Positions 1 to 64,000 of a stretch of DNA of 64,000 bases are shown one piece after another. Position 1 is the stretch's first letter; each line of letters starts with the position of its first letter. The notes beneath the pieces were generated by a model. That model saw only the letters and a list, made by a program, of their open reading frames with translations, made no database searches and was not told where the DNA came from. The position numbers and the translations under genes were made by a program. Source of the stretch: an uncultured euryarchaeote (GTDB lineage Archaea > Thermoplasmatota > Poseidoniia > Poseidoniales > Poseidoniaceae); the NCBI GenBank assembly GCA_937899865.1, contig CALBRH010000054.1, positions 14,346 to 78,345 of the forward strand, in the 5' to 3' direction.

Positions 1-523
1 CAGCTCTCAACTCAACTAATTTTCTGATGACTTCAATATCTAACACGCTCATTGGCATTGGACTTGCTACAACTCTTCTAGGACCATTTACTGTCTCAGC
101 AATATCCCAATCTGCAGTCATAACCACCTTATCACTCAATATTGGTCCAACTGGTTTTGTAGGCAATTCAAATCCTGAATCGTTTGCATCAACTTCTACC
201 CTCGTAATCACACATGCTGTTCTTTCAGGACGTCTTCTCTTTAGTAGAATTGAGTCTAAATTAAGTGCTAATGAATGCCCAATCATACCTTGAGTTGCTG
301 AAACCCACTCATCCATTGTATGACTAAAATCACCATCTAACTGCATCAAATGCCCCACTTGTGGACCATTGCCATGAGTTAAAATTACCCCCCATCCCGA
401 CTCTAGTAAATCTACGACATCACTCATTACTTTAGCCAATATTTCAGATGATTGGTCAGAATCTGTCGGTATTGGATTTTGAAGAGCATTCCCTCCAATC
501 GCATACACTACAATCTTGTGCAT
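1..523 (-). CDS. arcC: Carbamate kinase (3' end runs off the window)
   Basis: Not in the ORF track. Manual translation from ATG at 523 gives MHKIVVYAIGGNALQ...ILTHGNGPQVG...ATQGMIG...PTKPVGP...RRVVASPMP, the carbamate kinase motifs. Confidence 0.9.
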   Translation of the reverse strand, partial: MHKIVVYAIGGNALQNPIPTDSDQSSEILAKVMSDVVDLLESGWGVILTHGNGPQVGHLMQLDGDFSHTMDEWVSATQGMIGHSLALNLDSILLKRRRPERTACVITRVEVDANDSGFELPTKPVGPILSDKVVMTADWDIAETVNGPRRVVASPMPMSVLDIEVIRKLVELRA

Positions 524-651
524 TAGTGGAGTAACTAAAGTGATAAGTTTGAGGTTTTCCGTATTCTGTTCGAATAATACATAGATTTTGGAGGTCTTAT
601 TTTGAAGCGAGATTTCAATTATGGGCGCTTCTACGGTTAATTGGTGACGAT

Positions 652-1980
652 ATGAAGACAATTTGGATTTCTGATGTCTTAAATGGCAAATATGATGGCC
701 AAAAAGTGGAATTAAAAGGTTGGGTAAAGCGTTCTCGAGGCTCAAATAAAATTCGATTTGTTGTCCTTAGAGATTCTACTGGCTCTATTCAATGCGTAGC
801 AAAGAGAGATACCATTGGAGATGATTGCTTTGAAAGTATCAAGTCTGCATTGATTGAATCTTCATTAATTATTCACGGGACTGCAAATCCTGATGAAAGA
901 GCTGATGGTGGTTACGAGATTATTGTCGATAATGTCGAGATTATTGGGCCCGTAAATCCAGAAACTCCATTTCCAATTACCGAGTCTGCTATGACTGCTG
1001 CTGATGGTGGGGAAACAGAATTCCTGTTAGATAACCGTCACCTTTACTTGAGAACATCAAGAATGACTACAATGCTAAAATTACGTAGTACTGTATTTGG
1101 TGCTATTCATTCGTATTTCCGTGATCAAGATTTCATTGAGTATCAAGCTCCAAATTTTGTCGCTGGAGCAGTAGAAGGTGGCTCAACATTGTTTGAAGTT
1201 CCATACTTTGGTCGTAAAGCATACCTAACGCAATCTTGGCAACTCTATGCTGAAGCCGCAATGCCAGCATTGGAACGACTGTATACCATTGCACCATCAT
1301 TCAGAGCTGAGAAATCGAGAACAAGACGTCACCTTACTGAATTCTGGCATGCTGAAATGGAAGTAGCATGGGCTGACAATCAAGAAATTATGAATTACGG
1401 AGAAGGAGTTGTACGAAAAATTGCTGCAACTTTACTTGAAGAAAGAAGTACTGAGTTAGAATCTCTTGGCCGAGATTTGGATGTTATTGCTCGATATGCT
1501 GATTCAAAATACCCGCGCATTAGATATGATGAGGCAGTAGAAACTCTACAAGGACTTGGCGTTGAAATTGAGTGGGGACAAGACTTAGACTACTCAAAAG
1601 AAAAAATACTTACTCAAGATTTTGAAGTGCCACATTTCTTAACTCACTATCCAAAGATTGCCAAACCATTCTATCATAGAGTAGACCCGGATGATGAAAA
1701 GTATGTTCTATGTCACGATTTACTTGCACCTGAAGGTTATGGGGAAATTATTGGTGGTGGCGAAAGAACTTGGTCCGAGCAAGAAATTCTCGCTAGAATT
1801 GATGAAGAAGGCACCCCAAGAGAGCCATATCAATTCTATATTGATACTCGTACATACGGAGGTGTACCTCACGGTGGATTCGGTCTTGGAGTAGACAGGG
1901 TTTGCTCATGGCTTAGTGGTGCCGAGCACATCCGTGAAGTAATTCCATTCCCAAGAGATTCAAGAAGAGTAACTCCTTGA
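652..1980 (+). CDS. asnS: Asparagine--tRNA ligase
   Basis: N-terminal OB-fold; EGGSTLF..AYLTQSWQLY; motif 2 FRAEKSRTRRHLTEF; motif 3 PHGGFGLGVDR; GEIIGGGER. Confidence 0.9.
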   Translation: MKTIWISDVLNGKYDGQKVELKGWVKRSRGSNKIRFVVLRDSTGSIQCVAKRDTIGDDCFESIKSALIESSLIIHGTANPDERADGGYEIIVDNVEIIGPVNPETPFPITESAMTAADGGETEFLLDNRHLYLRTSRMTTMLKLRSTVFGAIHSYFRDQDFIEYQAPNFVAGAVEGGSTLFEVPYFGRKAYLTQSWQLYAEAAMPALERLYTIAPSFRAEKSRTRRHLTEFWHAEMEVAWADNQEIMNYGEGVVRKIAATLLEERSTELESLGRDLDVIARYADSKYPRIRYDEAVETLQGLGVEIEWGQDLDYSKEKILTQDFEVPHFLTHYPKIAKPFYHRVDPDDEKYVLCHDLLAPEGYGEIIGGGERTWSEQEILARIDEEGTPREPYQFYIDTRTYGGVPHGGFGLGVDRVCSWLSGAEHIREVIPFPRDSRRVTP

Positions 1981-1988
1981 GTGGTAAC

Positions 1989-3077
1989 ATGGCTGACATC
2001 ATTGCTTTGGGATGTGGCTTGGTAGGTAATTTTGTTGTCACCAAATTGACACAACTTGGACTCAATGTCCATGTTGTTGATTTAACTGTTCCACAAGATG
2101 TGAAATCCAACCCTTCAGTTACTTATCAAGAAGGCGACATATTTCAACTTCTAAATGAAATGCCAAATTCAAGTATTGTTCTAAACTTACTTCCTGGAAG
2201 TATCGGGGAAAGAATAAGGCCATTACTAATTTCCATGAATAAAGACATAATTGATCTTGCCTTTACTGAAACTGAGCCAACAATTCACAACCAACTTGCC
2301 ATAGAGCATGAGTCAACTTTAATTTGGGATGTTGGTATTGCTCCTGGTTTATCAAATATGATAATTAGAAAAGAGTATGAAAGAGATAGTAACATTACAG
2401 ATATTAGCATAAAGGTGGGAGGAAACCCCTCATCCCCCGATGAAAACTGGTCTTATATGGCTCCATTCTCGCCTTCTGATGTTATTGAAGAATATACTAG
2501 ACCTGCGAGAATAATTGCCGACTCTAAAATTGAAAGTGTCGATGCCTTAACTGACCTACATCAGATAAATGTAACAGGTTTTGGCACCATGGAAGCTTTT
2601 CTAACTGACGGTTTGCGAAGTTTGCTCAACTCAAAAATGTCACCAAATATGAGGGAGTATACAGTTAGGTGGCCAGGGCACATTCAAAAGTGGCAGGCTG
2701 AGAAAGATATCTTATCAAATGAAGAATTAATCGATGCTTGGAAGTTCGACATAAATAATCAAGAATTCACTTGGATGGAAATCAAATTTTGTTATGATAA
2801 TTATAGCATAGTTTGGGAAATTTCTGATAATGGTAAAGATGGATTTAGTTCAATGGCAAGAACTACAGGTTTGGTGACTATTGCTTGTGCAATGGATTTA
2901 TTCAATAGTTCTAAACTAAATCAAAACACCTACAAATCAGGAGTTTTTGCTCCAGAAGATTTGCCGCTAGAATCTATAGAACATGTTATTGAGTTCATTA
3001 AATCTGAAGGAGTTGCAATTAAGCGTGACCTTATAGAAGAGGTTCGCCACACATTGGACACTCCATTCCAGGAATGA
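1989..3077 (+). CDS. Saccharopine dehydrogenase / lysine 6-dehydrogenase family oxidoreductase
   Basis: Rossmann GCGLVG; DVGIAPGLSN; FSPSDVIEEYTRPAR; EAFLTDGLRSL; TVRWPGH; SSMARTTG. ATG at 1989 preferred over TTG at 1977. Confidence 0.8.
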   Translation: MADIIALGCGLVGNFVVTKLTQLGLNVHVVDLTVPQDVKSNPSVTYQEGDIFQLLNEMPNSSIVLNLLPGSIGERIRPLLISMNKDIIDLAFTETEPTIHNQLAIEHESTLIWDVGIAPGLSNMIIRKEYERDSNITDISIKVGGNPSSPDENWSYMAPFSPSDVIEEYTRPARIIADSKIESVDALTDLHQINVTGFGTMEAFLTDGLRSLLNSKMSPNMREYTVRWPGHIQKWQAEKDILSNEELIDAWKFDINNQEFTWMEIKFCYDNYSIVWEISDNGKDGFSSMARTTGLVTIACAMDLFNSSKLNQNTYKSGVFAPEDLPLESIEHVIEFIKSEGVAIKRDLIEEVRHTLDTPFQE

Positions 3078-3141
3078 ATTCGCCCAATGTAAATCCACAA
3101 CTCAAGCAGATCGATGAGATGAAGGTATAATCATCAGTCAT
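3031..3141 (-). CDS. Small CPxCG-type zinc-finger microprotein (36 aa)
   Basis: Manual translation: MTDDYTFISSICLSCGFTLGEFIPGMECPMCGEPLL*. Two Cys pairs (CLSCG, CPMCG); co-oriented 29 nt downstream of the HAD gene. Confidence 0.65.
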   Translation of the reverse strand: MTDDYTFISSICLSCGFTLGEFIPGMECPMCGEPLL

Positions 3142-3170
3142 GAATATTGATTATACCGGTACTAATAAAA

Positions 3171-3932
3171 TCATTCGCTAAATTTATTTTGAATTTCTTC
3201 CAAAACTAATTGCAAATCTTTTTCTTCAATTACAGTATTACAATACTGTTTTGGTCTTTCATCCCATGGATTAAAGCAAATCGCTAGACCGGATTCTTGA
3301 AACATTCCAATATCACCTGCTGAATCGCCTACTGATGCTGTGTATTCTTTGGAAATATTGTACCTCCTTTGAAGCATTTTTACAATTGCACCCTTGCCAT
3401 TCATTTGTACTTGATATCTACCGAAATCATCCAATTCATATTCACCATTAAAAGTAATTTTACCCCTTAGCCAGCCATTAGTGAAAATTGACAACTGTGA
3501 ATCAAAACCATTACCAAATCTCTGAGCAGTAAATCGATCTATTCCACCCCATCTTCTAGACCAAGGTTTGTCTGATGGAAACTGTGCTGCTATGTCTCTT
3601 GCAGTTTGTTGTAGACCTCCTGAAATAATTGCAACTTTAGCACCATCATTCAACAGTTCAGAAATTAGAAGTTGCCAATTCTTCATCATTGGCATCCCCT
3701 CCATCAATGACCTAAGTTCAGCATCAGTAATTTTTCTATCTTTGATACTGTTTTTAATCAAAGCAATATCTAATTTTATCCAATCCCATTCATTAAGTAA
3801 GCCCTGATTATACAACTCAAATGATTCATCATTAGAGATACCTAATTTATCATAAACATATTGCCATGTTGACAGATGGTCAACCAAAACACGATCCATA
3901 TCTAAGCAAACTAAATAACGAAAATTGGACAT
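3171..3932 (-). CDS. HAD-superfamily hydrolase, phosphoserine phosphatase-like
   Basis: Motif I DMDRVLV, motif II IISGG, K of motif III, motif IV GDSAGDIGM; GAGGTGA ribosome-binding site upstream. Confidence 0.8.
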   Translation of the reverse strand: MSNFRYLVCLDMDRVLVDHLSTWQYVYDKLGISNDESFELYNQGLLNEWDWIKLDIALIKNSIKDRKITDAELRSLMEGMPMMKNWQLLISELLNDGAKVAIISGGLQQTARDIAAQFPSDKPWSRRWGGIDRFTAQRFGNGFDSQLSIFTNGWLRGKITFNGEYELDDFGRYQVQMNGKGAIVKMLQRRYNISKEYTASVGDSAGDIGMFQESGLAICFNPWDERPKQYCNTVIEEKDLQLVLEEIQNKFSE

Positions 3933-3945
3933 TGTTCAATCACCT

Positions 3946-4815
3946 CTAAGCTGATTTATCATCATATTTATTCCAACCATACTGCGATTGTATCTGTTCA
4001 ACTTGCTTACCCATAATGTACAGAATAAGTGCGACCATCATAGCGAATAATCCAATCAAAGTCATTGCGATTGTGGCTAAAGTTACTCCGATAGAAACTG
4101 AATTCAATTCATTAAATGTATCAACTACGTTACCAGACAATCTGTAACCCAAGAAAAACAAAACAATACCCGGTATGCCAAATAAGAATAGTGGGTGCTT
4201 TGTTTCTAACATCCAATAGAATAATTGTGCAAATCTTGAAGCAGTTGCTAATGATTCCCTTTGAGGGATTTGGATTTTGTCAGAGGATTCAATTACTCTT
4301 ACTCTTAATTCATTGGAAAAATTATTTGTGCTTGTCATAGAATTGGCCTTAGCAAGTTCTTCTAGTCCGCGGTGTGACAAAAACAAATGATCGATTTTTA
4401 AAGAATCTATTACTAACTCTTCAGCTATTATGTCTTGATTTGCTTCAACATTGTTGAAAGATATGTAAATATCCCATCCCTCTCTAGAACGATTAACTAC
4501 CACAGGTAATTCCTTCAATTTCCATTCATCCGTGATATAAATTACAAGATTAGAAAAATTATCATTACAATTTGATTCACAAAGAAACTTGGCTAATCTC
4601 GGTGCAGTGATTTCATTATCGGGATAGTTTAGAATTTTACAACCAAATTCACTTGCTAATTCCATAGTTCTATCATTTGAGCCCGCATCAACAAACATGA
4701 CTTCTTCAGCAATCTCATTTGCCCTAACTAATAGTGAAATAATCCGCAATTCTAAATCTCTACCGACATAGATTAACCTGAGATTCTTACTAGTCACAAT
4801 GTGTTGTAAATTCAA
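3946..4815 (-). CDS. Divergent glycosyltransferase family 2-like membrane protein
   Basis: FVDAGSNDRT resembles the GT2 VDDGSTD motif; the C-terminal HPLFLFGIPG plus two TM helices resemble DPM-like GT2 tails; no clear DxD. Confidence 0.5.
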   Translation of the reverse strand: MNLQHIVTSKNLRLIYVGRDLELRIISLLVRANEIAEEVMFVDAGSNDRTMELASEFGCKILNYPDNEITAPRLAKFLCESNCNDNFSNLVIYITDEWKLKELPVVVNRSREGWDIYISFNNVEANQDIIAEELVIDSLKIDHLFLSHRGLEELAKANSMTSTNNFSNELRVRVIESSDKIQIPQRESLATASRFAQLFYWMLETKHPLFLFGIPGIVLFFLGYRLSGNVVDTFNELNSVSIGVTLATIAMTLIGLFAMMVALILYIMGKQVEQIQSQYGWNKYDDKSA

Positions 4816-4921
4816 TTGAACTTATAATCTGCGTTTGATAACTACCATAATCATGCAATTTTAATCTAAATTTGCTTTACCGATAAGTTATGTTCATCAG
4901 CCTCGAGGACTTGGAAGATAT

Positions 4922-5866
4922 ATGCGTAATGAATGGCATGTTGGCGTTGTCATTCCAGCAAAGAATGAACAAGATTTCATAGAAGATGTAATCAATTCAA
5001 TTCCAGATTTTGTTGACAAAATAGTTGTAATAAACGATGGGTCAAATGATGAAACTCAAGCGATTGTTGAGAACAATATCTCAACAAATAACAAGATTAC
5101 ATTAGTTAACCTAACTGGAAAAGGTGTTGGATTTGCCATAGATACTGGACATAAAGAGATGCTTAAATTATTGGAAAAACCATTCGTTAGCGTGGTTATG
5201 GCAGGGGATGGTCAAATGGATCCAGAAGATTTACCCAGTCTCATTGAACCGATTATCAATAATCAATCTGATTACGTAAAAGGAAATAGATTCCATCACA
5301 AAGATGGCGTTACAGAAATGCCTACATTGCGAAAATTAGCAAGTATATTGTTAGGATTCCTTACCACATTAGCTGCTGGAAGACATTTCACTGATCCTCA
5401 ATGCGGTTATACTGCTACAAGTCATAATGTGCTTGAAGAATGGAATTGGTCAAAGTCATGGAAAAATTATGGATATCCTAATTATTGGTTAATCGAATTA
5501 TCTAGGAAATCACTTCGAGTTAAAGAAATACCAGTAAAATGTATTTATGGTAATGAGAAATCGGGACTAAAGATGTTTTCATTTTTTATTAGTGTTGGAT
5601 TAATGATGCTAATTATGCATCACAAAAGATGTTTTTCAATGCTTTTCAGTAAATCTGTAGCTCCACATACGATTTTGTCATTTACTGCTTATGCAATTGG
5701 TTGGATAGCAATACTTCCTGAAATTAGTACTGATTTGGAAAGAGAGTTAACAAATAGTTTCTTTTCAAAAATAGTGTTAGCGTTATTTTGTTGGATATGC
5801 GCTCATATTTTTGATAGATTAGCAGTAAAATCGAGAACGGAGTTGAGAATAAATGCGCAGACATGA
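4922..5866 (+). CDS. Glycosyltransferase family 2 (dolichol-phosphate glycosyltransferase-like)
   Basis: VVIPAKNE, INDGSND, MAGDGQMDP, KGNRF, DPQCGY; C-terminal TM segments. Confidence 0.85.
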   Translation: MRNEWHVGVVIPAKNEQDFIEDVINSIPDFVDKIVVINDGSNDETQAIVENNISTNNKITLVNLTGKGVGFAIDTGHKEMLKLLEKPFVSVVMAGDGQMDPEDLPSLIEPIINNQSDYVKGNRFHHKDGVTEMPTLRKLASILLGFLTTLAAGRHFTDPQCGYTATSHNVLEEWNWSKSWKNYGYPNYWLIELSRKSLRVKEIPVKCIYGNEKSGLKMFSFFISVGLMMLIMHHKRCFSMLFSKSVAPHTILSFTAYAIGWIAILPEISTDLERELTNSFFSKIVLALFCWICAHIFDRLAVKSRTELRINAQT

Positions 5867-6176
5867 CAAGAGAAATAATCCTAGAAAAGCACATGTTAGA
5901 CATATTTTAGTGCCAGATAAACCATCTGCAAGAGGAATAATTGAAGAGATATCTAAAGCTAAAAATCCATTGAAAGTTTTCAAAAAGTCCGCAAAGAAAT
6001 TTTCAACCTGTCCAAGCGGTTCCAAAAAAGGTGATTTAGGCGAATTTGTTGAAGGTCAAATGGTAAAACAATTCGAGGATGCTGTTTGGCAAACTGATAT
6101 TGATGAAGTACCAAGTAAATTTGTTAAAACTCAATTTGGTTATCACATTATATGGGTACACTCAAAGACTGAGTAA
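5853..6176 (+). CDS. Parvulin-type peptidyl-prolyl cis-trans isomerase
   Basis: VRHILV, AKKFSTCPSG..GDLGEF..GQMVKQFE, VKTQFGYHII. Confidence 0.9.
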   Translation: MRRHDKRNNPRKAHVRHILVPDKPSARGIIEEISKAKNPLKVFKKSAKKFSTCPSGSKKGDLGEFVEGQMVKQFEDAVWQTDIDEVPSKFVKTQFGYHIIWVHSKTE

Positions 6177-6183
6177 TGTAAAA

Positions 6184-6261
6184 TGGTGGGCGTACCAAGA
6201 TTTGAACTTGGGTCCAAGCGTCCCAAACGCCCGAGTATAGGCCAAACTAACCCATACGCCC
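6184..6261 (-). tRNA. tRNA-Pro(TGG), CCA encoded
   Basis: Reverse complement GGGCGTA...anticodon loop TT-TGG-GA...T-loop GTTCAAATC...TACGCCC-ACCA; the acceptor stem pairs. Confidence 0.95.
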
Positions 6262-6295
6262 GTTGTGTTTGGCCACGACTTCCCTATTATCAACT

Positions 6296-6733
6296 TCACT
6301 CAAGAAATTGCCAAACTCCTTCACCTGCTCTAAGTATAATTCCTTGTGCCTCAGCCATTTCCAAAAATGCCACAACATCCTCATTAAAACCTCTTTCAGC
6401 AAAATTTGCTTTTACTATATCTAACGTTAATTTTCCCTCACTATCTGCGGATTTTCGCAATATATTGAGTCCTTTTGTTGAGGAAAAATTCGAACTAGTG
6501 TCAATTAATTGTTCATCTTTTTTGAGTTGTTTTTCTAATGATTCCCTTAACTCCGGAGGTGTATTGGCGATGATGACTTTCATCCGTAGATCCGTTGGAT
6601 TATCCGCACTATCAATTACTAACGTTGCTTTATTGGTCCTTTGACCACAATGTGGGCAATTATGTCCTAATGATTTTCTACCATGGCACATTTTGCATGC
6701 AGAACACTTGAATACTTTCCATGGCTCTGGCAT
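6296..6733 (-). CDS. Zinc-ribbon protein with possible C-terminal winged helix
   Basis: CSAC...CPHCG at the N-terminus; the C-terminal MAEAQGIILRAGEGVWQ resembles a wHTH wing. Confidence 0.6.
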   Translation of the reverse strand: MPEPWKVFKCSACKMCHGRKSLGHNCPHCGQRTNKATLVIDSADNPTDLRMKVIIANTPPELRESLEKQLKKDEQLIDTSSNFSSTKGLNILRKSADSEGKLTLDIVKANFAERGFNEDVVAFLEMAEAQGIILRAGEGVWQFLE

Positions 6734-6769
6734 GATTGTAAATCATGTCGAAGGTTCTTTTATTTGTCG

Positions 6770-7423
6770 TCACAATGAGAAATCAGTATTACTTCCACCG
6801 CCGCGCCGGCTACCCGGCCTTAATGCAGGAGCTGCTGGTGCTTTAACATCAACACGCTTTTGTTGCTTTTCTTCAGGAACTGATAAACCACCTCTAATTG
6901 GTCCGGTTGATTGCCTTCCACCCATAGATAACGAGTTTGGCATTATCAAAGCAGCCATAGCCACGCCATGGTGGTCTGCACCAGCAGTTACTTCATCAAC
7001 TGCAACATCAAAACTGACTACTTCCAAATCTCTAGTTGCTAACCTTCTCTGTAAATTTCTTCGAAGCATTAATGAGGTTTCTTCATAATCTAAATCAGTA
7101 CTAATTGTCGCAACAATTGCACATTCATCTCCTTCTGGAGTTACGCAAGATGCCCATGCAACACCTGCACAAGCACTTGATCCATTGAAAGCATAAGAAG
7201 TAGCCATATGACATTCAACTAGAGTGCCCATAGGCAGTGCCCTAGGGGGTGTAGCCTCAAAATTCAATGGTAGCATTGCCCCTTTTGCTTCAATAAGACG
7301 GGTGTCTCCTAAGCCTAATTCCACAAGCCCTTGATCATAAGCATCCTCTGAATTTTCACCCCAAGGTGCTACTGCAGTCATCAACCATCCGTGACAAGAT
7401 CTGGGTACTCTACCGGGCTTCAT
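6770..7423 (-). CDS. Pyruvoyl-dependent arginine decarboxylase (PdaD)-fold protein, probably inactive
   Basis: EDAYDQGLVELGLGDTRLI and LPMGTLV align by eye with PdaD NAFDGALLNAGIGNVNLI and LPMGALV, but the Ser-Ser cleavage site is absent. Confidence 0.7.
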   Translation of the reverse strand: MKPGRVPRSCHGWLMTAVAPWGENSEDAYDQGLVELGLGDTRLIEAKGAMLPLNFEATPPRALPMGTLVECHMATSYAFNGSSACAGVAWASCVTPEGDECAIVATISTDLDYEETSLMLRRNLQRRLATRDLEVVSFDVAVDEVTAGADHHGVAMAALIMPNSLSMGGRQSTGPIRGGLSVPEEKQQKRVDVKAPAAPALRPGSRRGGGSNTDFSL

Positions 7424-7452
7424 ATTGATGGACAGTCGCAAGAGGTTCTTGA

Positions 7453-7782
7453 ATGAAATGGTTATCGCAGTATGTGGCTCGGAGTTATAAATTCTTGATT
7501 TATATTTATGCTTCTACTTTGGTTTTAGTTGGACTATCCATAGCTGAAGATGGCTCCAGTGTGTCTTTTTCAACAATATTTTTCACTTTTATATTGTTAG
7601 TTATATTGACAATGTTTTGGAACTTGTTTGAGTCGAATACCCAAAAACAAACAACAAACAATGCAAATCCAGGAGTTATATCGCAAAACAATATTTTGGA
7701 ACAAGGAAATAATATTTGTTATGATTCAAATGAAAGCATACCTAATCCATTGGATTCAGATATAGAAATCCCATTGATGTAA
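7453..7782 (+). CDS. Hypothetical small membrane protein
   Basis: Two hydrophobic helices and an acidic tail; fills the gap between neighbouring genes. Confidence 0.55.
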   Translation: MKWLSQYVARSYKFLIYIYASTLVLVGLSIAEDGSSVSFSTIFFTFILLVILTMFWNLFESNTQKQTTNNANPGVISQNNILEQGNNICYDSNESIPNPLDSDIEIPLM

Positions 7783-9687
7783 TCAAAGTAATCTAATTGT
7801 TTCAAGATTTTTTGGTGCGTAAGTCCTACATTTGTAACGTTCTCTTAAAGCATGACCAAGTTCATTGCATTTGTGATAATCTCCATGATGACAAATAATA
7901 TTTCTAGGCTTTGGATGAAGCTGTTCAACAAACTCTAGCAATTGTCTTCTATCTGAATGACCAGAAAATCCGTCAATAGTCGCCATTTCACAACCTACTT
8001 TGATAATTTCAGTTTGTCCGTTGATAATCATCGGAACCTCACTGAAGCCTTTTTGCAATCTTCTACCAAGTGTCCCCTCTGCTTGATAACCAACAAAACA
8101 TAATGAATTACGCTCACTATGTGCCCAATTCTTGAAATATTCCACAACAGGTCCTGCATTCATCATTCCAGAAGTCGCTAATACAATACATGGAGATGAA
8201 TCCATTAATATTCTCTCGCGCAAATCACGACCCTTCACGGGACGGAACCATTCATTGCTAAATGGATTCCCTCCATCGTCTTTAAGCAATGATTTACGAA
8301 GACTATTAGTTAGATAATTTGGATGAGCAGCATGAATTGCAGTTGCTTCTTCAATCATGCCATCTAACCAAACAGGCACAGGTTTAACATTTCCAGACCT
8401 AAACAATTCATCAATTGCAATCATGACCTCTTGACTCCTACCAACGGCAAAAACCGGGAATATCATTTTTCCACCTCTACTGATGGTTCTTGAAACGATG
8501 TCAACTAATTCTTGATTAGCTTCCTGTCGAGATGGCTGATAATCTCCTTCTGAACCATAAGTAGATTCAAGAACGAGAGATTCAACTTTTGGGAACCTTG
8601 TATTGGCAGCATCAAATAACCATGATTTTTCATACTTTTGATCGCCGCTAAACAAGAGATTATGCTTACCATCGCCAATATGTAAATGCACTGCTGATGA
8701 GCCAAGAATGTGACCAGAATTGGAAAAAGTCATCTTAACATCTGGTGCAATATCTGTTGTCTGATCCCAAGCAACATCAATTACATGTCTTTGACAGGTT
8801 CGAATATCTTCCATACTGTATGGAGCCATCTTACCCTCCGAGCCACTTATTTTTAGATAGTCCGATTGGAGTAATAACATTAAATCCCTTGTTGGTGGTG
8901 TGCAGAAAACTGGTCCGCGATATCCATATTTGAATAAAACTGGCAGCATTCCTGCATGATCTAGATGAGCATGTGTTAGAATTACTGCATCAAGTTTGTC
9001 AATGGGTAACGCCTCTGGAGCGTTGAAAAATGGCATCGGATCTAAATCATTAGCAACGTTTACCCCTACATCAATCATTATTCGAGACTCATTAGTAGTG
9101 ACAAGATGACATGCTCTACCAACTTCTCTATAAGAACCAAGAGCAGTAACTCTGGCCCAAGTCGAACCTGGACGCTTTGGGCGGTGCATATTTAGTCCAA
9201 AGTCCTTCAACAATTTCCTTCTCTCTTCGACATTTGCTTGTCGATAGCCTCTGATATCATGAACTGTCTTGGACAAAAGTGGCGGAGTTCTTTCTACAAT
9301 TGGGATCCAACCTGTTTTGTCTCTAATTTCGTTTACATTAGCACCTTTACGACCTACTGCTTCACCTGGATTCTGACATTGAATAATTACTTCACTAAAA
9401 CATCCATCAAAATATATTTGAGTAATCTCTGCTTCTTCAGGAATAATAGATTCAATAATTGTCTTTGCTTCCTGATCAGGTTTGATAATACTTGGGTCTG
9501 GTCTAATCTTGATTCTTCGCTTAATCTTCTTAGCAATCTTACCAACTAAGCCGTCTCCACCACCAAACTCTTTTGGAACATCAGTTACAATAGCAATATC
9601 TCCTGCCTCTAAATCAACTTTATAATTGATTGACTTAGGAACTATTTTGGCAATTTCATCTTTCAATTCTTTAAATGTTAGGCGCAT
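7783..9687 (-). CDS. fttA: Beta-CASP ribonuclease aCPSF1 (FttA transcription termination factor)
   Basis: Two N-terminal KH domains, THAHLDH metallo-beta-lactamase motif, GHILGS, ESTYG, GFSGHSD; conserved position next to psmB. Confidence 0.95.
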   Translation of the reverse strand: MRLTFKELKDEIAKIVPKSINYKVDLEAGDIAIVTDVPKEFGGGDGLVGKIAKKIKRRIKIRPDPSIIKPDQEAKTIIESIIPEEAEITQIYFDGCFSEVIIQCQNPGEAVGRKGANVNEIRDKTGWIPIVERTPPLLSKTVHDIRGYRQANVEERRKLLKDFGLNMHRPKRPGSTWARVTALGSYREVGRACHLVTTNESRIMIDVGVNVANDLDPMPFFNAPEALPIDKLDAVILTHAHLDHAGMLPVLFKYGYRGPVFCTPPTRDLMLLLQSDYLKISGSEGKMAPYSMEDIRTCQRHVIDVAWDQTTDIAPDVKMTFSNSGHILGSSAVHLHIGDGKHNLLFSGDQKYEKSWLFDAANTRFPKVESLVLESTYGSEGDYQPSRQEANQELVDIVSRTISRGGKMIFPVFAVGRSQEVMIAIDELFRSGNVKPVPVWLDGMIEEATAIHAAHPNYLTNSLRKSLLKDDGGNPFSNEWFRPVKGRDLRERILMDSSPCIVLATSGMMNAGPVVEYFKNWAHSERNSLCFVGYQAEGTLGRRLQKGFSEVPMIINGQTEIIKVGCEMATIDGFSGHSDRRQLLEFVEQLHPKPRNIICHHGDYHKCNELGHALRERYKCRTYAPKNLETIRLL

Positions 9688-9762
9688 TTTACCACCTTTA
9701 GTTTACCACAGATTCATGACAAATGTGTCTAGCACACTGCAGAAAACTGCGGGAATAAAAAG

Positions 9763-10392
9763 TTAAGAAAGCAACTTGTTGATTTGGTCTTGAGTTTGCA
9801 ATACAAAGCCGTCTTTCTTAGTAATTACTGCGAGATCCATGCCGTTGCCTGATGCAGCGTCACGCTGTCCCGATGCATGGAGGGCGCGGGCTGCAAGTTT
9901 CAATGCTTCGGCTTCAGACATATCTTCCCTAAAGCCATCTTCAAGAACACCGTACATGTATGGAGAACCCGAACCTGTTGCGCAGTAAACGTCTGGAATT
10001 GAGCCACCTGCAGAGTCAATAGAGTATACATGGCCACCGTCATCATCAACTCCGACAATCAATAATTGCACCCAATGAGGTCTACCTGAAAGAATATTTG
10101 CCGTTAATGTAGCAGCTCCTTTGACAGTCATTGGTTGCTGTCGGCGTAGTTCAAACAATGCAACTTCTGCTGATAGCGTTCTAGAAAGAGATTGAGCGTG
10201 CCCAACTAAACCGGCAGTTGTTAATGCCAGTTGGTCACCAATTTGGAATAATTTTTGAACAGATTTGTTGGCAATGAAGTGGCCCATTGTCGCTCTGTGG
10301 TCTGCTCCGACAACCACTCCCCCATTGAAAGTGATACCAAGAGTACTTGTTCCTGTTTTAAGCACATTAGTGTTGTTGTCCATCATCATCAC
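9763..10392 (-). CDS. psmB: Proteasome subunit beta
   Basis: Propeptide followed by KTG|TSTLGI (catalytic Thr); ADHRATMG; GSGSPY; RDAASG. Confidence 0.95.
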   Translation of the reverse strand: MMMMDNNTNVLKTGTSTLGITFNGGVVVGADHRATMGHFIANKSVQKLFQIGDQLALTTAGLVGHAQSLSRTLSAEVALFELRRQQPMTVKGAATLTANILSGRPHWVQLLIVGVDDDGGHVYSIDSAGGSIPDVYCATGSGSPYMYGVLEDGFREDMSEAEALKLAARALHASGQRDAASGNGMDLAVITKKDGFVLQTQDQINKLLS

Positions 10393-10553
10393 TTATCCCC
10401 TAAAGTCGGCACCTTTTGAACATTGGTACATAAACGCCTAGATTCCAATCTATTTGAATATTGATACTCGCCATCAGAGATTATTTTAACAAACGCATGT
10501 TTTGGCTCAAATTAATCGTAGTATTATTGAGATAGAAGTATTTAGACTAAGAT

Positions 10554-11132
10554 ATGAAGCGAAAGAAAGACGATGATCCCCATCAGTCTTCTTTAGATTC
10601 TTTTGCCAATATAGAATTGCCAAGTATGCCTGATTTAGACAAACTTGCAAAGGCTGATAAAATCCTCAAAGAAAATCAAACAAATGAGTCTGCAAAGCAA
10701 AATAAATCATTGAATACCTTTGACATGCCAAGTATGTCAAATACAAAAAAGAAAAATGATGTACCTTCAAAATTGATTTTCCACAACCTAGGGAACAAAT
10801 ATTCCGATCCTCCGATTACTTCAGGTGATACTGGATTAGTTGTTCATCGTGCTATTTTGAATGATATTACTGGAACTTCTACTTTACTTGACTGGTCTTC
10901 AGACGGGCATGCATCTATTGTTGAAATGGGACGGTTGATAAAAAGAGATACTGAATTCAGTGCTGCTTTAGATGCTCTGCACACATTTATCGAAGGCGAT
11001 TTAGGTGGCCAAATTATCCAAATAACAGACACTAGACTAATGTTACTACCTCCAGGATGTCGTGGTCTTAAAGGAGTGGAGATGGAAGCATTTGCAGCAG
11101 GTGCTGAAGAATTAGGTCGGAGACGGTTGTAA
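10554..11132 (+). CDS. SepF-like cell division protein
   Basis: The C-terminal core SIVEMGRLIKRDTEFSAALDALHTFIEGDLGGQIIQITDTRLMLLPPG resembles archaeal SepF; the gene is coupled to ZPR1, a pairing seen in other euryarchaea. Confidence 0.6.
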   Translation: MKRKKDDDPHQSSLDSFANIELPSMPDLDKLAKADKILKENQTNESAKQNKSLNTFDMPSMSNTKKKNDVPSKLIFHNLGNKYSDPPITSGDTGLVVHRAILNDITGTSTLLDWSSDGHASIVEMGRLIKRDTEFSAALDALHTFIEGDLGGQIIQITDTRLMLLPPGCRGLKGVEMEAFAAGAEELGRRRL

Positions 11133-11764
11133 TGCAAGAGTCGCCAGTCGACATTCCGTGTCCAATTTGCAACTTAGAAGGCAGTTTATACATGATTGCT
11201 CATGTTGATGAAATACCATATTTTGGCGAGCATACTCAAGTCACGGTAATGTGCCATTCGTGCGGTTGGAAACAAACTGATTTCATTCCAGCAGAAGGAA
11301 AGAAAGCTGGGTGTTGGTCACTGGTTTTGAACAATGCTGAACAATTAAAATCACGAGTTGTTAGATCATCATCTTGTACAATAAGAATTTCTGAATTAGA
11401 CTTACAAGTAAATCCTGGAAGCAATTCAACCGGATATGTCTCTAATATAGAGGGCGTCATAAATAGATTCTTGGAAGTAATAAATATGGTTTTGAGAGAT
11501 TTACAAAATGATGTTTCATCAAAACTAATCGAAAATGAAAGTACTGAATTAGGTCAAACAATTAAAGAAATTAATCAACTTGAAGAGATTATAGAAACAT
11601 TGTCCAACATAGGGAGTGAAGAACAAGAACCATTCACACTTGAGTTATTAGATCCCCATGGACATTCGATGATTATTGATGAGTCTGCAACAGAAAGAAG
11701 CTTGACCGATGAAGAAATTGCAACTTTGCCTACTGGCCCTGACCCTGCTGTTTTTTCTGCTTAA
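11132..11764 (+). CDS. ZPR1 zinc-finger protein
   Basis: CPIC...IPYFGE...CHSCGWK, RVVRSSS, PG...GYVSNIEGV, DPHGHSMI. Confidence 0.9.
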   Translation: MQESPVDIPCPICNLEGSLYMIAHVDEIPYFGEHTQVTVMCHSCGWKQTDFIPAEGKKAGCWSLVLNNAEQLKSRVVRSSSCTIRISELDLQVNPGSNSTGYVSNIEGVINRFLEVINMVLRDLQNDVSSKLIENESTELGQTIKEINQLEEIIETLSNIGSEEQEPFTLELLDPHGHSMIIDESATERSLTDEEIATLPTGPDPAVFSA

Positions 11765-13150
11765 TCAGCGTGAATCTAAGGCAAGAAATTCTTCAACCAA
11801 GTGTTCGGTTTGATTGCGCAACTCTAAATGATTACTCATCCACTCTGTAGCTTTATCAATGCATAATTGTTTCATTTCACCAGCTAAAATTTTTCCGTTT
11901 CGATAATCCGAATTTATCTCTGCAAGATAATTGTCATCTTGCTCAAAAAAGTACATCATATACTGATAAGCAACATCAATATCTGGATCGCCACCCAACC
12001 TTCGATGCTCTTCAATTGTCGATTGTCCGCCAGAATAAGCCTTCTTGATTTTCTTAGTAATTGAACCAATATCATCATCGAGGAAAATTGTTGTTTTTGG
12101 CTTGCTACTGCTCATCTTTTCCCCGGTCAAACCAACTGCAAAATGATGGTATGTTGAAGATGGCGCTAGTAGACCCATACCTCCTAGTCTCCTCTCTAAT
12201 TGAAGTAATTTCATTCTGATCGCATTCATATCTTTCTTTGTGGCACTAGGGACAACTATTGTACCTTGCTTCGGATTTGAATTGATATCTGAAAAACCAA
12301 GTTGAACTAGTTCCTCAACAATCATGCCAAAAATATTGGACACTTTGTTCTTATCTATTCTGCCATTAGGCATCTGACCTAATAGTTCAGCGTTTTCATC
12401 CTGTACCGATAATCCAATCAAAATTCCTGGGCCATTATTGTCTTTAATATTAAACCAGTTCGACTTAGATGCAATACCCCTTGTTAGTCTTAGGTGAGGG
12501 TCTTGGTCAACACCTACTGGCACCACTATTGGTCTTAATCCACCGAATTCATCCGTCTGAGGATGTAGTATATCTCCAACTTGAACCATTGGTGCTTGGA
12601 CATGAGCAAGGTTGGTATCTCCTTTGAAACCGTATATCGATTCAAACTCACTTAAATTTGTACGTTTTCCTAACTGAAAACCAAGTCGCTGAACTTCTGA
12701 ACGTGTTGATTGAAAATAGACATTTGTTAAATTAGGATCAAGTCCTAAAGCAGCATAATTTGCTACATATTCATTGAGGGCAATTTCTCTTCCTTTGGCG
12801 AGATTTACACCACGTGTTGCTTGACTTTCTAAATCGGCAACAGCAATAGTTACATCGCCACCCAACTTTTGGAACCATTTAACTTGCTCAATAACCATTG
12901 AATGACCCAAATGCATCCTGCCACTGGGCATTAGTCCCGTTAATACTCCAAATGAGTTGCCCATTTTTTGAGCATCCAATACAAGATCTAAATCTCTATG
13001 AGCGAAAACAATCCCTCTTCTATGCAAGTGAGACGGATCTGGTAAAGTTAGATTATTCAGGTTTGAAAGGCCAAATTGTTCAATTATCCTAGAATAATCT
13101 GTTGATTGAGTACTACTCCAAGGATCGATGTTTAATTCTCCATCACCCAT
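11765..13150 (-). CDS. trpS: Tryptophan--tRNA ligase (archaeal type, with insertion)
   Basis: TGLMPSGRMHLGH (HIGH-like), VPVGVDQDPHLRLTR, KMSSS, HRRLGGDPD. Confidence 0.95.
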   Translation of the reverse strand: MGDGELNIDPWSSTQSTDYSRIIEQFGLSNLNNLTLPDPSHLHRRGIVFAHRDLDLVLDAQKMGNSFGVLTGLMPSGRMHLGHSMVIEQVKWFQKLGGDVTIAVADLESQATRGVNLAKGREIALNEYVANYAALGLDPNLTNVYFQSTRSEVQRLGFQLGKRTNLSEFESIYGFKGDTNLAHVQAPMVQVGDILHPQTDEFGGLRPIVVPVGVDQDPHLRLTRGIASKSNWFNIKDNNGPGILIGLSVQDENAELLGQMPNGRIDKNKVSNIFGMIVEELVQLGFSDINSNPKQGTIVVPSATKKDMNAIRMKLLQLERRLGGMGLLAPSSTYHHFAVGLTGEKMSSSKPKTTIFLDDDIGSITKKIKKAYSGGQSTIEEHRRLGGDPDIDVAYQYMMYFFEQDDNYLAEINSDYRNGKILAGEMKQLCIDKATEWMSNHLELRNQTEHLVEEFLALDSR

Positions 13151-13225
13151 AGAAGTATCCCCCTTAAATGAAACTCATTAGACTTATTTCATCAAGCCTT
13201 CGATGAATATCGAACAATAAATGCG

Positions 13226-14425
13226 TTATTCTTCAGATTCTCGATTAGCTAGAGGTCCTAATCCTTCGCGCTTCAAAACTACTAGCATAGTCAAAATTGC
13301 TGTAGCACCTACTACTATTGCCGCATAGGGCAGCCAATCCGCATCTCCATCCATAGTTCTTGGTTCAAGTAGCCAAGTAAAAACTAAATCTTCTTGTCCA
13401 ACAAATCTCTTAGACCACTTGAACAAATCTGATGTTTCATGTGCAGCTATAGTTATTGCAGAAGTATGGTTATTCCAAAACTCGCTAATTCCCATGATAT
13501 CATATTCATCAGATTCAATTGTGATGTTTACAGATTTACCATCTGTAATGCTAAGGTGTAAATACTGGTTGGGAAGTTTACTATATCCCTCGCGAGTATG
13601 GCGTTGCTGAGTGATATTTTCAAGTGGTTCACCGTCTGCTGAAATATTGATTATATCCGAACTACCAATATCTAACATCCATGTGATTGGTACATTCCAT
13701 CTCTCTGGCAATAAGTTTGTACATTGTTCTTTAATCAATGATTCAAAATTAAGAATATAATTTTCACCTTGGCTAATAATTGAATGATCAAACTCATAGC
13801 ATTTACTCTTAGCCCAATAGGACCATGATTGACCCCATGTAGTCAACCAAGCATCTGCATCATTAGAGATATAATCTTCAATATCGGAATCATGTCTAAT
13901 CGTAGCCTCATGAACCCTACCTATCCAGTAAAGATTAACCAAGCCACCCTCTTCTACAGCCTCTTTCACATCATCTACTGAACCAATAATTTGCTCGAGA
14001 CTTCCACCCCTGCGACCTAAATTATACCAATCCCAAAGATCCTCGGGGACATCTGAACTATTATGCCAAGCAGTATAATCTAAGCCATTTAAGTCTCCAT
14101 GGACAACAAATCCTTGCTTAGAAATTATTTGATGTTGAGACATTGACAAGTCATTTGGAGTGTAGGTAGAAATAGGATTTTCTCCCCAAATACTCGCTTC
14201 AGTGCGCTGTTCTATATATTGTCGGCATTCTCCGGCAACTGCGCCTGGATCGTTCTCCCAAGACAAGCCAGGGATATCATAACACCCAAATTCATCGCCA
14301 TTGTTCAATCGCTCTTTGACAAGATTAGTGTTTAGCCAACCATCTTCTTCCCACTCAACATCTGCAATGACAGCAGGAGAAAAAACCAATCCTAAAACGA
14401 GAAGAAGAACACAAAATGAATTCAT
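13226..14425 (-). CDS. Secreted, C-terminally membrane-anchored hypothetical protein
   Basis: Signal peptide from ATG 14425 (MNSFCVLLLVLGLVFSPAVIA), Trp-rich extracellular region, C-terminal TM helix followed by KRE. Confidence 0.7.
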   Translation of the reverse strand: MNSFCVLLLVLGLVFSPAVIADVEWEEDGWLNTNLVKERLNNGDEFGCYDIPGLSWENDPGAVAGECRQYIEQRTEASIWGENPISTYTPNDLSMSQHQIISKQGFVVHGDLNGLDYTAWHNSSDVPEDLWDWYNLGRRGGSLEQIIGSVDDVKEAVEEGGLVNLYWIGRVHEATIRHDSDIEDYISNDADAWLTTWGQSWSYWAKSKCYEFDHSIISQGENYILNFESLIKEQCTNLLPERWNVPITWMLDIGSSDIINISADGEPLENITQQRHTREGYSKLPNQYLHLSITDGKSVNITIESDEYDIMGISEFWNNHTSAITIAAHETSDLFKWSKRFVGQEDLVFTWLLEPRTMDGDADWLPYAAIVVGATAILTMLVVLKREGLGPLANRESEE

Positions 14426-14578
14426 TGCTCTCCTCAACTTACCACTACCCGGACATAAACTGCTCAAATAACATGTTTTTCATACTTCGTATTTGAAACA
14501 AAAAAAATCTGTCGCAAAAACTAACTTTTTTTAAAATCATCAAAGTAACTATCAAAGAGTATACCTCATGCAGAATGT

Positions 14579-15367
14579 ATGAACAAGCCACTGGCCAGTA
14601 TCGAAGATGCTTGGCAGTTATTAGAAAATCATTGGAAAATTGAGCCGCATAATGGCGGCATTTCTTATACACCAGGATACTCAATAATACGGTTTATTTT
14701 CTCCCCTATAATCAGGAGTTGGGCGAGGATTAGGGCTACTGGTTCCGAAAATATACCTGGAAAGGGTGCAACTATCTTTGCTGCAAATCATCTTTCACAT
14801 GTAGATCCGATTTTAGTTATCGCTTCTTCTAGAAGAAAGGTTCATTATCTAGCAAAAGATGGTCACTTTAAGAATTTCTTTTTACGACTTATCATGAATC
14901 TAACTGGTCAAATTGAAACACATCGTGAAGCTGGTGGAGAAGAAGCATTAGCTAGTGCAGCAGATGTATTAGCTGACAATTCAGCATTAGGGATTTTTCC
15001 TGAAGGAACAAGATCTAAGAAAACTGAACACCCATTTTTATTACCAGGTAAAACAGGCATTGCTAGACTTGCTGCTTCATTCCCAAATGCCATAGTAATC
15101 CCAATTGCCTTAATTGGCACTAGAGAAATGATGGCTCCACAAAAGGATAAATTGCCAAAGTTGTGGCGTCCAGTTAAGGTAAATTTTGGACAAAGAATTA
15201 CTTGGTATGAATGGCTTCAGGACCCTAATGGAGGGGCAATGACTTCCGATATTTTAGAGCAAATTTCTAAGCAAGAAAAGCATGAAATAAAATCTACTAT
15301 ATCAAGCCTATATAGAAAATTCACTGACCAACTAATGCAGAGTATCAGTTCTTTGGGAGCACCTTAA
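14579..15367 (+). CDS. 1-acyl-sn-glycerol-3-phosphate acyltransferase (PlsC family)
   Basis: NHLSHVD (HX4D), FPEGTRS, GKTGIARLA. Confidence 0.85.
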   Translation: MNKPLASIEDAWQLLENHWKIEPHNGGISYTPGYSIIRFIFSPIIRSWARIRATGSENIPGKGATIFAANHLSHVDPILVIASSRRKVHYLAKDGHFKNFFLRLIMNLTGQIETHREAGGEEALASAADVLADNSALGIFPEGTRSKKTEHPFLLPGKTGIARLAASFPNAIVIPIALIGTREMMAPQKDKLPKLWRPVKVNFGQRITWYEWLQDPNGGAMTSDILEQISKQEKHEIKSTISSLYRKFTDQLMQSISSLGAP

Positions 15368-15424
15368 CATTCTCTTGTTCAAAATTATCAAATGCTGGCT
15401 ACCATTGGTAGGTTTGGTGATGGT

Positions 15425-16219
15425 GTGGAACAATATCTAAGTCTAATTCGCAGAATCCTAAATGAGGGTGAACAGAAAGGCGATAGAACAGGCACTGGGA
15501 CGCTATCAGTATTTGGACATCAAATGAGATTTGATTTATCTAAAGGATTTCCCATGGTCACTACAAAAAAATTACATTTGAAATCTATAGTTTACGAATT
15601 GCTTTGGTTCCTCAAAGGAGATACCAATGTCAAATATCTGCAAGAAAATGGTGTCAGAATATGGAACGAATGGGCTGATGAGAATGGTGACCTTGGACCA
15701 GTTTATGGTAAGCAGTGGCGTAAATGGGAAGCAAAAGATGGCCGTATTATCGACCAAGTTGAAGATGCTATTGAGATGATTAAGAAAAATCCAAACAGTC
15801 GAAGAATCATTGTCTCTGCTTGGAATGTTGGTGAATTAGATGAAATGGCACTCATGCCATGTCATGCCTTTTTCCAATTTCATGTAGCAAATGGAAAACT
15901 GAATTGCCAATTGTATCAAAGAAGTGCTGATGTATTTCTTGGAGTGCCATTTAATATTGCATCATATGCATTGCTTACTCATATGATGGCGCAAGTTTGT
16001 AATTTACAACCGGGAGTCTTTGTTCACACAATTGGTGATGCACACCTTTACAATAATCATTTAGATCAAGCAAAACTACAAATTACTCGAGAACCAATGG
16101 CTTTACCTAAATTGAAATTAAATCCTGAAATTACCGATATAGACAATTTTGACTTTGATGATATAGAAGTTCTAGATTATCAACATCATCCTCATATTTC
16201 AGCACCAATTGCAGTTTGA
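15425..16219 (+). CDS. thyA: Thymidylate synthase (bacterial-type ThyA)
   Basis: [41 protein letters not shown] at 15425 follows a GGTGA RBS and matches the usual MxQYL start. Confidence 0.97.
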
Positions 16220-16228
16220 GTTGGTAAA

Positions 16229-16702
16229 ATGTTAACAATGATTTTTGCTTGTGATTTACAAAATGCCATTGGTAAAGATGGTGATTTGCCTTGGCGACAA
16301 TCTACAGATTTACAGCACTTCAAAAAAATCACCCTTGGAGGAACTATTGTAATGGGTAGAAAAACTTGGGAAAGTCTGCCTGGAAAATTACCTGAGCGTA
16401 GACACTTAGTGATGACTCGAGGACATCGTGATGATATAGAAACCACAACATTTGAAGAAGTGATTAAGTTGTCAATGGAGCAAAATGTATTCATTATTGG
16501 TGGTGGAGAGATATATTCTTTATTCTTACCTCATATCGAGAAAATTTATCGAACAATAATTCATTGTAATGTCGAGCAACCAGATACATTTGCTCCAGAA
16601 ATTGATGAAGATCTCTTTTCAGTTTCAGAAACAAAATTTGTCGAAAAATCTGATAAAGATCAATATGATATGACATTTGAAATATTGGTTAAAGGAAGCT
16701 GA
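16229..16702 (+). CDS. folA: Dihydrofolate reductase
   Basis: AIGKDGDLPW...DLQHFK, MGRKTWESL, IIGGGEIY; directly follows thyA. Confidence 0.95.
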   Translation: MLTMIFACDLQNAIGKDGDLPWRQSTDLQHFKKITLGGTIVMGRKTWESLPGKLPERRHLVMTRGHRDDIETTTFEEVIKLSMEQNVFIIGGGEIYSLFLPHIEKIYRTIIHCNVEQPDTFAPEIDEDLFSVSETKFVEKSDKDQYDMTFEILVKGS

Positions 16703-16703
16703 T

Positions 16704-17075
16704 TTAATCTTGATTTTGGTACTCAGTGACTCTTACTCCAAGCCTACCAGTTAAGGCTTTACGTTGCATTATTCGATGATACTTCTTTTCAAATGCTGCT
16801 TTCAAGTCAATTTTCATTGCTATTGAATGACCCATTAACAAAATCAATACATCAGCCATCTCTTCAGCACACTCTTCTAACGGCTTACCCTTGGTAATTG
16901 CAGCAGATAATTCACCCAATTCTTCAACCGTCAATGCAATTCGATAGCCCATGTCATGGCCATTTTTGCCAGCGAAATCATGCTTGTGATGGAATTCCGC
17001 GACTTTTTTCATCATTGTTTCCCATTCATTTGTTGGAGAATATTCAACCCAGTCTACAACATCTTTACCGTCCAT
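16704..17075 (-). CDS. MazG-like nucleotide pyrophosphohydrolase
   Basis: EELGEL...EEMADV acidic motif. Confidence 0.8.
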   Translation of the reverse strand: MDGKDVVDWVEYSPTNEWETMMKKVAEFHHKHDFAGKNGHDMGYRIALTVEELGELSAAITKGKPLEECAEEMADVLILLMGHSIAMKIDLKAAFEKKYHRIMQRKALTGRLGVRVTEYQNQD

Positions 17076-17109
17076 GAATGAGGTATAACATGGAGCAGAA
17101 TATAACTTA

Positions 17110-17910
17110 CTAATTTGCTAGGACAGAAAAAATACAATGCATAACCGGATTTAACCTATCATTAGCTTGGGAGGAAACTGATTCATGAGATAGTTCTGCA
17201 CTTGGGTCACCTGGTTCTCGACCAGCTGCCCAGTTTGAAGAAATACAGATTGCTGAATAAGGTATTTCCATTTCATTGGCTAACTTAACTTCTCTTGGCA
17301 TTGTCATACCAACCATTTCTCCTCCCAATTTTTCAATAGCATCAACTTCTGCACGGGTTTCAAAATGCGGACCTTGAGCAAGCCAATATGTGTAGTACAT
17401 TTTTTCGTCATGCGTTAAATTTTGAGTTGATCTTAATACAGATTCAAGTTTTTCATTTAATTTCTTTGAGAATGGTTCAGTAACTGATGTAAATACTGCA
17501 AATGTGTCGTTAAAACTGGTTGCAATACCTGAAAAATCGATATATTGTCCTGCTAATGCTACTTTTCCAGGTGGTAAATCTTTGGCAAGAGATCCAATTG
17601 AGCAAACAGAAATTATTACATCGCAACCGGAATTGATTAATGCGCTAATATTGGCTTTGTGATTTATCATGTGAGGAGGTTTGTTTGATTCTCCATTATT
17701 ATGATGTCTTTGTAAAAATATCAACTCTTTTGGTTTGCCGCCATAGGTCATTGAAATGCATTTTAGAGGAACTTCACCATACTTTGTCTCTACAGTTACT
17801 TCATCAGTTCTAGTAATTCCTAAATGATACTCTGATAGAGTATCTAAGTAATCACTTCCTAAATCAATAGAGATAAGTCCAGTTCCACCAATAATGCCAA
17901 TGCGTTCCAT
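17110..17910 (-). CDS. MTAP-family purine nucleoside / methylthioadenosine phosphorylase
   Basis: GIIGGTG, PPHMINHKANI, GPHFETRAE, VGMT, SSNWAAG. Confidence 0.85.
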   Translation of the reverse strand: MERIGIIGGTGLISIDLGSDYLDTLSEYHLGITRTDEVTVETKYGEVPLKCISMTYGGKPKELIFLQRHHNNGESNKPPHMINHKANISALINSGCDVIISVCSIGSLAKDLPPGKVALAGQYIDFSGIATSFNDTFAVFTSVTEPFSKKLNEKLESVLRSTQNLTHDEKMYYTYWLAQGPHFETRAEVDAIEKLGGEMVGMTMPREVKLANEMEIPYSAICISSNWAAGREPGDPSAELSHESVSSQANDRLNPVMHCIFSVLAN

Positions 17911-17937
17911 AGAGCATCACCAAATGGTGGAAGGAAA

Positions 17938-18906
17938 TTATTCCTCTAGTCGAGAAATCAAGTCTGCTTTCTTACCGGATACTGGTTTCCCAGCAGCCTT
18001 TAGAAGTTCCTTTAACTCTGCAACAGTCATACTACTATAATCAACTGCTTCAGCCTCAGAAACCTCTTCTGCGGCTTCTGCTGCTGACTCTTCGACTGCA
18101 GGAGCATCTTCCTCAGCATCTTGCTTTTCTGATTCAGGCTCCATCGCTTCTGCTGCATCTAGAATGGAAGGAGAATCTTCTTCGGTATCTTCTTCCATTG
18201 CTGCTTCGAGAGCTGCTGCTTTCTTTGCTTTCAATTCTGCAGCAACACGCTTTTCTTCAGCATGAATCTCATCAAGTGTTGGTCCTTTCTCAGTGACTAC
18301 ACCTGATTGAAGAAGTTGACTCTTTCTAATTGCGACTGACTTGATTGGATAAATTGGCTTGACTGCTTTTCTAATATCCTCTTCTAATTCGCCACCTAAA
18401 ATTGACTCTTGAAGTTTAGAATAAGTGTTCTTAGCTGCATAACCAAGTAGTAATTCTCTAGTCTTTGAGCGCATTACTTGTTTTACTGATGTTTGAACTC
18501 TCTTTTGAGTGATAATTAATGGCTTTAGCCTTACAAGATATCCATCAGTAGTCACAACATCAACAACATCATCTATCTTACCGCGGTAACGACGAATTTG
18601 TCTTCGGGTATGATCTGTTTGATGGTGGTGGCCGATGAAGGTAGTCAAAGCATCTTGCCCGACACACTCATGCACTCTAAATCTCAAAATTACATGCATC
18701 TTGGTGAAATCGCCATTGAATTCCTGCAAAGTCATTTCATAAACTCTGCCAACAATAGATTCGTCAGACTCTCCCAAAGTTTCTCCGATGTTCTTGAAGT
18801 CCCATGGATGTCGTGGCGCACGTATTGTGTACCATCGCTTCATCTTCCACTTGTCACGCTGCTTACGTGCTAACGCACGCCCTTTTGCACTCACTTTCTT
18901 TGCCAT
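17938..18906 (-). CDS. rps3ae: 30S ribosomal protein S3Ae (eS1) with acidic linker and C-terminal SAP-like domain
   Basis: RDKWKMKRWYTIRAP, GRVYE, TTDGYLVRL, IYPIKSVAIRKS; tail YSSMTVAELKELLKAAGKPVSGKKADLISRL. Confidence 0.92.
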   Translation of the reverse strand: MAKKVSAKGRALARKQRDKWKMKRWYTIRAPRHPWDFKNIGETLGESDESIVGRVYEMTLQEFNGDFTKMHVILRFRVHECVGQDALTTFIGHHHQTDHTRRQIRRYRGKIDDVVDVVTTDGYLVRLKPLIITQKRVQTSVKQVMRSKTRELLLGYAAKNTYSKLQESILGGELEEDIRKAVKPIYPIKSVAIRKSQLLQSGVVTEKGPTLDEIHAEEKRVAAELKAKKAAALEAAMEEDTEEDSPSILDAAEAMEPESEKQDAEEDAPAVEESAAEAAEEVSEAEAVDYSSMTVAELKELLKAAGKPVSGKKADLISRLEE

Positions 18907-18918
18907 CGATATCAACTC

Positions 18919-18964
18919 GGTTAGTCTTGCGGGGGCTACCCCACTTGCAAGTTGCCGACTAACC
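18919..18964 (-). promoter_or_regulatory. Putative structured 5' leader hairpin upstream of rps3Ae
   Basis: Nested inverted repeats GGTTAGT/ACTAACC, CTTGC/GCAAG and GGGG/CCCC, ending just before the RBS-like GAGTTGA and the ATG. Confidence 0.45.
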
Positions 18965-19053
18965 TCCCCTATTTGAAAGAGACTATTGTAAACCGCAACA
19001 AATTAACTGGCATAATCAACAAACCTCATCAACAACTAATCAATCCAATAATC

Positions 19054-19470
19054 ATGGCGATACACCATATCAACTGTCGTACTGCATCTAGTGGAATCGA
19101 CAATTTGGCTACAATTGTTGATGCTATGACATGGTTGTGTGGTGATGAAGAATTACTTTTAATTGATCGAACAACCTCTTTTCATGGTTCAGAAATCAAT
19201 CTCATAACATCACATATTTCCAAAAATCGTGATATAAAATCATTTGTTGACAAACTTAAGCAAGCTGACTTGTTGAAGATTTCTGAAAACCTTTCAGATA
19301 GAATTGATGACAGCAATATTCTTCATTTTAGAATTTGCCTCGATTCTTTGATAAGTGGAGAAATTAGCCTCGCAGAAGCAGACAAAAAAACTGTGAAATG
19401 TTCAATTAAAATTGAAGTATATCCAGGTCAAAATGCTGTTGAAGAAATAACTAATTTTTTAGGATTGTAA
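19054..19470 (+). CDS. Archaeal RNA-binding protein (DUF54-like)
   Basis: TSFHGSEINL, RIDDSNILHFRICLD, KIEVYPG match this archaeal family; divergent from rps3Ae. Confidence 0.7.
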   Translation: MAIHHINCRTASSGIDNLATIVDAMTWLCGDEELLLIDRTTSFHGSEINLITSHISKNRDIKSFVDKLKQADLLKISENLSDRIDDSNILHFRICLDSLISGEISLAEADKKTVKCSIKIEVYPGQNAVEEITNFLGL

Positions 19471-19553
19471 TGAAAAAATAATTACTTTGAAATTTAAGGT
19501 AAATCACAAGAGGTTAAGTATTCTAAGTGTGTCGGCTGAATGAGGAGAAAATT

Positions 19554-19829
19554 ATGCCACACGTTGTAACATCCCCATGTGTTAACCACAAGTATCAGGA
19601 ATGTGTTGCAGTATGCCCTGTTGACGCATTTAGAGAAGCAGAAACATATCTAGTAATCGACCCAGACGAATGCATAGACTGTGGCGCATGCATACCAGAG
19701 TGTCCAGTCGATGCTATCTTCGCTGATACAGATGTACCTGATGAAGAAGAAGAATGGATCGATAGAAATGCTGACGAATCAGTTGATGCTGAAGTTGCCG
19801 AAGGCGAGTCGCCCGTTCTAGCAGACTAA
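19554..19829 (+). CDS. Ferredoxin (bacterial FdxA-like 7Fe type)
   Basis: [21 protein letters not shown]; [21 protein letters not shown]; GAGGAG RBS before ATG 19554. Confidence 0.9.
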
Positions 19830-19846
19830 ACTTAGGATGTTTTTCT

Positions 19847-20839
19847 ATGACCCAGTTAGATTTTAATCAATTCCGTAGCGGTAGCGAGTTACTCAAAAGA
19901 GGGCTTGCAAGAATGCAACAAGGTGGCGTCATTATGGACGTAGTTAATCCTGAGCAAGCCGCAATAGCTGAAGATGCTGGAGCAGTTGCAGTAATGGCAC
20001 TTGAAAGAGTTCCTGCAGATATTCGAAAGCAAGGTGGAGTCGCAAGAATGAGCCACCCAGACATGATTCAAGGAATCCTTGATTGTACATCTATTCCAGT
20101 TATGGCTAAATCAAGAATCGGGCATGAAGGTGAATCAAGAGTGTTAGAGTCTATGGGCGTCGATATGATTGATGAATCAGAAGTACTAACTCCTGCAGAC
20201 CCATTTTTCCACATTAACAAAAAAGATTTTGATATACCATTTGTATGTGGTGCAACCGAATTATCAGAAGCGGTTCGTCGAATATATGAGGGTGCAGCGA
20301 TGATTAGAACAAAAGGTGAAGCAGGTACTGGTAATGTAGTTGCAGCGGTCACACATGCTAGACTAATTGACCAAGAGATCAAACAAATGCAAAATTTGGA
20401 TGACGAAAAATTGTCATTAGCTGCTGATTCAATTATCTCACGTTACAGAGTCTTAGCAGACAAGTCATCGCTGCCAGGAACATATGACATGACCCCATTT
20501 GGGCCAATTGATGGTGACATGCACAACGAAATAGTAGAGATTCTATCAGAGGTTAAAGAATATCAAAGATTACCAGTAGTTACCTTTTCAGCAGGTGGCA
20601 TAGCTACACCAGCAGATGCATCCTTGATGATGAGAATGGGAATGGATGGAATCTTCGTTGGTTCTGGTATTTTCAAATCTGAAGATCCTAAAACTATGGC
20701 TGATGCAATAGTTCTTGCAACACATCATTATGATGATGGCGCCAAGGTTGCTGAAGCAATGGCTATGACTGAAGGTAGCCCAATGAAAGGCGATGAATTA
20801 GAGACTCTAGAAATTCGCTTGGACCAGCGTGGTTGGTAA
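19847..20839 (+). CDS. pdxS: Pyridoxal 5'-phosphate synthase lyase subunit
   Basis: [57 protein letters not shown]. Confidence 0.97.
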
Positions 20840-20881
20840 ATTAAACAATTTGTTTAATGACTCCAGACTTCATCAAACTAT

Positions 20882-21940
20882 TTATGATGATGAGACTTTT
20901 TGATCATTTAGTATTGTACCTTTGTCAATTGTTACATTATCACCAATTACACAATTAAACAATTCACAACTATCGCTGATAGTTACATTTTCCCCAATAA
21001 TTGATTCTATAATCTTACAGTTATCACCAATTTTCGAGCCACTCATAACTAAACTGTCAACAAGATTTGACTTTTTACCAACAATAGAATCTTCACATAC
21101 CACTGTGGTCAAAATAGGTGATGCTGATGTTGAGTTTCCAATTATATAGCCCAATTCTGGTGTCAACTCGCCATCGGGTAAATCAAATGGCAACATTTTG
21201 GAATTTTTGACTAGATGATTTTGAGCTTTAATCAATTCTTTTGGAGTGCCCACATCAAACCAAACCCCATTTAATTTAATACCAAATAACGGATAACCAA
21301 GTTTCAATAAATGTGGAAATAACTCTTTACTAAAGTCGTACTTGGTATCTTTAGGAATATATTTCATTACTTCTGGTTCGATTATGTATAATCCTGCATT
21401 TATGACATTACTAAATGCTTCTTCTTGTTTTGGTTTTTCCAAAAATTTACTTATGTAACCTTGACTTAATGAGCCATCTACTTCTCCATTCTGAGTCTTT
21501 GACAAACCAACAATACCAAACTGGGTTGGATCTTCTACCTCCCATAGTGCCATTGTAACTTTAGCATTTGATGACTTGTGAGCATCAATTATTATTGAAA
21601 GGTCTGATGACAAAATTGCATCACCTGAAGCGACAATAAAGGTTTGAGTTAGTTTATCCTCGAGTAATTTGACGCTACCTGCAGTACCCATTGGAGTACT
21701 TTCTTGATTTACTGAGCAAGTTGCTTGTAAATTCATATCCCAAGTATTGACAAGGTTTTGTAATCCCTGACCCTTGTACCCAGTGGTAACAATAATTTCA
21801 TTGACATCGCTTTTGATTAGCGCATTTTTGACATAATCAATTACTGGCATCCCTAATACATTTACTAATGGTTTAGGTTTGTTTTCAGTTAGAGGATATA
21901 GCCTTGTGCCTTTTCCACCAGCCATAATTATGCCAAGCAT
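20882..21940 (-). CDS. NDP-sugar pyrophosphorylase (mannose-1-phosphate guanylyltransferase-like)
   Basis: MAGGKGTRLYPLT..PKPL, GTAGSV, FLEKP, INAGLY, WFDVGTP; C-terminal left-handed beta-helix repeats. Confidence 0.85.
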   Translation of the reverse strand: MLGIIMAGGKGTRLYPLTENKPKPLVNVLGMPVIDYVKNALIKSDVNEIIVTTGYKGQGLQNLVNTWDMNLQATCSVNQESTPMGTAGSVKLLEDKLTQTFIVASGDAILSSDLSIIIDAHKSSNAKVTMALWEVEDPTQFGIVGLSKTQNGEVDGSLSQGYISKFLEKPKQEEAFSNVINAGLYIIEPEVMKYIPKDTKYDFSKELFPHLLKLGYPLFGIKLNGVWFDVGTPKELIKAQNHLVKNSKMLPFDLPDGELTPELGYIIGNSTSASPILTTVVCEDSIVGKKSNLVDSLVMSGSKIGDNCKIIESIIGENVTISDSCELFNCVIGDNVTIDKGTILNDQKVSSS

Positions 21941-21949
21941 AGGCACACC

Positions 21950-22954
21950 TTATCTTCGTCTTGTTGCGTTAATATCGATTCTTCGCATGTTCTTTTTCTT
22001 TTCAGATTTCTTTGACTTGCCTTTACTGACGAAATCTTCTCTACTTAAGCCACCAAATGTGATGCTGCCATTAGAAAGCAATGACTGTGCTAATTCATCT
22101 GCAACCTTCTCAGACTGTGCACCTGTTTGCATTTCTTGAGCGACTGCTGCATTGTGGTCGGTCAGCCAAGACTTTCTCTCTTCCCTTACTGATTTCAATT
22201 CATCTCTGGCCTTGTTAACATCAACCATCAATTCATCTATTTTGGCATGAACTTCATTGGCTTTTTCCTTTAGTTCAACAAATTCTATATGGAATCTGTC
22301 GCCTTCCGACTTTAGGAAATCACGATGAGCAAATGCTTCATCTACTTCTGGAGTTTTAGCGTTGAGTCGCTCAACAGCTTGTATCATCTCATTATGGGCA
22401 GCATCTGCTTCAACCTTAAGAGTCTTAATAGCTGCGTCAATATCTGACATATCAACCTCAACCATCTTGAATTTGGTTACTTCCGGTTCCAACTCTTCGA
22501 TTCGCTTCGAAAATTCTTTGATTTTCTTAACCATTTCCTTTTCTTTATTTATACCAACTGAAGTTGTCTCAAATTTCTTCTCTAGTGAATCAACTTGTTG
22601 TTTCAAGTCAGCATATTCTGCAGTTGCAGAACGCTTGTTATTGTGATCTTTTCTCTTTCCCTTAATCTGAGAAATCAAATCTCTCATTTGGCTTTGAATT
22701 GTATTACGCTTTTCCTTGAAAGATTTAATCTCGGCTCGCATTGCTCTAACTTCAGTAACTAATAATTCGATTTTTACACGGTGCTCTTTGTATTGGCCTT
22801 GTACTGAATTTCTTTTCTCAGCAGAAACTTTTGCTTGAGCATTGAAATTGTTTCTTGTTTCACGCATCTTACGAACTTTAGTTTCCATTGCATGTAGTCT
22901 TTCACGTAAGTCTGCATCTGGCCTCTCATCGCCCTCATTCAGTCTACCGCGCAT
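21950..22954 (-). CDS. Archaeal coiled-coil protein (COG1340-like)
   Basis: Long heptad pattern with RN repeats (ETRNNFN, EKRNSVQ, EKRNTIQ), central LEKKFETTSVGINKEKEMVKKIKE, basic tail. Confidence 0.7.
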   Translation of the reverse strand: MRGRLNEGDERPDADLRERLHAMETKVRKMRETRNNFNAQAKVSAEKRNSVQGQYKEHRVKIELLVTEVRAMRAEIKSFKEKRNTIQSQMRDLISQIKGKRKDHNNKRSATAEYADLKQQVDSLEKKFETTSVGINKEKEMVKKIKEFSKRIEELEPEVTKFKMVEVDMSDIDAAIKTLKVEADAAHNEMIQAVERLNAKTPEVDEAFAHRDFLKSEGDRFHIEFVELKEKANEVHAKIDELMVDVNKARDELKSVREERKSWLTDHNAAVAQEMQTGAQSEKVADELAQSLLSNGSITFGGLSREDFVSKGKSKKSEKKKNMRRIDINATRRR

Positions 22955-23005
22955 GGTTAGTGGTATAGGTTTACCATTTCAAATTATGGCTTACCATAAA
23001 AAGCA

Positions 23006-24598
23006 TCAAACTATGATATATGTCAACAATGATGAAGAAATTATTGTTCCGACAAATCCAATCACATTGAACACTGTAGATGATGCTGACCTTATCTTTT
23101 CTTTGAAAACCGACCTTATTCTTACATTCATCTGTGAACCAGTAAGAAGTTCACCGCTTACTTCCTCAAGCCTAACACTTACTGTAGCCTCGCCGAATCT
23201 TTCTGGCAGCAATGTTTGCCAAGCGACCGTGCCGTCTCTAAGCAAAGCAGACATTATTGCAAGAATATCTTCATTCCCCGATTGTGAAAGTGGCACACCA
23301 GTATCAGGCCAAATCTTTTCTTCTCCAGGTTCAAGCAAGTATGTCAAAGCTAAGTCATGAGGCCTAAAATCAGGCGACTGTACTCTTAGAACAACGGTTC
23401 TTGACTCACTTGATAGGTTATGCATATAGGTGAATAAATTTGCTTTGCCATGTACTACATTCTCCATATCTACCTCAAAAATTATGTCATCCTTAATTGA
23501 TTTCCTACCCGAAGCCAAATCTTCCTCTATCCTACCAATCATACGGAAGAACGCAGGACATCGGTCTTGTAAGTGATCAATTATGACCAACCATTCTTCA
23601 ATTGTAAATACTTCATGACTTTTGACATATTCAACTCCGGCTTTGGTAAAAATTTCACCAAATTCTGAATCGACTGATGATAAATCAAGACCTTGAGAGT
23701 GCTTGTATAGAGTCATCATCATTTTCTCTCTAGCAAATCTTGGATCAACTCCACGTTTTACATGAGACTCTAGTTCTCCGACAAAGTGTTCATACTCTGA
23801 TTTCAACAATGGGTCTAACTGAGACTTAACCAAATCTGAGAATACCATGCCAAGAGTTGAAGGATGAATAGGAGAGTTATATGCATTTAACAAACCTGTC
23901 CTCTCAGCCATATTGAAAGTAGATGACCTGGTTGAAATATGCTGTCCTGTAGACAGGATTGTCAAAGAAAATGAAAGTGCTAAGAAATTTTTACCCATAT
24001 CGGTTTGAATGCCATAAAATGCGATTGCTGAAAGAGATAAAATCGATAATAATGCGCACATTAGGGAAAAGAAATGTTTAGTAACAGACCGTTTTATTGA
24101 TTCTTCTAAAGGCTCATAACCATGTAATGATTTAATCGAAAAGTGCTTCGATTGCGCTGATTTAACCTCTTTTTCAAATGTCCTAATTGTCAAATTCACC
24201 CTATGGCGATGCAAAGCTAGAGCAAGTATGTAACCAAGTAAAATTACGAAGGCAAGGGCAACTAGAATTGTTGAAAAACTCTGCCCCATAGTTGGTTCGA
24301 TGAAATCTACCCACCAATTTGGCGACGAATTGGCGTAAGCCCAAGCACCGAAGAATGCTAGAATTGCAAACCCAGGCAAGAATAACAGTAATCTAATTCC
24401 AAATGAGATTAATTGCCTATCAAAAGCATACAAAAAGGATTCATTATTCCATTTTGCTATTTGCTTTAATGATTTAGAACTAATATTCTTCACGGTTTCT
24501 GAGATTGTAGATTGATCTTCACTTTCTGTCTTTTCGTTTGAAGATTCTGATGATTTATCCTCTATTTCATCTAATTCATCAGGATTCGTATCAGTCAT
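23006..24598 (-). CDS. Hypothetical polytopic membrane protein
   Basis: Four N-terminal TM helices, a soluble domain with a beta-rich end, and a C-terminal TM helix. Confidence 0.7.
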   Translation of the reverse strand: MTDTNPDELDEIEDKSSESSNEKTESEDQSTISETVKNISSKSLKQIAKWNNESFLYAFDRQLISFGIRLLLFLPGFAILAFFGAWAYANSSPNWWVDFIEPTMGQSFSTILVALAFVILLGYILALALHRHRVNLTIRTFEKEVKSAQSKHFSIKSLHGYEPLEESIKRSVTKHFFSLMCALLSILSLSAIAFYGIQTDMGKNFLALSFSLTILSTGQHISTRSSTFNMAERTGLLNAYNSPIHPSTLGMVFSDLVKSQLDPLLKSEYEHFVGELESHVKRGVDPRFAREKMMMTLYKHSQGLDLSSVDSEFGEIFTKAGVEYVKSHEVFTIEEWLVIIDHLQDRCPAFFRMIGRIEEDLASGRKSIKDDIIFEVDMENVVHGKANLFTYMHNLSSESRTVVLRVQSPDFRPHDLALTYLLEPGEEKIWPDTGVPLSQSGNEDILAIMSALLRDGTVAWQTLLPERFGEATVSVRLEEVSGELLTGSQMNVRIRSVFKEKIRSASSTVFNVIGFVGTIISSSLLTYIIV

Positions 24599-24648
24599 AC
24601 TATGCCACCTTTAGTTAATTATGATTTTAATTTTAATGTTAACACTTT

Positions 24649-25302
24649 TTAGATAATTATCCTATCAGCAATTTCTTTGCTAAGTTGGACAGTCATGTCA
24701 GCAACCTGATACGAACCCTGTTCAATTGACTTAATCTCAGCCCCTACTGCAATATTCAAATTATTCAAAAAATGTATGTCTGATTTACCTGCAACTATCA
24801 TTTTGATAGTTGAAGATTCACCTTGAGAAAGTTGATTTAAATTTTTAAAATCTTGAATTGAAGTGTTTACTCTTGATTCAATATCTTCGGACATTGAAGG
24901 TATGGGAGTTCCACTTGGATCAATTTGAGGATTATTGAAGTATATTGTAAGAGCAACTTCTAGGTCGTCATCAATCGCATGCTCTAATCTGCAAGCCGTA
25001 GCATGTTGATTTCCATCAAATGGTAAATGCTGTAGCAGAACTTCAGCTAATCGATGGCGTCGCTTCATTTTTTTTCCATAAACCAACCCTTTGTCAGTTA
25101 ACGTAGAGCCTTTGTATGGAATATATTCCAAGTAGCCCTTAGAAGCCAGTCTTTGAACCATTTCAGTTGTTGAAGCAGGAGTCACTCTAAGCGCTTCTGC
25201 TAAATCTCCTGTCCTAACTCTAGCATCAGGGTCTTTTTCATAAAATTGATACATCATCTCAAGATACTCATCTTCAAATTCTTGAAAATGTCCTGCTGAC
25301 AT
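24649..25302 (-). CDS. DtxR/MntR-family metal-dependent transcriptional regulator
   Basis: EDEYLE, HTH LAEALRVTPASTTEMVQRL, RRHRLAE, ACRLEHAI, C-terminal FeoA-like domain. Confidence 0.9.
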   Translation of the reverse strand: MSAGHFQEFEDEYLEMMYQFYEKDPDARVRTGDLAEALRVTPASTTEMVQRLASKGYLEYIPYKGSTLTDKGLVYGKKMKRRHRLAEVLLQHLPFDGNQHATACRLEHAIDDDLEVALTIYFNNPQIDPSGTPIPSMSEDIESRVNTSIQDFKNLNQLSQGESSTIKMIVAGKSDIHFLNNLNIAVGAEIKSIEQGSYQVADMTVQLSKEIADRIII

Positions 25303-25333
25303 GTTATCACCCTTATATTATGCATTATTGAAG

Positions 25334-27829
25334 TTAACCATCTTTTGACTTAAAAATCATCTTACATGAGGGGCATCTAACTGAGCCATCGTATGATTCT
25401 GGGATTCTGAGACTTTGAGAACATTCTGGGCATGAAATCTCAACCTTTCCATCATTAATATCCTCTATTAACTCCTCTTCTTCTTGAACTTCTTCCTCAT
25501 CTATATCTTCTGAACCCACTTCGAAACTATGTGAACAATCAGGACATCTCACAGAACCTTGATAGTTTTCAGGAACTCGAAGTTGTCTGGAACAAACTGG
25601 ACAACTGATTTCAATCTTAACATCGGATAATTGAACAGACTCATTTTTGCGAGTTTTAACCTCTGACTTTGGCTTCTTTGGCTGTCTATTTGAATTCTCA
25701 CGAATTCGAATCATCAAAATAATTAGAGAAGATACTGCTAATCCTCCCAATATTCCTGACCAAGGAATAGTAAAACTATCAGATGATTCCTCTGTGACAA
25801 TTGATGAGAGGAAGATATTATCGATTTGCAGTGTATCACCACCATAATCCCACTTACAATTTAGTCTAACTTCATCTCCTTCTGGCCAAGCAAAACTAAA
25901 GGAAATTGTTTTAGATGACCCTGCAGCAATCGGTGTTGTGCTTGATTCTGCAAGTTTAAATCCATCTCTATCATAAAGAATAATTGTTCCACTTTCACCT
26001 GTAATAGAGCCTTGATTTTCCAACAACACTGTCACACTAGCTGTTTCACCTGCTACAGGACGGTTTGGATTCGATTGTGAATTGAAGCTGATTGTGTATT
26101 GAGGCCTATCTTGAGGTATAGATTTAGTAAATGAGGAGAATGAAGATTCTGATGTCCAATTTATCTCTTGAACTCTAATTATTACATACTCCGCATCTAC
26201 AAAACCAAAATTGAATGTATCGCCTGAAGAACCTGCACTAATTGTCATGTCAACATCATAAACAATCGTATCATCTAAGTTACTACCATATCCCAATTTC
26301 ACATTTATCTCCCGATCTATACCTGATGATAGATTAACCAGCCAATTGGCTGTCACTCCATCATCAATAGTCCATGAAACATCATATAATGACAGTTCAA
26401 AACTTTGCCTTTCCGAGACAGGAAGTAATATCTCACCAGATATATCATCAGCAATTTCACCATCAGTTGAATATAGTGACCAATTAAACTGTTCCGTACC
26501 AGAAACTAATATTGGAACAGTAATCGTAACTTCACCGGCCTCATCTGGCCCTAATGACACCATACTGCCTTGATAATTTCCTGCAGAGGATTCCATTTTT
26601 AGTGAAACATTACCTTGCTTTGTACCGGTATTTCTTACTAACAACGAGAATGTTGATTCATCCCCTACATGCCATGGCCCATCAGTTGTTGAAGGCGTAA
26701 AACTACCCGCATACTCGAATAATGCCGATTCGACAGTAAATGTCTCCGTTGAAGTATTAATCGATGATGGGTCAATTCTTTGACCTGACAAGTAACATAC
26801 TAATTCACCAGGCTTCAAAATAATAGTAAAGTCTACATTTGTATTCGAAGATGATTGAACAATTATTGCTGAATTATAAACAATTTCTTGATCGAATAAA
26901 CAGGTCTTTTCACCTGAAAAATCAACAGTACCATTATTGTAAGTTTGTACTGTAATCTCTAAATTTTCGCCAGAAACTAAATTCTGACCATCATAAACTA
27001 TTGAAGTTTCTAAAATTGGTAGTGGTGGAGGATTAACACTAGCAGTGAAATTTTGAAAGTTATCTGTAATGTAATCATCTATGGTCCCATTTAGGCTTAT
27101 CGATATCGAAAAGAAGCCCTCAAAAACTTGTACTGTTGAATTAAAATATACGATTTTTGTTGACATTCCATTGAGGTCAAATACCGCTGAAGATTGCTGT
27201 TCTGAGGTAATTCCGTTATCTAAAGATAAATTTACGCTTCCAGTCCAAAGATAATCTCCGCTATTGATTATGGGAATTTGAAGCTGAACAAAATCTCCAT
27301 CACTTAAGGAATAATTACCAGTTAATACAGAATTAGAATCAATCGATTCTAAGATAATTGATGATTCTGGTGCTATTGAAATATTTAGCGGATTCAATCT
27401 ATGAATCGTTCTTTGAAAATTCGAAATATCGTTTTGTGATTCAATACCTACATCACCTGTCAAGCCGACTGAAATTATTGTGTAGCCATAATTCAATGAT
27501 GTGAAATTATACGAAATCTCTTGTTGCACTCCCTCGACTAAATCATAAGATATGCTTGAGTTGATTAGTACGGTTCCATCTATGGCTGAGGCTTCAAAAT
27601 AAACCTGCCCAACATAATTTACTCCAAGCCCTTCATCGGTTGAAGAAAGGTTAAATTCTAATTCGAAATATGATTCATCGGTAGTTTGAAAGTCAACCAG
27701 GTTAATAGATTCTGATTCAATAGTAACTCCACCTCCACTTGCAGATGCTATAGGAGCATTAAATAGAAATAAAAAAGTCACAAAAATAGCAAAAAATGTA
27801 ACATAATTCCTGTTACAATCACCCGCCAT
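25334..27829 (-). CDS. CARDB/Ig-like surface protein with TM anchor and two C-terminal zinc ribbons
   Basis: Signal peptide, repeated Ig-like motifs (IINSG, YNNGT, VRNTG, LENQG), TM helix, then two CPxC-x15-CPxC repeats. Confidence 0.75.
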   Translation of the reverse strand: MAGDCNRNYVTFFAIFVTFLFLFNAPIASASGGGVTIESESINLVDFQTTDESYFELEFNLSSTDEGLGVNYVGQVYFEASAIDGTVLINSSISYDLVEGVQQEISYNFTSLNYGYTIISVGLTGDVGIESQNDISNFQRTIHRLNPLNISIAPESSIILESIDSNSVLTGNYSLSDGDFVQLQIPIINSGDYLWTGSVNLSLDNGITSEQQSSAVFDLNGMSTKIVYFNSTVQVFEGFFSISISLNGTIDDYITDNFQNFTASVNPPPLPILETSIVYDGQNLVSGENLEITVQTYNNGTVDFSGEKTCLFDQEIVYNSAIIVQSSSNTNVDFTIILKPGELVCYLSGQRIDPSSINTSTETFTVESALFEYAGSFTPSTTDGPWHVGDESTFSLLVRNTGTKQGNVSLKMESSAGNYQGSMVSLGPDEAGEVTITVPILVSGTEQFNWSLYSTDGEIADDISGEILLPVSERQSFELSLYDVSWTIDDGVTANWLVNLSSGIDREINVKLGYGSNLDDTIVYDVDMTISAGSSGDTFNFGFVDAEYVIIRVQEINWTSESSFSSFTKSIPQDRPQYTISFNSQSNPNRPVAGETASVTVLLENQGSITGESGTIILYDRDGFKLAESSTTPIAAGSSKTISFSFAWPEGDEVRLNCKWDYGGDTLQIDNIFLSSIVTEESSDSFTIPWSGILGGLAVSSLIILMIRIRENSNRQPKKPKSEVKTRKNESVQLSDVKIEISCPVCSRQLRVPENYQGSVRCPDCSHSFEVGSEDIDEEEVQEEEELIEDINDGKVEISCPECSQSLRIPESYDGSVRCPSCKMIFKSKDG

Positions 27830-27918
27830 ATAACTCTCAATTCGTTATGGTTATTGACCTTCACGCAAAACCATCCCCCTGCGCCATGTTTTTCAACATT
27901 GAATTTCACCCGCCGTAT

Positions 27919-28608
27919 ATGACACCCGAGGACTTACTACGTGTTGAGCCAGAAGTCCTTGCAAAATTAATTCTCCACAAACGAGAAAGAATTTCACAAT
28001 CACTACCAAAAATCATCGAATCATTAGGGGAAGAAAAGCACACTGCGGAGAATTTAGCACGAAAATCAAGAGCTGAAAAAGAAGACTTAGAGCCGAAGGT
28101 GAGTAACCTATACTATGAGCGAGCAAAGGTTGTTGCAGAACTCAATGACAAATTTGACACAATTAAATTTGAAAATGATGAAAAAGATAGGTTTGATGAA
28201 ATTTCTGAAAAACTTAAGTCAAAACAAACGAGTGTTGAAAATTTTAATAAAATTCTTTCTGAAATCGTAGAACTTTGTTCAAAATATGGTGGAAAGATTG
28301 AGCAATTAACCTCATATAAATCTTCAATGAAGGCTAATGATGCATTATCCGAAATAATTGATGATTTTGAAAATGCCAAAAACAGATGGAATGAAAATGA
28401 ATCTAACAGACGCAGATTAGAATCAAAATTCACCAAACTATCTACGAATCTAAGAGATTCAAGTACCTCCAAAGATTATTGGCAAGATAAGTTGAATTCA
28501 GATTTTGAAGATTTATTGATTGATGCCAAACGTGTTGCTGAAGGAGGGCTTTCTAGTAGACAGCTGTCCCGTAACAATAAAGGTAAAAATAACTCAAGGA
28601 GGCCTTAA
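27919..28608 (+). CDS. Coiled-coil protein
   Basis: Helical heptad pattern and basic tail. ATG 27919 preferred because it leaves room for the divergent promoter; the stop lies 1 nt before the next gene's TTG. Confidence 0.7.
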   Translation: MTPEDLLRVEPEVLAKLILHKRERISQSLPKIIESLGEEKHTAENLARKSRAEKEDLEPKVSNLYYERAKVVAELNDKFDTIKFENDEKDRFDEISEKLKSKQTSVENFNKILSEIVELCSKYGGKIEQLTSYKSSMKANDALSEIIDDFENAKNRWNENESNRRRLESKFTKLSTNLRDSSTSKDYWQDKLNSDFEDLLIDAKRVAEGGLSSRQLSRNNKGKNNSRRP

Positions 28609-28609
28609 C

Positions 28610-30679
28610 TTGTTAGCAGATTTTGAACAATCAAATATTGATTTAAAATATCTAGTAAATTATGGATATGTGATAAAAGCAATCAAAGGTGATGAACTAT
28701 TTAGCGAGACAAAAATAAGTTCTGATTACATCTCTAAACTTGAAAGCCAATTAACTCTATTTGTCGAATCACAAAAAATTACCAAACCTCTAATTCAGCG
28801 AAGAAATGGTATCATCAAACACCTAAGGAAAATTTTGACAAACAAATTCATCAATTCAAAACTATCCTCTTTTGGCTCCTTCGAGTCAGGGTTAAGCCTA
28901 TCAAACGGTGATATCGATTTATGCTTAGAATTCAATGGAGAGTCCCCAAAGAAGGTTCTGAATAAAATCGCTAGAATGTTAAATCAAGATAGTATGAAAA
29001 ATGTGAAATTAATCACTAATGCCAAAGTCCCAATTGTAAAATTTATTGATAGTCAATCGATGATTCCTGTAGACATATCAGTGAATAACAATTTATCAGT
29101 TTACAATACAGAACTACTTCGAAGATATTGCGATGTCGATCCAAGGGTAAAACCATTCATTCTAGCGATCAAGTATTGGGCTAGAAACAGAGGGATATGT
29201 GAACCAACATCTGGAACATTCTCATCTTATGCATGGACACTAATCGCGATAAATGCGCTGCAAACCATGCAAGAACCAGTAATACCTAACCTATGCACTA
29301 GAGATGGAACTAATGTTGTTGAGATTGATGGTCAAAATTATGATGTCTCTATGCAAGATGTTTCTAATTCTAAATTTATCTCGAAAAATAATGAAACTGT
29401 AGCCGAACTAATAATATCATTTTTCTCGAATTTAGCCACCAATTGGCCATGGGATGATTTTGTTATTTCTGTTCGAGAAGGTGCACTTATTACAAGAAAG
29501 CAGAAAGGTTGGAATCATCAAAAACCCAAAATTAGCAATGCTATACAAGATAAAAAAATAATGCGTCTTGGTAAACACTCCCTTCCTGTAGAAGACCCAT
29601 TTGATGAGATTCATGACTTGAGTATTGTTTTAGATGCTGAAGGAGTGTTTGAAATTAGAGATGAAGTTTTACGTGCATATTCTTTGTTGCATGAATATAA
29701 TAATTGGGAAACGATATGTGAAGTAAAATACCCTGAGTTAATTCCTGAATCACCTCAATTAGACCTTTTTGGCGACCTAAGAAATTTGTCAGAATCTGAA
29801 ATTAAGACGGATTTGGAAAACTTATATTCTCAATTGAATATAGTAGAGAAAAGTGTATCTATTCGTGAAAGTGAGAGAAATGATGCAATAAGAATGTCAA
29901 AGGCTTTGAGAAGAAATGCTGAGTTAGCAAAAGAACAATCTGTACTATCATCTGAATTAAGACCAAGAAGATCGCAAATCGATGAAGCTCAAAGTAAGCG
30001 AGATTCAAGTAACAATAACTACATACCCGTACATTTAATTGAGGATGAGTTACACCGAACATATCACAACTTAACTAAGCAATCTGAAACTGGTATTGAA
30101 TTATCATTTGAAAAAGAGAAGGCCTTATTTTCTTGGTTTTTTGAATTACAAAGCATGCATGAACATGCTAAGATAACAAGAAAACACCATCGAGAATTTT
30201 TGCGATTGGTCAATCAACAAGAAAACGCAATTAATCATATTAAGGACATAAAGCATGAAATCATCGATGTCAAAAATTTAGGGAATTTTAGAGACTTTGA
30301 TGATTTAGCAAAAAGATTGCTTATTGAATTAAATCCTTTGAAGAAAGAACGGCGAAAACTCCGTCGTGAAGTTGGTCGATTAGAAGCATGGCTGAGAAAA
30401 CAAAAACATACACCAAATAAGCAACAACATAAAAATCGAAAATCTCGAACTACGAGAAGAAAAAATGATACGAATGTTAAAGAAATCAAAAATAAAGTTA
30501 TTTCTGGTGATTCCTTTTCCCTGCAAGACCTCGATTTATTACTGAAAAGTGGTGGGCTAAAATCTGTCAATAATCAATCTGATAATAATAAAAAAAGTAA
30601 TAATCAAAAGACCAAGAAAAATAAACCTACTTTGCAACCACATAGAGGGAAAAGAGGCAAATCATCTAAAAATATTTGA
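28610..30679 (+). CDS. Cid1/TUTase-like non-canonical terminal nucleotidyltransferase fused to a coiled-coil domain
   Basis: FGSFESGL...GDIDLC; AKVPIVKF; VDISVNN..SVYNT; IKYWARNRGI; GTFSSYAW; QKGW; VEDPFDEIHDL. Probable TTG start at 28610 after GGAGG; the ORF is open from 28520. Confidence 0.88.
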   Translation: MLADFEQSNIDLKYLVNYGYVIKAIKGDELFSETKISSDYISKLESQLTLFVESQKITKPLIQRRNGIIKHLRKILTNKFINSKLSSFGSFESGLSLSNGDIDLCLEFNGESPKKVLNKIARMLNQDSMKNVKLITNAKVPIVKFIDSQSMIPVDISVNNNLSVYNTELLRRYCDVDPRVKPFILAIKYWARNRGICEPTSGTFSSYAWTLIAINALQTMQEPVIPNLCTRDGTNVVEIDGQNYDVSMQDVSNSKFISKNNETVAELIISFFSNLATNWPWDDFVISVREGALITRKQKGWNHQKPKISNAIQDKKIMRLGKHSLPVEDPFDEIHDLSIVLDAEGVFEIRDEVLRAYSLLHEYNNWETICEVKYPELIPESPQLDLFGDLRNLSESEIKTDLENLYSQLNIVEKSVSIRESERNDAIRMSKALRRNAELAKEQSVLSSELRPRRSQIDEAQSKRDSSNNNYIPVHLIEDELHRTYHNLTKQSETGIELSFEKEKALFSWFFELQSMHEHAKITRKHHREFLRLVNQQENAINHIKDIKHEIIDVKNLGNFRDFDDLAKRLLIELNPLKKERRKLRREVGRLEAWLRKQKHTPNKQQHKNRKSRTTRRKNDTNVKEIKNKVISGDSFSLQDLDLLLKSGGLKSVNNQSDNNKKSNNQKTKKNKPTLQPHRGKRGKSSKNI

Positions 30680-30691
30680 AGAGGTGATTAA

Positions 30692-31168
30692 ATTTCCAAC
30701 CTCCAGTGGATTTTAGGGCCAAAGCCAGAAGAAATGCCAAAAAGCTGGCAATCAAAAATTACTGAATTATTCATATCTGAAACTGGTGAAAGTTATACAG
30801 AAAATACATTTAGAATGCTAAGTATACCCGAATGGTTTGGAAATAAAATCCTCATAGACACTAGTCTCTATCCACTGCCAGAATCACTAATGGGAGTAAT
30901 GTGGTCTAAGCCTTTATTGGAAAATCGGATTCGTATAGTAGCTTTAGTCATCGATAAAAAAGTCCAAAATAATTCTCATGGGACAATGATACTTGATGAT
31001 ATAATTGGACACTCAAAATCTGAAGGTAAAATAATGATTCAGTTAGAAGTTCGTAAATCAAATATTAAGGCTCAAAAATTCTATTCTCGTCACGGCTTGA
31101 AAATAGAAAAGACACTTAAAAATTATTATTCAAACGAAGATGGATTTCTTATGGTAGGAAATCTTTGA
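30692..31168 (+). CDS. GNAT acetyltransferase (RimI/Ard1-like)
   Basis: LEVRKSNIKAQKFYSRHG...NYYSNEDGFLM. First ATG is 30734; a possible ATT start lies at 30692 after GAGGTGA. Confidence 0.85.
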   Translation: MSNLQWILGPKPEEMPKSWQSKITELFISETGESYTENTFRMLSIPEWFGNKILIDTSLYPLPESLMGVMWSKPLLENRIRIVALVIDKKVQNNSHGTMILDDIIGHSKSEGKIMIQLEVRKSNIKAQKFYSRHGLKIEKTLKNYYSNEDGFLMVGNL

Positions 31169-31208
31169 TTGTGACTAAAAATTATACACCCAACCGATAT
31201 GACAAAGC

Positions 31209-31541
31209 ATGGAAGAGTTTGTAGTCTCCGACTTAATTGATTCAAGTTACATCCTCAGTGCTGCAATACTTGATGATCAAGGATTCGTTATCTCTTCAAA
31301 GCCTAATGATAGTAAAACCAAAGAGCAACTATCGAAGTTTGCTGAAATACTCTACTCATCTGAAGATTATGACCAGACATCAATAATTACTGAAGAACGA
31401 ATTATAATTATTCACAAATTGGTAAAAGATTTCACATTAGTCGTAGGATGTGAGACAAATTCTAATTTAGGATTGTTAAGGAATGAAATTTCTAGCGCAG
31501 TATCTCGATTAAACACTTACTTCGATTCAACATCTCGTTAA
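31209..31541 (+). CDS. Roadblock/LC7-like protein
   Basis: SAAILDDQGFVISS ... LVVGCETNSNLGLLRNEI pattern typical of the roadblock fold. Confidence 0.65.
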   Translation: MEEFVVSDLIDSSYILSAAILDDQGFVISSKPNDSKTKEQLSKFAEILYSSEDYDQTSIITEERIIIIHKLVKDFTLVVGCETNSNLGLLRNEISSAVSRLNTYFDSTSR

Positions 31542-31646
31542 TCGATGGATTCATCCAAACAATTGATGATATCAAGCATTAAATGGGGGATACAGTTCGC
31601 CATAACAGTGTAAGGTGGGAATCTTGCACGCAAGGTGAGTATTGTA

Positions 31647-32516
31647 ATGAGCGAAATTAATCAAGTTCTTGAGCAAAAAAAGAATATGGTAAATGAAAAA
31701 GCAACTAAATTCCGTGAGACACGAGACGAGTGGAACAAGAAATCCAAAACTCATTCTGCAGCAAGAAATGAATTAAATGCTGAAGTCAAAGAACTGATCG
31801 TTCAAGTTAGAGAGCAGAGAGAAATTAGAGAACAAATGAATGAAATGGTTCGTGAAAAGAAAGTTATTCGTCAAGAAGCAAATAAGAAAGTCAAAGAAAT
31901 TAAATCTCGTATGGATTCATCAAGAGGCCCTGTAGAGCAAGATAATTCACGCGGTAAACGTGGCCAGAGACCTATTACTTCTCATCAACTCAGAAAAGAA
32001 CTTGAAAGATTGGAAAGAGAATTCGAACAAGGTAGACACACCGGTAAGAATGAAAAGAAAGTTATGAAAAGAATGAAGGAAATAAGTTCCAAACTAAAAC
32101 AAATGACTTCTATTGATGATAGTAATGAAGACATGAAAGGTCTTCGAGAAGAATTAAAAATTGCTCTTGCAGAACAAGAGGATGCTCATGAAGAAGTACA
32201 AACTGCTGCAAATGCTGCTCAAGAAGCACATGAATTAATGCTACAGTGGAACAAAGAAGTTGACAAGCAACGAGAAAAGGCGGAATCATGCCATAGAGAG
32301 TTACGCAAATCCAAGAAAGAAGCTGACAAAGCACATCACTTGTACATTGTATCTTTACGCTGCTTGCACTCAATACAAGACATGTCCGCTGCAATGTCTG
32401 GTAATGATGTAGAAGAAGGCGGTTCTAAGGCAAGAGTTGAGGTACAAGATTTGATGACTAAATTGATGTCTGGAGATACTCTTTCTACTGAAGAATTGAT
32501 GCAATTGCAAAAATAG
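31647..32516 (+). CDS. Archaeal coiled-coil protein (COG1340-like)
   Basis: RDEWN..ARNELN; LERLEREFEQGRHTGKNEKKVMKRMKE; QEDAHEEV..AQEAHE..ADKAH; terminal KLMSGDTLSTEELMQLQK. Confidence 0.8.
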   Translation: MSEINQVLEQKKNMVNEKATKFRETRDEWNKKSKTHSAARNELNAEVKELIVQVREQREIREQMNEMVREKKVIRQEANKKVKEIKSRMDSSRGPVEQDNSRGKRGQRPITSHQLRKELERLEREFEQGRHTGKNEKKVMKRMKEISSKLKQMTSIDDSNEDMKGLREELKIALAEQEDAHEEVQTAANAAQEAHELMLQWNKEVDKQREKAESCHRELRKSKKEADKAHHLYIVSLRCLHSIQDMSAAMSGNDVEEGGSKARVEVQDLMTKLMSGDTLSTEELMQLQK

Positions 32517-32563
32517 AATAATGTCAAAAACAAAATACCGAGTCAACTAATCGATGAAGAGGC

Positions 32564-33727
32564 ATGACCATGATACAGAAGGACGATATTGCCCAAATCG
32601 TCGAAGAATATGACCAATTGAAATTAAGAATTGGCATGACTGCTTCGCATTCAGCATTGGATATATGTGATGGAGCAATAGAAGAAGGATTTCCTACCGT
32701 TGCATATTGTAAGGAAGGTAGACACAAAACATACGCCAATTATTTCAAGGCACATCGTACAAATTCTGGAAGAGTTAAACGAGGCATGGTAGATAAAACA
32801 ATTATTATGGAATCGTTTAATGATGTTATGAAAGAATCGATGCAAGTAGAAATGAGAAAGAGAAATGTAGTATACATACCTAATCGTTCATTTACTTCTT
32901 ATTCAACAATAGATGATGTAGAAAATAATTTCCATGTTCCATTGTTTGGCTCAAGAAATATGCTTCGTATGGAAGAGCGCACTGAGGAACAAGATTATTA
33001 TTGGATTCTAGAAAAAGCAGGATTACCATTTCCTGAAGCAATACAAAATCCTGAGGATATTGATTGTCTAGTAATCGTAAAACTGCATCATGCACAGAAA
33101 AAATTAGAACGTGGTTTCTTCACATGTGCATCTTATCAAGAATATACTGAGAAGTCTCAAGCGTTATTGAAAAACGGTGTTATTGATCAAGCATCACTAG
33201 ATGGGGCAAGAATAGAAAAATACGTCATTGGACCAGTATTTAACTTAAATTTCTTTTACAGTCCATTAGCAGAACAAGGAGAAAAATTAGAATTGCTTGG
33301 GGTCGATTGGCGATTTGAATCTTCATTAGATGGTCATGTAAGATTACCTGCTCCACAACAAATGACTATGCCATTGCATCAGCAAATTCCTGAGATGACT
33401 GTTGTAGGCCACAATACAGCTACAATTAGAGAATCTTTGCTGGAAAAAGCATTCGAACTAGGCGAGAAATTCATCAAGGCTAGTAAAGAGCATTACGACC
33501 CAGGTATTATCGGGCCATTCTGCTTGCAAACTTGTATTGACAAAGACATGAATTACTACATTTATGATGTTGCACCTAGATTGGGCGGGGGCACAAATGT
33601 ACATGTCAATGTTGGCCATCCTTATGGCAATGCTACTTGGAGAAAGCCTATGTCAAGTGGCAGAAGAATTGCTATGGAACTACGTATGGCAGCTGAGCAA
33701 GATAGACTTCTAGAAGTACTAACCTGA
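32564..33727 (+). CDS. purP: Formate--phosphoribosylaminoimidazolecarboxamide ligase family (ATP-grasp)
   Basis: ASHSALDICDGA, IPNRSF, FGSRNMLR, TIRESLL, IIGPFCLQ, APRLGGGTN, SSGRRIAME. Confidence 0.88.
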   Translation: MTMIQKDDIAQIVEEYDQLKLRIGMTASHSALDICDGAIEEGFPTVAYCKEGRHKTYANYFKAHRTNSGRVKRGMVDKTIIMESFNDVMKESMQVEMRKRNVVYIPNRSFTSYSTIDDVENNFHVPLFGSRNMLRMEERTEEQDYYWILEKAGLPFPEAIQNPEDIDCLVIVKLHHAQKKLERGFFTCASYQEYTEKSQALLKNGVIDQASLDGARIEKYVIGPVFNLNFFYSPLAEQGEKLELLGVDWRFESSLDGHVRLPAPQQMTMPLHQQIPEMTVVGHNTATIRESLLEKAFELGEKFIKASKEHYDPGIIGPFCLQTCIDKDMNYYIYDVAPRLGGGTNVHVNVGHPYGNATWRKPMSSGRRIAMELRMAAEQDRLLEVLT

Positions 33728-33759
33728 TAACTTAATTGTTTGTTATCAATTCTTTTCTA

Positions 33760-36700
33760 CTAACCCATAAATCCAGGGAAATACTGCTGTGTATATGCTA
33801 CAGCGTGTTCATGTGGATAGCCTTGGTTGACTAGATTTTGGTAATACTCTCTCGCTGGATCTGCTTGAGCTACTGGTTGCTGAGGATAACTTTGGTTTTG
33901 TGCAACAGCAGCATAATTATGTTGTTGTACTGGTTGTTGTTGAACCATTGGATAGTTTTGCTGACCCATTTGATTCATCTGCATTGTATTGTATTGCTTA
34001 TTGGAGTTTCGACCTCGCAAGAAAAATAGAGAACCAATTATTATCAAAATTAGAACTCCGCCACCAGCAATTGCAATTGTCCCAAATGACGAACCATCTG
34101 CACTTGGAGGTGGACCCCATCTTGTTGGATCATCTGGATAACCATCTGCACCATCAGAGTAACCCCAATTATCATCTTTGTTTGAATGTCCATCACCATC
34201 ACTATCATAGCAACCAAATCGGTCAACTGTTGAATTTCCAATAACACTTGAACAGGCATCAGCACCCATCGAAATGTTCCAATTTGCGGTTGGATCAGAA
34301 TATCCATCAGAATCAAAATCAGAGCATCCCAATCTATCAATTGTTGAATCACCTGCAACATCTATACAATCATCTGATATTGGAGTTCCAGGATTATCTC
34401 CATATCCATCGCCATCGGAATCCGCCCATTGTGAAGAATCATTGGGAAATACATCTCCACCACTATATTTAGTCCAAAATTCATCAATATTTGAATAACC
34501 ATCTCCATCAGAGTCAATGCAACCATTTCGATCTTGATTTGAATTACCTGCAATATTTGGACAATAATCGCCATTGAATCCGTCCAAATTATCCCCAAAA
34601 CCATCGCCATCAGAATCTAACCATTGGCTAGCTTCTTGAACAAAACCATCCATATTATCATACCAGCCATCACCATCAAAGTCTGGACAACCGTAAACAC
34701 CTTGCTGATTTGATGAACCTGCTTGGAATGGACATGCATCCTGCTCATTGAGATTAATTGACTCAACATATTCTCCTGGCCAATTTTCCGGCCTATCTAA
34801 CCATGTCGAATTCCCCCAATTATCACCTAATCCATCGCCATCAAAATCTGACCACTGAAGGGGATTTTGTGGGAATGCATCAGCACCATTTCCTGAATCC
34901 CAAAAATTATCGGGATCGGAATATCCATCCTCATCATAGTCATAACATCCTTGTCTATCAAATATCGAATCTCCTGATGTGTCAATACAATCATCTGCAT
35001 TAACGCCTTCTTGATTATCACCAAAACCATCTCCATCCGAATCTAACCATTGTGATGGTTCGAAATCGAATGCGTCATCGACATTTGCCCAGCCATCACC
35101 ATCATTATCTAAACATCCAATTTTCCCATTAGCAGATGAATTACCGAATTGTAAAGGGCATGTATCGGTATCATCAGACCAAGTATCTCCATCTGAATCA
35201 GCACATCCTTGTTCACCTTGAGTTGAAGTCCCGTAATAGGTTGGACAGTCATCAAATGAATCATCAAATGCATCGCCATCATCATTCAAGTCTTCATCAC
35301 TATCTCGGCAACCATCACCATCCATATCTGTAATAGAATCTGAAATCCATGTTGGTCTTGGTGGATTATAGGATGTTCTTGGACAATTGTCATTCACATC
35401 AAGGATACCATCATTATCATCATCATTATCTTCCGGATGATTATCCTTACATCCATCATTATCCCAATCAGTTGAATTAGATGGATTATTGAAATCTCTT
35501 GTACTAGTCCATCCAGTTTGACTATTTCGAGGGCAATTGTCTGGAAAGTTGTCTGTGATTCCATCGTTGTCATCATCAGAATCACATGCATCCCCTTCAG
35601 AATCTAAATCAGTATTCTCTTGACCAGGATTTGGAGTATTTGGACAGTTATCATCTTCATCAGCAACACCGTCACTATCAGCATCTAATACAGCAATAGT
35701 TGTTGTTAGCCAAATATAAGGTACCAAAACTGATGTGCTTTGACTTGGAGCGTTTGAACTTCCAAAATCAATAGTGCTATTGTAATTACCTGCTACCAAT
35801 AATGCCCCATTAGGCATCAATGCAATGTCAGAAAGTTGATCATTTGTTGAACTACCAGCATCAAATAATGCAACTTCATTACCATTTGAATTAAATGTTA
35901 CAACTACCGAATCATTGAATCCCCGAGTAGAAAATGATTGACTACCGAATGACAGAGAGCTTTGAGATGAAAGCCCAAGTATAGTGTACCCTGTTGCTTC
36001 ATCATATTGAACAGCAGAACCAGTATCATAACTTGAACCTCCTACTGATTTGGCCCATTGCCAAGCACCATTAGAACTCATACTTGCAACAAATGCATCA
36101 TCTTCTCCTGCACTATTCAATTGGGTGCCAATTGTAACACTACCCGAAAATGAACCAGACATGTACAAATTGTTTTGACTATCTACATCAATACCGGTAA
36201 CCAATGAATTACCACTTCCAGATGTTGCATATGCTGATTGCCAGATGCCCGATGAACTAATTTTGGCTAGGCCAATTGGAACTTCGTTTATCCCTGCATT
36301 AGCAGTTACACTACCAAATGTCATACTGACCTCAAAAGTAGTGGAAATCCAAACATTGTTACTATTATCTGCAACCATACTATTGACTACCTGAAAACCT
36401 TGACCTCTAGCATCATCAATCCATTCACTGAAACCTGAATTGGAATATTTGGCAACAAATATTTCTGCATCATTCAAATCTAATTGATTACCATTTATTC
36501 CATCACCACTATTACCTGCATCTGTATTGCCAAGGAAAAAGCCACCTATAGTTACTGCATTATTTGAATCTGTAGTGATTGAAGTACTTTGAATCCAATC
36601 AATAGAAGTAACTAATGTCCCATCATAATCACCATTACCCCGTAAAGCCTCAGCCCAGACCCATTGGCCATTAGATGAGAGTTTTGCTACCCATGTGTCA

Positions 36701-37212
36701 AAATACCCAGTAGATGTTAAGGAAATACTGCCAAATGAAATTGACTCATAGAATCTACCTGTTGCAAAAATATCGCCATTAGGTGCGACTGAAATATCAG
36801 CAATATCTACCTCGGCAAAACTTGAAGTCCCGGTAACCGTAACTTTTTGTATCCATTGCCAATTTCCATTAGCATCGCCTTTTGCTATCCATGGTTCTAT
36901 ATTTTGACTTGAAGTAATACTCTGTGATCCCAAAGACATTGTTGTTGAACCACTCATTATTCCAGCAACTATAACTTCATTGTTATTTGAACTTTCAACT
37001 GAGGTTAATACAACAGGGTTTGCAGCACTAACCGAAGAAGACCAATCATTGGAGTTTTTTGATACAAAATAATCGATTGATGAATTACTATCATCGAGTA
37101 TTGAAGATTCTTCTAAGTCTCTATTGTCCATTACTGAGTGAAAACTCATTGTTAAAAGAGTAAAAATCGTAAGAATAATTGCCACTGAATTAATCAATTT
37201 CGTAGTACTCAT
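33760..37212 (-). CDS. Large surface protein: beta-propeller repeats, thrombospondin type-3 repeats, TM anchor
   Basis: N-terminal signal; repeated D.(F/W)VAK.SS.G.W.W blades; many D.DGDG..D..D.CP repeats; TM helix and Gln-rich tail. Confidence 0.85.
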   Translation of the reverse strand: MSTTKLINSVAIILTIFTLLTMSFHSVMDNRDLEESSILDDSNSSIDYFVSKNSNDWSSSVSAANPVVLTSVESSNNNEVIVAGIMSGSTTMSLGSQSITSSQNIEPWIAKGDANGNWQWIQKVTVTGTSSFAEVDIADISVAPNGDIFATGRFYESISFGSISLTSTGYFDTWVAKLSSNGQWVWAEALRGNGDYDGTLVTSIDWIQSTSITTDSNNAVTIGGFFLGNTDAGNSGDGINGNQLDLNDAEIFVAKYSNSGFSEWIDDARGQGFQVVNSMVADNSNNVWISTTFEVSMTFGSVTANAGINEVPIGLAKISSSGIWQSAYATSGSGNSLVTGIDVDSQNNLYMSGSFSGSVTIGTQLNSAGEDDAFVASMSSNGAWQWAKSVGGSSYDTGSAVQYDEATGYTILGLSSQSSLSFGSQSFSTRGFNDSVVVTFNSNGNEVALFDAGSSTNDQLSDIALMPNGALLVAGNYNSTIDFGSSNAPSQSTSVLVPYIWLTTTIAVLDADSDGVADEDDNCPNTPNPGQENTDLDSEGDACDSDDDNDGITDNFPDNCPRNSQTGWTSTRDFNNPSNSTDWDNDGCKDNHPEDNDDDNDGILDVNDNCPRTSYNPPRPTWISDSITDMDGDGCRDSDEDLNDDGDAFDDSFDDCPTYYGTSTQGEQGCADSDGDTWSDDTDTCPLQFGNSSANGKIGCLDNDGDGWANVDDAFDFEPSQWLDSDGDGFGDNQEGVNADDCIDTSGDSIFDRQGCYDYDEDGYSDPDNFWDSGNGADAFPQNPLQWSDFDGDGLGDNWGNSTWLDRPENWPGEYVESINLNEQDACPFQAGSSNQQGVYGCPDFDGDGWYDNMDGFVQEASQWLDSDGDGFGDNLDGFNGDYCPNIAGNSNQDRNGCIDSDGDGYSNIDEFWTKYSGGDVFPNDSSQWADSDGDGYGDNPGTPISDDCIDVAGDSTIDRLGCSDFDSDGYSDPTANWNISMGADACSSVIGNSTVDRFGCYDSDGDGHSNKDDNWGYSDGADGYPDDPTRWGPPPSADGSSFGTIAIAGGGVLILIIIGSLFFLRGRNSNKQYNTMQMNQMGQQNYPMVQQQPVQQHNYAAVAQNQSYPQQPVAQADPAREYYQNLVNQGYPHEHAVAYTQQYFPGFMG
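34120..35685 (-). repeat. Thrombospondin type-3 (Ca-binding) coding repeats
   Basis: Recurrent DSDGDG / QWxDSDGDGFGDN / DRxGCxDxDGDGYS units, seen on the + strand as repeated ccatcgccatc / catcaccatc. Confidence 0.8.
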
Positions 37213-37275
37213 GACTCAGACCGTGTAGATGTAGTCATAGGAAGGAAATGAAACCTTCCCACGATTGATAGTTTA

Positions 37276-37575
37276 TCACTCAATGTTTGAGTCGAGTGAT
37301 AAAATTTCGCTATCTCCGCCTTCTATAACGGTAATAGTTGATACTGCAAATGGCTTTCCACATGCAATACCAAGTTCACGATTGACCAATATTGCTCTGT
37401 GTTTAATTACACTAGGATGGTTTCCGTGCAAATTATCAATATATTCCTGAGGGCAATTCGCTGCAAGGATGACTAGTTTCGCCTCCCCTGAAGCACATGC
37501 ATCCAGTGCTTGTCTTTGTCCAAATAACAGTTTTCCTGTTGATATTGCTGTCTTTAATTGTCTACTCAAATCCAT
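37276..37575 (-). CDS. rpl30e: 50S ribosomal protein L30e
   Basis: TGKLLFG, AKLVILAANCP, ELGIACGKPFAVS; follows rpoA2; GGAGG before ATG 37575. Confidence 0.95.
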   Translation of the reverse strand: MDLSRQLKTAISTGKLLFGQRQALDACASGEAKLVILAANCPQEYIDNLHGNHPSVIKHRAILVNRELGIACGKPFAVSTITVIEGGDSEILSLDSNIE

Positions 37576-37620
37576 ATTTTTTTCCTCCATACTCCACATT
37601 GTTTCTCATGGTTGGAATAA

Positions 37621-39192
37621 TCACTCCTCTGGGATGTAGTACAATTCTACACTACCTGTTCCAAGGGAAATTGGTTGACCTACAATGATGTTTTCTGCAA
37701 CACCAGTAAGTTGGTCTCTCTCACCGATAATACCTGCTTTTAGCAAGTGGTTAACTGTAACTTCGAATGCAGCTCGTGCAAGGATACTGTGCTTTGTACC
37801 TGAAACACCGTGTCGCCCTATCGCTCTTACTTCACCTTCTGAAGTCATTACATCGGCAACTAATAACAAGTGTCTAACATCGACTTCAAGTCTCGCTCCA
37901 TCTAGAGTTGCTTGTAATTCGTTAATGATTGCTTGTCTAGCAGCTTCAATACCTAGATATTCGTAAATCTCAATAATGTTGTTAGTATATGTTCTACTTC
38001 GATCAATTGTTTCAATTTCACTTACTCTAGAAAGATTTGAACCGATTGTGGATAAATAATATTCACCAGTTTTGTCATCAAGTTGTACATTAGCTCTCTC
38101 GACATTAGGAATACCCTTTAATCTCAAATCTCTAATCTTCTCTTCAAGTTGTAAAAGCATAGTGTATGATGGCGGGTTTTCAGCAAGTTCTGCCAAATCT
38201 TCCTCTGCATGGACACCTGGAATCAAAGTTAACTTGGAAGGATTCTTTTCCTTGTCAGCCTGTACATATAATCTAGTTGCTTTTTCCAACTTGTCCTTAA
38301 CTTCTGCAGGAGTCATATTTTTCTGCTTCAAATTAGTCTTGTTTAATTTTAGAACAAGTCGTCTTTGTGCAACATCGGTCTCAAGGCTAGCAATGTTTAC
38401 AGTTGTAGTAACTTCGATTGCTGCAGCCAACTTTTGAGCTTCCTCTGCAGATTCTTTCTTATCCGGATGTAGTCTAATTGTCATAGTTGGAGTTTGTGGG
38501 ACTTTTCTAGCGTCAACAATTTCAATAATCCTTGGTAGACCTTGTGTTACGTTAACAGTTGCAACACCCGCATAGTGGAAAGTACGCATAGTCATCTGGG
38601 TTCCTGGCTCACCAATTGATTGAGCAGTAATGATTCCTGCTGCTTCATAAGGGTCGATACTTGCTCTCTTTAGAGCAAAAATTGCCTCTTGAACGACTTT
38701 CTTTGCTTGTGGCTTAGTTAATTTCTTTTTATCTCTTGCATGAATTGCCATTGTCAAATCATGTAAAATACGATTAGTAAATCTCCTTGAACCTGATTCT
38801 TCAACCGCAGCAACAATACTCTTGTAAACAGGATCATTAGATAATTCATCCTCAAGTCCAGTCAATTTTGCATCTACATTGTAAACATCGATGTCTGCTG
38901 TAGTTTTTACTCTTGAGCGTGCTCTTGACTTTTTACCAGTTCTACTTAGTCTAACTGAGGTAACTGGGCCAATTGCTTCATTATTTGCGAGTTTGTTTTT
39001 CTGATTTGCTCCATCAATAATACCTTTGATTTGAGTAGCAGTCTCTGAATCGGTTTCACAAATTTGAGCAATGTTTTCAGTAGGAAGAATCTTAACATCG
39101 TCCCACTTTCTATCATCTGCTAAGATATGAGCAAAGTTTTCTGCGATTCCTAAATCCATTAGCTTCTTCTTAGTTGCACTCTTAACTACCAT
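37621..39192 (-). CDS. rpoA2: DNA-directed RNA polymerase subunit A'' (Rpo1C) with N-terminal extension
   Basis: [57 protein letters not shown]. Confidence 0.97.
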
Positions 39193-42100
39193 CAGATTTC
39201 ACCTCCTTGTTCATCAGAACCTTCAAATTCCCAGCCACCCATGTCGTCTTCACTTTCTTGTCTTTCTCGAGAATCACGTTTGACAACTGTAGCACCTTCA
39301 GTACCCAATGCTTCATCAACAATTACATCGATATTGAATGGAGATCCGTGTACACCTCTGGAAGGGTCGATTCCGTCTTCACCATAACTAAATTGAATAA
39401 TTCTGTTTGCAGTGTTCCTAACTGAAAGCATTTCATCATCGTATACTTTCAAGTCATCCATAGCGTTAATTAGTCTTCTTTGCATATAACCGGACTTAGC
39501 AGTACGAACCGCTGTATCTACCAAAGACTCTCTTCCTGAGACTGATAGCATAAAGAACTCTGTTGGCTCAAGTCCACGCTTGAATGAGTTAGAGATGAAA
39601 CCTCTATCTAGAGCGCCACGACCTCCTCGCTTGAAGTGAGCTAATACTCTATCATGGTAACCTCTTTCCAATCTCTTACCACGAACCTTTGCTTGGCCTA
39701 TGGAACCAGCCATCATAGTTAGGTTATCCATCGAACCTCTAGCACCAGAAATCGCCATGTTAACTGCTGCGTTGGTCGAACCAGACTGATTTAGTTCATC
39801 TTTAGCAATGTCACCAGCCTTTTGCTTACCTTCATCAAGCATTACCATGATGTTTTCTTCCAAAGTCTCACGTGGAGTTCTACCTGGACGGGTCTCGTAT
39901 CCTTTACCATCCTTGCCAAAGGCTTCCAATTCATCCTCAACTAATTTTCTTGCATCAGCATTTGCTTTCTCAATTGCAGCTAATGATTCAGGAGATAGGT
40001 CCTCATCATCTATACCAGTGGTAAATCCTAATGCAGTACATGCTGCAATAGAGAGTTGAGTGAAATCATCAAGGAACTTAGCGCCCTTTTCAGGACCATT
40101 GGTTTGTACAATTGCGTCAAGTAACCTTCCGTCTTCAGCACCAATTGCTCTCTTGTCTAAAGTTCCATCAACACTACCGTCCTTGACAACAACATCATCA
40201 TTTGATCTACTTCTAAATCGAAGATGGATATTATCTGGAATAATTAGAGAAATAATATCTTGGCCTCTGAAACTATCTTTGCCATTCTCATCTTTGACAA
40301 TCTCAGGCAATAAACCAGTCCAACCAATATTTCCAAGCATCTCAAGTCCATGTTCTACTGAAATCAATGTTCCAGGCCTAGATAGTAGGTAAGCACCAGA
40401 AATGTGGTCATGAATACCACCAATTACCGCACCACCATATCTTGGAGTCAAAATATGTTCTTGCACTCGCATTAGAATCTTAGCTTCTGCTCTTGCTTCT
40501 TCTGACTGAATAACGTGAAGATTCATTTCATCGCCGTCAAAGTCAGCGTTATATGGAGTACATACTGCTAAATTGAATCTAAAAGTATGTCCTTGCATAA
40601 CTCTTACTTCGTGAACCATCATGGACATTCTGTGTAATGATGGTTGTCTATTGAAGATAGCAACATCACCATCAATTAAGTGCCTCTCAACTAGCATACC
40701 AGGCTTAGGATTACCATCTCGGTCGAAAGTTGACAGTCTGTCCTCAACAGAGGTTCTTTCGCCCCATTCATCAGCAGGACTGCCACAGTGAGGACAAGTA
40801 ATCTCCAAATGTTCTGGAATTGGATCTGAAGTAACTTTGTCAAGTTGCTCTAACTCCCACATCCATTTGTAATGCAGAATTGCTCTTGGGTCATCCTTTT
40901 CTAATGCATTTCCATTGATATCTTCTCCTCTAAGGTTAGCAACAGTTGAAGCAACATCAGCAACATAATTAGTTTCCTCAATACTTGGATCAGCAATAGA
41001 TCTGCTAATCTCCTTTTTGATTACCAATCCGGGTAAGAAGTTTGGAGCAGGCATTACTTTATTCAAGTCTGGTCTTAATGTGGTCTCATCTGTACATTCT
41101 GGATTATGACATCTAAAACCAGCATTGATAAATCTGCTTCTTGCATTAATTCGAACTCTTCTCTTGTCACCACGAATAATGTAGTTTACACCTGGGTGCA
41201 CATCAGGACCTCTAAGAATCATCTGTCGCATTTGCTCTCGATTCCTCATAGTTACTCGGATTGGAACTGTTAGTTCTCTAGCAATCTTTTCAGGGACCCC
41301 AACTTCATTGACACCAAGATATGGGTCAGGTGAAATTACTGATCTGGCACAGAAGTTTACACGCTTTCCTGATAGATTACTTCTAAATCTTCCTTCCTTA
41401 CCTTTCAATCTTTGAGTAAGTGTCTTCAAAGTTCTACCTGAACGGTGTCTTGCTGGTGGAATACCTGAAGTTTGATTATCAAAGTAAGTTGTTACGTGGT
41501 ATTGTAGCAATTCCCACAAGTCTTCAACAATAAGTTGAGGTGCACCAGAATCTCTGTTTTCTCTAAGCCTTTGATTGATACGAAGGACGTCAACTAACTT
41601 GTGAGTCAAATCGTCTTCTGAGCGATCACCGCTGTCTAGGGTAATAGATGGTCTAACAGTAATTGGTGGAACTGGTAAAACCTTCAAAACAGTCCATTCA
41701 GGTCTGTTTTGTGTATGCATACCAATAAAGATTAGATGTTCTAATGGAATACTGCTCAACCATTCTCTAACATCCCTAGGGTTAAGTTTTCTCTCCGTTT
41801 CCTTACCAGCACCTTGAGTCTCTAACTTTTCCTTGAATGTAGTTGGTTTGTCAAGTGTAATCTTACCTTGAGCCGCTCCACAGTGCATACAGACTTTTCT
41901 CTTAGCACCTGAAGTTACCTTCTCAATTTCTTTAATGATTTTTGAGAATTCTGTTGAACCTACACCGTGTTTCAAAATAATATCACGTACTCTTGTACGA
42001 TAGTAATCTTGTTCACTTAATTCAGGATTTGAAGGGTGAGTATTTTTCTCATCGTGCAACAAAATCTTGCTGCAAGAATTACAAGTTGCCTTTAGTGCGG

Positions 42101-42392
42101 TCTTGATAAGCCCAACAAAACCAATGTGAATTACTGGAAGTTCAAGTTGAATATGACCAAAATGCCCTGGGCTTTCATCATACTTGCAATTGTCAGTAGG
42201 ACAAACAAGTCCTGGCTCAATTACACCCATATGAGGGTCCATCAAACCTTGTCTATATGCATGACCATCATCCTTGTAAGTATCAGCAGTCTTAACTTCT
42301 ACAGCTGACATCTTTCTAATTTCATTAGGGTCCATAAGACCAAATCTAATACTAGCGATTCGCTTTGGTATAAGGGTTGTAACTCTGCTCAT
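39192..42392 (-). CDS. rpoA1: DNA-directed RNA polymerase subunit A' (Rpo1N)
   Basis: [26 protein letters not shown], catalytic [26 protein letters not shown]. Confidence 0.98.
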
Positions 42393-45300
42393 CTTCGATC
42401 CTCCAGTTCTAATCTCATGGCCACACCTAAACTCTTCATCTCATCTAACAACAACTTGAATGCATAAGATGTTTGCACCTTGTAAACTTCAGCGCCATCT
42501 CCATGAATCGGACTTACATATGTTCGACGCTTTGGATCATACCAAGCAAGATGCCCAGATTGGGCACAGACATACATGTCGATACCATCGGATTCATCCA
42601 GCAATCTGTCTTTAATGACCATTGATGCACCGTGAGCAATCAAACAGTCACGTTCCATCTCACCAAACCTCAGTCCACCTTGTCGGGCACGACCTTCGGT
42701 TGGTTGACGTGTCAAAATTTGAACACGTCCTCTTGAACGGGCATGTATCTTTGAACTTACCAAGTGATGTAATCTTTGGTAGTAAATACATCCAATGAAA
42801 ATCTCTGCTGGATATGCTTGTCCAGTTTCACCATTAATCATAGTTTCACGTCCAGAGTGAGCGAATCCATTTCGAATTAGACCATCTCTTAGACTTCCTT
42901 CCTTCTCTCCTCTAAATGCAGTACCGTCGATTCTTCTACCTTCGAGTGAACCTACTTTACCACCAATCATTTCCAAAACGTGAGCAACTGTCATTCGTGA
43001 TGGAATAGCGTGTGGATTGATGATTAAATCTGGTACAACCCCTTCAGCAGTAAATGGCATATCCTCAGGGTCTACTAATCTTCCAATTACACCCTTTTGT
43101 CCGTGTCGTGAAGCAAACTTATCGCCAACTTCTGGGACCTTATGACTTCTAACCATGACTCTAACCATGCGCCCAGAGTCTAGAGATTCAGTGACATATA
43201 CATTGTCGACCCATCCTTTCTCTCCGTGTCTTACAAGCATTGAGGATTCTCTTCTTTCTTGAGCCATCAAGAACGCTCCACCAGATGATTCTTCCAAGAA
43301 TCTAGGTGGACTTGTCTTACCAACTAGAACATCTCCACCTTCAAGTTCTTTCTCAGGCAGAGGTAATCCATCTGCTTCAAGATGGAGATATGACTCATCG
43401 GGCTTCAATCCCTTTACTTCTTGTAGGGAAGAACCTGGCTTCTCGATTTCTTCAACTTGACCACCTGGGAATCTTCGACGTTCTGCATTGTAAGTCCTCA
43501 TGAAAGTAGAACGACCAAGTCCAAGATCTATTGAACCTCGATTCATGATTACTGCGTCTTGCATATTGTATCCATGTAGAGACATAATTGCAACTATGAA
43601 ATTTTGACCTCCAGGTCTTTCATCAAAGTTTGTGGTTTCCATTGCTCTTGTACGAGTAATGGATCTTTGAGGATAGTGTAGAATATGAGCTCTTGTGTCT
43701 GGTCTTAGACGATAGTTGGATGATGGTAGACCAAGAGATTGCTTAACCATTGCAGTTCCACCAGTAACACGAGGTGTTGAGTTGTGTTCTGGGTAAGGAA
43801 TTAGCGAAGCACAGACACCAAGTACTAATTGCGGATCAATTTCACAGTGAGTATGCTCTGTAGTATATTCCAAAGGTACTGAAATACTTGCAACTTCCCA
43901 ATCATTGTTTGGCATTCTAATTTTAGCCTTCAGTTTAGCAGTTGTTGCGCCTGGCTCTCCCAAGTTAGTCCATTCTACACTTTCATTACTAATTGGTCTA
44001 CCAGCATACTTTCCTTTAGGAATTGTAGCAGGTAAAACGAAAGGTTTTGGAGCGATGTAAAGGTCTTCTTCTTCTTCAGCATCCACCCACTCAACAATCC
44101 CTTCATTTACTAGATCCTTAAAGGTCATCTCCCCAGATGACAGTTTTTGCAAATGTTCTGATTCAAGTCTAGGTGCACCATCGTATAGAATCAATAATGG
44201 ACGTAGAATTCGACCTTTATCGGTATTGATGAAAATATCACGATTTTCACTATCGTATCGGATAGAAACTTCGGAAGGAATTGCTCCACGTCGTCGAGCA
44301 GATTTGAAGTGCCTAACTAGATTTGTTCCACGCTTATGGATACCATAAATATCACCATTAACGTGGATTCTGTCACCATCGCTCCAATCCTCCGGCTGAT
44401 ATACATCTAGTTCATCTAATTGGTTTCTAACATCTTGCTCACTGATGTATTCTGAAACATCAATCATTTGAGCAGCATTCTTTACTAGACCACAGTTTTG
44501 TCCTTCAGGTGTTTCGTTAGGGCATAGTCTCCCCCAATGAGTAGGGTGAAGGTCACGTGCCTCGAAGTGAGGTTGGCTTCTAACAAGAGGAGAAGTTACT
44601 CTTCTCATATGAGACAGCGCTGCTAAATATGTGGTTCTATCTAATAACTGGCTTACGCCAGAACGACCACCAACCCAATTTCCAGTTGCTAATGCATGCA
44701 TAATCTTGGAGGTTAGAACATCAGGCCTCAGACAGGAAGTTATTCTCAACTCTCTCTTTCTATTGTGATGTCTCTCAAGTTGGTACTTTAGATCTCTAGC
44801 TAGTTGGTTTGATGAGACTCTAAACAAATCTTCAATCAAATCACCAGCAAGCCTAACTCTCTTGTTTGCGTAGTGGTCTTTGTCATTTGGCTGCTTGGAA
44901 TGCATTGCCATTTCTAGAACTTGCCTAACAATTCTACCAAGGAAAACTGCCTTCTTCTTTCGATCAGTTCCTTGATCGCCAAGGTGAGGTAATAATTCTC
45001 TGTCCAGCAATTGATCGACTCTTGCCTCACGGTAATCTTTTTGTTGACCAGCAGCAAATTTCTTTTGCAACCATTCGTGGGCTTCAAGCATATTTTGAAC
45101 TGCATATTCTTCATTGTCATTTACTTCGTTGATGTTTGCAACGATATACTTGAAAGTCTCTGTTGGACCTGCAATAGCAGTAAAGATTTCTTGGTCATTA
45201 TCAATGCCAAGAGCACGCATTAGAAGAACTACTGGAATTGGAGTTGTTCCTGCAGTACTAATCTTAACCATCAACATTCCATCTCTTCTCTTCTCAACAG

Positions 45301-45997
45301 TTAGAGGTTTTCTCATACCGTCTTTTTGTGAGAAAATCTTTGCAACCTCTGTTTGCTTTGCATATCTGTTGTTAATCTCAACAGTTACTCTGTTCGGAGC
45401 TAGATCTTCAGTTGAAATTAGTACTCTTTCTGTACCATTGATGATAAAATAGCCACCAGGGTCTAGTGGGTCCTCGCCTTTTGTCTTGAGGAGTTGTTTC
45501 CACAAATCTGAATCCTCATTGGAGGTCGTAGGATATAATTGTCTATCACCTGCTATGTGCGCAGGATGTAAGTTGCATCTCTTTGAACGTACCATAATTG
45601 GCATGCTTCCGACTTGAACTCCCTCTTCCTTTGGAGATGGTATTCCGTTTCTAACGATTTGGAAATCAATAGTTACTGGAGACATATATGTTAATTTTCT
45701 CAATCTACATTCCATAGGTGTTGAAGGGTGCTCAGAACCATTTGCTTCTCTAATGGTTGGCTCTCCAAGTTGAATATTCTTTAGTCGAATAACAATATCT
45801 TGGTCAACAACGTCGAGTTTGATGAAACCACCTTCATCGTCCTCTACTTCTCCATCTATTCCTACACGAATGTTACGAATTATCTTCTCCATACGAGACA
45901 ACATATTGTCTCCAGCAGGTATACAGTCATCATAAGATGCAATTTGGTGATTTACTAAACTTCTTTCCTTGAAAAATGATTGAATTATTTCTTGCAT
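42389..45997 (-). CDS. rpoB: DNA-directed RNA polymerase subunit B (Rpo2, unsplit)
   Basis: GYFIINGTERV, ETPEGQNCGL, GDKFASRHGQKG, NPHAIPSRMT, GGLRFGEMERD. Confidence 0.98.
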   Translation of the reverse strand: MQEIIQSFFKERSLVNHQIASYDDCIPAGDNMLSRMEKIIRNIRVGIDGEVEDDEGGFIKLDVVDQDIVIRLKNIQLGEPTIREANGSEHPSTPMECRLRKLTYMSPVTIDFQIVRNGIPSPKEEGVQVGSMPIMVRSKRCNLHPAHIAGDRQLYPTTSNEDSDLWKQLLKTKGEDPLDPGGYFIINGTERVLISTEDLAPNRVTVEINNRYAKQTEVAKIFSQKDGMRKPLTVEKRRDGMLMVKISTAGTTPIPVVLLMRALGIDNDQEIFTAIAGPTETFKYIVANINEVNDNEEYAVQNMLEAHEWLQKKFAAGQQKDYREARVDQLLDRELLPHLGDQGTDRKKKAVFLGRIVRQVLEMAMHSKQPNDKDHYANKRVRLAGDLIEDLFRVSSNQLARDLKYQLERHHNRKRELRITSCLRPDVLTSKIMHALATGNWVGGRSGVSQLLDRTTYLAALSHMRRVTSPLVRSQPHFEARDLHPTHWGRLCPNETPEGQNCGLVKNAAQMIDVSEYISEQDVRNQLDELDVYQPEDWSDGDRIHVNGDIYGIHKRGTNLVRHFKSARRRGAIPSEVSIRYDSENRDIFINTDKGRILRPLLILYDGAPRLESEHLQKLSSGEMTFKDLVNEGIVEWVDAEEEEDLYIAPKPFVLPATIPKGKYAGRPISNESVEWTNLGEPGATTAKLKAKIRMPNNDWEVASISVPLEYTTEHTHCEIDPQLVLGVCASLIPYPEHNSTPRVTGGTAMVKQSLGLPSSNYRLRPDTRAHILHYPQRSITRTRAMETTNFDERPGGQNFIVAIMSLHGYNMQDAVIMNRGSIDLGLGRSTFMRTYNAERRRFPGGQVEEIEKPGSSLQEVKGLKPDESYLHLEADGLPLPEKELEGGDVLVGKTSPPRFLEESSGGAFLMAQERRESSMLVRHGEKGWVDNVYVTESLDSGRMVRVMVRSHKVPEVGDKFASRHGQKGVIGRLVDPEDMPFTAEGVVPDLIINPHAIPSRMTVAHVLEMIGGKVGSLEGRRIDGTAFRGEKEGSLRDGLIRNGFAHSGRETMINGETGQAYPAEIFIGCIYYQRLHHLVSSKIHARSRGRVQILTRQPTEGRARQGGLRFGEMERDCLIAHGASMVIKDRLLDESDGIDMYVCAQSGHLAWYDPKRRTYVSPIHGDGAEVYKVQTSYAFKLLLDEMKSLGVAMRLELEDRR

Positions 45998-46008
45998 TTT
46001 GATCCCTC

Positions 46009-46659
46009 TCAGTTACCCTCTACTATTAGCCTGTAAGCAACCGTCTTACCCGCTGACGGTGAGCGTCTAACTACCTTGACAACCCTGTCAGCAATCCATC
46101 CTGCTGCTAGAGGTTTGTGTTCAGGATCTGCTGCCAATTTGGCGTTGTCAATTGCTTCTGCTTGTTCCTTCAATACTTGAACTACGGGGTCTGTAATCAG
46201 TATTTTAGGTAACAATTCTTTAGCAATCCTTTGTTCTCCTGTCTCTTCATCTAACTCTAGCATTTGCCAGGGTGCCAACTCGGCATTCTCGATTTCAAAT
46301 TGTTCTTCTTCGCTGATATTTGCATCTCCAACCAATTCCTGATGAGGAACTAATTCATGGTTTAATGCATTAAATCTAAGTGTGATTTCAGGTCTGTCAA
46401 AGTCATCTATTGCTCTTGACCTAATGGTAATTTTCTTGCTTTTCTTTTGAGCTCTTCTTCTCGAGCCTTGTTCGGCGATTACCGCCATAACATTAGTGAA
46501 TGCTTCAGAATCCTTGGATGTACCCAAAATTGAGGCAATTTCATCATGAGATAGAGTTTTGATATCTGTCATGTTTCTGTCCGTTGCCAATTTATGAGCA
46601 AATTCTTCGGACACACCTAATTCCATTAATCGCTTTTTTGTTGCGCTTTTAACTACCAT
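46009..46659 (-). CDS. rpoH: DNA-directed RNA polymerase subunit H (Rpo5) with N-terminal extension
   Basis: HELVPHQE, LPKILITDPV, VVKVVRRSPSAGKTVAYRLI; first gene of the RNAP operon. Confidence 0.92.
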   Translation of the reverse strand: MVVKSATKKRLMELGVSEEFAHKLATDRNMTDIKTLSHDEIASILGTSKDSEAFTNVMAVIAEQGSRRRAQKKSKKITIRSRAIDDFDRPEITLRFNALNHELVPHQELVGDANISEEEQFEIENAELAPWQMLELDEETGEQRIAKELLPKILITDPVVQVLKEQAEAIDNAKLAADPEHKPLAAGWIADRVVKVVRRSPSAGKTVAYRLIVEGN

Positions 46660-46709
46660 TTTAGACCCCTCAAAAAACCCGCAACAGGCTAGACCGGCAG
46701 CGAATCAGG

Positions 46710-46783
46710 CGGGCCCGACGGGGTTCGAACCCGCGACCGTCCGGTTAAAAGCCGGATGCTCTACCTGACTGAGCTACAGGCCC
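46710..46783 (-). tRNA. tRNA-Lys(TTT), CCA not encoded
   Basis: Reverse complement GGGCCTGTAGCTCAG...CCGG-CTTTTAA-CCGG...GGTTCGAACC...GGGCCCG. Confidence 0.96.
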
Positions 46784-46919
46784 AACGTAGCAACTTGGGC
46801 TTAACAGCCGACTTGCCCTGCGTTCATATAATTTACGGCATGGGGAACCCAGCCTCGCAATAGCGAAGCGCTTCCAAAATCCGCCTTTTTGAGCGTCCTG
46901 AGGATATTAGCCGCTGGGC

Positions 46920-48431
46920 ATGGTAATGAATAAAGGCTTCGCATGGAACAAAACATCTGTGAGCGGGCCAATTTTTACCGATGATTCTGTTGCCCGGGAA
47001 CTCGAATTGATAGATAAAGATACCAAATTTTACGAATGGAAATCTCCGACTGGAGAACTTCTTTCAGTTGAATTACCGCACACAGTTTATCCGCCTAAAG
47101 AAGATACAACTTTTATGGCTGAAAATTTAGTAAGACTAGGACCTGGAAAAGGTCGCAAATGCCTAGAGATCGGAGTTGGCAGCGGAGTATTATCGCTACT
47201 TTGTCACCGCCAGGGATGGAAAGTTTCTGCATGTGATATCAATCCTTATTCAGTAGTTGCTGCTAAACGACTCTTTTCTCTAAATTCAGCTTCAGATATC
47301 GAAGTCAAAGAAGGCGGCCCGGGCCCGAAAGAAGATGGTGAATCAATACAATGGGCGACGAAGAAAAATTTTGAACTAATTTTCTGGAATATGCCTTACA
47401 TTACTCCAACATTAAATGATGAAAGTCATTTAGGCCCTTTGGAAGATGCTGCTTTGATAGATACCTCAACTACCAGTTTAATTTCCATCACTCTTGCTAA
47501 AATAAAATTATCAAATCTACTTGCTAACTCTGGCATCGGTTTGTTTACTGTTGGAGAAAAGTTTACTCAAGATTATCTTGAAGACATTTGTTCAAAAAAT
47601 GGATTTTCCTGTAGAATTATCAACCAGTTGCATTTTGATGATGGAGAATGTTTGAGAGTTATTGCTTTTTGGCACCCATATTCGAAAACTCCACCAATTC
47701 ACAAAGAGGTAGTTGGCTCGACAAACAGTGAATTATTGACAAATGATTGGCCAGTTGGCAGTTCTTTGTCTACCGATCTTCAAACAAAAGGCCGAGGAAG
47801 ATACGATAGAAAATGGATTAATTCTTCTGAATTGATGGCTTGTTCTTGGAAAATTGAAAAGCCAATTGAGATGTCTCCTGCAATATTGCAAATTATCTGC
47901 GGACACCTAGTTAAGCAATCACTTCAATCTATTGACGATTTTAGTAATGATTCACAATTAATTCTAAAATGGCCAAACGATCTAATTATACTAAAGGGAG
48001 AAAAATTTGGCAAGGTTTCAGGAATTCTTGTAGAATCTGTATCGAAGGGCAAAATAACACATACTGTTGTAGGGATTGGCATAAACATCTCAAACAATTC
48101 TGCCGTACAAAATGAAAATTTCCCAATAGCATATACTAATTGGTTTTCAAGTTCAGCAACTGCTGAATATTTGCAAAAACAAATCCACTGTAGGATTGCT
48201 GGTTTGTTTGAATCGGTTGAAGGAATACCTAATACTAATTTTGATTATGTAAAAAGTATGGCACTAACAACCATAAAAGAGGGTTTCATATCTTGCAAGA
48301 GTATTTTCTATAGAAATAGTAAAGTGACTTTTGTAAATGTAAATGATGATGGAACTGTATCACTAAAGCATGAAGACGGCACTCAAATATCTTGTGATGA
48401 AGGTGAACATCTAGATTGGTTATTCCTTTGA
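46920..48431 (+). CDS. Fusion of a HemK/PrmC-like SAM methyltransferase and a biotin--protein ligase
   Basis: N-half VYPPKEDT, LEIGVGSG, WNMPY; C-half STN, QTKGRGR...KW, KWPND, KVSGILVE, GIGIN. Confidence 0.85.
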   Translation: MVMNKGFAWNKTSVSGPIFTDDSVARELELIDKDTKFYEWKSPTGELLSVELPHTVYPPKEDTTFMAENLVRLGPGKGRKCLEIGVGSGVLSLLCHRQGWKVSACDINPYSVVAAKRLFSLNSASDIEVKEGGPGPKEDGESIQWATKKNFELIFWNMPYITPTLNDESHLGPLEDAALIDTSTTSLISITLAKIKLSNLLANSGIGLFTVGEKFTQDYLEDICSKNGFSCRIINQLHFDDGECLRVIAFWHPYSKTPPIHKEVVGSTNSELLTNDWPVGSSLSTDLQTKGRGRYDRKWINSSELMACSWKIEKPIEMSPAILQIICGHLVKQSLQSIDDFSNDSQLILKWPNDLIILKGEKFGKVSGILVESVSKGKITHTVVGIGINISNNSAVQNENFPIAYTNWFSSSATAEYLQKQIHCRIAGLFESVEGIPNTNFDYVKSMALTTIKEGFISCKSIFYRNSKVTFVNVNDDGTVSLKHEDGTQISCDEGEHLDWLFL

Positions 48432-48923
48432 TTCTAATTCTGCATCAATTGATTCAACATCCATTTCATTGCGACGCTTTTGGAGACCAAATAGCAGAAT
48501 TGCAGCACCTATTGGATAAATTATGAAATCAAGCATCAAGGTTCTATTGATGTCAACATCTGCTTCAACAGAACCACTACTAATGGTAATTTCAACAGAG
48601 TACTTATCGTATTCTTTAGAAGTGAATGTCGGTGCTGAATAATCTTCACCAGAGGATAATTGAAAATCTATTTGCTCAATTTCAACTGAGTCTTGAAAAA
48701 TTACAATCTTACCTTCAGAATCTGTAATTGATTCAAGATCTATAGTTAATTTATCTCCGTTCAACAAATGTGCTGTTTTTAGATAGGTTTGATTTTCTTC
48801 ATCATCTAATTCAATATTTCCAACCCATCCATGAATTATAAATCCAGCACACAAGATACCTATGCCTACAAGTATCAATACGTCACTGAACTTCATAGCA
48901 TCAGCGGAACCGCCAGCCCCCAT
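48420..48923 (-). CDS. Hypothetical membrane protein
   Basis: TM helix, beta-rich domain, TM helix. ATG 48923 avoids overlap with the Pop5 gene. Confidence 0.65.
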   Translation of the reverse strand: MGAGGSADAMKFSDVLILVGIGILCAGFIIHGWVGNIELDDEENQTYLKTAHLLNGDKLTIDLESITDSEGKIVIFQDSVEIEQIDFQLSSGEDYSAPTFTSKEYDKYSVEITISSGSVEADVDINRTLMLDFIIYPIGAAILLFGLQKRRNEMDVESIDAELESKE

Positions 48924-48960
48924 GTGTTGGACTCGCAGACTCCTGCAAATGAATCCTTCC

Positions 48961-49296
48961 TTAATCAAGATTTGAAAGTCTCTCTCTAACCAACCTAATT
49001 TTACCACTAGTCGTTAAGCTTGAAAGCCCATTTTTCTCGAGTGAATCATCTGCTTCTAAAAGCTCTCTAATTACAAATGAATCTGCTAATTTAACCTGTA
49101 AAATCCCTGTTCCGCATCCATCTGTAAATTGATTTACAGAAAAATCCATGAGTTTTGGACTGCTGCTAAGTTCTAACTTTTGCGATAATTTTTCAATGCT
49201 TGAAATCATTTGACTTTTTGATTTGATTTCTGGCGAAACTAAAACACCAAGCCAACGCCTTTTTCCGCGTAATGCCTTGCTTAGACGTTTGGCCAT
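48961..49296 (-). CDS. rnp2: Ribonuclease P protein component 2 (Pop5/Rpp14)
   Basis: LRGKRRWLGV at the N-terminus, GILQV, and TTSGKIRLVRE at the C-terminus. Confidence 0.8.
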   Translation of the reverse strand: MAKRLSKALRGKRRWLGVLVSPEIKSKSQMISSIEKLSQKLELSSSPKLMDFSVNQFTDGCGTGILQVKLADSFVIRELLEADDSLEKNGLSSLTTSGKIRLVRERLSNLD

Positions 49297-49376
49297 GACA
49301 CGTGTTAATGATAATTTAACTTAATTTCTTTGGATAATATCAAAACATTTTCCTTTCTCGGTCTAATTGTTGCAGT

Positions 49377-50750
49377 ATGGAAAGTGATTCTAAAACGATT
49401 TCTAATTCCAGTGAAGATATTTTGTCACAGTTTGAAGAACAAAATATTTCTATGGTAAGTTTAGTCAAAACACTTCTTTCCACTTCCACAATGCCACACA
49501 TTATCTTAATCACTTTATTATCAACAATATTGTACATAGTTGCAAAAGTGGATTCTCTTACGATTTTCTCTTCAATGGTATTTGCCAGTTTGTCAGTTTC
49601 TTATTGTGTAACTGCCTTACTTTCAAAAAATCCAAAAATCAGTAGTTGGATTACTTTGCCAGATGACGAACAGAAAATTGACTCATCTAAAATGTGGAAT
49701 ACTCTTAGTAAATTTAGAATTTGTTTATTTCCATTGAGTGTTGCCGGACTGATATTTTTGATAATTTCATTTACCACTGGAGAAAATGGCGTAATTAGTG
49801 ATGCCAATAAATCAATTCCATTGATACTCGGAATGCTATTTGTTATTTGGTCAATTGTCCAAGGCACTTCATTCTCAATGTGGGCTTCATCGACGAGTGC
49901 TAAACCATCAAGTAAATCTACAAAATCAAGTAGTATTCGATTCTCTTTGATCGTAATATTATCTACTATCGGTTTGGTAAGCATAATATTAGCCGCTGTA
50001 TTCTATCAATTAGAAAATTTAGAAAATAAACTGGGTGATTCAATTGTTTTAGCCATTCCATTTTGTCTGCTTGCTATCGGTTTAACAATAGGAAGCATTA
50101 GTTATTCATGGAAATTCAAGAAACTAGCTTCGATGAAACCAAATTTGCAAAAATTTAGTTCTAGGTGGACCATTATTTGCCATTTATTCATCACATGGCA
50201 TCTACTTACTATTTGGCGACAGAATTTCTTGACCCCTTCCAATTTACAAGTATTCTTTGAAGAAATTACATTGATGATCTTCACTGTATTCGTAGCTATT
50301 TGGTCGATGACTTCAAAGGGATATAGAAGTAAATTGAAACTAATTACTGAAGAAAATGCCTTGACCTGGGGATTAGGTTTTGGATATGCATATGCGGGAA
50401 GTGTAGCAATGCTTACTACATTTTTCGATGATATAGTCACTGTAATGTCAATTGGACATGGAGTAGTTATAGTTACTGTAATTTTCATTCATCGATTAAT
50501 ATTAAGCAAAATTATTGGTAATGATGATTCTTCGGTGGAAGTAAAAAGAATAATGGATAATTCCAAAAAATCTAATCATGAAGAAGAATCCAATGTAGAG
50601 GACATCTCAAATGAAATACCTAATAACAAACAAAATGATGATGTAAATGACGAGGTGTGGCAAGAGGATACTGATGTTGATTGGGATGCTGAACAAGAAC
50701 AACCTCAAATTGACAATATTGAATGGGATGAAACTATTGATATAGATTAA
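49377..50750 (+). CDS. Hypothetical polytopic membrane protein with acidic C-terminal tail
   Basis: About ten hydrophobic helices and an Asp/Glu/Trp-rich tail. Confidence 0.7.
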   Translation: MESDSKTISNSSEDILSQFEEQNISMVSLVKTLLSTSTMPHIILITLLSTILYIVAKVDSLTIFSSMVFASLSVSYCVTALLSKNPKISSWITLPDDEQKIDSSKMWNTLSKFRICLFPLSVAGLIFLIISFTTGENGVISDANKSIPLILGMLFVIWSIVQGTSFSMWASSTSAKPSSKSTKSSSIRFSLIVILSTIGLVSIILAAVFYQLENLENKLGDSIVLAIPFCLLAIGLTIGSISYSWKFKKLASMKPNLQKFSSRWTIICHLFITWHLLTIWRQNFLTPSNLQVFFEEITLMIFTVFVAIWSMTSKGYRSKLKLITEENALTWGLGFGYAYAGSVAMLTTFFDDIVTVMSIGHGVVIVTVIFIHRLILSKIIGNDDSSVEVKRIMDNSKKSNHEEESNVEDISNEIPNNKQNDDVNDEVWQEDTDVDWDAEQEQPQIDNIEWDETIDID

Positions 50751-51661
50751 TCATCAGTTATTCCAGACAATAGTGTAACTACTCGCATGCTATTATGTAA
50801 GTCTTCACTTACTCTTGCTCCTAGAATGACTTGAGCATTTGAATCAAGGGCTTCTGTAAACAGTCTAGCAACCGAATCAACTTGACTCAAGGTCATACCT
50901 AAACCTCCTTCAATTTGAATCAAACATCCAGTTGCACCGCCGACATCCAATGCTGCTAATGGAGCCATCATAGCAGAGTGAAGTATTTTCTCTGGTTCAT
51001 CTGGGTCACCTAAGCCTACCAATAAAGTTGACTTGCCATCCTGTTCAACAATAGCCCTCAAATCCATTAGATCAAGATTAATTAATCCCATCCTAAGCAA
51101 AGTACGTACTAAACCATCCACCAAATCCTCTACCCACTCAGCACCCATTTGCCAACTCCTACCCTTTTCTCTTGCTTGTCTAGCCAGCCTTTCAAGTGAT
51201 AGATGGACTGTTACATGAGCGAATTTGTCAAGCCTTTCGAAGCCTTCTTCAGCGATTTTGAGTCTGGTAGATTGAATTTCAAAAGGCATTGCTGCGACTG
51301 CAATTACTACTGCGCCTGACAGACGAGCTTGTCTGGCAAATTCATGCGCCGCACCAGTCCCTGTACCGCCACCAAGTCCGGTTAACAAAATTACCAATTC
51401 AACCGGTTCCATCAATTTTCGAACCATCGCAGATACACTTCGCATTCTTTGTTCAGCCAAAGGCGGTAATGCTGCGCATCCCAATTTATCTACAACTGTA
51501 CCCAAGCGAAGAATATGACCTCGATCTACGGATGTAAAACTTTCATCATCGGCATCAATTAGCAAGACATCTGCTTCTGAGTCACATTTAGACCAAGCGC
51601 CTTTAGCCCACGAACAACCTAGGCCGCCAACCCCTGCGATCAGAATCTGTGATGATTCCAT
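50747..51661 (-). CDS. Divergent FtsZ-family GTPase
   Basis: GVGGLG, tubulin signature GLGGGTGTG, PFE, T7 loop GLINLDLMDL, VILGA; no C-terminal tail. Confidence 0.8.
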   Translation of the reverse strand: MESSQILIAGVGGLGCSWAKGAWSKCDSEADVLLIDADDESFTSVDRGHILRLGTVVDKLGCAALPPLAEQRMRSVSAMVRKLMEPVELVILLTGLGGGTGTGAAHEFARQARLSGAVVIAVAAMPFEIQSTRLKIAEEGFERLDKFAHVTVHLSLERLARQAREKGRSWQMGAEWVEDLVDGLVRTLLRMGLINLDLMDLRAIVEQDGKSTLLVGLGDPDEPEKILHSAMMAPLAALDVGGATGCLIQIEGGLGMTLSQVDSVARLFTEALDSNAQVILGARVSEDLHNSMRVVTLLSGITDD

Positions 51662-51701
51662 TGTTTGCTGGTGTTATTGATGCTCAATGAACTTTCTCTA
51701 A

Positions 51702-51998
51702 TCATTCAATGTACCTTAGATACCTTCTCCTAGAATCTCTTGCCCATGCATTATCCGGTTCAATTTCCAAAACTCGATTATAATATTCAATCGCAGTTTC
51801 AAACTCTGACAAGTACCGCCCATATAGGTGGCCAAGGTTAGACAAAACAGGGATGCAGTCTTCATCATCTTCTAGCATTTTGAGTAACAATTTTTCTGCA
51901 TTACCAAGGTCATTTTTCAACATCATTTCCTCGGCTTTTTCTAAATCAACAAGTTGTGATTCCGACAAATCATAAGTGTTGTCAAAAGGTGTTGGCAT
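51702..51998 (-). CDS. Small TPR protein
   Basis: LSNLGHLYG...AIEYYNRVLEIEPDN TPR consensus; start uncertain (51998 or 52016). Confidence 0.75.
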   Translation of the reverse strand: MPTPFDNTYDLSESQLVDLEKAEEMMLKNDLGNAEKLLLKMLEDDEDCIPVLSNLGHLYGRYLSEFETAIEYYNRVLEIEPDNAWARDSRRRYLRYIE

Positions 51999-52177
51999 TG
52001 CTCTCAAATCATGCAAAAACTCCCCGTTATTGAACTATCCCTATAATCATGGATTTTAAGGCATATTTAGAAGTTTTTACATTCGGCCAAAAACGAGGTA
52101 CTGCGAATAAATTTGACCATAGATTTTGGTAATGTTTAAAGGGTTCATGCCGGTGGGAGAAAATACTGGGTGTGTCA

Positions 52178-52996
52178 ATGTTGCGCAAGCCGAACACAAA
52201 ACGCCTTGCGCTAGGCACAATGTTGTTGGTTTTGTTGACACTTCCCGGTATTGCATCATCTTATCATGGCGGCATCGGTGGAGAACAATCCAACGCTGGA
52301 GAAACCATTGATGATGTAGCTAAAGAAGGATGCCTATGCCATAATGCTGTAGCAGATAACACAGTACAAATCATTCTAGATGATGTACCCTATGCTTGGG
52401 AATCCGGTCAAACTTACGAAATGAAGCTGCAAATTATTGGCGGCCCAGATGCTGCCAGCCCATGGACTGCAGGATTCTCAATGAGAGTTTCTGATGGCGT
52501 ATTGTCTGGAGATAATTTACAAAATTGGGAAGATGACCCTACAACTCTCACTCAAACAGAAGCTGCCGCTGGCCAAGATGATAGAATGTGGATTTTATCA
52601 TGGACTGCCCCGGCTGCTGAAACTGGTGTTGTTGATTTTTGGATCACTGGCAATTCAGTTAATGGCGACCAAGGACCAGGCCCAGAAGATAAATGGAACC
52701 AACTAATCTTCGCTCTTCAAGAGGGTGATGAAAAAACTACTGCTATGGGTTCACGAACACTTTTTGCTGGAGATGGTAATGTCAGCCCACCGGAGCCAAA
52801 AGAAACCGGTGTTGATCTAAAACACATGGGTGCTGAATTTAGAGCACACGTACTTGGTTTGTTAGGATTTGGAGCAGTTTTAGCCGTAGTCCTATTCGCT
52901 GGCTTAATGCTCAGATACAGTTTTTCATCATCATACAAAGGTAGAAGTAATCAACTGAGATTGCGTTACAAAATTAGACGAAGAGGTGACCAATAA
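52178..52996 (+). CDS. Secreted Reeler / choice-of-anchor-V-like protein with CxCH motif and TM anchor
   Basis: Signal peptide, GCLCH, W..SWTAP..G.V.FW..GNSVNGD motif, C-terminal TM helix and basic tail. Confidence 0.7.
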   Translation: MLRKPNTKRLALGTMLLVLLTLPGIASSYHGGIGGEQSNAGETIDDVAKEGCLCHNAVADNTVQIILDDVPYAWESGQTYEMKLQIIGGPDAASPWTAGFSMRVSDGVLSGDNLQNWEDDPTTLTQTEAAAGQDDRMWILSWTAPAAETGVVDFWITGNSVNGDQGPGPEDKWNQLIFALQEGDEKTTAMGSRTLFAGDGNVSPPEPKETGVDLKHMGAEFRAHVLGLLGFGAVLAVVLFAGLMLRYSFSSSYKGRSNQLRLRYKIRRRGDQ

Positions 52997-53439
52997 TGGA
53001 TGACACAATTACCAAACTGTTGCGTGGAGTAGCAAAAGGAGACATTAGTGTCGAAGATGCTAGAAAGTCTCTCGAAGATGCATCACTGACTGAAGAACAG
53101 ATGGACATGGCCATAGACAAAGGGGTGTTCAATAAAGCTGAATTAGGTTCAATTGTTAGTGCAAAATTAGCACCTTCTGGAGCATCTTATCTAACAATGT
53201 TCTTCTTTGTCTGGGGAATATTTTGGTCGTGTTATTGGGTTTTCTCTTTGATTTATGGCCTAGCCAATGGCTGGGACCAGAGACAACTTGCATTCCATTT
53301 GGCAATAGCAACTACGACATTGATTCTTATGGGACTTGTGTATCTTAAATTCATCCTACCTGATACAATCATAGTTAAGCATGCAATGAACAAATATATT
53401 CCAGAACATCAAAAAGACTGGAAAGAATACAAGGTGTGA
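52996..53439 (+). CDS. Hypothetical membrane protein in the Rieske/cytochrome b operon
   Basis: N-terminal LLRGVAKGDISVEDA helical motif and two TM helices; overlaps both neighbours. Confidence 0.7.
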   Translation: MDDTITKLLRGVAKGDISVEDARKSLEDASLTEEQMDMAIDKGVFNKAELGSIVSAKLAPSGASYLTMFFFVWGIFWSCYWVFSLIYGLANGWDQRQLAFHLAIATTTLILMGLVYLKFILPDTIIVKHAMNKYIPEHQKDWKEYKV

Positions 53440-54296
53440 TTTATTTGGCTAGAGAATATGATTTGAAACCTGCACCTTCGCTCAATGATGCTGATTCAGC
53501 ATTTGGCACTAACAAAATTATCAATCGTCGACAGTTCCTAAAGTACGGATTCAACACTGCAACCGGTGTACTTGCCGCATCCTTAGGAGTTCTAGGATTC
53601 TCTGCAATCTTGCTGCCACCAGGTGCTGATTCAGGTGGCAGTAACAATGGAGTTATTTACTGGGCTAAAGGAAGAGAAGATGAAGCATGGTACGGTGCCA
53701 AGCATGAATTGCCAATGACTAGACAAGACTTTGTTGATGAAGCTGCAAAATCATCTACTGGAACTGCAGGTGCTGCTGGAATTTGGAATGGTGTCCCTGT
53801 AATCGTTGTTTATGTTGACCACGAGAAAAACAAAGATACTCCTGTGACAAATGGTAAAGCAAGATTCCAAATGATGGAAGGATATGATGAAACAGGGAAA
53901 CGTATTGGGCACTTTGAGGATATGTCTGACTTAGACCCTAGAATATTCCCCTCTGACAATCTAGTAATTATCTATGGACGTTGTACCCATCTTTGCTGTA
54001 TCCCGGGTTGGCAACTGGTTTCGAATTCCTTTACTGATGACTCTTGGACTCCTAACGGTACTGATGATGGAGGAACCAAATTGTTCTGTATCTGTCACTC
54101 TTCAAGATTTGATCCAACCGCTTTGGAAATGAATACAAACAGAAACCGTTCTAACGGTGCTACATTCAATTATGCTGGAATAAAGGTTGCAGGTGGCCCT
54201 GCTCCAGTAGGTTTGCCAATTATTCCAGTACAAATGAATGGCGACAACATAGAGGGAATCACAGATTACCTCGACTGGTACACATATTGTGATTGA
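53436..54296 (+). CDS. Rieske [2Fe-2S] protein
   Basis: Tat signal NRRQFLK plus TM helix; boxes CTHLCC and CICHSS; GGPAP. Confidence 0.93.
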   Translation: MIYLAREYDLKPAPSLNDADSAFGTNKIINRRQFLKYGFNTATGVLAASLGVLGFSAILLPPGADSGGSNNGVIYWAKGREDEAWYGAKHELPMTRQDFVDEAAKSSTGTAGAAGIWNGVPVIVVYVDHEKNKDTPVTNGKARFQMMEGYDETGKRIGHFEDMSDLDPRIFPSDNLVIIYGRCTHLCCIPGWQLVSNSFTDDSWTPNGTDDGGTKLFCICHSSRFDPTALEMNTNRNRSNGATFNYAGIKVAGGPAPVGLPIIPVQMNGDNIEGITDYLDWYTYCD

Positions 54297-54305
54297 GGTG
54301 AAAAA

Positions 54306-55172
54306 ATGACTACAATGTTCTGGATTCTTTGGTTCTTTATCGCTTTCATCATAGTCTTAGTTGCCTTTACATTGCGTAAGGAAAATGAAGAGATGCCACG
54401 TAGAGAGATTTTGCGTGCTGTTGAATCAACTGGCAAAATGGGCTTTGCAGAACGTTCATTTTTGTGGGTGTTTTCTTGGTTGGATACTAGATTTAGAATC
54501 CAGGATTACTGGAACATGTCAAAAGGTGCATACTACAATATGCACAGGCAAATGCCACTTACTCACGCTGAAAAATATAAACTAAGAATAATTTGGTATT
54601 GGTATCCTCTTTACTGCCTTGGTGGTATATCATTCCTATCATTCATCATCTTGGTTATTACTGGAACCGTACTAGGAATCTATTATGTCCCAGGAGGAGA
54701 AGGTATTCCTTCGCCAGCATATTTGAGTATGCAATATATCATGACAGAATTGCCATTTGGATATATCATTAGAGCTGTTCACCATTGGGGAACTCACTTC
54801 ATGGTAGCAAGTGTATTCTTACACATGTGTAGAGTTTACTTTACCGGTGCTTACAGAAACCCTAGAGAATTAAATTGGTTGATTGGAGTTGCGCTAATGG
54901 CACTTACAATTGTGTTTGGTTATTCTGGATATCTTCTACCATGGGATTCTTTGGCATATGGTGCTGCTGTTATTGGAATCAACCTAGCAAACTCAAGTCC
55001 ATTAGTAGGTAAGCAAATTGCTACACTATTGTTTGGTGGTTCTGCTCTTACTCCACGTACAGTAACGAGAATGTATTTCATTCATGTATTCATATTGCCT
55101 GTAATTGTGACTGGTTTGATTATTGTTCATTTGTTTATTGTTTGGGTACAGGGAATTGCGGAGCCGCATTGA
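54306..55172 (+). CDS. Cytochrome b, N-terminal (b6-like) subunit
   Basis: LGGISF, IRAVHHWG, FLHMCRVYFTGAYRNPRELNW, GYLLPWD, YFIHV...VHL (four heme His ligands). Confidence 0.93.
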   Translation: MTTMFWILWFFIAFIIVLVAFTLRKENEEMPRREILRAVESTGKMGFAERSFLWVFSWLDTRFRIQDYWNMSKGAYYNMHRQMPLTHAEKYKLRIIWYWYPLYCLGGISFLSFIILVITGTVLGIYYVPGGEGIPSPAYLSMQYIMTELPFGYIIRAVHHWGTHFMVASVFLHMCRVYFTGAYRNPRELNWLIGVALMALTIVFGYSGYLLPWDSLAYGAAVIGINLANSSPLVGKQIATLLFGGSALTPRTVTRMYFIHVFILPVIVTGLIIVHLFIVWVQGIAEPH

Positions 55173-55188
55173 TATTTGGGTGAATTAA

Positions 55189-58002
55189 ATGGGACTAGTA
55201 GAAAATCTTGGTAGAGTTGCTTCATCCTACATGGATGAAAAAGAAAAACTCCAAACTACTGCTGAAAAGCGAAAGCGAACTAGAATGGGTCATGGTTTTT
55301 GGCCGCATGAGGTTCTTAGAGATGTTTTGATTTTCGCATTTATGGGTGCTGTACTGTTGTATTACGCATGGATTATTCCACCACCACTTCATGGTGCTGC
55401 TGACCCATATGCACAAGCTGGTTTCGTTTTCCCTGATTGGTATGTGTTGTTCTCATACGGTTATCTAAGATGGGGTGAATATCTACCTCAATTTACCGTA
55501 CCTACCGGATTTATTGGAGAGATTTTCGGCCAACCAGTATTCCCATGGAATGCTGCATGGTGGGGTGCTGCTCTAACTGGAATCCCAGTAGGAATTTTGG
55601 TACTTCCTCCTTTCTTAGGCGGAAGAGAAAAGCGACCTGTTGAAGACCCATGGTTTGCCGCTGCTGGTGCAGTTTATTTGGCTCACATTTGGTTTATCTC
55701 TGTATTTTCAATCAACATTTTCTTGGAATTATATCATAAGAATAGATCCGACTATTGTAAACTAGATAGTCATGGAGACTTACTTTGTGGTGTAAGAGAA
55801 CCCTGGTTAGCGGAAGCTTTCAATGCCTTACCCTGGCTAATGACGGGAGTTCTTCTATGGATTTGTATTTACTTTGGCGCCCGGATGATTTTTACTAAAG
55901 CATGGGGTTCTGCATTCACTCCGGGTCATGCAAAGCAAATTTTAGTAGGTGCACTAATTCTTTCCGCTGCTGCTACTGTAGCAACATGGGATGTTTATGA
56001 CAAAGGATTTTGGGGGGCAAAAGGTCTTGGAACTATTTCGGATTATGGTGAGTTAGAAGAAATGAGGACTCAGCCAGTTGATGTTCATGTACATGAAACA
56101 AATGAATTCACTGACCAATTTGGTTGGTCTGATGATGGCATTGTTCCAACTTCTGCCTGGATTGATTGGGTAATTTATCAGCCAGGACATCAAGTGATTA
56201 TTGATTTCGCTGATGCTAATGGCCATCAAGATCCGGCCAATGGAATTAATGCTGTTCAAGACTCTACTGTTCTAACAGATGCTGATTCTTGGTCTTCCAT
56301 GGGCACTTTTACAATTACTGAAGATCCTGTTTTATTCCCCGATGGACATCACGAATCTGTTGATAAAATTGTAACTGACATAGTTTGTGAGCATCGAGCT
56401 GAAGAAAGAAAAATCAACGATGTGAAGACTGAAACAATGATTAGTAGCACAATGGTTGTTTACGATTCGAATGATAAGATTGTATCCGAGTTTACTAACT
56501 GTGCAGGAGATTCATTAGAACTATCAGTAGGTACTTACACTTATCAAATGGATGTAGCAATAACTGGTCCATTAGCACTTAATGACACAATGATGAAAGA
56601 AATAAGTCTTGAGATTAATGCCTTCCAGCCACTACTATTGTGGTCAAGTTCCGCACCTGCATCACTTGAAGGAAAGTCCGTCAATCTAAGCAATAGTGCA
56701 GAAATGGCTCTTGGAGGAACAAGTTTTGGCCAACTTGACAATCCTAGTTACCATATGAATCCTAAGAGCTTAGATGCTAAATTGATTTATGCCATGTTTA
56801 TTCCTTGTCTAACCTTTGGTGCAATGGTATTCATTCTCTTAAGGTCAATGGCAAGGGGCTATGAATTTGAAATGAACAAATGTTACGGTTGTGACCTTTG
56901 TGATGATGCTTGTCCTGTTCGTCTATTCAACGGTGGAGACAAATTGAATATTATTTACAACTCATGGAATAATGAAGATGACGGTGTTCCTATGTATTCC
57001 TGTCTAACTTGTACTGCATGTACTAATGCATGTCCACAATTAGTTGATTATGACTCATATGTTGACATTCGAAGAGGTTTGATAGTTGGAGGGCCTCAGG
57101 CTGAAATTCCTCACACTGTACTTCAAGCAGTCCTTGCTGCAGAAGCAGAAGAAGATGCTAACAGTGATTTCATTCCTGTCGAGGATTATCCAATCGAATC
57201 TAATGTAGGATACTACCCTGGATGTGTTGACTACTTAGACCAAGAAATGGTTTTCTCTCATGTTAATGAAGGCGAGATGAACCTAGGAGATGCAACAACT
57301 TCAGCATTCACTCTCTTCGAGGCGATAGACTTAGACGTTTCTTACTTGGGAAGAGATTTCCTAAAGTGTTGTGGCCATGACCAAAAGTGGCAAGGACTCA
57401 CTGAAGTATTTGAAAAGTTGAAAGCTTACAACCAAAAGAAAATTCAGCAATCTGGAATTGATACCTTGGTATCCTCCTGTGCAGAGTGTTTCAGAACTTT
57501 TGCTAGAGATTATGAACTCGAAGATATCAAAGTCATGCATACTACTGAATTCTTGATCGAACAAGGATTTGATATGAATCTAAAGGCAGAGGAAGAGACT
57601 ACTGTAACTTACCATGACCCTTGTAGACTAGGTAGGCAGATGGGCGTTTACGAAGAACCACGTGAACTGATAGAATCTGTTGAAGGTGTAAGTATTGTAG
57701 AGATGGAACACAGTGGCGAAGATGCAATGTGCTGTGGAGTATCAAGTATGATGTCATGTAATGAGAATGCAAGAGCTCTACGTGTTGCAAGGATGGAAGA
57801 AATCAAATCAACTGGCGCAGATACAATGCTAACGGCTTGCCCTAAGTGTGTTACACACTTTGAATGTTTGAAATTTGAAGGTGATGAAAGATATGCTGAC
57901 ATTAAGATTCTTGATGTAGTTTCTTTCCTTGCTCAACAAATTAACGAAAAGAAGGAAAATATTGGACAAACATCTGTTCCAGTAATAGAAACTGAAGCCT
58001 GA
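55189..58002 (+). CDS. Cytochrome b subunit IV fused to an extracellular domain and an HdrD/GlpC-like 2x[4Fe-4S] + 2xCCG module
   Basis: FWPH, ADP...PDWY (PEWY-like); CYGCDLCDDACP and CLTCTACTNACP; YPGC...CCG...CAEC; YHDPC...CCG...CPKC. Confidence 0.88.
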   Translation: MGLVENLGRVASSYMDEKEKLQTTAEKRKRTRMGHGFWPHEVLRDVLIFAFMGAVLLYYAWIIPPPLHGAADPYAQAGFVFPDWYVLFSYGYLRWGEYLPQFTVPTGFIGEIFGQPVFPWNAAWWGAALTGIPVGILVLPPFLGGREKRPVEDPWFAAAGAVYLAHIWFISVFSINIFLELYHKNRSDYCKLDSHGDLLCGVREPWLAEAFNALPWLMTGVLLWICIYFGARMIFTKAWGSAFTPGHAKQILVGALILSAAATVATWDVYDKGFWGAKGLGTISDYGELEEMRTQPVDVHVHETNEFTDQFGWSDDGIVPTSAWIDWVIYQPGHQVIIDFADANGHQDPANGINAVQDSTVLTDADSWSSMGTFTITEDPVLFPDGHHESVDKIVTDIVCEHRAEERKINDVKTETMISSTMVVYDSNDKIVSEFTNCAGDSLELSVGTYTYQMDVAITGPLALNDTMMKEISLEINAFQPLLLWSSSAPASLEGKSVNLSNSAEMALGGTSFGQLDNPSYHMNPKSLDAKLIYAMFIPCLTFGAMVFILLRSMARGYEFEMNKCYGCDLCDDACPVRLFNGGDKLNIIYNSWNNEDDGVPMYSCLTCTACTNACPQLVDYDSYVDIRRGLIVGGPQAEIPHTVLQAVLAAEAEEDANSDFIPVEDYPIESNVGYYPGCVDYLDQEMVFSHVNEGEMNLGDATTSAFTLFEAIDLDVSYLGRDFLKCCGHDQKWQGLTEVFEKLKAYNQKKIQQSGIDTLVSSCAECFRTFARDYELEDIKVMHTTEFLIEQGFDMNLKAEEETTVTYHDPCRLGRQMGVYEEPRELIESVEGVSIVEMEHSGEDAMCCGVSSMMSCNENARALRVARMEEIKSTGADTMLTACPKCVTHFECLKFEGDERYADIKILDVVSFLAQQINEKKENIGQTSVPVIETEA

Positions 58003-58317
58003 TTACTTAGACTTCTTTTTTGGTTTTTTCTTTGGCTTTTCTTCGGGATTACCACTCATACCAAGAATCTCATAGTTAGAAGGGAATAGTGCTATGATAA
58101 CACCACCTAGCAATGCCATCAATCCCCAGAAAAACATCTGTCTAACAAATAGCATCTCCAAAGCTATGACACAAAGAAGCAATCCACCAATATTTGAAGT
58201 CCAAACTAATGTTTTGAATGTGGAAAGAGAAACTCCTGTTGTCCCTGGTTTTCGGTAAGGGCCAAACTCACCGCCAAAGCGTTGTGCATCGTTTTTGGCT
58301 TTGCCCTTGCTACTCAT
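58003..58317 (-). CDS. Hypothetical small membrane protein
   Basis: Two TM helices and a Lys-rich tail; last gene of a tightly packed minus-strand run. Confidence 0.65.
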   Translation of the reverse strand: MSSKGKAKNDAQRFGGEFGPYRKPGTTGVSLSTFKTLVWTSNIGGLLLCVIALEMLFVRQMFFWGLMALLGGVIIALFPSNYEILGMSGNPEEKPKKKPKKKSK

Positions 58318-58321
58318 TTAA

Positions 58322-58654
58322 TCACCTATCAATCATTGAAATAGCATCTGTAGGACAAGCAAGAACACATAGCCTACATCCTGTACAAGCATCTCTGATA
58401 ATTTTTGCTTTACGATTAGATTCTACATTCATCAATGGACTTAGCATAGGAACCTTGTAGAGTTCAATCGCATTATCATCGCAAACAATGTCACATTGAT
58501 CACAACCGATACATAATCGCTCTTGAACAAAAGCAACAGTATTCTCGCCTCCTTTCAATGATGAATGTTGAACACTACGCTGACGATTTAACGAAGTTCT
58601 AATACGCAAGGCTTCTTTTTCCCTGCGCTTTTTCAAGTCCTCATTTGATGTCAT
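58322..58654 (-). CDS. 2x[4Fe-4S] ferredoxin-like protein
   Basis: CIGCDQCDIVC and CTGCRLCVLACP. Confidence 0.85.
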   Translation of the reverse strand: MTSNEDLKKRREKEALRIRTSLNRQRSVQHSSLKGGENTVAFVQERLCIGCDQCDIVCDDNAIELYKVPMLSPLMNVESNRKAKIIRDACTGCRLCVLACPTDAISMIDR

Positions 58655-59325
58655 TCATACACCCCGACGGAGGCCTTCTCTTCAAACCTAACGACTGTCA
58701 TATTGACTAATAAGTCACCTAAACAATAGAATGCACCAACTAATAAAGGGGGATTCCAAGCGGTCAATCCAGTCCATGGCACCTCATTTGCCCAAGTCCA
58801 ATTGCCTAATTGTGTACCAACTATTTCCATAACTAATGCTGCCCAAGCCATTGAAGCATACAAACAAGGTTGTGGGCCATATTTGGTAAATGCAAGTACC
58901 ATGATTAGCAATAGTGTGGCTGAAGTATCAGTTCCATCCCATACCCCGAATGCAACCATCGGAATGAATGGAAGCAGAATTGGCATGGCTAACTTTTGAT
59001 CAAACTTACTCGCTATTATTCTGCCTAAATCGAATAGGAAATAGTGGCCTGCGGGAACAAATAATGGCATTAATCCTCTTTGATATTCGTAAATTTTCCA
59101 AACCTCACTAAAGAATAACTCCATTGGGGTAGCAAAAGCAAGAACTGTCAACATCTCTATTCTTTCTTTACGATTGGTAGACTTGTAAATATAGCCAAAT
59201 ACTGACCAACACCAAATGTTCACTGGCCATTCTGCCATGTTATCAGGCATTAGTCCGCCAAATGCAGTGGCAGATACCCACAACCCTACAAGGATGGTTA
59301 GTGAGTATAACCATGCTCTGCCCAT
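58651..59325 (-). CDS. Hypothetical polytopic membrane protein
   Basis: Six to seven hydrophobic helices with internal pseudo-repeat E...W.(Y/W) motifs; overlaps the ferredoxin gene by 4 nt. Confidence 0.7.
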   Translation of the reverse strand: MGRAWLYSLTILVGLWVSATAFGGLMPDNMAEWPVNIWCWSVFGYIYKSTNRKERIEMLTVLAFATPMELFFSEVWKIYEYQRGLMPLFVPAGHYFLFDLGRIIASKFDQKLAMPILLPFIPMVAFGVWDGTDTSATLLLIMVLAFTKYGPQPCLYASMAWAALVMEIVGTQLGNWTWANEVPWTGLTAWNPPLLVGAFYCLGDLLVNMTVVRFEEKASVGVYE

Positions 59326-59378
59326 ATCTCTCCGAGAACTTGTTCAGTATAATCATGTATTCTTTCTGACAATAAAAA

Positions 59379-60590
59379 TCAATCTTGGTAAGCAGAGAAT
59401 TCTTTGCCCATTGCTAGCATGGAAAGTTCTGCCACTAAGGTGTGCCAACCATGAGCATTTTCACCATACAAATTGCCAATATTTGAGTAACTTTGGAATG
59501 ATGCACTTGGAGAGTTTAGATTCTCAATATCGCTTTTCTTTTCATTGATACGATAGAACCACGAGGCTGCTTGACCATCAACCAAGTAAACTACTGGCTC
59601 TACTGGACCGCCATTTTCAGTTTCCAGCCTAGTAGGAATTCCTTCTTGAATCAGAAAGTTTTCAACTTCTACTCCACCTTTAGAATACATTAATTTCTTC
59701 ATTTTCCTATTAGATAACGATAATAATTCCTCACCACTTTTTACCGACAGAATTCCTAAACCATAGGTTCCGCTATCATTCTTGATGAATACTACTGGTT
59801 CTCTGTCAATTCCCAATGAAGCGTATCTATCCCTTATCTTGTTGATAAATTCATCAACTTCTGCAGCAAGTTCTATTCGACAAGATTCTCTGTCTAAGCA
59901 CTTATCCATGGAGACGAACCAATCAGTAATTAGACTCCATGAGTCAATTCCTAACAACTCTGCTATTTCTTCGACATATTCACTCAAAGCTTCATAATGG
60001 TGTGATTTCTTCCTTTTATGCCAACCCATAACAGGAGGGGGTGAAACTCTACCAGTCCCAAGTCCTGGTACTATTCCTTCAGTAAGGTCGTTATTTAATA
60101 AAATCAAATCAGGCCTAAATCCATCGATCACAATGCTTTCCTGGCCATCGATTTCTTGTATCTCAACTACATCAAGTTTGAGTGGCCCAGAAAGGCCATC
60201 AATCGAGCCGTGGTCACTTAATTCTGGTGAACCAACAGTACACCTAAAACCGGCTTTTTCTATCAATCTATGCAACGTTGTTAGGTTTTCCACATATGCT
60301 GCATTCCTAGTATGAGATTCAGGATATAGGTGTATCCATTGACATTTATTATCGCGACGATTGATATGATTTTTTAGTAATGCAGCTAAATGCTCCTCAT
60401 CTTCCGAGGCAACATTATTGAATCCCGCAGGAAAGTGATTGGCATCTACTACTGCAATTTTCCATCCTGCATCTCTAACATCAACACTGCCATAAATTGG
60501 AATAGGGACTTCAGAACGTTTAGTATTCATCCAATCAGTAATTTCTTGGCGCTTAGACTCTAACAACTGATTCAATTCATTAAGTTTCAT
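59379..60590 (-). CDS. gshA: Glutamate--cysteine ligase, ATP-grasp GshA type
   Basis: PIYGSVDVRDAGWKIAVVDANHFPAGFNN, PESHTRN..Y..N, LLNNDL, GW..RKKS.H, KNDSGTYGLGI, IQEGIPT, EPVVY, ENLNSP. Confidence 0.85.
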   Translation of the reverse strand: MKLNELNQLLESKRQEITDWMNTKRSEVPIPIYGSVDVRDAGWKIAVVDANHFPAGFNNVASEDEEHLAALLKNHINRRDNKCQWIHLYPESHTRNAAYVENLTTLHRLIEKAGFRCTVGSPELSDHGSIDGLSGPLKLDVVEIQEIDGQESIVIDGFRPDLILLNNDLTEGIVPGLGTGRVSPPPVMGWHKRKKSHHYEALSEYVEEIAELLGIDSWSLITDWFVSMDKCLDRESCRIELAAEVDEFINKIRDRYASLGIDREPVVFIKNDSGTYGLGILSVKSGEELLSLSNRKMKKLMYSKGGVEVENFLIQEGIPTRLETENGGPVEPVVYLVDGQAASWFYRINEKKSDIENLNSPSASFQSYSNIGNLYGENAHGWHTLVAELSMLAMGKEFSAYQD

Positions 60591-62356
60591 ACTAAAACCT
60601 CCTCAATTAACGACTCTATAGAAAATTTTACCCGTTTATGTGCTGGTTCAATTATGTGTAGAGCCTCGAATAATCCAAGACCTAAAGCCATATCAGGTTG
60701 ATTTTTCAATACCTTGGTAAATTTGCTATACTTATTCGATAAATCTTTAGAGAAATGAGAAAATTCTGTAAGGAACGATTTCAATTGGTTAGGGGAAGTT
60801 GCAGTTCCCGCCGGCAATTTAGGTCGATCTGTGATATCTCTTGATAGTCCTGTCAACCTTGCAGCACTACGTAATGCCGCTTTTTCCAAGCCCATATTCG
60901 GCAGACGCCATTCTGTTGGTAAACGATAAGATTGTTCACGGTGATACTTTCCAAGGAAAGGAACTCTTACTTCTAAAGAGTGAGCCATAGAATGCCGGTC
61001 TACTAATCTAAGTTGGAAATTACTTAATTGTCCATGCTCTAATTCAAAGTTTAACATTTCATCCAAATTTTTGGTGTAATCACTAGGATGTAAACTGCTT
61101 GAATACCAACATGAATCACTGGGTAAATCTCGTTTAAGGATACTAGAAGTAACTGAAGGATCTATAGAATTTAATCTCTCAAGAACCAAGTTTTTGTGTT
61201 CTTTTAAGGACTTATATCGTGGATATCCTCCATGTATTTCGTCCGCTCCTTGACCGCATAATCCTACTTTGACATGCTTTCTCATCTCTTGGAATAATGG
61301 TTGGAAAAATAATACTGAAACATCTAAATCTTCACCAAACCAAGATAGTTGAGGAATATCATTGAAAAATGAATCCTCTGTCATTATTTTTTGATGATGT
61401 ATCAAATTTAGAGATGATGCGACATTCTCTGCTGCAATCCAATCTGGATTATCTTCACTTTCTGCAACTGTCCAACATTCAGGTACTGGTTTCCCTTCAC
61501 GCTCTGCAGCTTCACTAGCAACTGCTGCTACTAAAGATGAATCAAGCCCGCCAGATAAAACAATACCAACTGGAACATCAGCCATCAATCTCTCTTGAAC
61601 ACTTACTGTAAAAGATTCTAAAAGAGGCTTAGCACTAATATTAGGATTCCAACTCGAGGTTGGATTAAGTTTCTGGCGTTCAAAACTCGAAACTGAATAT
61701 AAGAATGGTTTGAATTCATCATCTAATCTCCAAACTTCAACTGTTCCAGGTCTAACTTGGTGTACATCCTCAATTAGAGTAGAGGAATCAAGTGTATATT
61801 CCCATGACAAACGTAATGCTAAAGATAATTCATCGAGTTTGGGATTATAGGATTCGTGTGCATGAAATGCTTTCATTTCACTAGCAAAAAGAAGGCTACC
61901 ACCTATATTACAACGAACTAATGGCTTTATTCCAAGTGGGTCACGAGCTAAAATCAATTCCTTTCTATTTGCATCCCAGAGTGCGAAACTAAACATCCCG
62001 TTGAGTTTTTTAATCCATTTTGTATGCATGTCGCCACCACCATTTTTGATGAAATTATCATGTAATGCAATGATTACCTCTGAATCTCCAGAAGTTTGCC
62101 ATCGATAGTTTAGTTTGGCTCTATAATCAAGGTGGTTGTAAATTTCTCCATTAGCAATTAATACCGTACCATTATTGCCAATTATTGGCTGACTACTACC
62201 TACAAGGTCAACAATTGACAGTCGGGTGTGGCCAAGTGCTATGTCTGAATCTTGCCAAATTCCATTTCCATCTGGACCCCTATGTGAAAGAATGCTAACC
62301 ATCCTCTGTATCACAACTTCATCTGGTGATGCAAACATCCCAGATATACCGCACAT
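60587..62356 (-). CDS. asnB: Asparagine synthase (glutamine-hydrolysing) family amidotransferase
   Basis: MCGI (Ntn Cys), HRGPD, RLSIVD, NGEIYN, ARDPLGIKPL, LSGGLDSS, GQGADE, EVRVPFL. Confidence 0.85.
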   Translation of the reverse strand: MCGISGMFASPDEVVIQRMVSILSHRGPDGNGIWQDSDIALGHTRLSIVDLVGSSQPIIGNNGTVLIANGEIYNHLDYRAKLNYRWQTSGDSEVIIALHDNFIKNGGGDMHTKWIKKLNGMFSFALWDANRKELILARDPLGIKPLVRCNIGGSLLFASEMKAFHAHESYNPKLDELSLALRLSWEYTLDSSTLIEDVHQVRPGTVEVWRLDDEFKPFLYSVSSFERQKLNPTSSWNPNISAKPLLESFTVSVQERLMADVPVGIVLSGGLDSSLVAAVASEAAEREGKPVPECWTVAESEDNPDWIAAENVASSLNLIHHQKIMTEDSFFNDIPQLSWFGEDLDVSVLFFQPLFQEMRKHVKVGLCGQGADEIHGGYPRYKSLKEHKNLVLERLNSIDPSVTSSILKRDLPSDSCWYSSSLHPSDYTKNLDEMLNFELEHGQLSNFQLRLVDRHSMAHSLEVRVPFLGKYHREQSYRLPTEWRLPNMGLEKAALRSAARLTGLSRDITDRPKLPAGTATSPNQLKSFLTEFSHFSKDLSNKYSKFTKVLKNQPDMALGLGLFEALHIIEPAHKRVKFSIESLIEEVLV

Positions 62357-62406
62357 AGACCAAGGTATGGGATTCTTTATTTGAAGAATCGCTTTCTACC
62401 TTATTA

Positions 62407-62520
62407 TTACCATAGAGGATAAGCGAACATTGCTACACCAAGTAGAATTATCGACAAAGCATATACAAAATAATACGCGCTTTGTGGCGGATCTGAGTAA
62501 TTGCCATCACTTTCTTCCAT
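62407..62520 (-). CDS. Small single-TM protein (37 aa)
   Basis: Manual translation: MEESDGNYSDPPQSAYYFVYALSIILLGVAMFAYPLW, followed by three in-frame TAA stops; fills an otherwise empty 210-nt gap. Confidence 0.6.
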   Translation of the reverse strand: MEESDGNYSDPPQSAYYFVYALSIILLGVAMFAYPLW

Positions 62521-62567
62521 GCTGCTCAATCCTTCCTATACTAAACCGCATTTTAACATATTGAATA

Positions 62568-63191
62568 TTACATCACATTCAGAAATGGTTCTAGAGTTAC
62601 TACTGCTACCAAAGGGATTAGTAGCATAGTAGCGTTATCATCTATGTAACGTAGTCTCGGTGTTTCTGCCAATACAGCGATTGGTGCAACGATCAAGCAT
62701 ACTATGATTGGCGTTCCAAATGCATACCAGCAAGCCAGCCAAATACCCAATACGAATACGCAGGCTGCCAAAATGACAGTCTTTGAGTCCATACCTTTTC
62801 TGCGCAATTCACCCATGAAAGGGTCGCCAAATGTCAACGAGAAAATTAGAGGATAAGCATACTCTTTGGTTGGTGTTATGAGTAATACCAAACCTATAGC
62901 CAAAGCACCCCATGCAAGGGCTGACACCTGCTTTGATTCATATTCTCTTTGTCCAAAAACTGTGAAACCCAATTTCAATCTAATCCCTTCTCCAACTGCT
63001 GCAATAATTACAATACCAGCTACAACCTCATCTAAACTCATACCTACTGAATCTGCAAATGTTTCTCCGTATTCGAAATAAAGGATTGGAATAATGAACA
63101 TTGCAAGGTGGAATAATCTTCTAAAAATATGGCCACTCATGCCTCCTACTGACAAATCAACAGGATTTGTTAACTCAACTTGTTCACTCAT
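62568..63191 (-). CDS. Dolichol/phytol kinase-like (CTP-dependent polyprenol kinase family) membrane protein
   Basis: RRLFHL, REYE, FGDP..G, IDDN motifs; multiple TM helices. Confidence 0.7.
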   Translation of the reverse strand: MSEQVELTNPVDLSVGGMSGHIFRRLFHLAMFIIPILYFEYGETFADSVGMSLDEVVAGIVIIAAVGEGIRLKLGFTVFGQREYESKQVSALAWGALAIGLVLLITPTKEYAYPLIFSLTFGDPFMGELRRKGMDSKTVILAACVFVLGIWLACWYAFGTPIIVCLIVAPIAVLAETPRLRYIDDNATMLLIPLVAVVTLEPFLNVM

Positions 63192-63192
63192 T

Positions 63193-64000
63193 TTATTGCC
63201 CACCTAATATACTGATGGCTTCATCGATAGAAATTGAACCTATCGCCAATGAAGACAAAATTTTGTCCAAATCCGGAGCATCAAGTATTTTTCGTTCATA
63301 ATGTGCAAGTAATCTCTCACGCCATCTCGCTCTTACGGAGCGACCTGAATCTGCCAAATTCAACAACACGTGTGCAGCCTCTGCAATTCCTGTTTCATTT
63401 AATGCGGATGTAAGTAAAACTGGAGGAGCATCCCCTAATCCTAATTCGAATGATTCTTGCAACTCTTCTGCGTGTTTTTCTGCTCCACTTAAATCAGATT
63501 TGTTTACTATAACTGCATCTGCCAATTCAAGTAAACCGGCCTTTTCAGCTTGAACACCATCACCACGGGCTGGTCCTTCAATCACTACAATTCGATCTGC
63601 AATTGCTGCACACCTAACTTCTGACTGTCCTGAGCCAACTGTTTCGACAATCACTCTATCCCACTTTGCAATATGCAAGAATTCAATCATGTCAGCAACA
63701 ATTAACGGAACATTGCCTGATGATTTTCTAGTCGCAATTGACCTAATGTAAATTTTATCTTTTAGCGCTTCATCATCCACTGAAGTAATTCTCACCCTAT
63801 CTCCTAACAAAGCGCCACCAGTTCTTGGTGATGAAGGGTCAATAGCAAGTAAGGCTATTTTCAAACCAGAATTTGCCCAAATACTCAATAGTTTATCGAT
63901 TAAACATGACTTTCCAACACCAGGTGCTCCTGTTATCGCAAGAGAATTCCAACTTTTCGAATCACTTGGATTTCCTTCTATATTCAAAACTTGACGTATT
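63193..64000 (-). CDS. MeaB/ArgK-family GTPase (5' end probably outside the window)
   Basis: ITGAPGVGKS, AIDPSSPRTGGALLGDRVR, VETVGSGQSE, QAEKAGLLE, VNKSD. Confidence 0.9.
   Translation of the reverse strand, partial: IRQVLNIEGNPSDSKSWNSLAITGAPGVGKSCLIDKLLSIWANSGLKIALLAIDPSSPRTGGALLGDRVRITSVDDEALKDKIYIRSIATRKSSGNVPLIVADMIEFLHIAKWDRVIVETVGSGQSEVRCAAIADRIVVIEGPARGDGVQAEKAGLLELADAVIVNKSDLSGAEKHAEELQESFELGLGDAPPVLLTSALNETGIAEAAHVLLNLADSGRSVRARWRERLLAHYERKILDAPDLDKILSSLAIGSISIDEAISILGGQ

What the first reader, a model, noticed from the sequence alone, without database searches (positions are those of the whole stretch)
28610..29700. Eukaryote-like Cid1/TUT4/7-type terminal uridylyltransferase in an archaeal chromosome
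Seen in sequence: FGSFESGLSLSNGDIDLC, AKVPIVKF, VDISVNN.LSVYNTELL, DPRVKPFILAIKYWARNRGI, GTFSSYAW, PVIPNL, QKGW and VEDPFDEIHDL occur in this order. Established: these follow the S. pombe Cid1 motifs (FGSLESGLALKNSDMDLC, CDIGFNN.LAIHNT, VKHWAK, GTLSSYGY, EKGW, IEDPFEISHNV), recalled from memory and aligned by eye. They include the three catalytic Asp and the His of the nucleotide-recognition motif (Cid1 His336) that favours UTP in TUTases over ATP in Trf4/GLD-2. This family is considered eukaryotic; archaeal RNA tailing is normally attributed to the exosome and the CCA-adding enzyme. The gene is intronless, follows a GGAGG RBS 1 nt after the upstream stop and is fused to an archaeal-type domain, so it looks native. 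Inference: this lineage may 3'-uridylate RNAs, a system I do not know to be described in archaea.
Basis: partly seen in the sequence, partly recalled or inferred. Interest (0 to 1): 0.92.

Follow-up and report, generated by a model that had tools for sequence, protein, structure and literature searches.

The report
Eukaryote-type RNA tailing enzyme in archaea
A widespread family of ocean archaea carries an RNA-tail-adding enzyme of a kind otherwise typical of eukaryotes, fused to one of its own proteins, so these archaea may mark RNAs with U tails.

Summary
Window 28610..30679 (+) is one 689-aa ORF. Residues ~40-376 are a true Cid1/URT1/TUT7-type terminal nucleotidyltransferase: Pfam MTPAP-like_central 8e-30 and PAP_assoc 1e-9, PDB TUT7 5e-47 and URT1 6e-47, and a model that superposes on URT1 at TM 0.92. 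The GS, DxD and third-Asp residues and the Cid1-H336-equivalent His are present.

The gene is native. It was found in 136 of 199 sampled genomes of the window's family (labelled Poseidoniaceae/MGIIa), including a closed 2.06-Mb chromosome with the same gene order. It was found in 0 of 198 genomes of the sister family and 0 of 343 other genomes of the phylum. dN/dS is 0.10.

The C-terminal 313 aa are a native archaeal coiled-coil protein. That protein stands alone in the same slot in the sister family and in some genera of the own family.

The archaeal copies form one clade (100/100) nested among eukaryotic TUTases. This points to one eukaryote-to-archaeon transfer plus fusion, later losses, and one catalytically dead lineage.

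Uridylation itself is inferred, not shown. Nine literature searches found no description.

The parts
28597..28602 (+). AGGAGG Shine-Dalgarno-like site inside the 3' end of the upstream ORF, 7 nt before the TTG start
   Evidence: read
28610..30679 (+). 689-aa fusion gene: terminal nucleotidyltransferase module plus native coiled-coil C-terminal domain (stop codon included)
   Evidence: full-length orthologues of 38-92% identity
28610..29737 (+). Cid1/URT1-type terminal nucleotidyltransferase module (aa 1-376; Pfam domains at aa 44-174 and 264-335)
28874..28918 (+). catalytic G89-S90 ... D101-x-D103 (FGS...GDIDLC)
   Evidence: invariant; the three Asp (D101, D103, D155) are kept in 34 of 37 genome-search loci, and the 3 exceptions are genus g22
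29072..29074 (+). third catalytic Asp, D155 (PVDIS)
   Evidence: corresponds to Cid1 D160 by position in the motif (residue names from passages of PMC13702519)
29594..29614 (+). nucleotide-recognition motif D329-P-F-D-E-I-H335; H335 aligns with the His of Cid1 and URT1
   Evidence: alignments; spacing matches Cid1 D330/F332/E333/H336
29738..30676 (+). C-terminal domain (aa 377-689): long antiparallel helices, a small helical end module with SGDSFSLQDLDLLLKSGG, and a disordered basic tail
30008..30166 (+). most conserved stretch of the C-terminal domain (IPVH..FSWFFELQSMHEH; aa 467-519), the predicted interface with the upstream protein
27847..28608 (+). upstream 253-aa coiled-coil protein, abutting or overlapping the fusion gene throughout the order; predicted binding partner of the C-terminal domain
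30734..32516 (+). conserved downstream neighbours: RimI-like GNAT (30734..31168), a 110-aa protein (31209..31541) and a DUF7121 coiled-coil protein (31635..32516)

Best explanation
The gene encodes an active template-independent RNA 3'-terminal ribonucleotidyltransferase of the Cid1/URT1/TUT7 branch of the eukaryotic TENT (non-canonical poly(A)/poly(U) polymerase) family. One module of eukaryotic origin was captured once by an ancestor within or at the base of the family labelled Poseidoniaceae (MGIIa). It was fused in frame to the N-terminus of a native coiled-coil protein that sits in a gene cluster conserved across the order. Shown: family membership, intact catalytic and nucleotide-binding residues, purifying selection, vertical inheritance, the fusion and its unfused ancestor form. 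Inferred: the enzyme adds short non-templated tails to RNA 3' ends. These are most likely U, because the uracil-reading His of Cid1 is kept in most genera. Also inferred: the C-terminal domain, with its basic tail and its predicted partner encoded just upstream, tethers the enzyme to a native complex and to RNA. The module is accessory. It was lost again in several genera and is catalytically dead in one.
For: Family: Pfam MTPAP-like_central 104 bits (cut-off 27) and PAP_assoc 38.9 bits (cut-off 22.6). PDB hits run TUT7 5.2e-47, URT1 6.3e-47, TUT4 3.9e-45, CutA 5.4e-39, Cid1 1.5e-34, then GLD2, TUT1, mtPAP, Trf4. The AF2 model has pLDDT 88 and pTM 0.90. Its best folds are URT1 7xs4 (TM 0.92, rmsd 2.3), then TUT7, Cid1 and CutA.

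Residues: G89, S90, D101, D103, D155, N166, K188, S205 and Y207 are invariant, and H335 nearly so, across archaeal and eukaryotic rows. H335 aligns with the His of URT1 and Cid1. Passages of PMC13702519 name H336 as the uracil O4 reader.

Selection: dN/dS is 0.10 in both halves against the nearest relative.

Distribution: f1 136 of 199, f2 0 of 2, f3 0 of 198. PAP_assoc was found in 42 of 57 f1 genomes and 0 of 343 other genomes of the phylum, and in 0 of 14 control genomes. A motif scan of 185,579 species' genomes gave 94 relatives. The 80 listed carry Poseidoniales-type or generic archaeal labels, apart from one mislabelled bin.

Native: the closed chromosome CM001443.1 carries it with the same neighbours. 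Contigs of an independent study cover 28275-29135 and 29521-29871 with no differences.

Fusion: in the sister family, and in f1 genera g12, g16 and g19, a 283-394-aa homologue of aa 377-689 stands alone in the same slot.

Origin: after 13 archaeal representatives, the next hits of 1.84 billion representatives are eukaryotes: mollusc, spider, Fabomonas, Filamoeba, chytrid, coconut URT1 and Prasinoderma. In the careful tree the 16 archaeal rows are one clade (100/100), inside the TUTase group when GLD2 is the outgroup.

Partner: complex prediction of the C-terminal domain with the upstream protein scored 0.65, against 0.00 for the best of 3 controls. That mark was reached by 58 of 80 solved complexes and 2 of 110 mismatched pairs. 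The runs share at least 78% of contacts and the partner pLDDT is at least 77. The model supports binding but does not show it, and my own alignments were used.
Against: No activity, substrate or tail has been observed. The RNA-library contigs that match (X18 and X19, one sample; 29145-29294 and 29731-29965) cannot prove transcription.

The His is not universal. The one g17 locus read has Ile and the one g18 locus has Arg at H335, with the Asp triad kept. Nucleotide choice may therefore differ within the clade.

The module is dispensable. It was found in 8 of 52 g12 genomes and in 0 of 3, 0 of 5, 0 of 2 and 0 of 1 genomes of g16, g19, g20 and g21. In the three g22 loci read, all three Asp and the His are replaced.

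No LSM-family protein, a usual reader of U tails, was found in this 91%-complete genome.

The donor lineage is unresolved. The sister relation to a clade with Galdieria and a marine protist transcript has only 86/77 support.

The direction of transfer rests on distribution and on GLD2 as an assumed outgroup.

Other archaeal phyla were examined only through the motif scan (14 of its 94 relatives were not listed) and the top 150.
Confidence: 0.75

Rival explanations
1. It is an active tailing enzyme that adds A, C or mixed tails, not U. That would make it a non-canonical poly(A) polymerase or CutA-like enzyme that complements exosome-made A-rich tails.
For: CutA (C/U-adding) scores 5.4e-39 and GLD2 8.3e-27. 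The His is replaced by Ile or Arg in the g17 and g18 loci read. Passages of PMC13702519 say that changes at H336 shift Cid1 toward ATP or broaden its substrates. The genome has exosome RNase PH subunits.
Against: H335 is kept in 32 of 37 loci, together with N166, T/S167, S205 and Y207. The best sequence and fold matches are U-specific enzymes: URT1, TUT7 and Cid1.
Confidence: 0.2
2. The archaeal clade is ancestral: an archaeal lineage gave rise to the eukaryotic TENT family, and the gene was not received from eukaryotes.
For: The archaeal clade has a long stem and no well-supported eukaryotic sister (86/77). The rooting on GLD2 is an assumption.
Against: The module is confined to one family: 0 of 198 in the sister family and 0 of 343 elsewhere in the phylum. 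The unfused C-terminal protein is the form seen throughout the rest of the order. The archaeal protein is far closer to URT1 and TUT7 than to Trf4, mtPAP and TUT1. A fungal clade branches below it with 100/99 support.
Confidence: 0.05
3. It is a eukaryotic contaminant or a chimeric assembly, not an archaeal gene.
For: The genome is a 65-contig bin. The closest non-archaeal relatives are eukaryotes.
Against: There are 136 of 199 family genomes with the same fusion and neighbours, including a one-contig 2.06-Mb chromosome. Contigs from another study bridge both junctions with no differences. The upstream gene abuts or overlaps by a few bases in every locus read. GC content is like the neighbours'. 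dN/dS is 0.10.
Confidence: 0.01
4. It acts in defence or signalling on non-RNA-tail substrates, like CD-NTases, MNT toxins or OAS-like enzymes.
For: It shares the Pol-beta NTase fold. There is a weak PADLOC hit to candidate PDC-S09 (E 3.3e-5, 22 bits) over aa 68-140.
Against: None of the 28 rows shown is a CD-NTase, MNT or CCA-adding enzyme (that output omits further chains of entries already listed). No HEPN or effector neighbour is present. The cluster is a conserved housekeeping-like neighbourhood across the order. No relative was found in viral contigs.
Confidence: 0.03

Closest known systems
Arabidopsis URT1 (UTP:RNA uridylyltransferase 1; PDB 7xs4, 6l3f)
   Same: Best full-length sequence match (aa 62-365, E 6e-47) and best fold match (TM 0.92, rmsd 2.3). 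It has a single catalytic module, the same GS/DxD/D residues and the DPF..xxH motif.
   Different: URT1 carries a long disordered N-terminal region (recalled, not tested) and no coiled-coil C-terminal domain. The loop before the DPF motif is about 10 residues shorter in URT1. Sequence identity in the structural alignment is about 29%.
S. pombe Cid1 poly(U) polymerase
   Same: Two-lobed single-module enzyme. D101, D103 and the NRM His align. The spacing D-P-F-acidic-x-x-H is identical to Cid1 D330..H336.
   Different: E 1.5e-34, a weaker match than URT1 or TUT7. Cid1 is a stand-alone ~400-aa protein. The archaeal enzyme is fused to a 313-aa helical domain with a basic tail.
Human TUT4/TUT7 (ZCCHC11/ZCCHC6)
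   Same: Top PDB sequence hits for the catalytic module (5.2e-47 and 3.9e-45).
   Different: TUT4/7 have a second, inactive NTase module and CCHC zinc knuckles. The archaeal protein has one module and no zinc-knuckle hit. Alignments to TUT7 stop at aa 304.
Archaeal RNA tailing by the exosome, and class I CCA-adding enzymes
   Same: These are the RNA 3'-end nucleotide-adding activities known in archaea (abstracts of PMC4227792 and PMC7667871 seen in the listing). The genome has RNase PH subunits.
   Different: The exosome makes A-rich tails by reverse phosphorolysis with unrelated proteins. CCA-adding enzymes do not appear among the PDB or fold hits shown for this protein.

Membership tests
Cid1/TENT family (non-canonical poly(A)/poly(U) polymerases) | Pol-beta-type catalytic palm with hG[GS], DxD and a third Asp | tested here: met
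   G89-S90, D101-x-D103 and D155 are invariant. The Asp triad is kept in 34 of 37 loci.
Cid1/TENT family (non-canonical poly(A)/poly(U) polymerases) | PAP-associated / central domain above Pfam's curated cut-off | tested here: met
   PF03828 scores 38.9 bits against a cut-off of 22.6. PF22600 scores 104.2 against 27.
Cid1/TENT family (non-canonical poly(A)/poly(U) polymerases) | Two-lobed fold superposable on solved members | tested here: met
   The model has pTM 0.90. Target-normalised TM is 0.92 for URT1, 0.88 for Cid1 and 0.89 for the TUT7 catalytic module.
Cid1/TENT family (non-canonical poly(A)/poly(U) polymerases) | Phylogenetic placement inside the family | tested here: met
   In the careful tree the archaeal clade (100/100) lies inside the TUTase group relative to GLD2. 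The root is assumed.
Cid1/TENT family (non-canonical poly(A)/poly(U) polymerases) | Template-independent addition of ribonucleotides to RNA 3' ends | not testable with these tools
   Needs a biochemical assay.
Uridylyltransferase subgroup (Cid1, URT1, TUT4/7) | His in the nucleotide-recognition motif that reads uracil O4 | tested here: met
   H335 aligns with the His of URT1 and Cid1. It is kept in 32 of 37 loci. The exceptions are three g22 loci, one g17 locus (Ile) and one g18 locus (Arg).
TUT4/TUT7 orthologues | Tandem NTase modules and CCHC zinc knuckles | tested here: not met
   One module and no zinc-knuckle family in Pfam at E <= 0.01.
Archaeal class I CCA-adding enzymes | Best sequence or fold match to CCA-adding enzymes | tested here: not met
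   None among the 38 PDB sequence hits or the 28 fold rows shown, up to rank 49.
CD-NTase / MNT defence nucleotidyltransferases | Match to a defence-system model and a partner effector or HEPN gene | tested here: not met
   Only a 22-bit hit to candidate PDC-S09. The neighbours are a GNAT, coiled-coil proteins and a PurP-like gene.

The most novel reading that the evidence does not exclude
MGIIa archaea run a eukaryote-like, tail-directed RNA surveillance pathway. The captured TUTase is held on a native coiled-coil complex and oligo-uridylates selected RNA 3' ends. The tails give a landing site to a 3'-5' exoribonuclease, such as the RNase R-like RNB enzyme. Within the order, that enzyme is also almost confined to this family. 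This would be the first uridylation-dependent RNA decay outside eukaryotes, in one of the most abundant archaeal groups of the surface ocean.
Probability: 0.2. Interest if true: 0.88.

Novelty: new variant of a known kind. Interest (0 to 1): 0.72.

Why it matters
RNA 3' uridylation by Cid1-type enzymes is treated in the reviews I saw as a eukaryotic process (PMC6240794 and PMC13702519: passages; others: abstracts in the listings). Archaeal tailing is ascribed to the exosome.

Here a complete, selected and apparently active enzyme of that type is a stable chromosomal gene of a globally abundant archaeal family. It has a new architecture: a fusion to a native coiled-coil protein with a predicted partner.

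The find offers several things:
- A natural experiment on what a TUTase does in a cell without a nucleus, miRNAs or Lsm1-7.
- A clear case of eukaryote-to-archaeon transfer followed by domain fusion, loss and pseudo-enzyme formation.
- Built-in controls: sister-family and same-genus genomes without the module.
- A compact new enzyme for RNA 3'-end labelling.

The claim is directly testable by expression and by 3'-end sequencing of marine metatranscriptomes.

Tried and rejected
Coiled-coil paralogy. BLASTP of the C-terminal domain against the two neighbouring coiled-coil proteins gave nothing significant. hhalign against DUF7121 orthologues found only a 30-column C-terminal motif (probability 44%). 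Against the upstream protein's family it found nothing (probability 17%).

Fold of the C-terminal domain. Foldseek against PDB gave only generic coiled coils, none at E <= 0.001. NCBIfam has no model for the fusion protein or the stand-alone form. The protein atlas returned only archaeal hypothetical-protein clusters, one with DUF7121 on 21% of its members; this is a lead only.

Eukaryote-like nuclease partner. The RNB protein of this genome is closest to bacterial RNase R (2.5e-51), ahead of Dis3L2 (2e-36). Its genus-level distribution only partly matches the TUTase. No obligate pairing is claimed.

Viral vector. No relative was found in IMG/VR contigs with two motif patterns.

Loop before the DPF motif. 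I first took aa 302-325 for a clade-specific insert. Cid1 has a loop of nearly the same length, so I dropped that claim.

Expression. RNA-library contigs cover only two short parts of the gene, and uncovered parts say nothing.

Literature. Searches found no description of a Cid1-type enzyme in archaea. Term look-ups in PMC5689010, PMC6240794, PMC6461757, PMC9723583, PMC6741140, PMC4122925 and bioRxiv 10.64898/2026.10.14.759114 (passages only) found none either. Supplements were closed, and gene tables of the MGII papers may list it. Subscription journals are not covered.

Full report
THE OBSERVATION

The window holds one open frame at 28520..30679 (+). The upstream ORF ends with TAA at 28606-28608. 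A TTG follows at 28610, and AGGAGG lies at 28597-28602. Close orthologues begin at the same TTG-encoded N-terminus, and more distant ones begin with ATG a few residues away. I therefore take 28610..30679 (689 aa) as the gene.

WHAT THE N-TERMINAL PART IS

- Pfam finds MTPAP-like_central (aa 44-174, E 8e-30), PAP_assoc (aa 264-335, 1e-9) and NTP_transf_2, all above their curated cut-offs.
- Against PDB sequences the order of hits is TUT7 5.2e-47, URT1 6.3e-47, TUT4 3.9e-45, CutA 5.4e-39, Cid1 1.5e-34, GLD2 8e-27, TUT1 1e-18, mtPAP 4e-16 and Trf4 3e-12. Trypanosome TUTases and Tailor follow.
- An AlphaFold2 model of aa 1-376 has pLDDT 88 and pTM 0.90. It superposes best on URT1 (TM 0.92, rmsd 2.3 Å), then TUT7, Cid1 and CutA.
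- The rows shown for one search contain no CCA-adding enzyme, MNT or CD-NTase.
- PADLOC gives only a 22-bit hit of the NTase core to a candidate family.

RESIDUES

In an alignment of seven archaeal and eight eukaryotic proteins, G89, S90, D101, D103, D155, N166, K188, S205 and Y207 are invariant, and H335 is nearly so. HMMER aligns VEDPFDEIHDL with IEDPFETSHDL of URT1 and IEDPFEISHNV of Cid1. The spacing D-P-F-acidic-x-x-H equals Cid1 D330/F332/E333/H336. Passages of a 2026 review (PMC13702519) describe that stretch as the nucleotide-recognition motif, with H336 bonding uracil O4. The window's enzyme thus has everything that sequence can show of an active, U-preferring enzyme.

It has one catalytic module and no zinc knuckles. 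In architecture it resembles Cid1 and URT1, not TUT4/7.

IS IT NATIVE?

The window is contig C54 of a 2.01-Mb, 65-contig genome that is 91% complete with 0.18% contamination.

Distribution of the NTase module alone:
- 137 of 400 sampled genomes of the order have a match, counting the window's own genome.
- By family: 136 of 199 in the window's family f1, 0 of 2 in f2 and 0 of 198 in f3.
- By genus: g1 55/60, g12 8/52, g13 26/28, g14 24/24, g15 11/12, g17 3/3, g18 2/2 and g22 7/7. None was found in g16 (3), g19 (5), g20 (2) or g21 (1).

Distribution of the PAP_assoc profile:
- 43 of 401 sampled genomes of the phylum have a match, all of them in f1.
- 0 of 343 genomes in 49 other families have one, and 0 of 14 control genomes.

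A motif scan of one genome for each of 185,579 species gave 94 relatives. The 80 listed carry labels such as 'Candidatus Poseidoniaceae archaeon', 'MGIIa' and 'Poseidoniales archaeon', or generic archaeal names. Two are labelled Thalassarchaeaceae. One of these, L112, has the coordinates of a genome that the grouping codes place in f1 genus g17. One is labelled Salinimicrobium, and its coordinates are those of an f1 genus g15 genome. Fourteen relatives were not listed.

One carrier is the closed 2,064,136-bp 'MG-II chromosome' CM001443.1, where the gene has the same neighbours.

Contigs of a run from another study cover 28275-29135 and 29521-29871 without a difference. They bridge both the upstream-gene junction and the junction between the two halves. 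dN/dS against the nearest relative is 0.10 in each half. Contamination and chimerism are excluded as far as such data can exclude them.

THE C-TERMINAL PART AND THE FUSION

Gene order around the locus is conserved across the order:
- a CARDB/zinc-ribbon membrane protein on the other strand
- a 253-aa coiled-coil protein
- the gene in question
- a RimI-like GNAT
- a ~110-aa protein
- a DUF7121 coiled-coil protein
- a PurP-like gene

In four f3 genomes the slot of the fusion gene holds a 336-394-aa protein. It aligns with aa 377-689 over its whole length and shares the motifs DLFxDL, FSWFFELQxMH, RRExGRLEAW and SGGxLSLxDLxxLL and the basic tail. A basic N-terminal extension stands where the NTase module would be.

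The same stand-alone form, with no NTase remnant, occupies the slot in f1 genomes of g12, g16 and g19.

In a quick tree of the C-terminal domain the f3 proteins are one side of a 96* branch. The f1 stand-alone forms are scattered among the fused ones. One g12 stand-alone form groups with the g12 fused forms (96*). The NTase module itself is monophyletic. The simplest history is therefore one gain near the base of f1 followed by repeated clean losses.

In genus g22 the fusion is kept, but D101, D103, D155 and H335 are all replaced and Pfam no longer sees the domain. The three loci read sit on a long branch. I read this as a pseudo-enzyme.

The C-terminal domain models as long antiparallel helices plus a small helical end module and a disordered basic tail (pLDDT 79.8). 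It has no specific fold relative.

The upstream gene abuts or overlaps the fusion gene, or its stand-alone counterpart, by a few bases in every locus read. A complex prediction of the two proteins scored 0.65, against 0.00 for the best of three controls. That mark was reached by 58 of 80 solved complexes and 2 of 110 mismatched pairs. The runs share at least 78% of contacts and the partner pLDDT is at least 77. My own alignments were used, so these counts hold only roughly. The predicted interface is the most conserved stretch of the domain (aa 467-519). The model supports binding but does not show it.

ORIGIN

Of 1.84 billion representative proteins, 8179 match at E <= 0.001. The first 13 are archaeal fusion proteins or fragments of them. 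The next ones that carry names are all eukaryotic: a mollusc CCHC protein, spider TUT4, Fabomonas, Filamoeba, a chytrid, coconut URT1 and Prasinoderma.

In a FastTree of 161 rows the 26 archaeal rows are one clade (100). The same holds for the 16 archaeal rows in a careful IQ-TREE of 75 rows (LG+C20 PMSF; 100/100).

With GLD2 as outgroup:
- A fungal clade (Spizellomyces, Ambispora, Gongronella) branches first (100/99).
- The archaeal clade lies in the remainder (88/74).
- It is weakly sister (86/77) to a clade holding Galdieria partita, a marine protist transcript and metagenome proteins.

For the 75-row tree I chose rows by hand from the 161 and left out the three g22 rows (long branch) and 83 others. 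The root is assumed.

Together with the narrow archaeal range, this favours a single transfer from a eukaryote, with the donor unresolved. No viral relative was found.

HOW IT MOST LIKELY WORKS

Shown: an intact TENT catalytic module under purifying selection, fused to a native helical protein.

Inferred:
- The module adds short non-templated tails to RNA 3' ends. These are probably U in genera that keep H335. They may be other nucleotides where the single loci read have Ile (g17) or Arg (g18).
- The C-terminal domain brings oligomerisation, a partner and a basic RNA-binding tail.

What the native complex does is unknown. Its constant neighbours are a RimI-like acetyltransferase and further coiled-coil proteins.

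The genome has exosome RNase PH subunits and an RNase R-like RNB enzyme. No LSM protein was found. Within the order the RNB enzyme is also nearly confined to f1 (139 of 199, against 2 of 198 in f3). By genus it matches the TUTase only in part (g12 43/52, g13 5/28, g17 0/3, g22 0/7). A tail-plus-nuclease pathway is a hypothesis, not a finding.

KNOWN OR NEW?

Database names seen for relatives are 'nucleotidyltransferase domain-containing protein', 'DNA polymerase sigma' or 'hypothetical protein'. The domain is therefore recognised automatically. Nine full-text searches and term look-ups in seven papers found no description or discussion of a Cid1-type enzyme in archaea (calls listed under Tried and rejected). 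Supplements and subscription journals could not be searched.

I rate it a new variant of a known kind. The enzyme family is known. The host domain of life, the fusion architecture, and the pattern of loss and inactivation appear to be new.

VERDICT

The activity is still to be shown. Interest 0.72.

Noticed in passing
L034:2645-4648, L035:2546-4543 and L036 (genus g22 orthologues of window 28610..30679): In genus g22 the fusion protein is kept (654-673-aa frames; 7 of 7 genomes match). In the three loci read, all three catalytic Asp and the NRM His are replaced, and Pfam no longer detects the domain. This looks like a pseudo-enzyme on a long branch.
   Followed up: partly
L045:1054-3408 (-) = G000:C62, outside the window: A 785-aa RNB-domain exoribonuclease, closest to bacterial RNase R. 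Within the order it is almost confined to the same family as the TUTase (139 of 199 against 2 of 198). By genus it co-occurs with the TUTase only in part.
   Followed up: partly
L140 (g17) and L141 (g18), NRM position equivalent to window 29612-29614: The uracil-reading His is Ile in the one g17 locus read and Arg in the one g18 locus read, with the Asp triad intact. Nucleotide choice may differ within the archaeal clade.
   Followed up: no
window 30380-30460 and 32440-32513; also 28500-28560: The C-terminal domain, the DUF7121 protein and, more loosely, the upstream protein all end with a similar short motif (SG[DG]xxSxx[DE]Lxx[LM]L, or EGGLSS) before a basic or acidic tail. hhalign gives only 44% probability over 30 columns.
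   Followed up: partly
window 31209..31541 (+): A conserved 110-aa neighbour with sub-threshold Roadblock/LC7 hits: E 0.07 here and 0.01 in the closed-genome orthologue, below Pfam's cut-off.
   Followed up: partly
window 25334..27829 (-): A divergently oriented 831-aa protein with a signal-like N-terminus, a CARDB domain, a transmembrane stretch and two C-terminal zinc ribbons. It is conserved next to the cluster across the order.
   Followed up: no
L104, L112, L122: Submitter labels of some bins disagree with the grouping codes. A bin labelled 'Thalassarchaeaceae' has the coordinates of an f1 genus g17 genome. A bin labelled 'Salinimicrobium sp.' has the coordinates of an f1 genus g15 genome.
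   Followed up: partly
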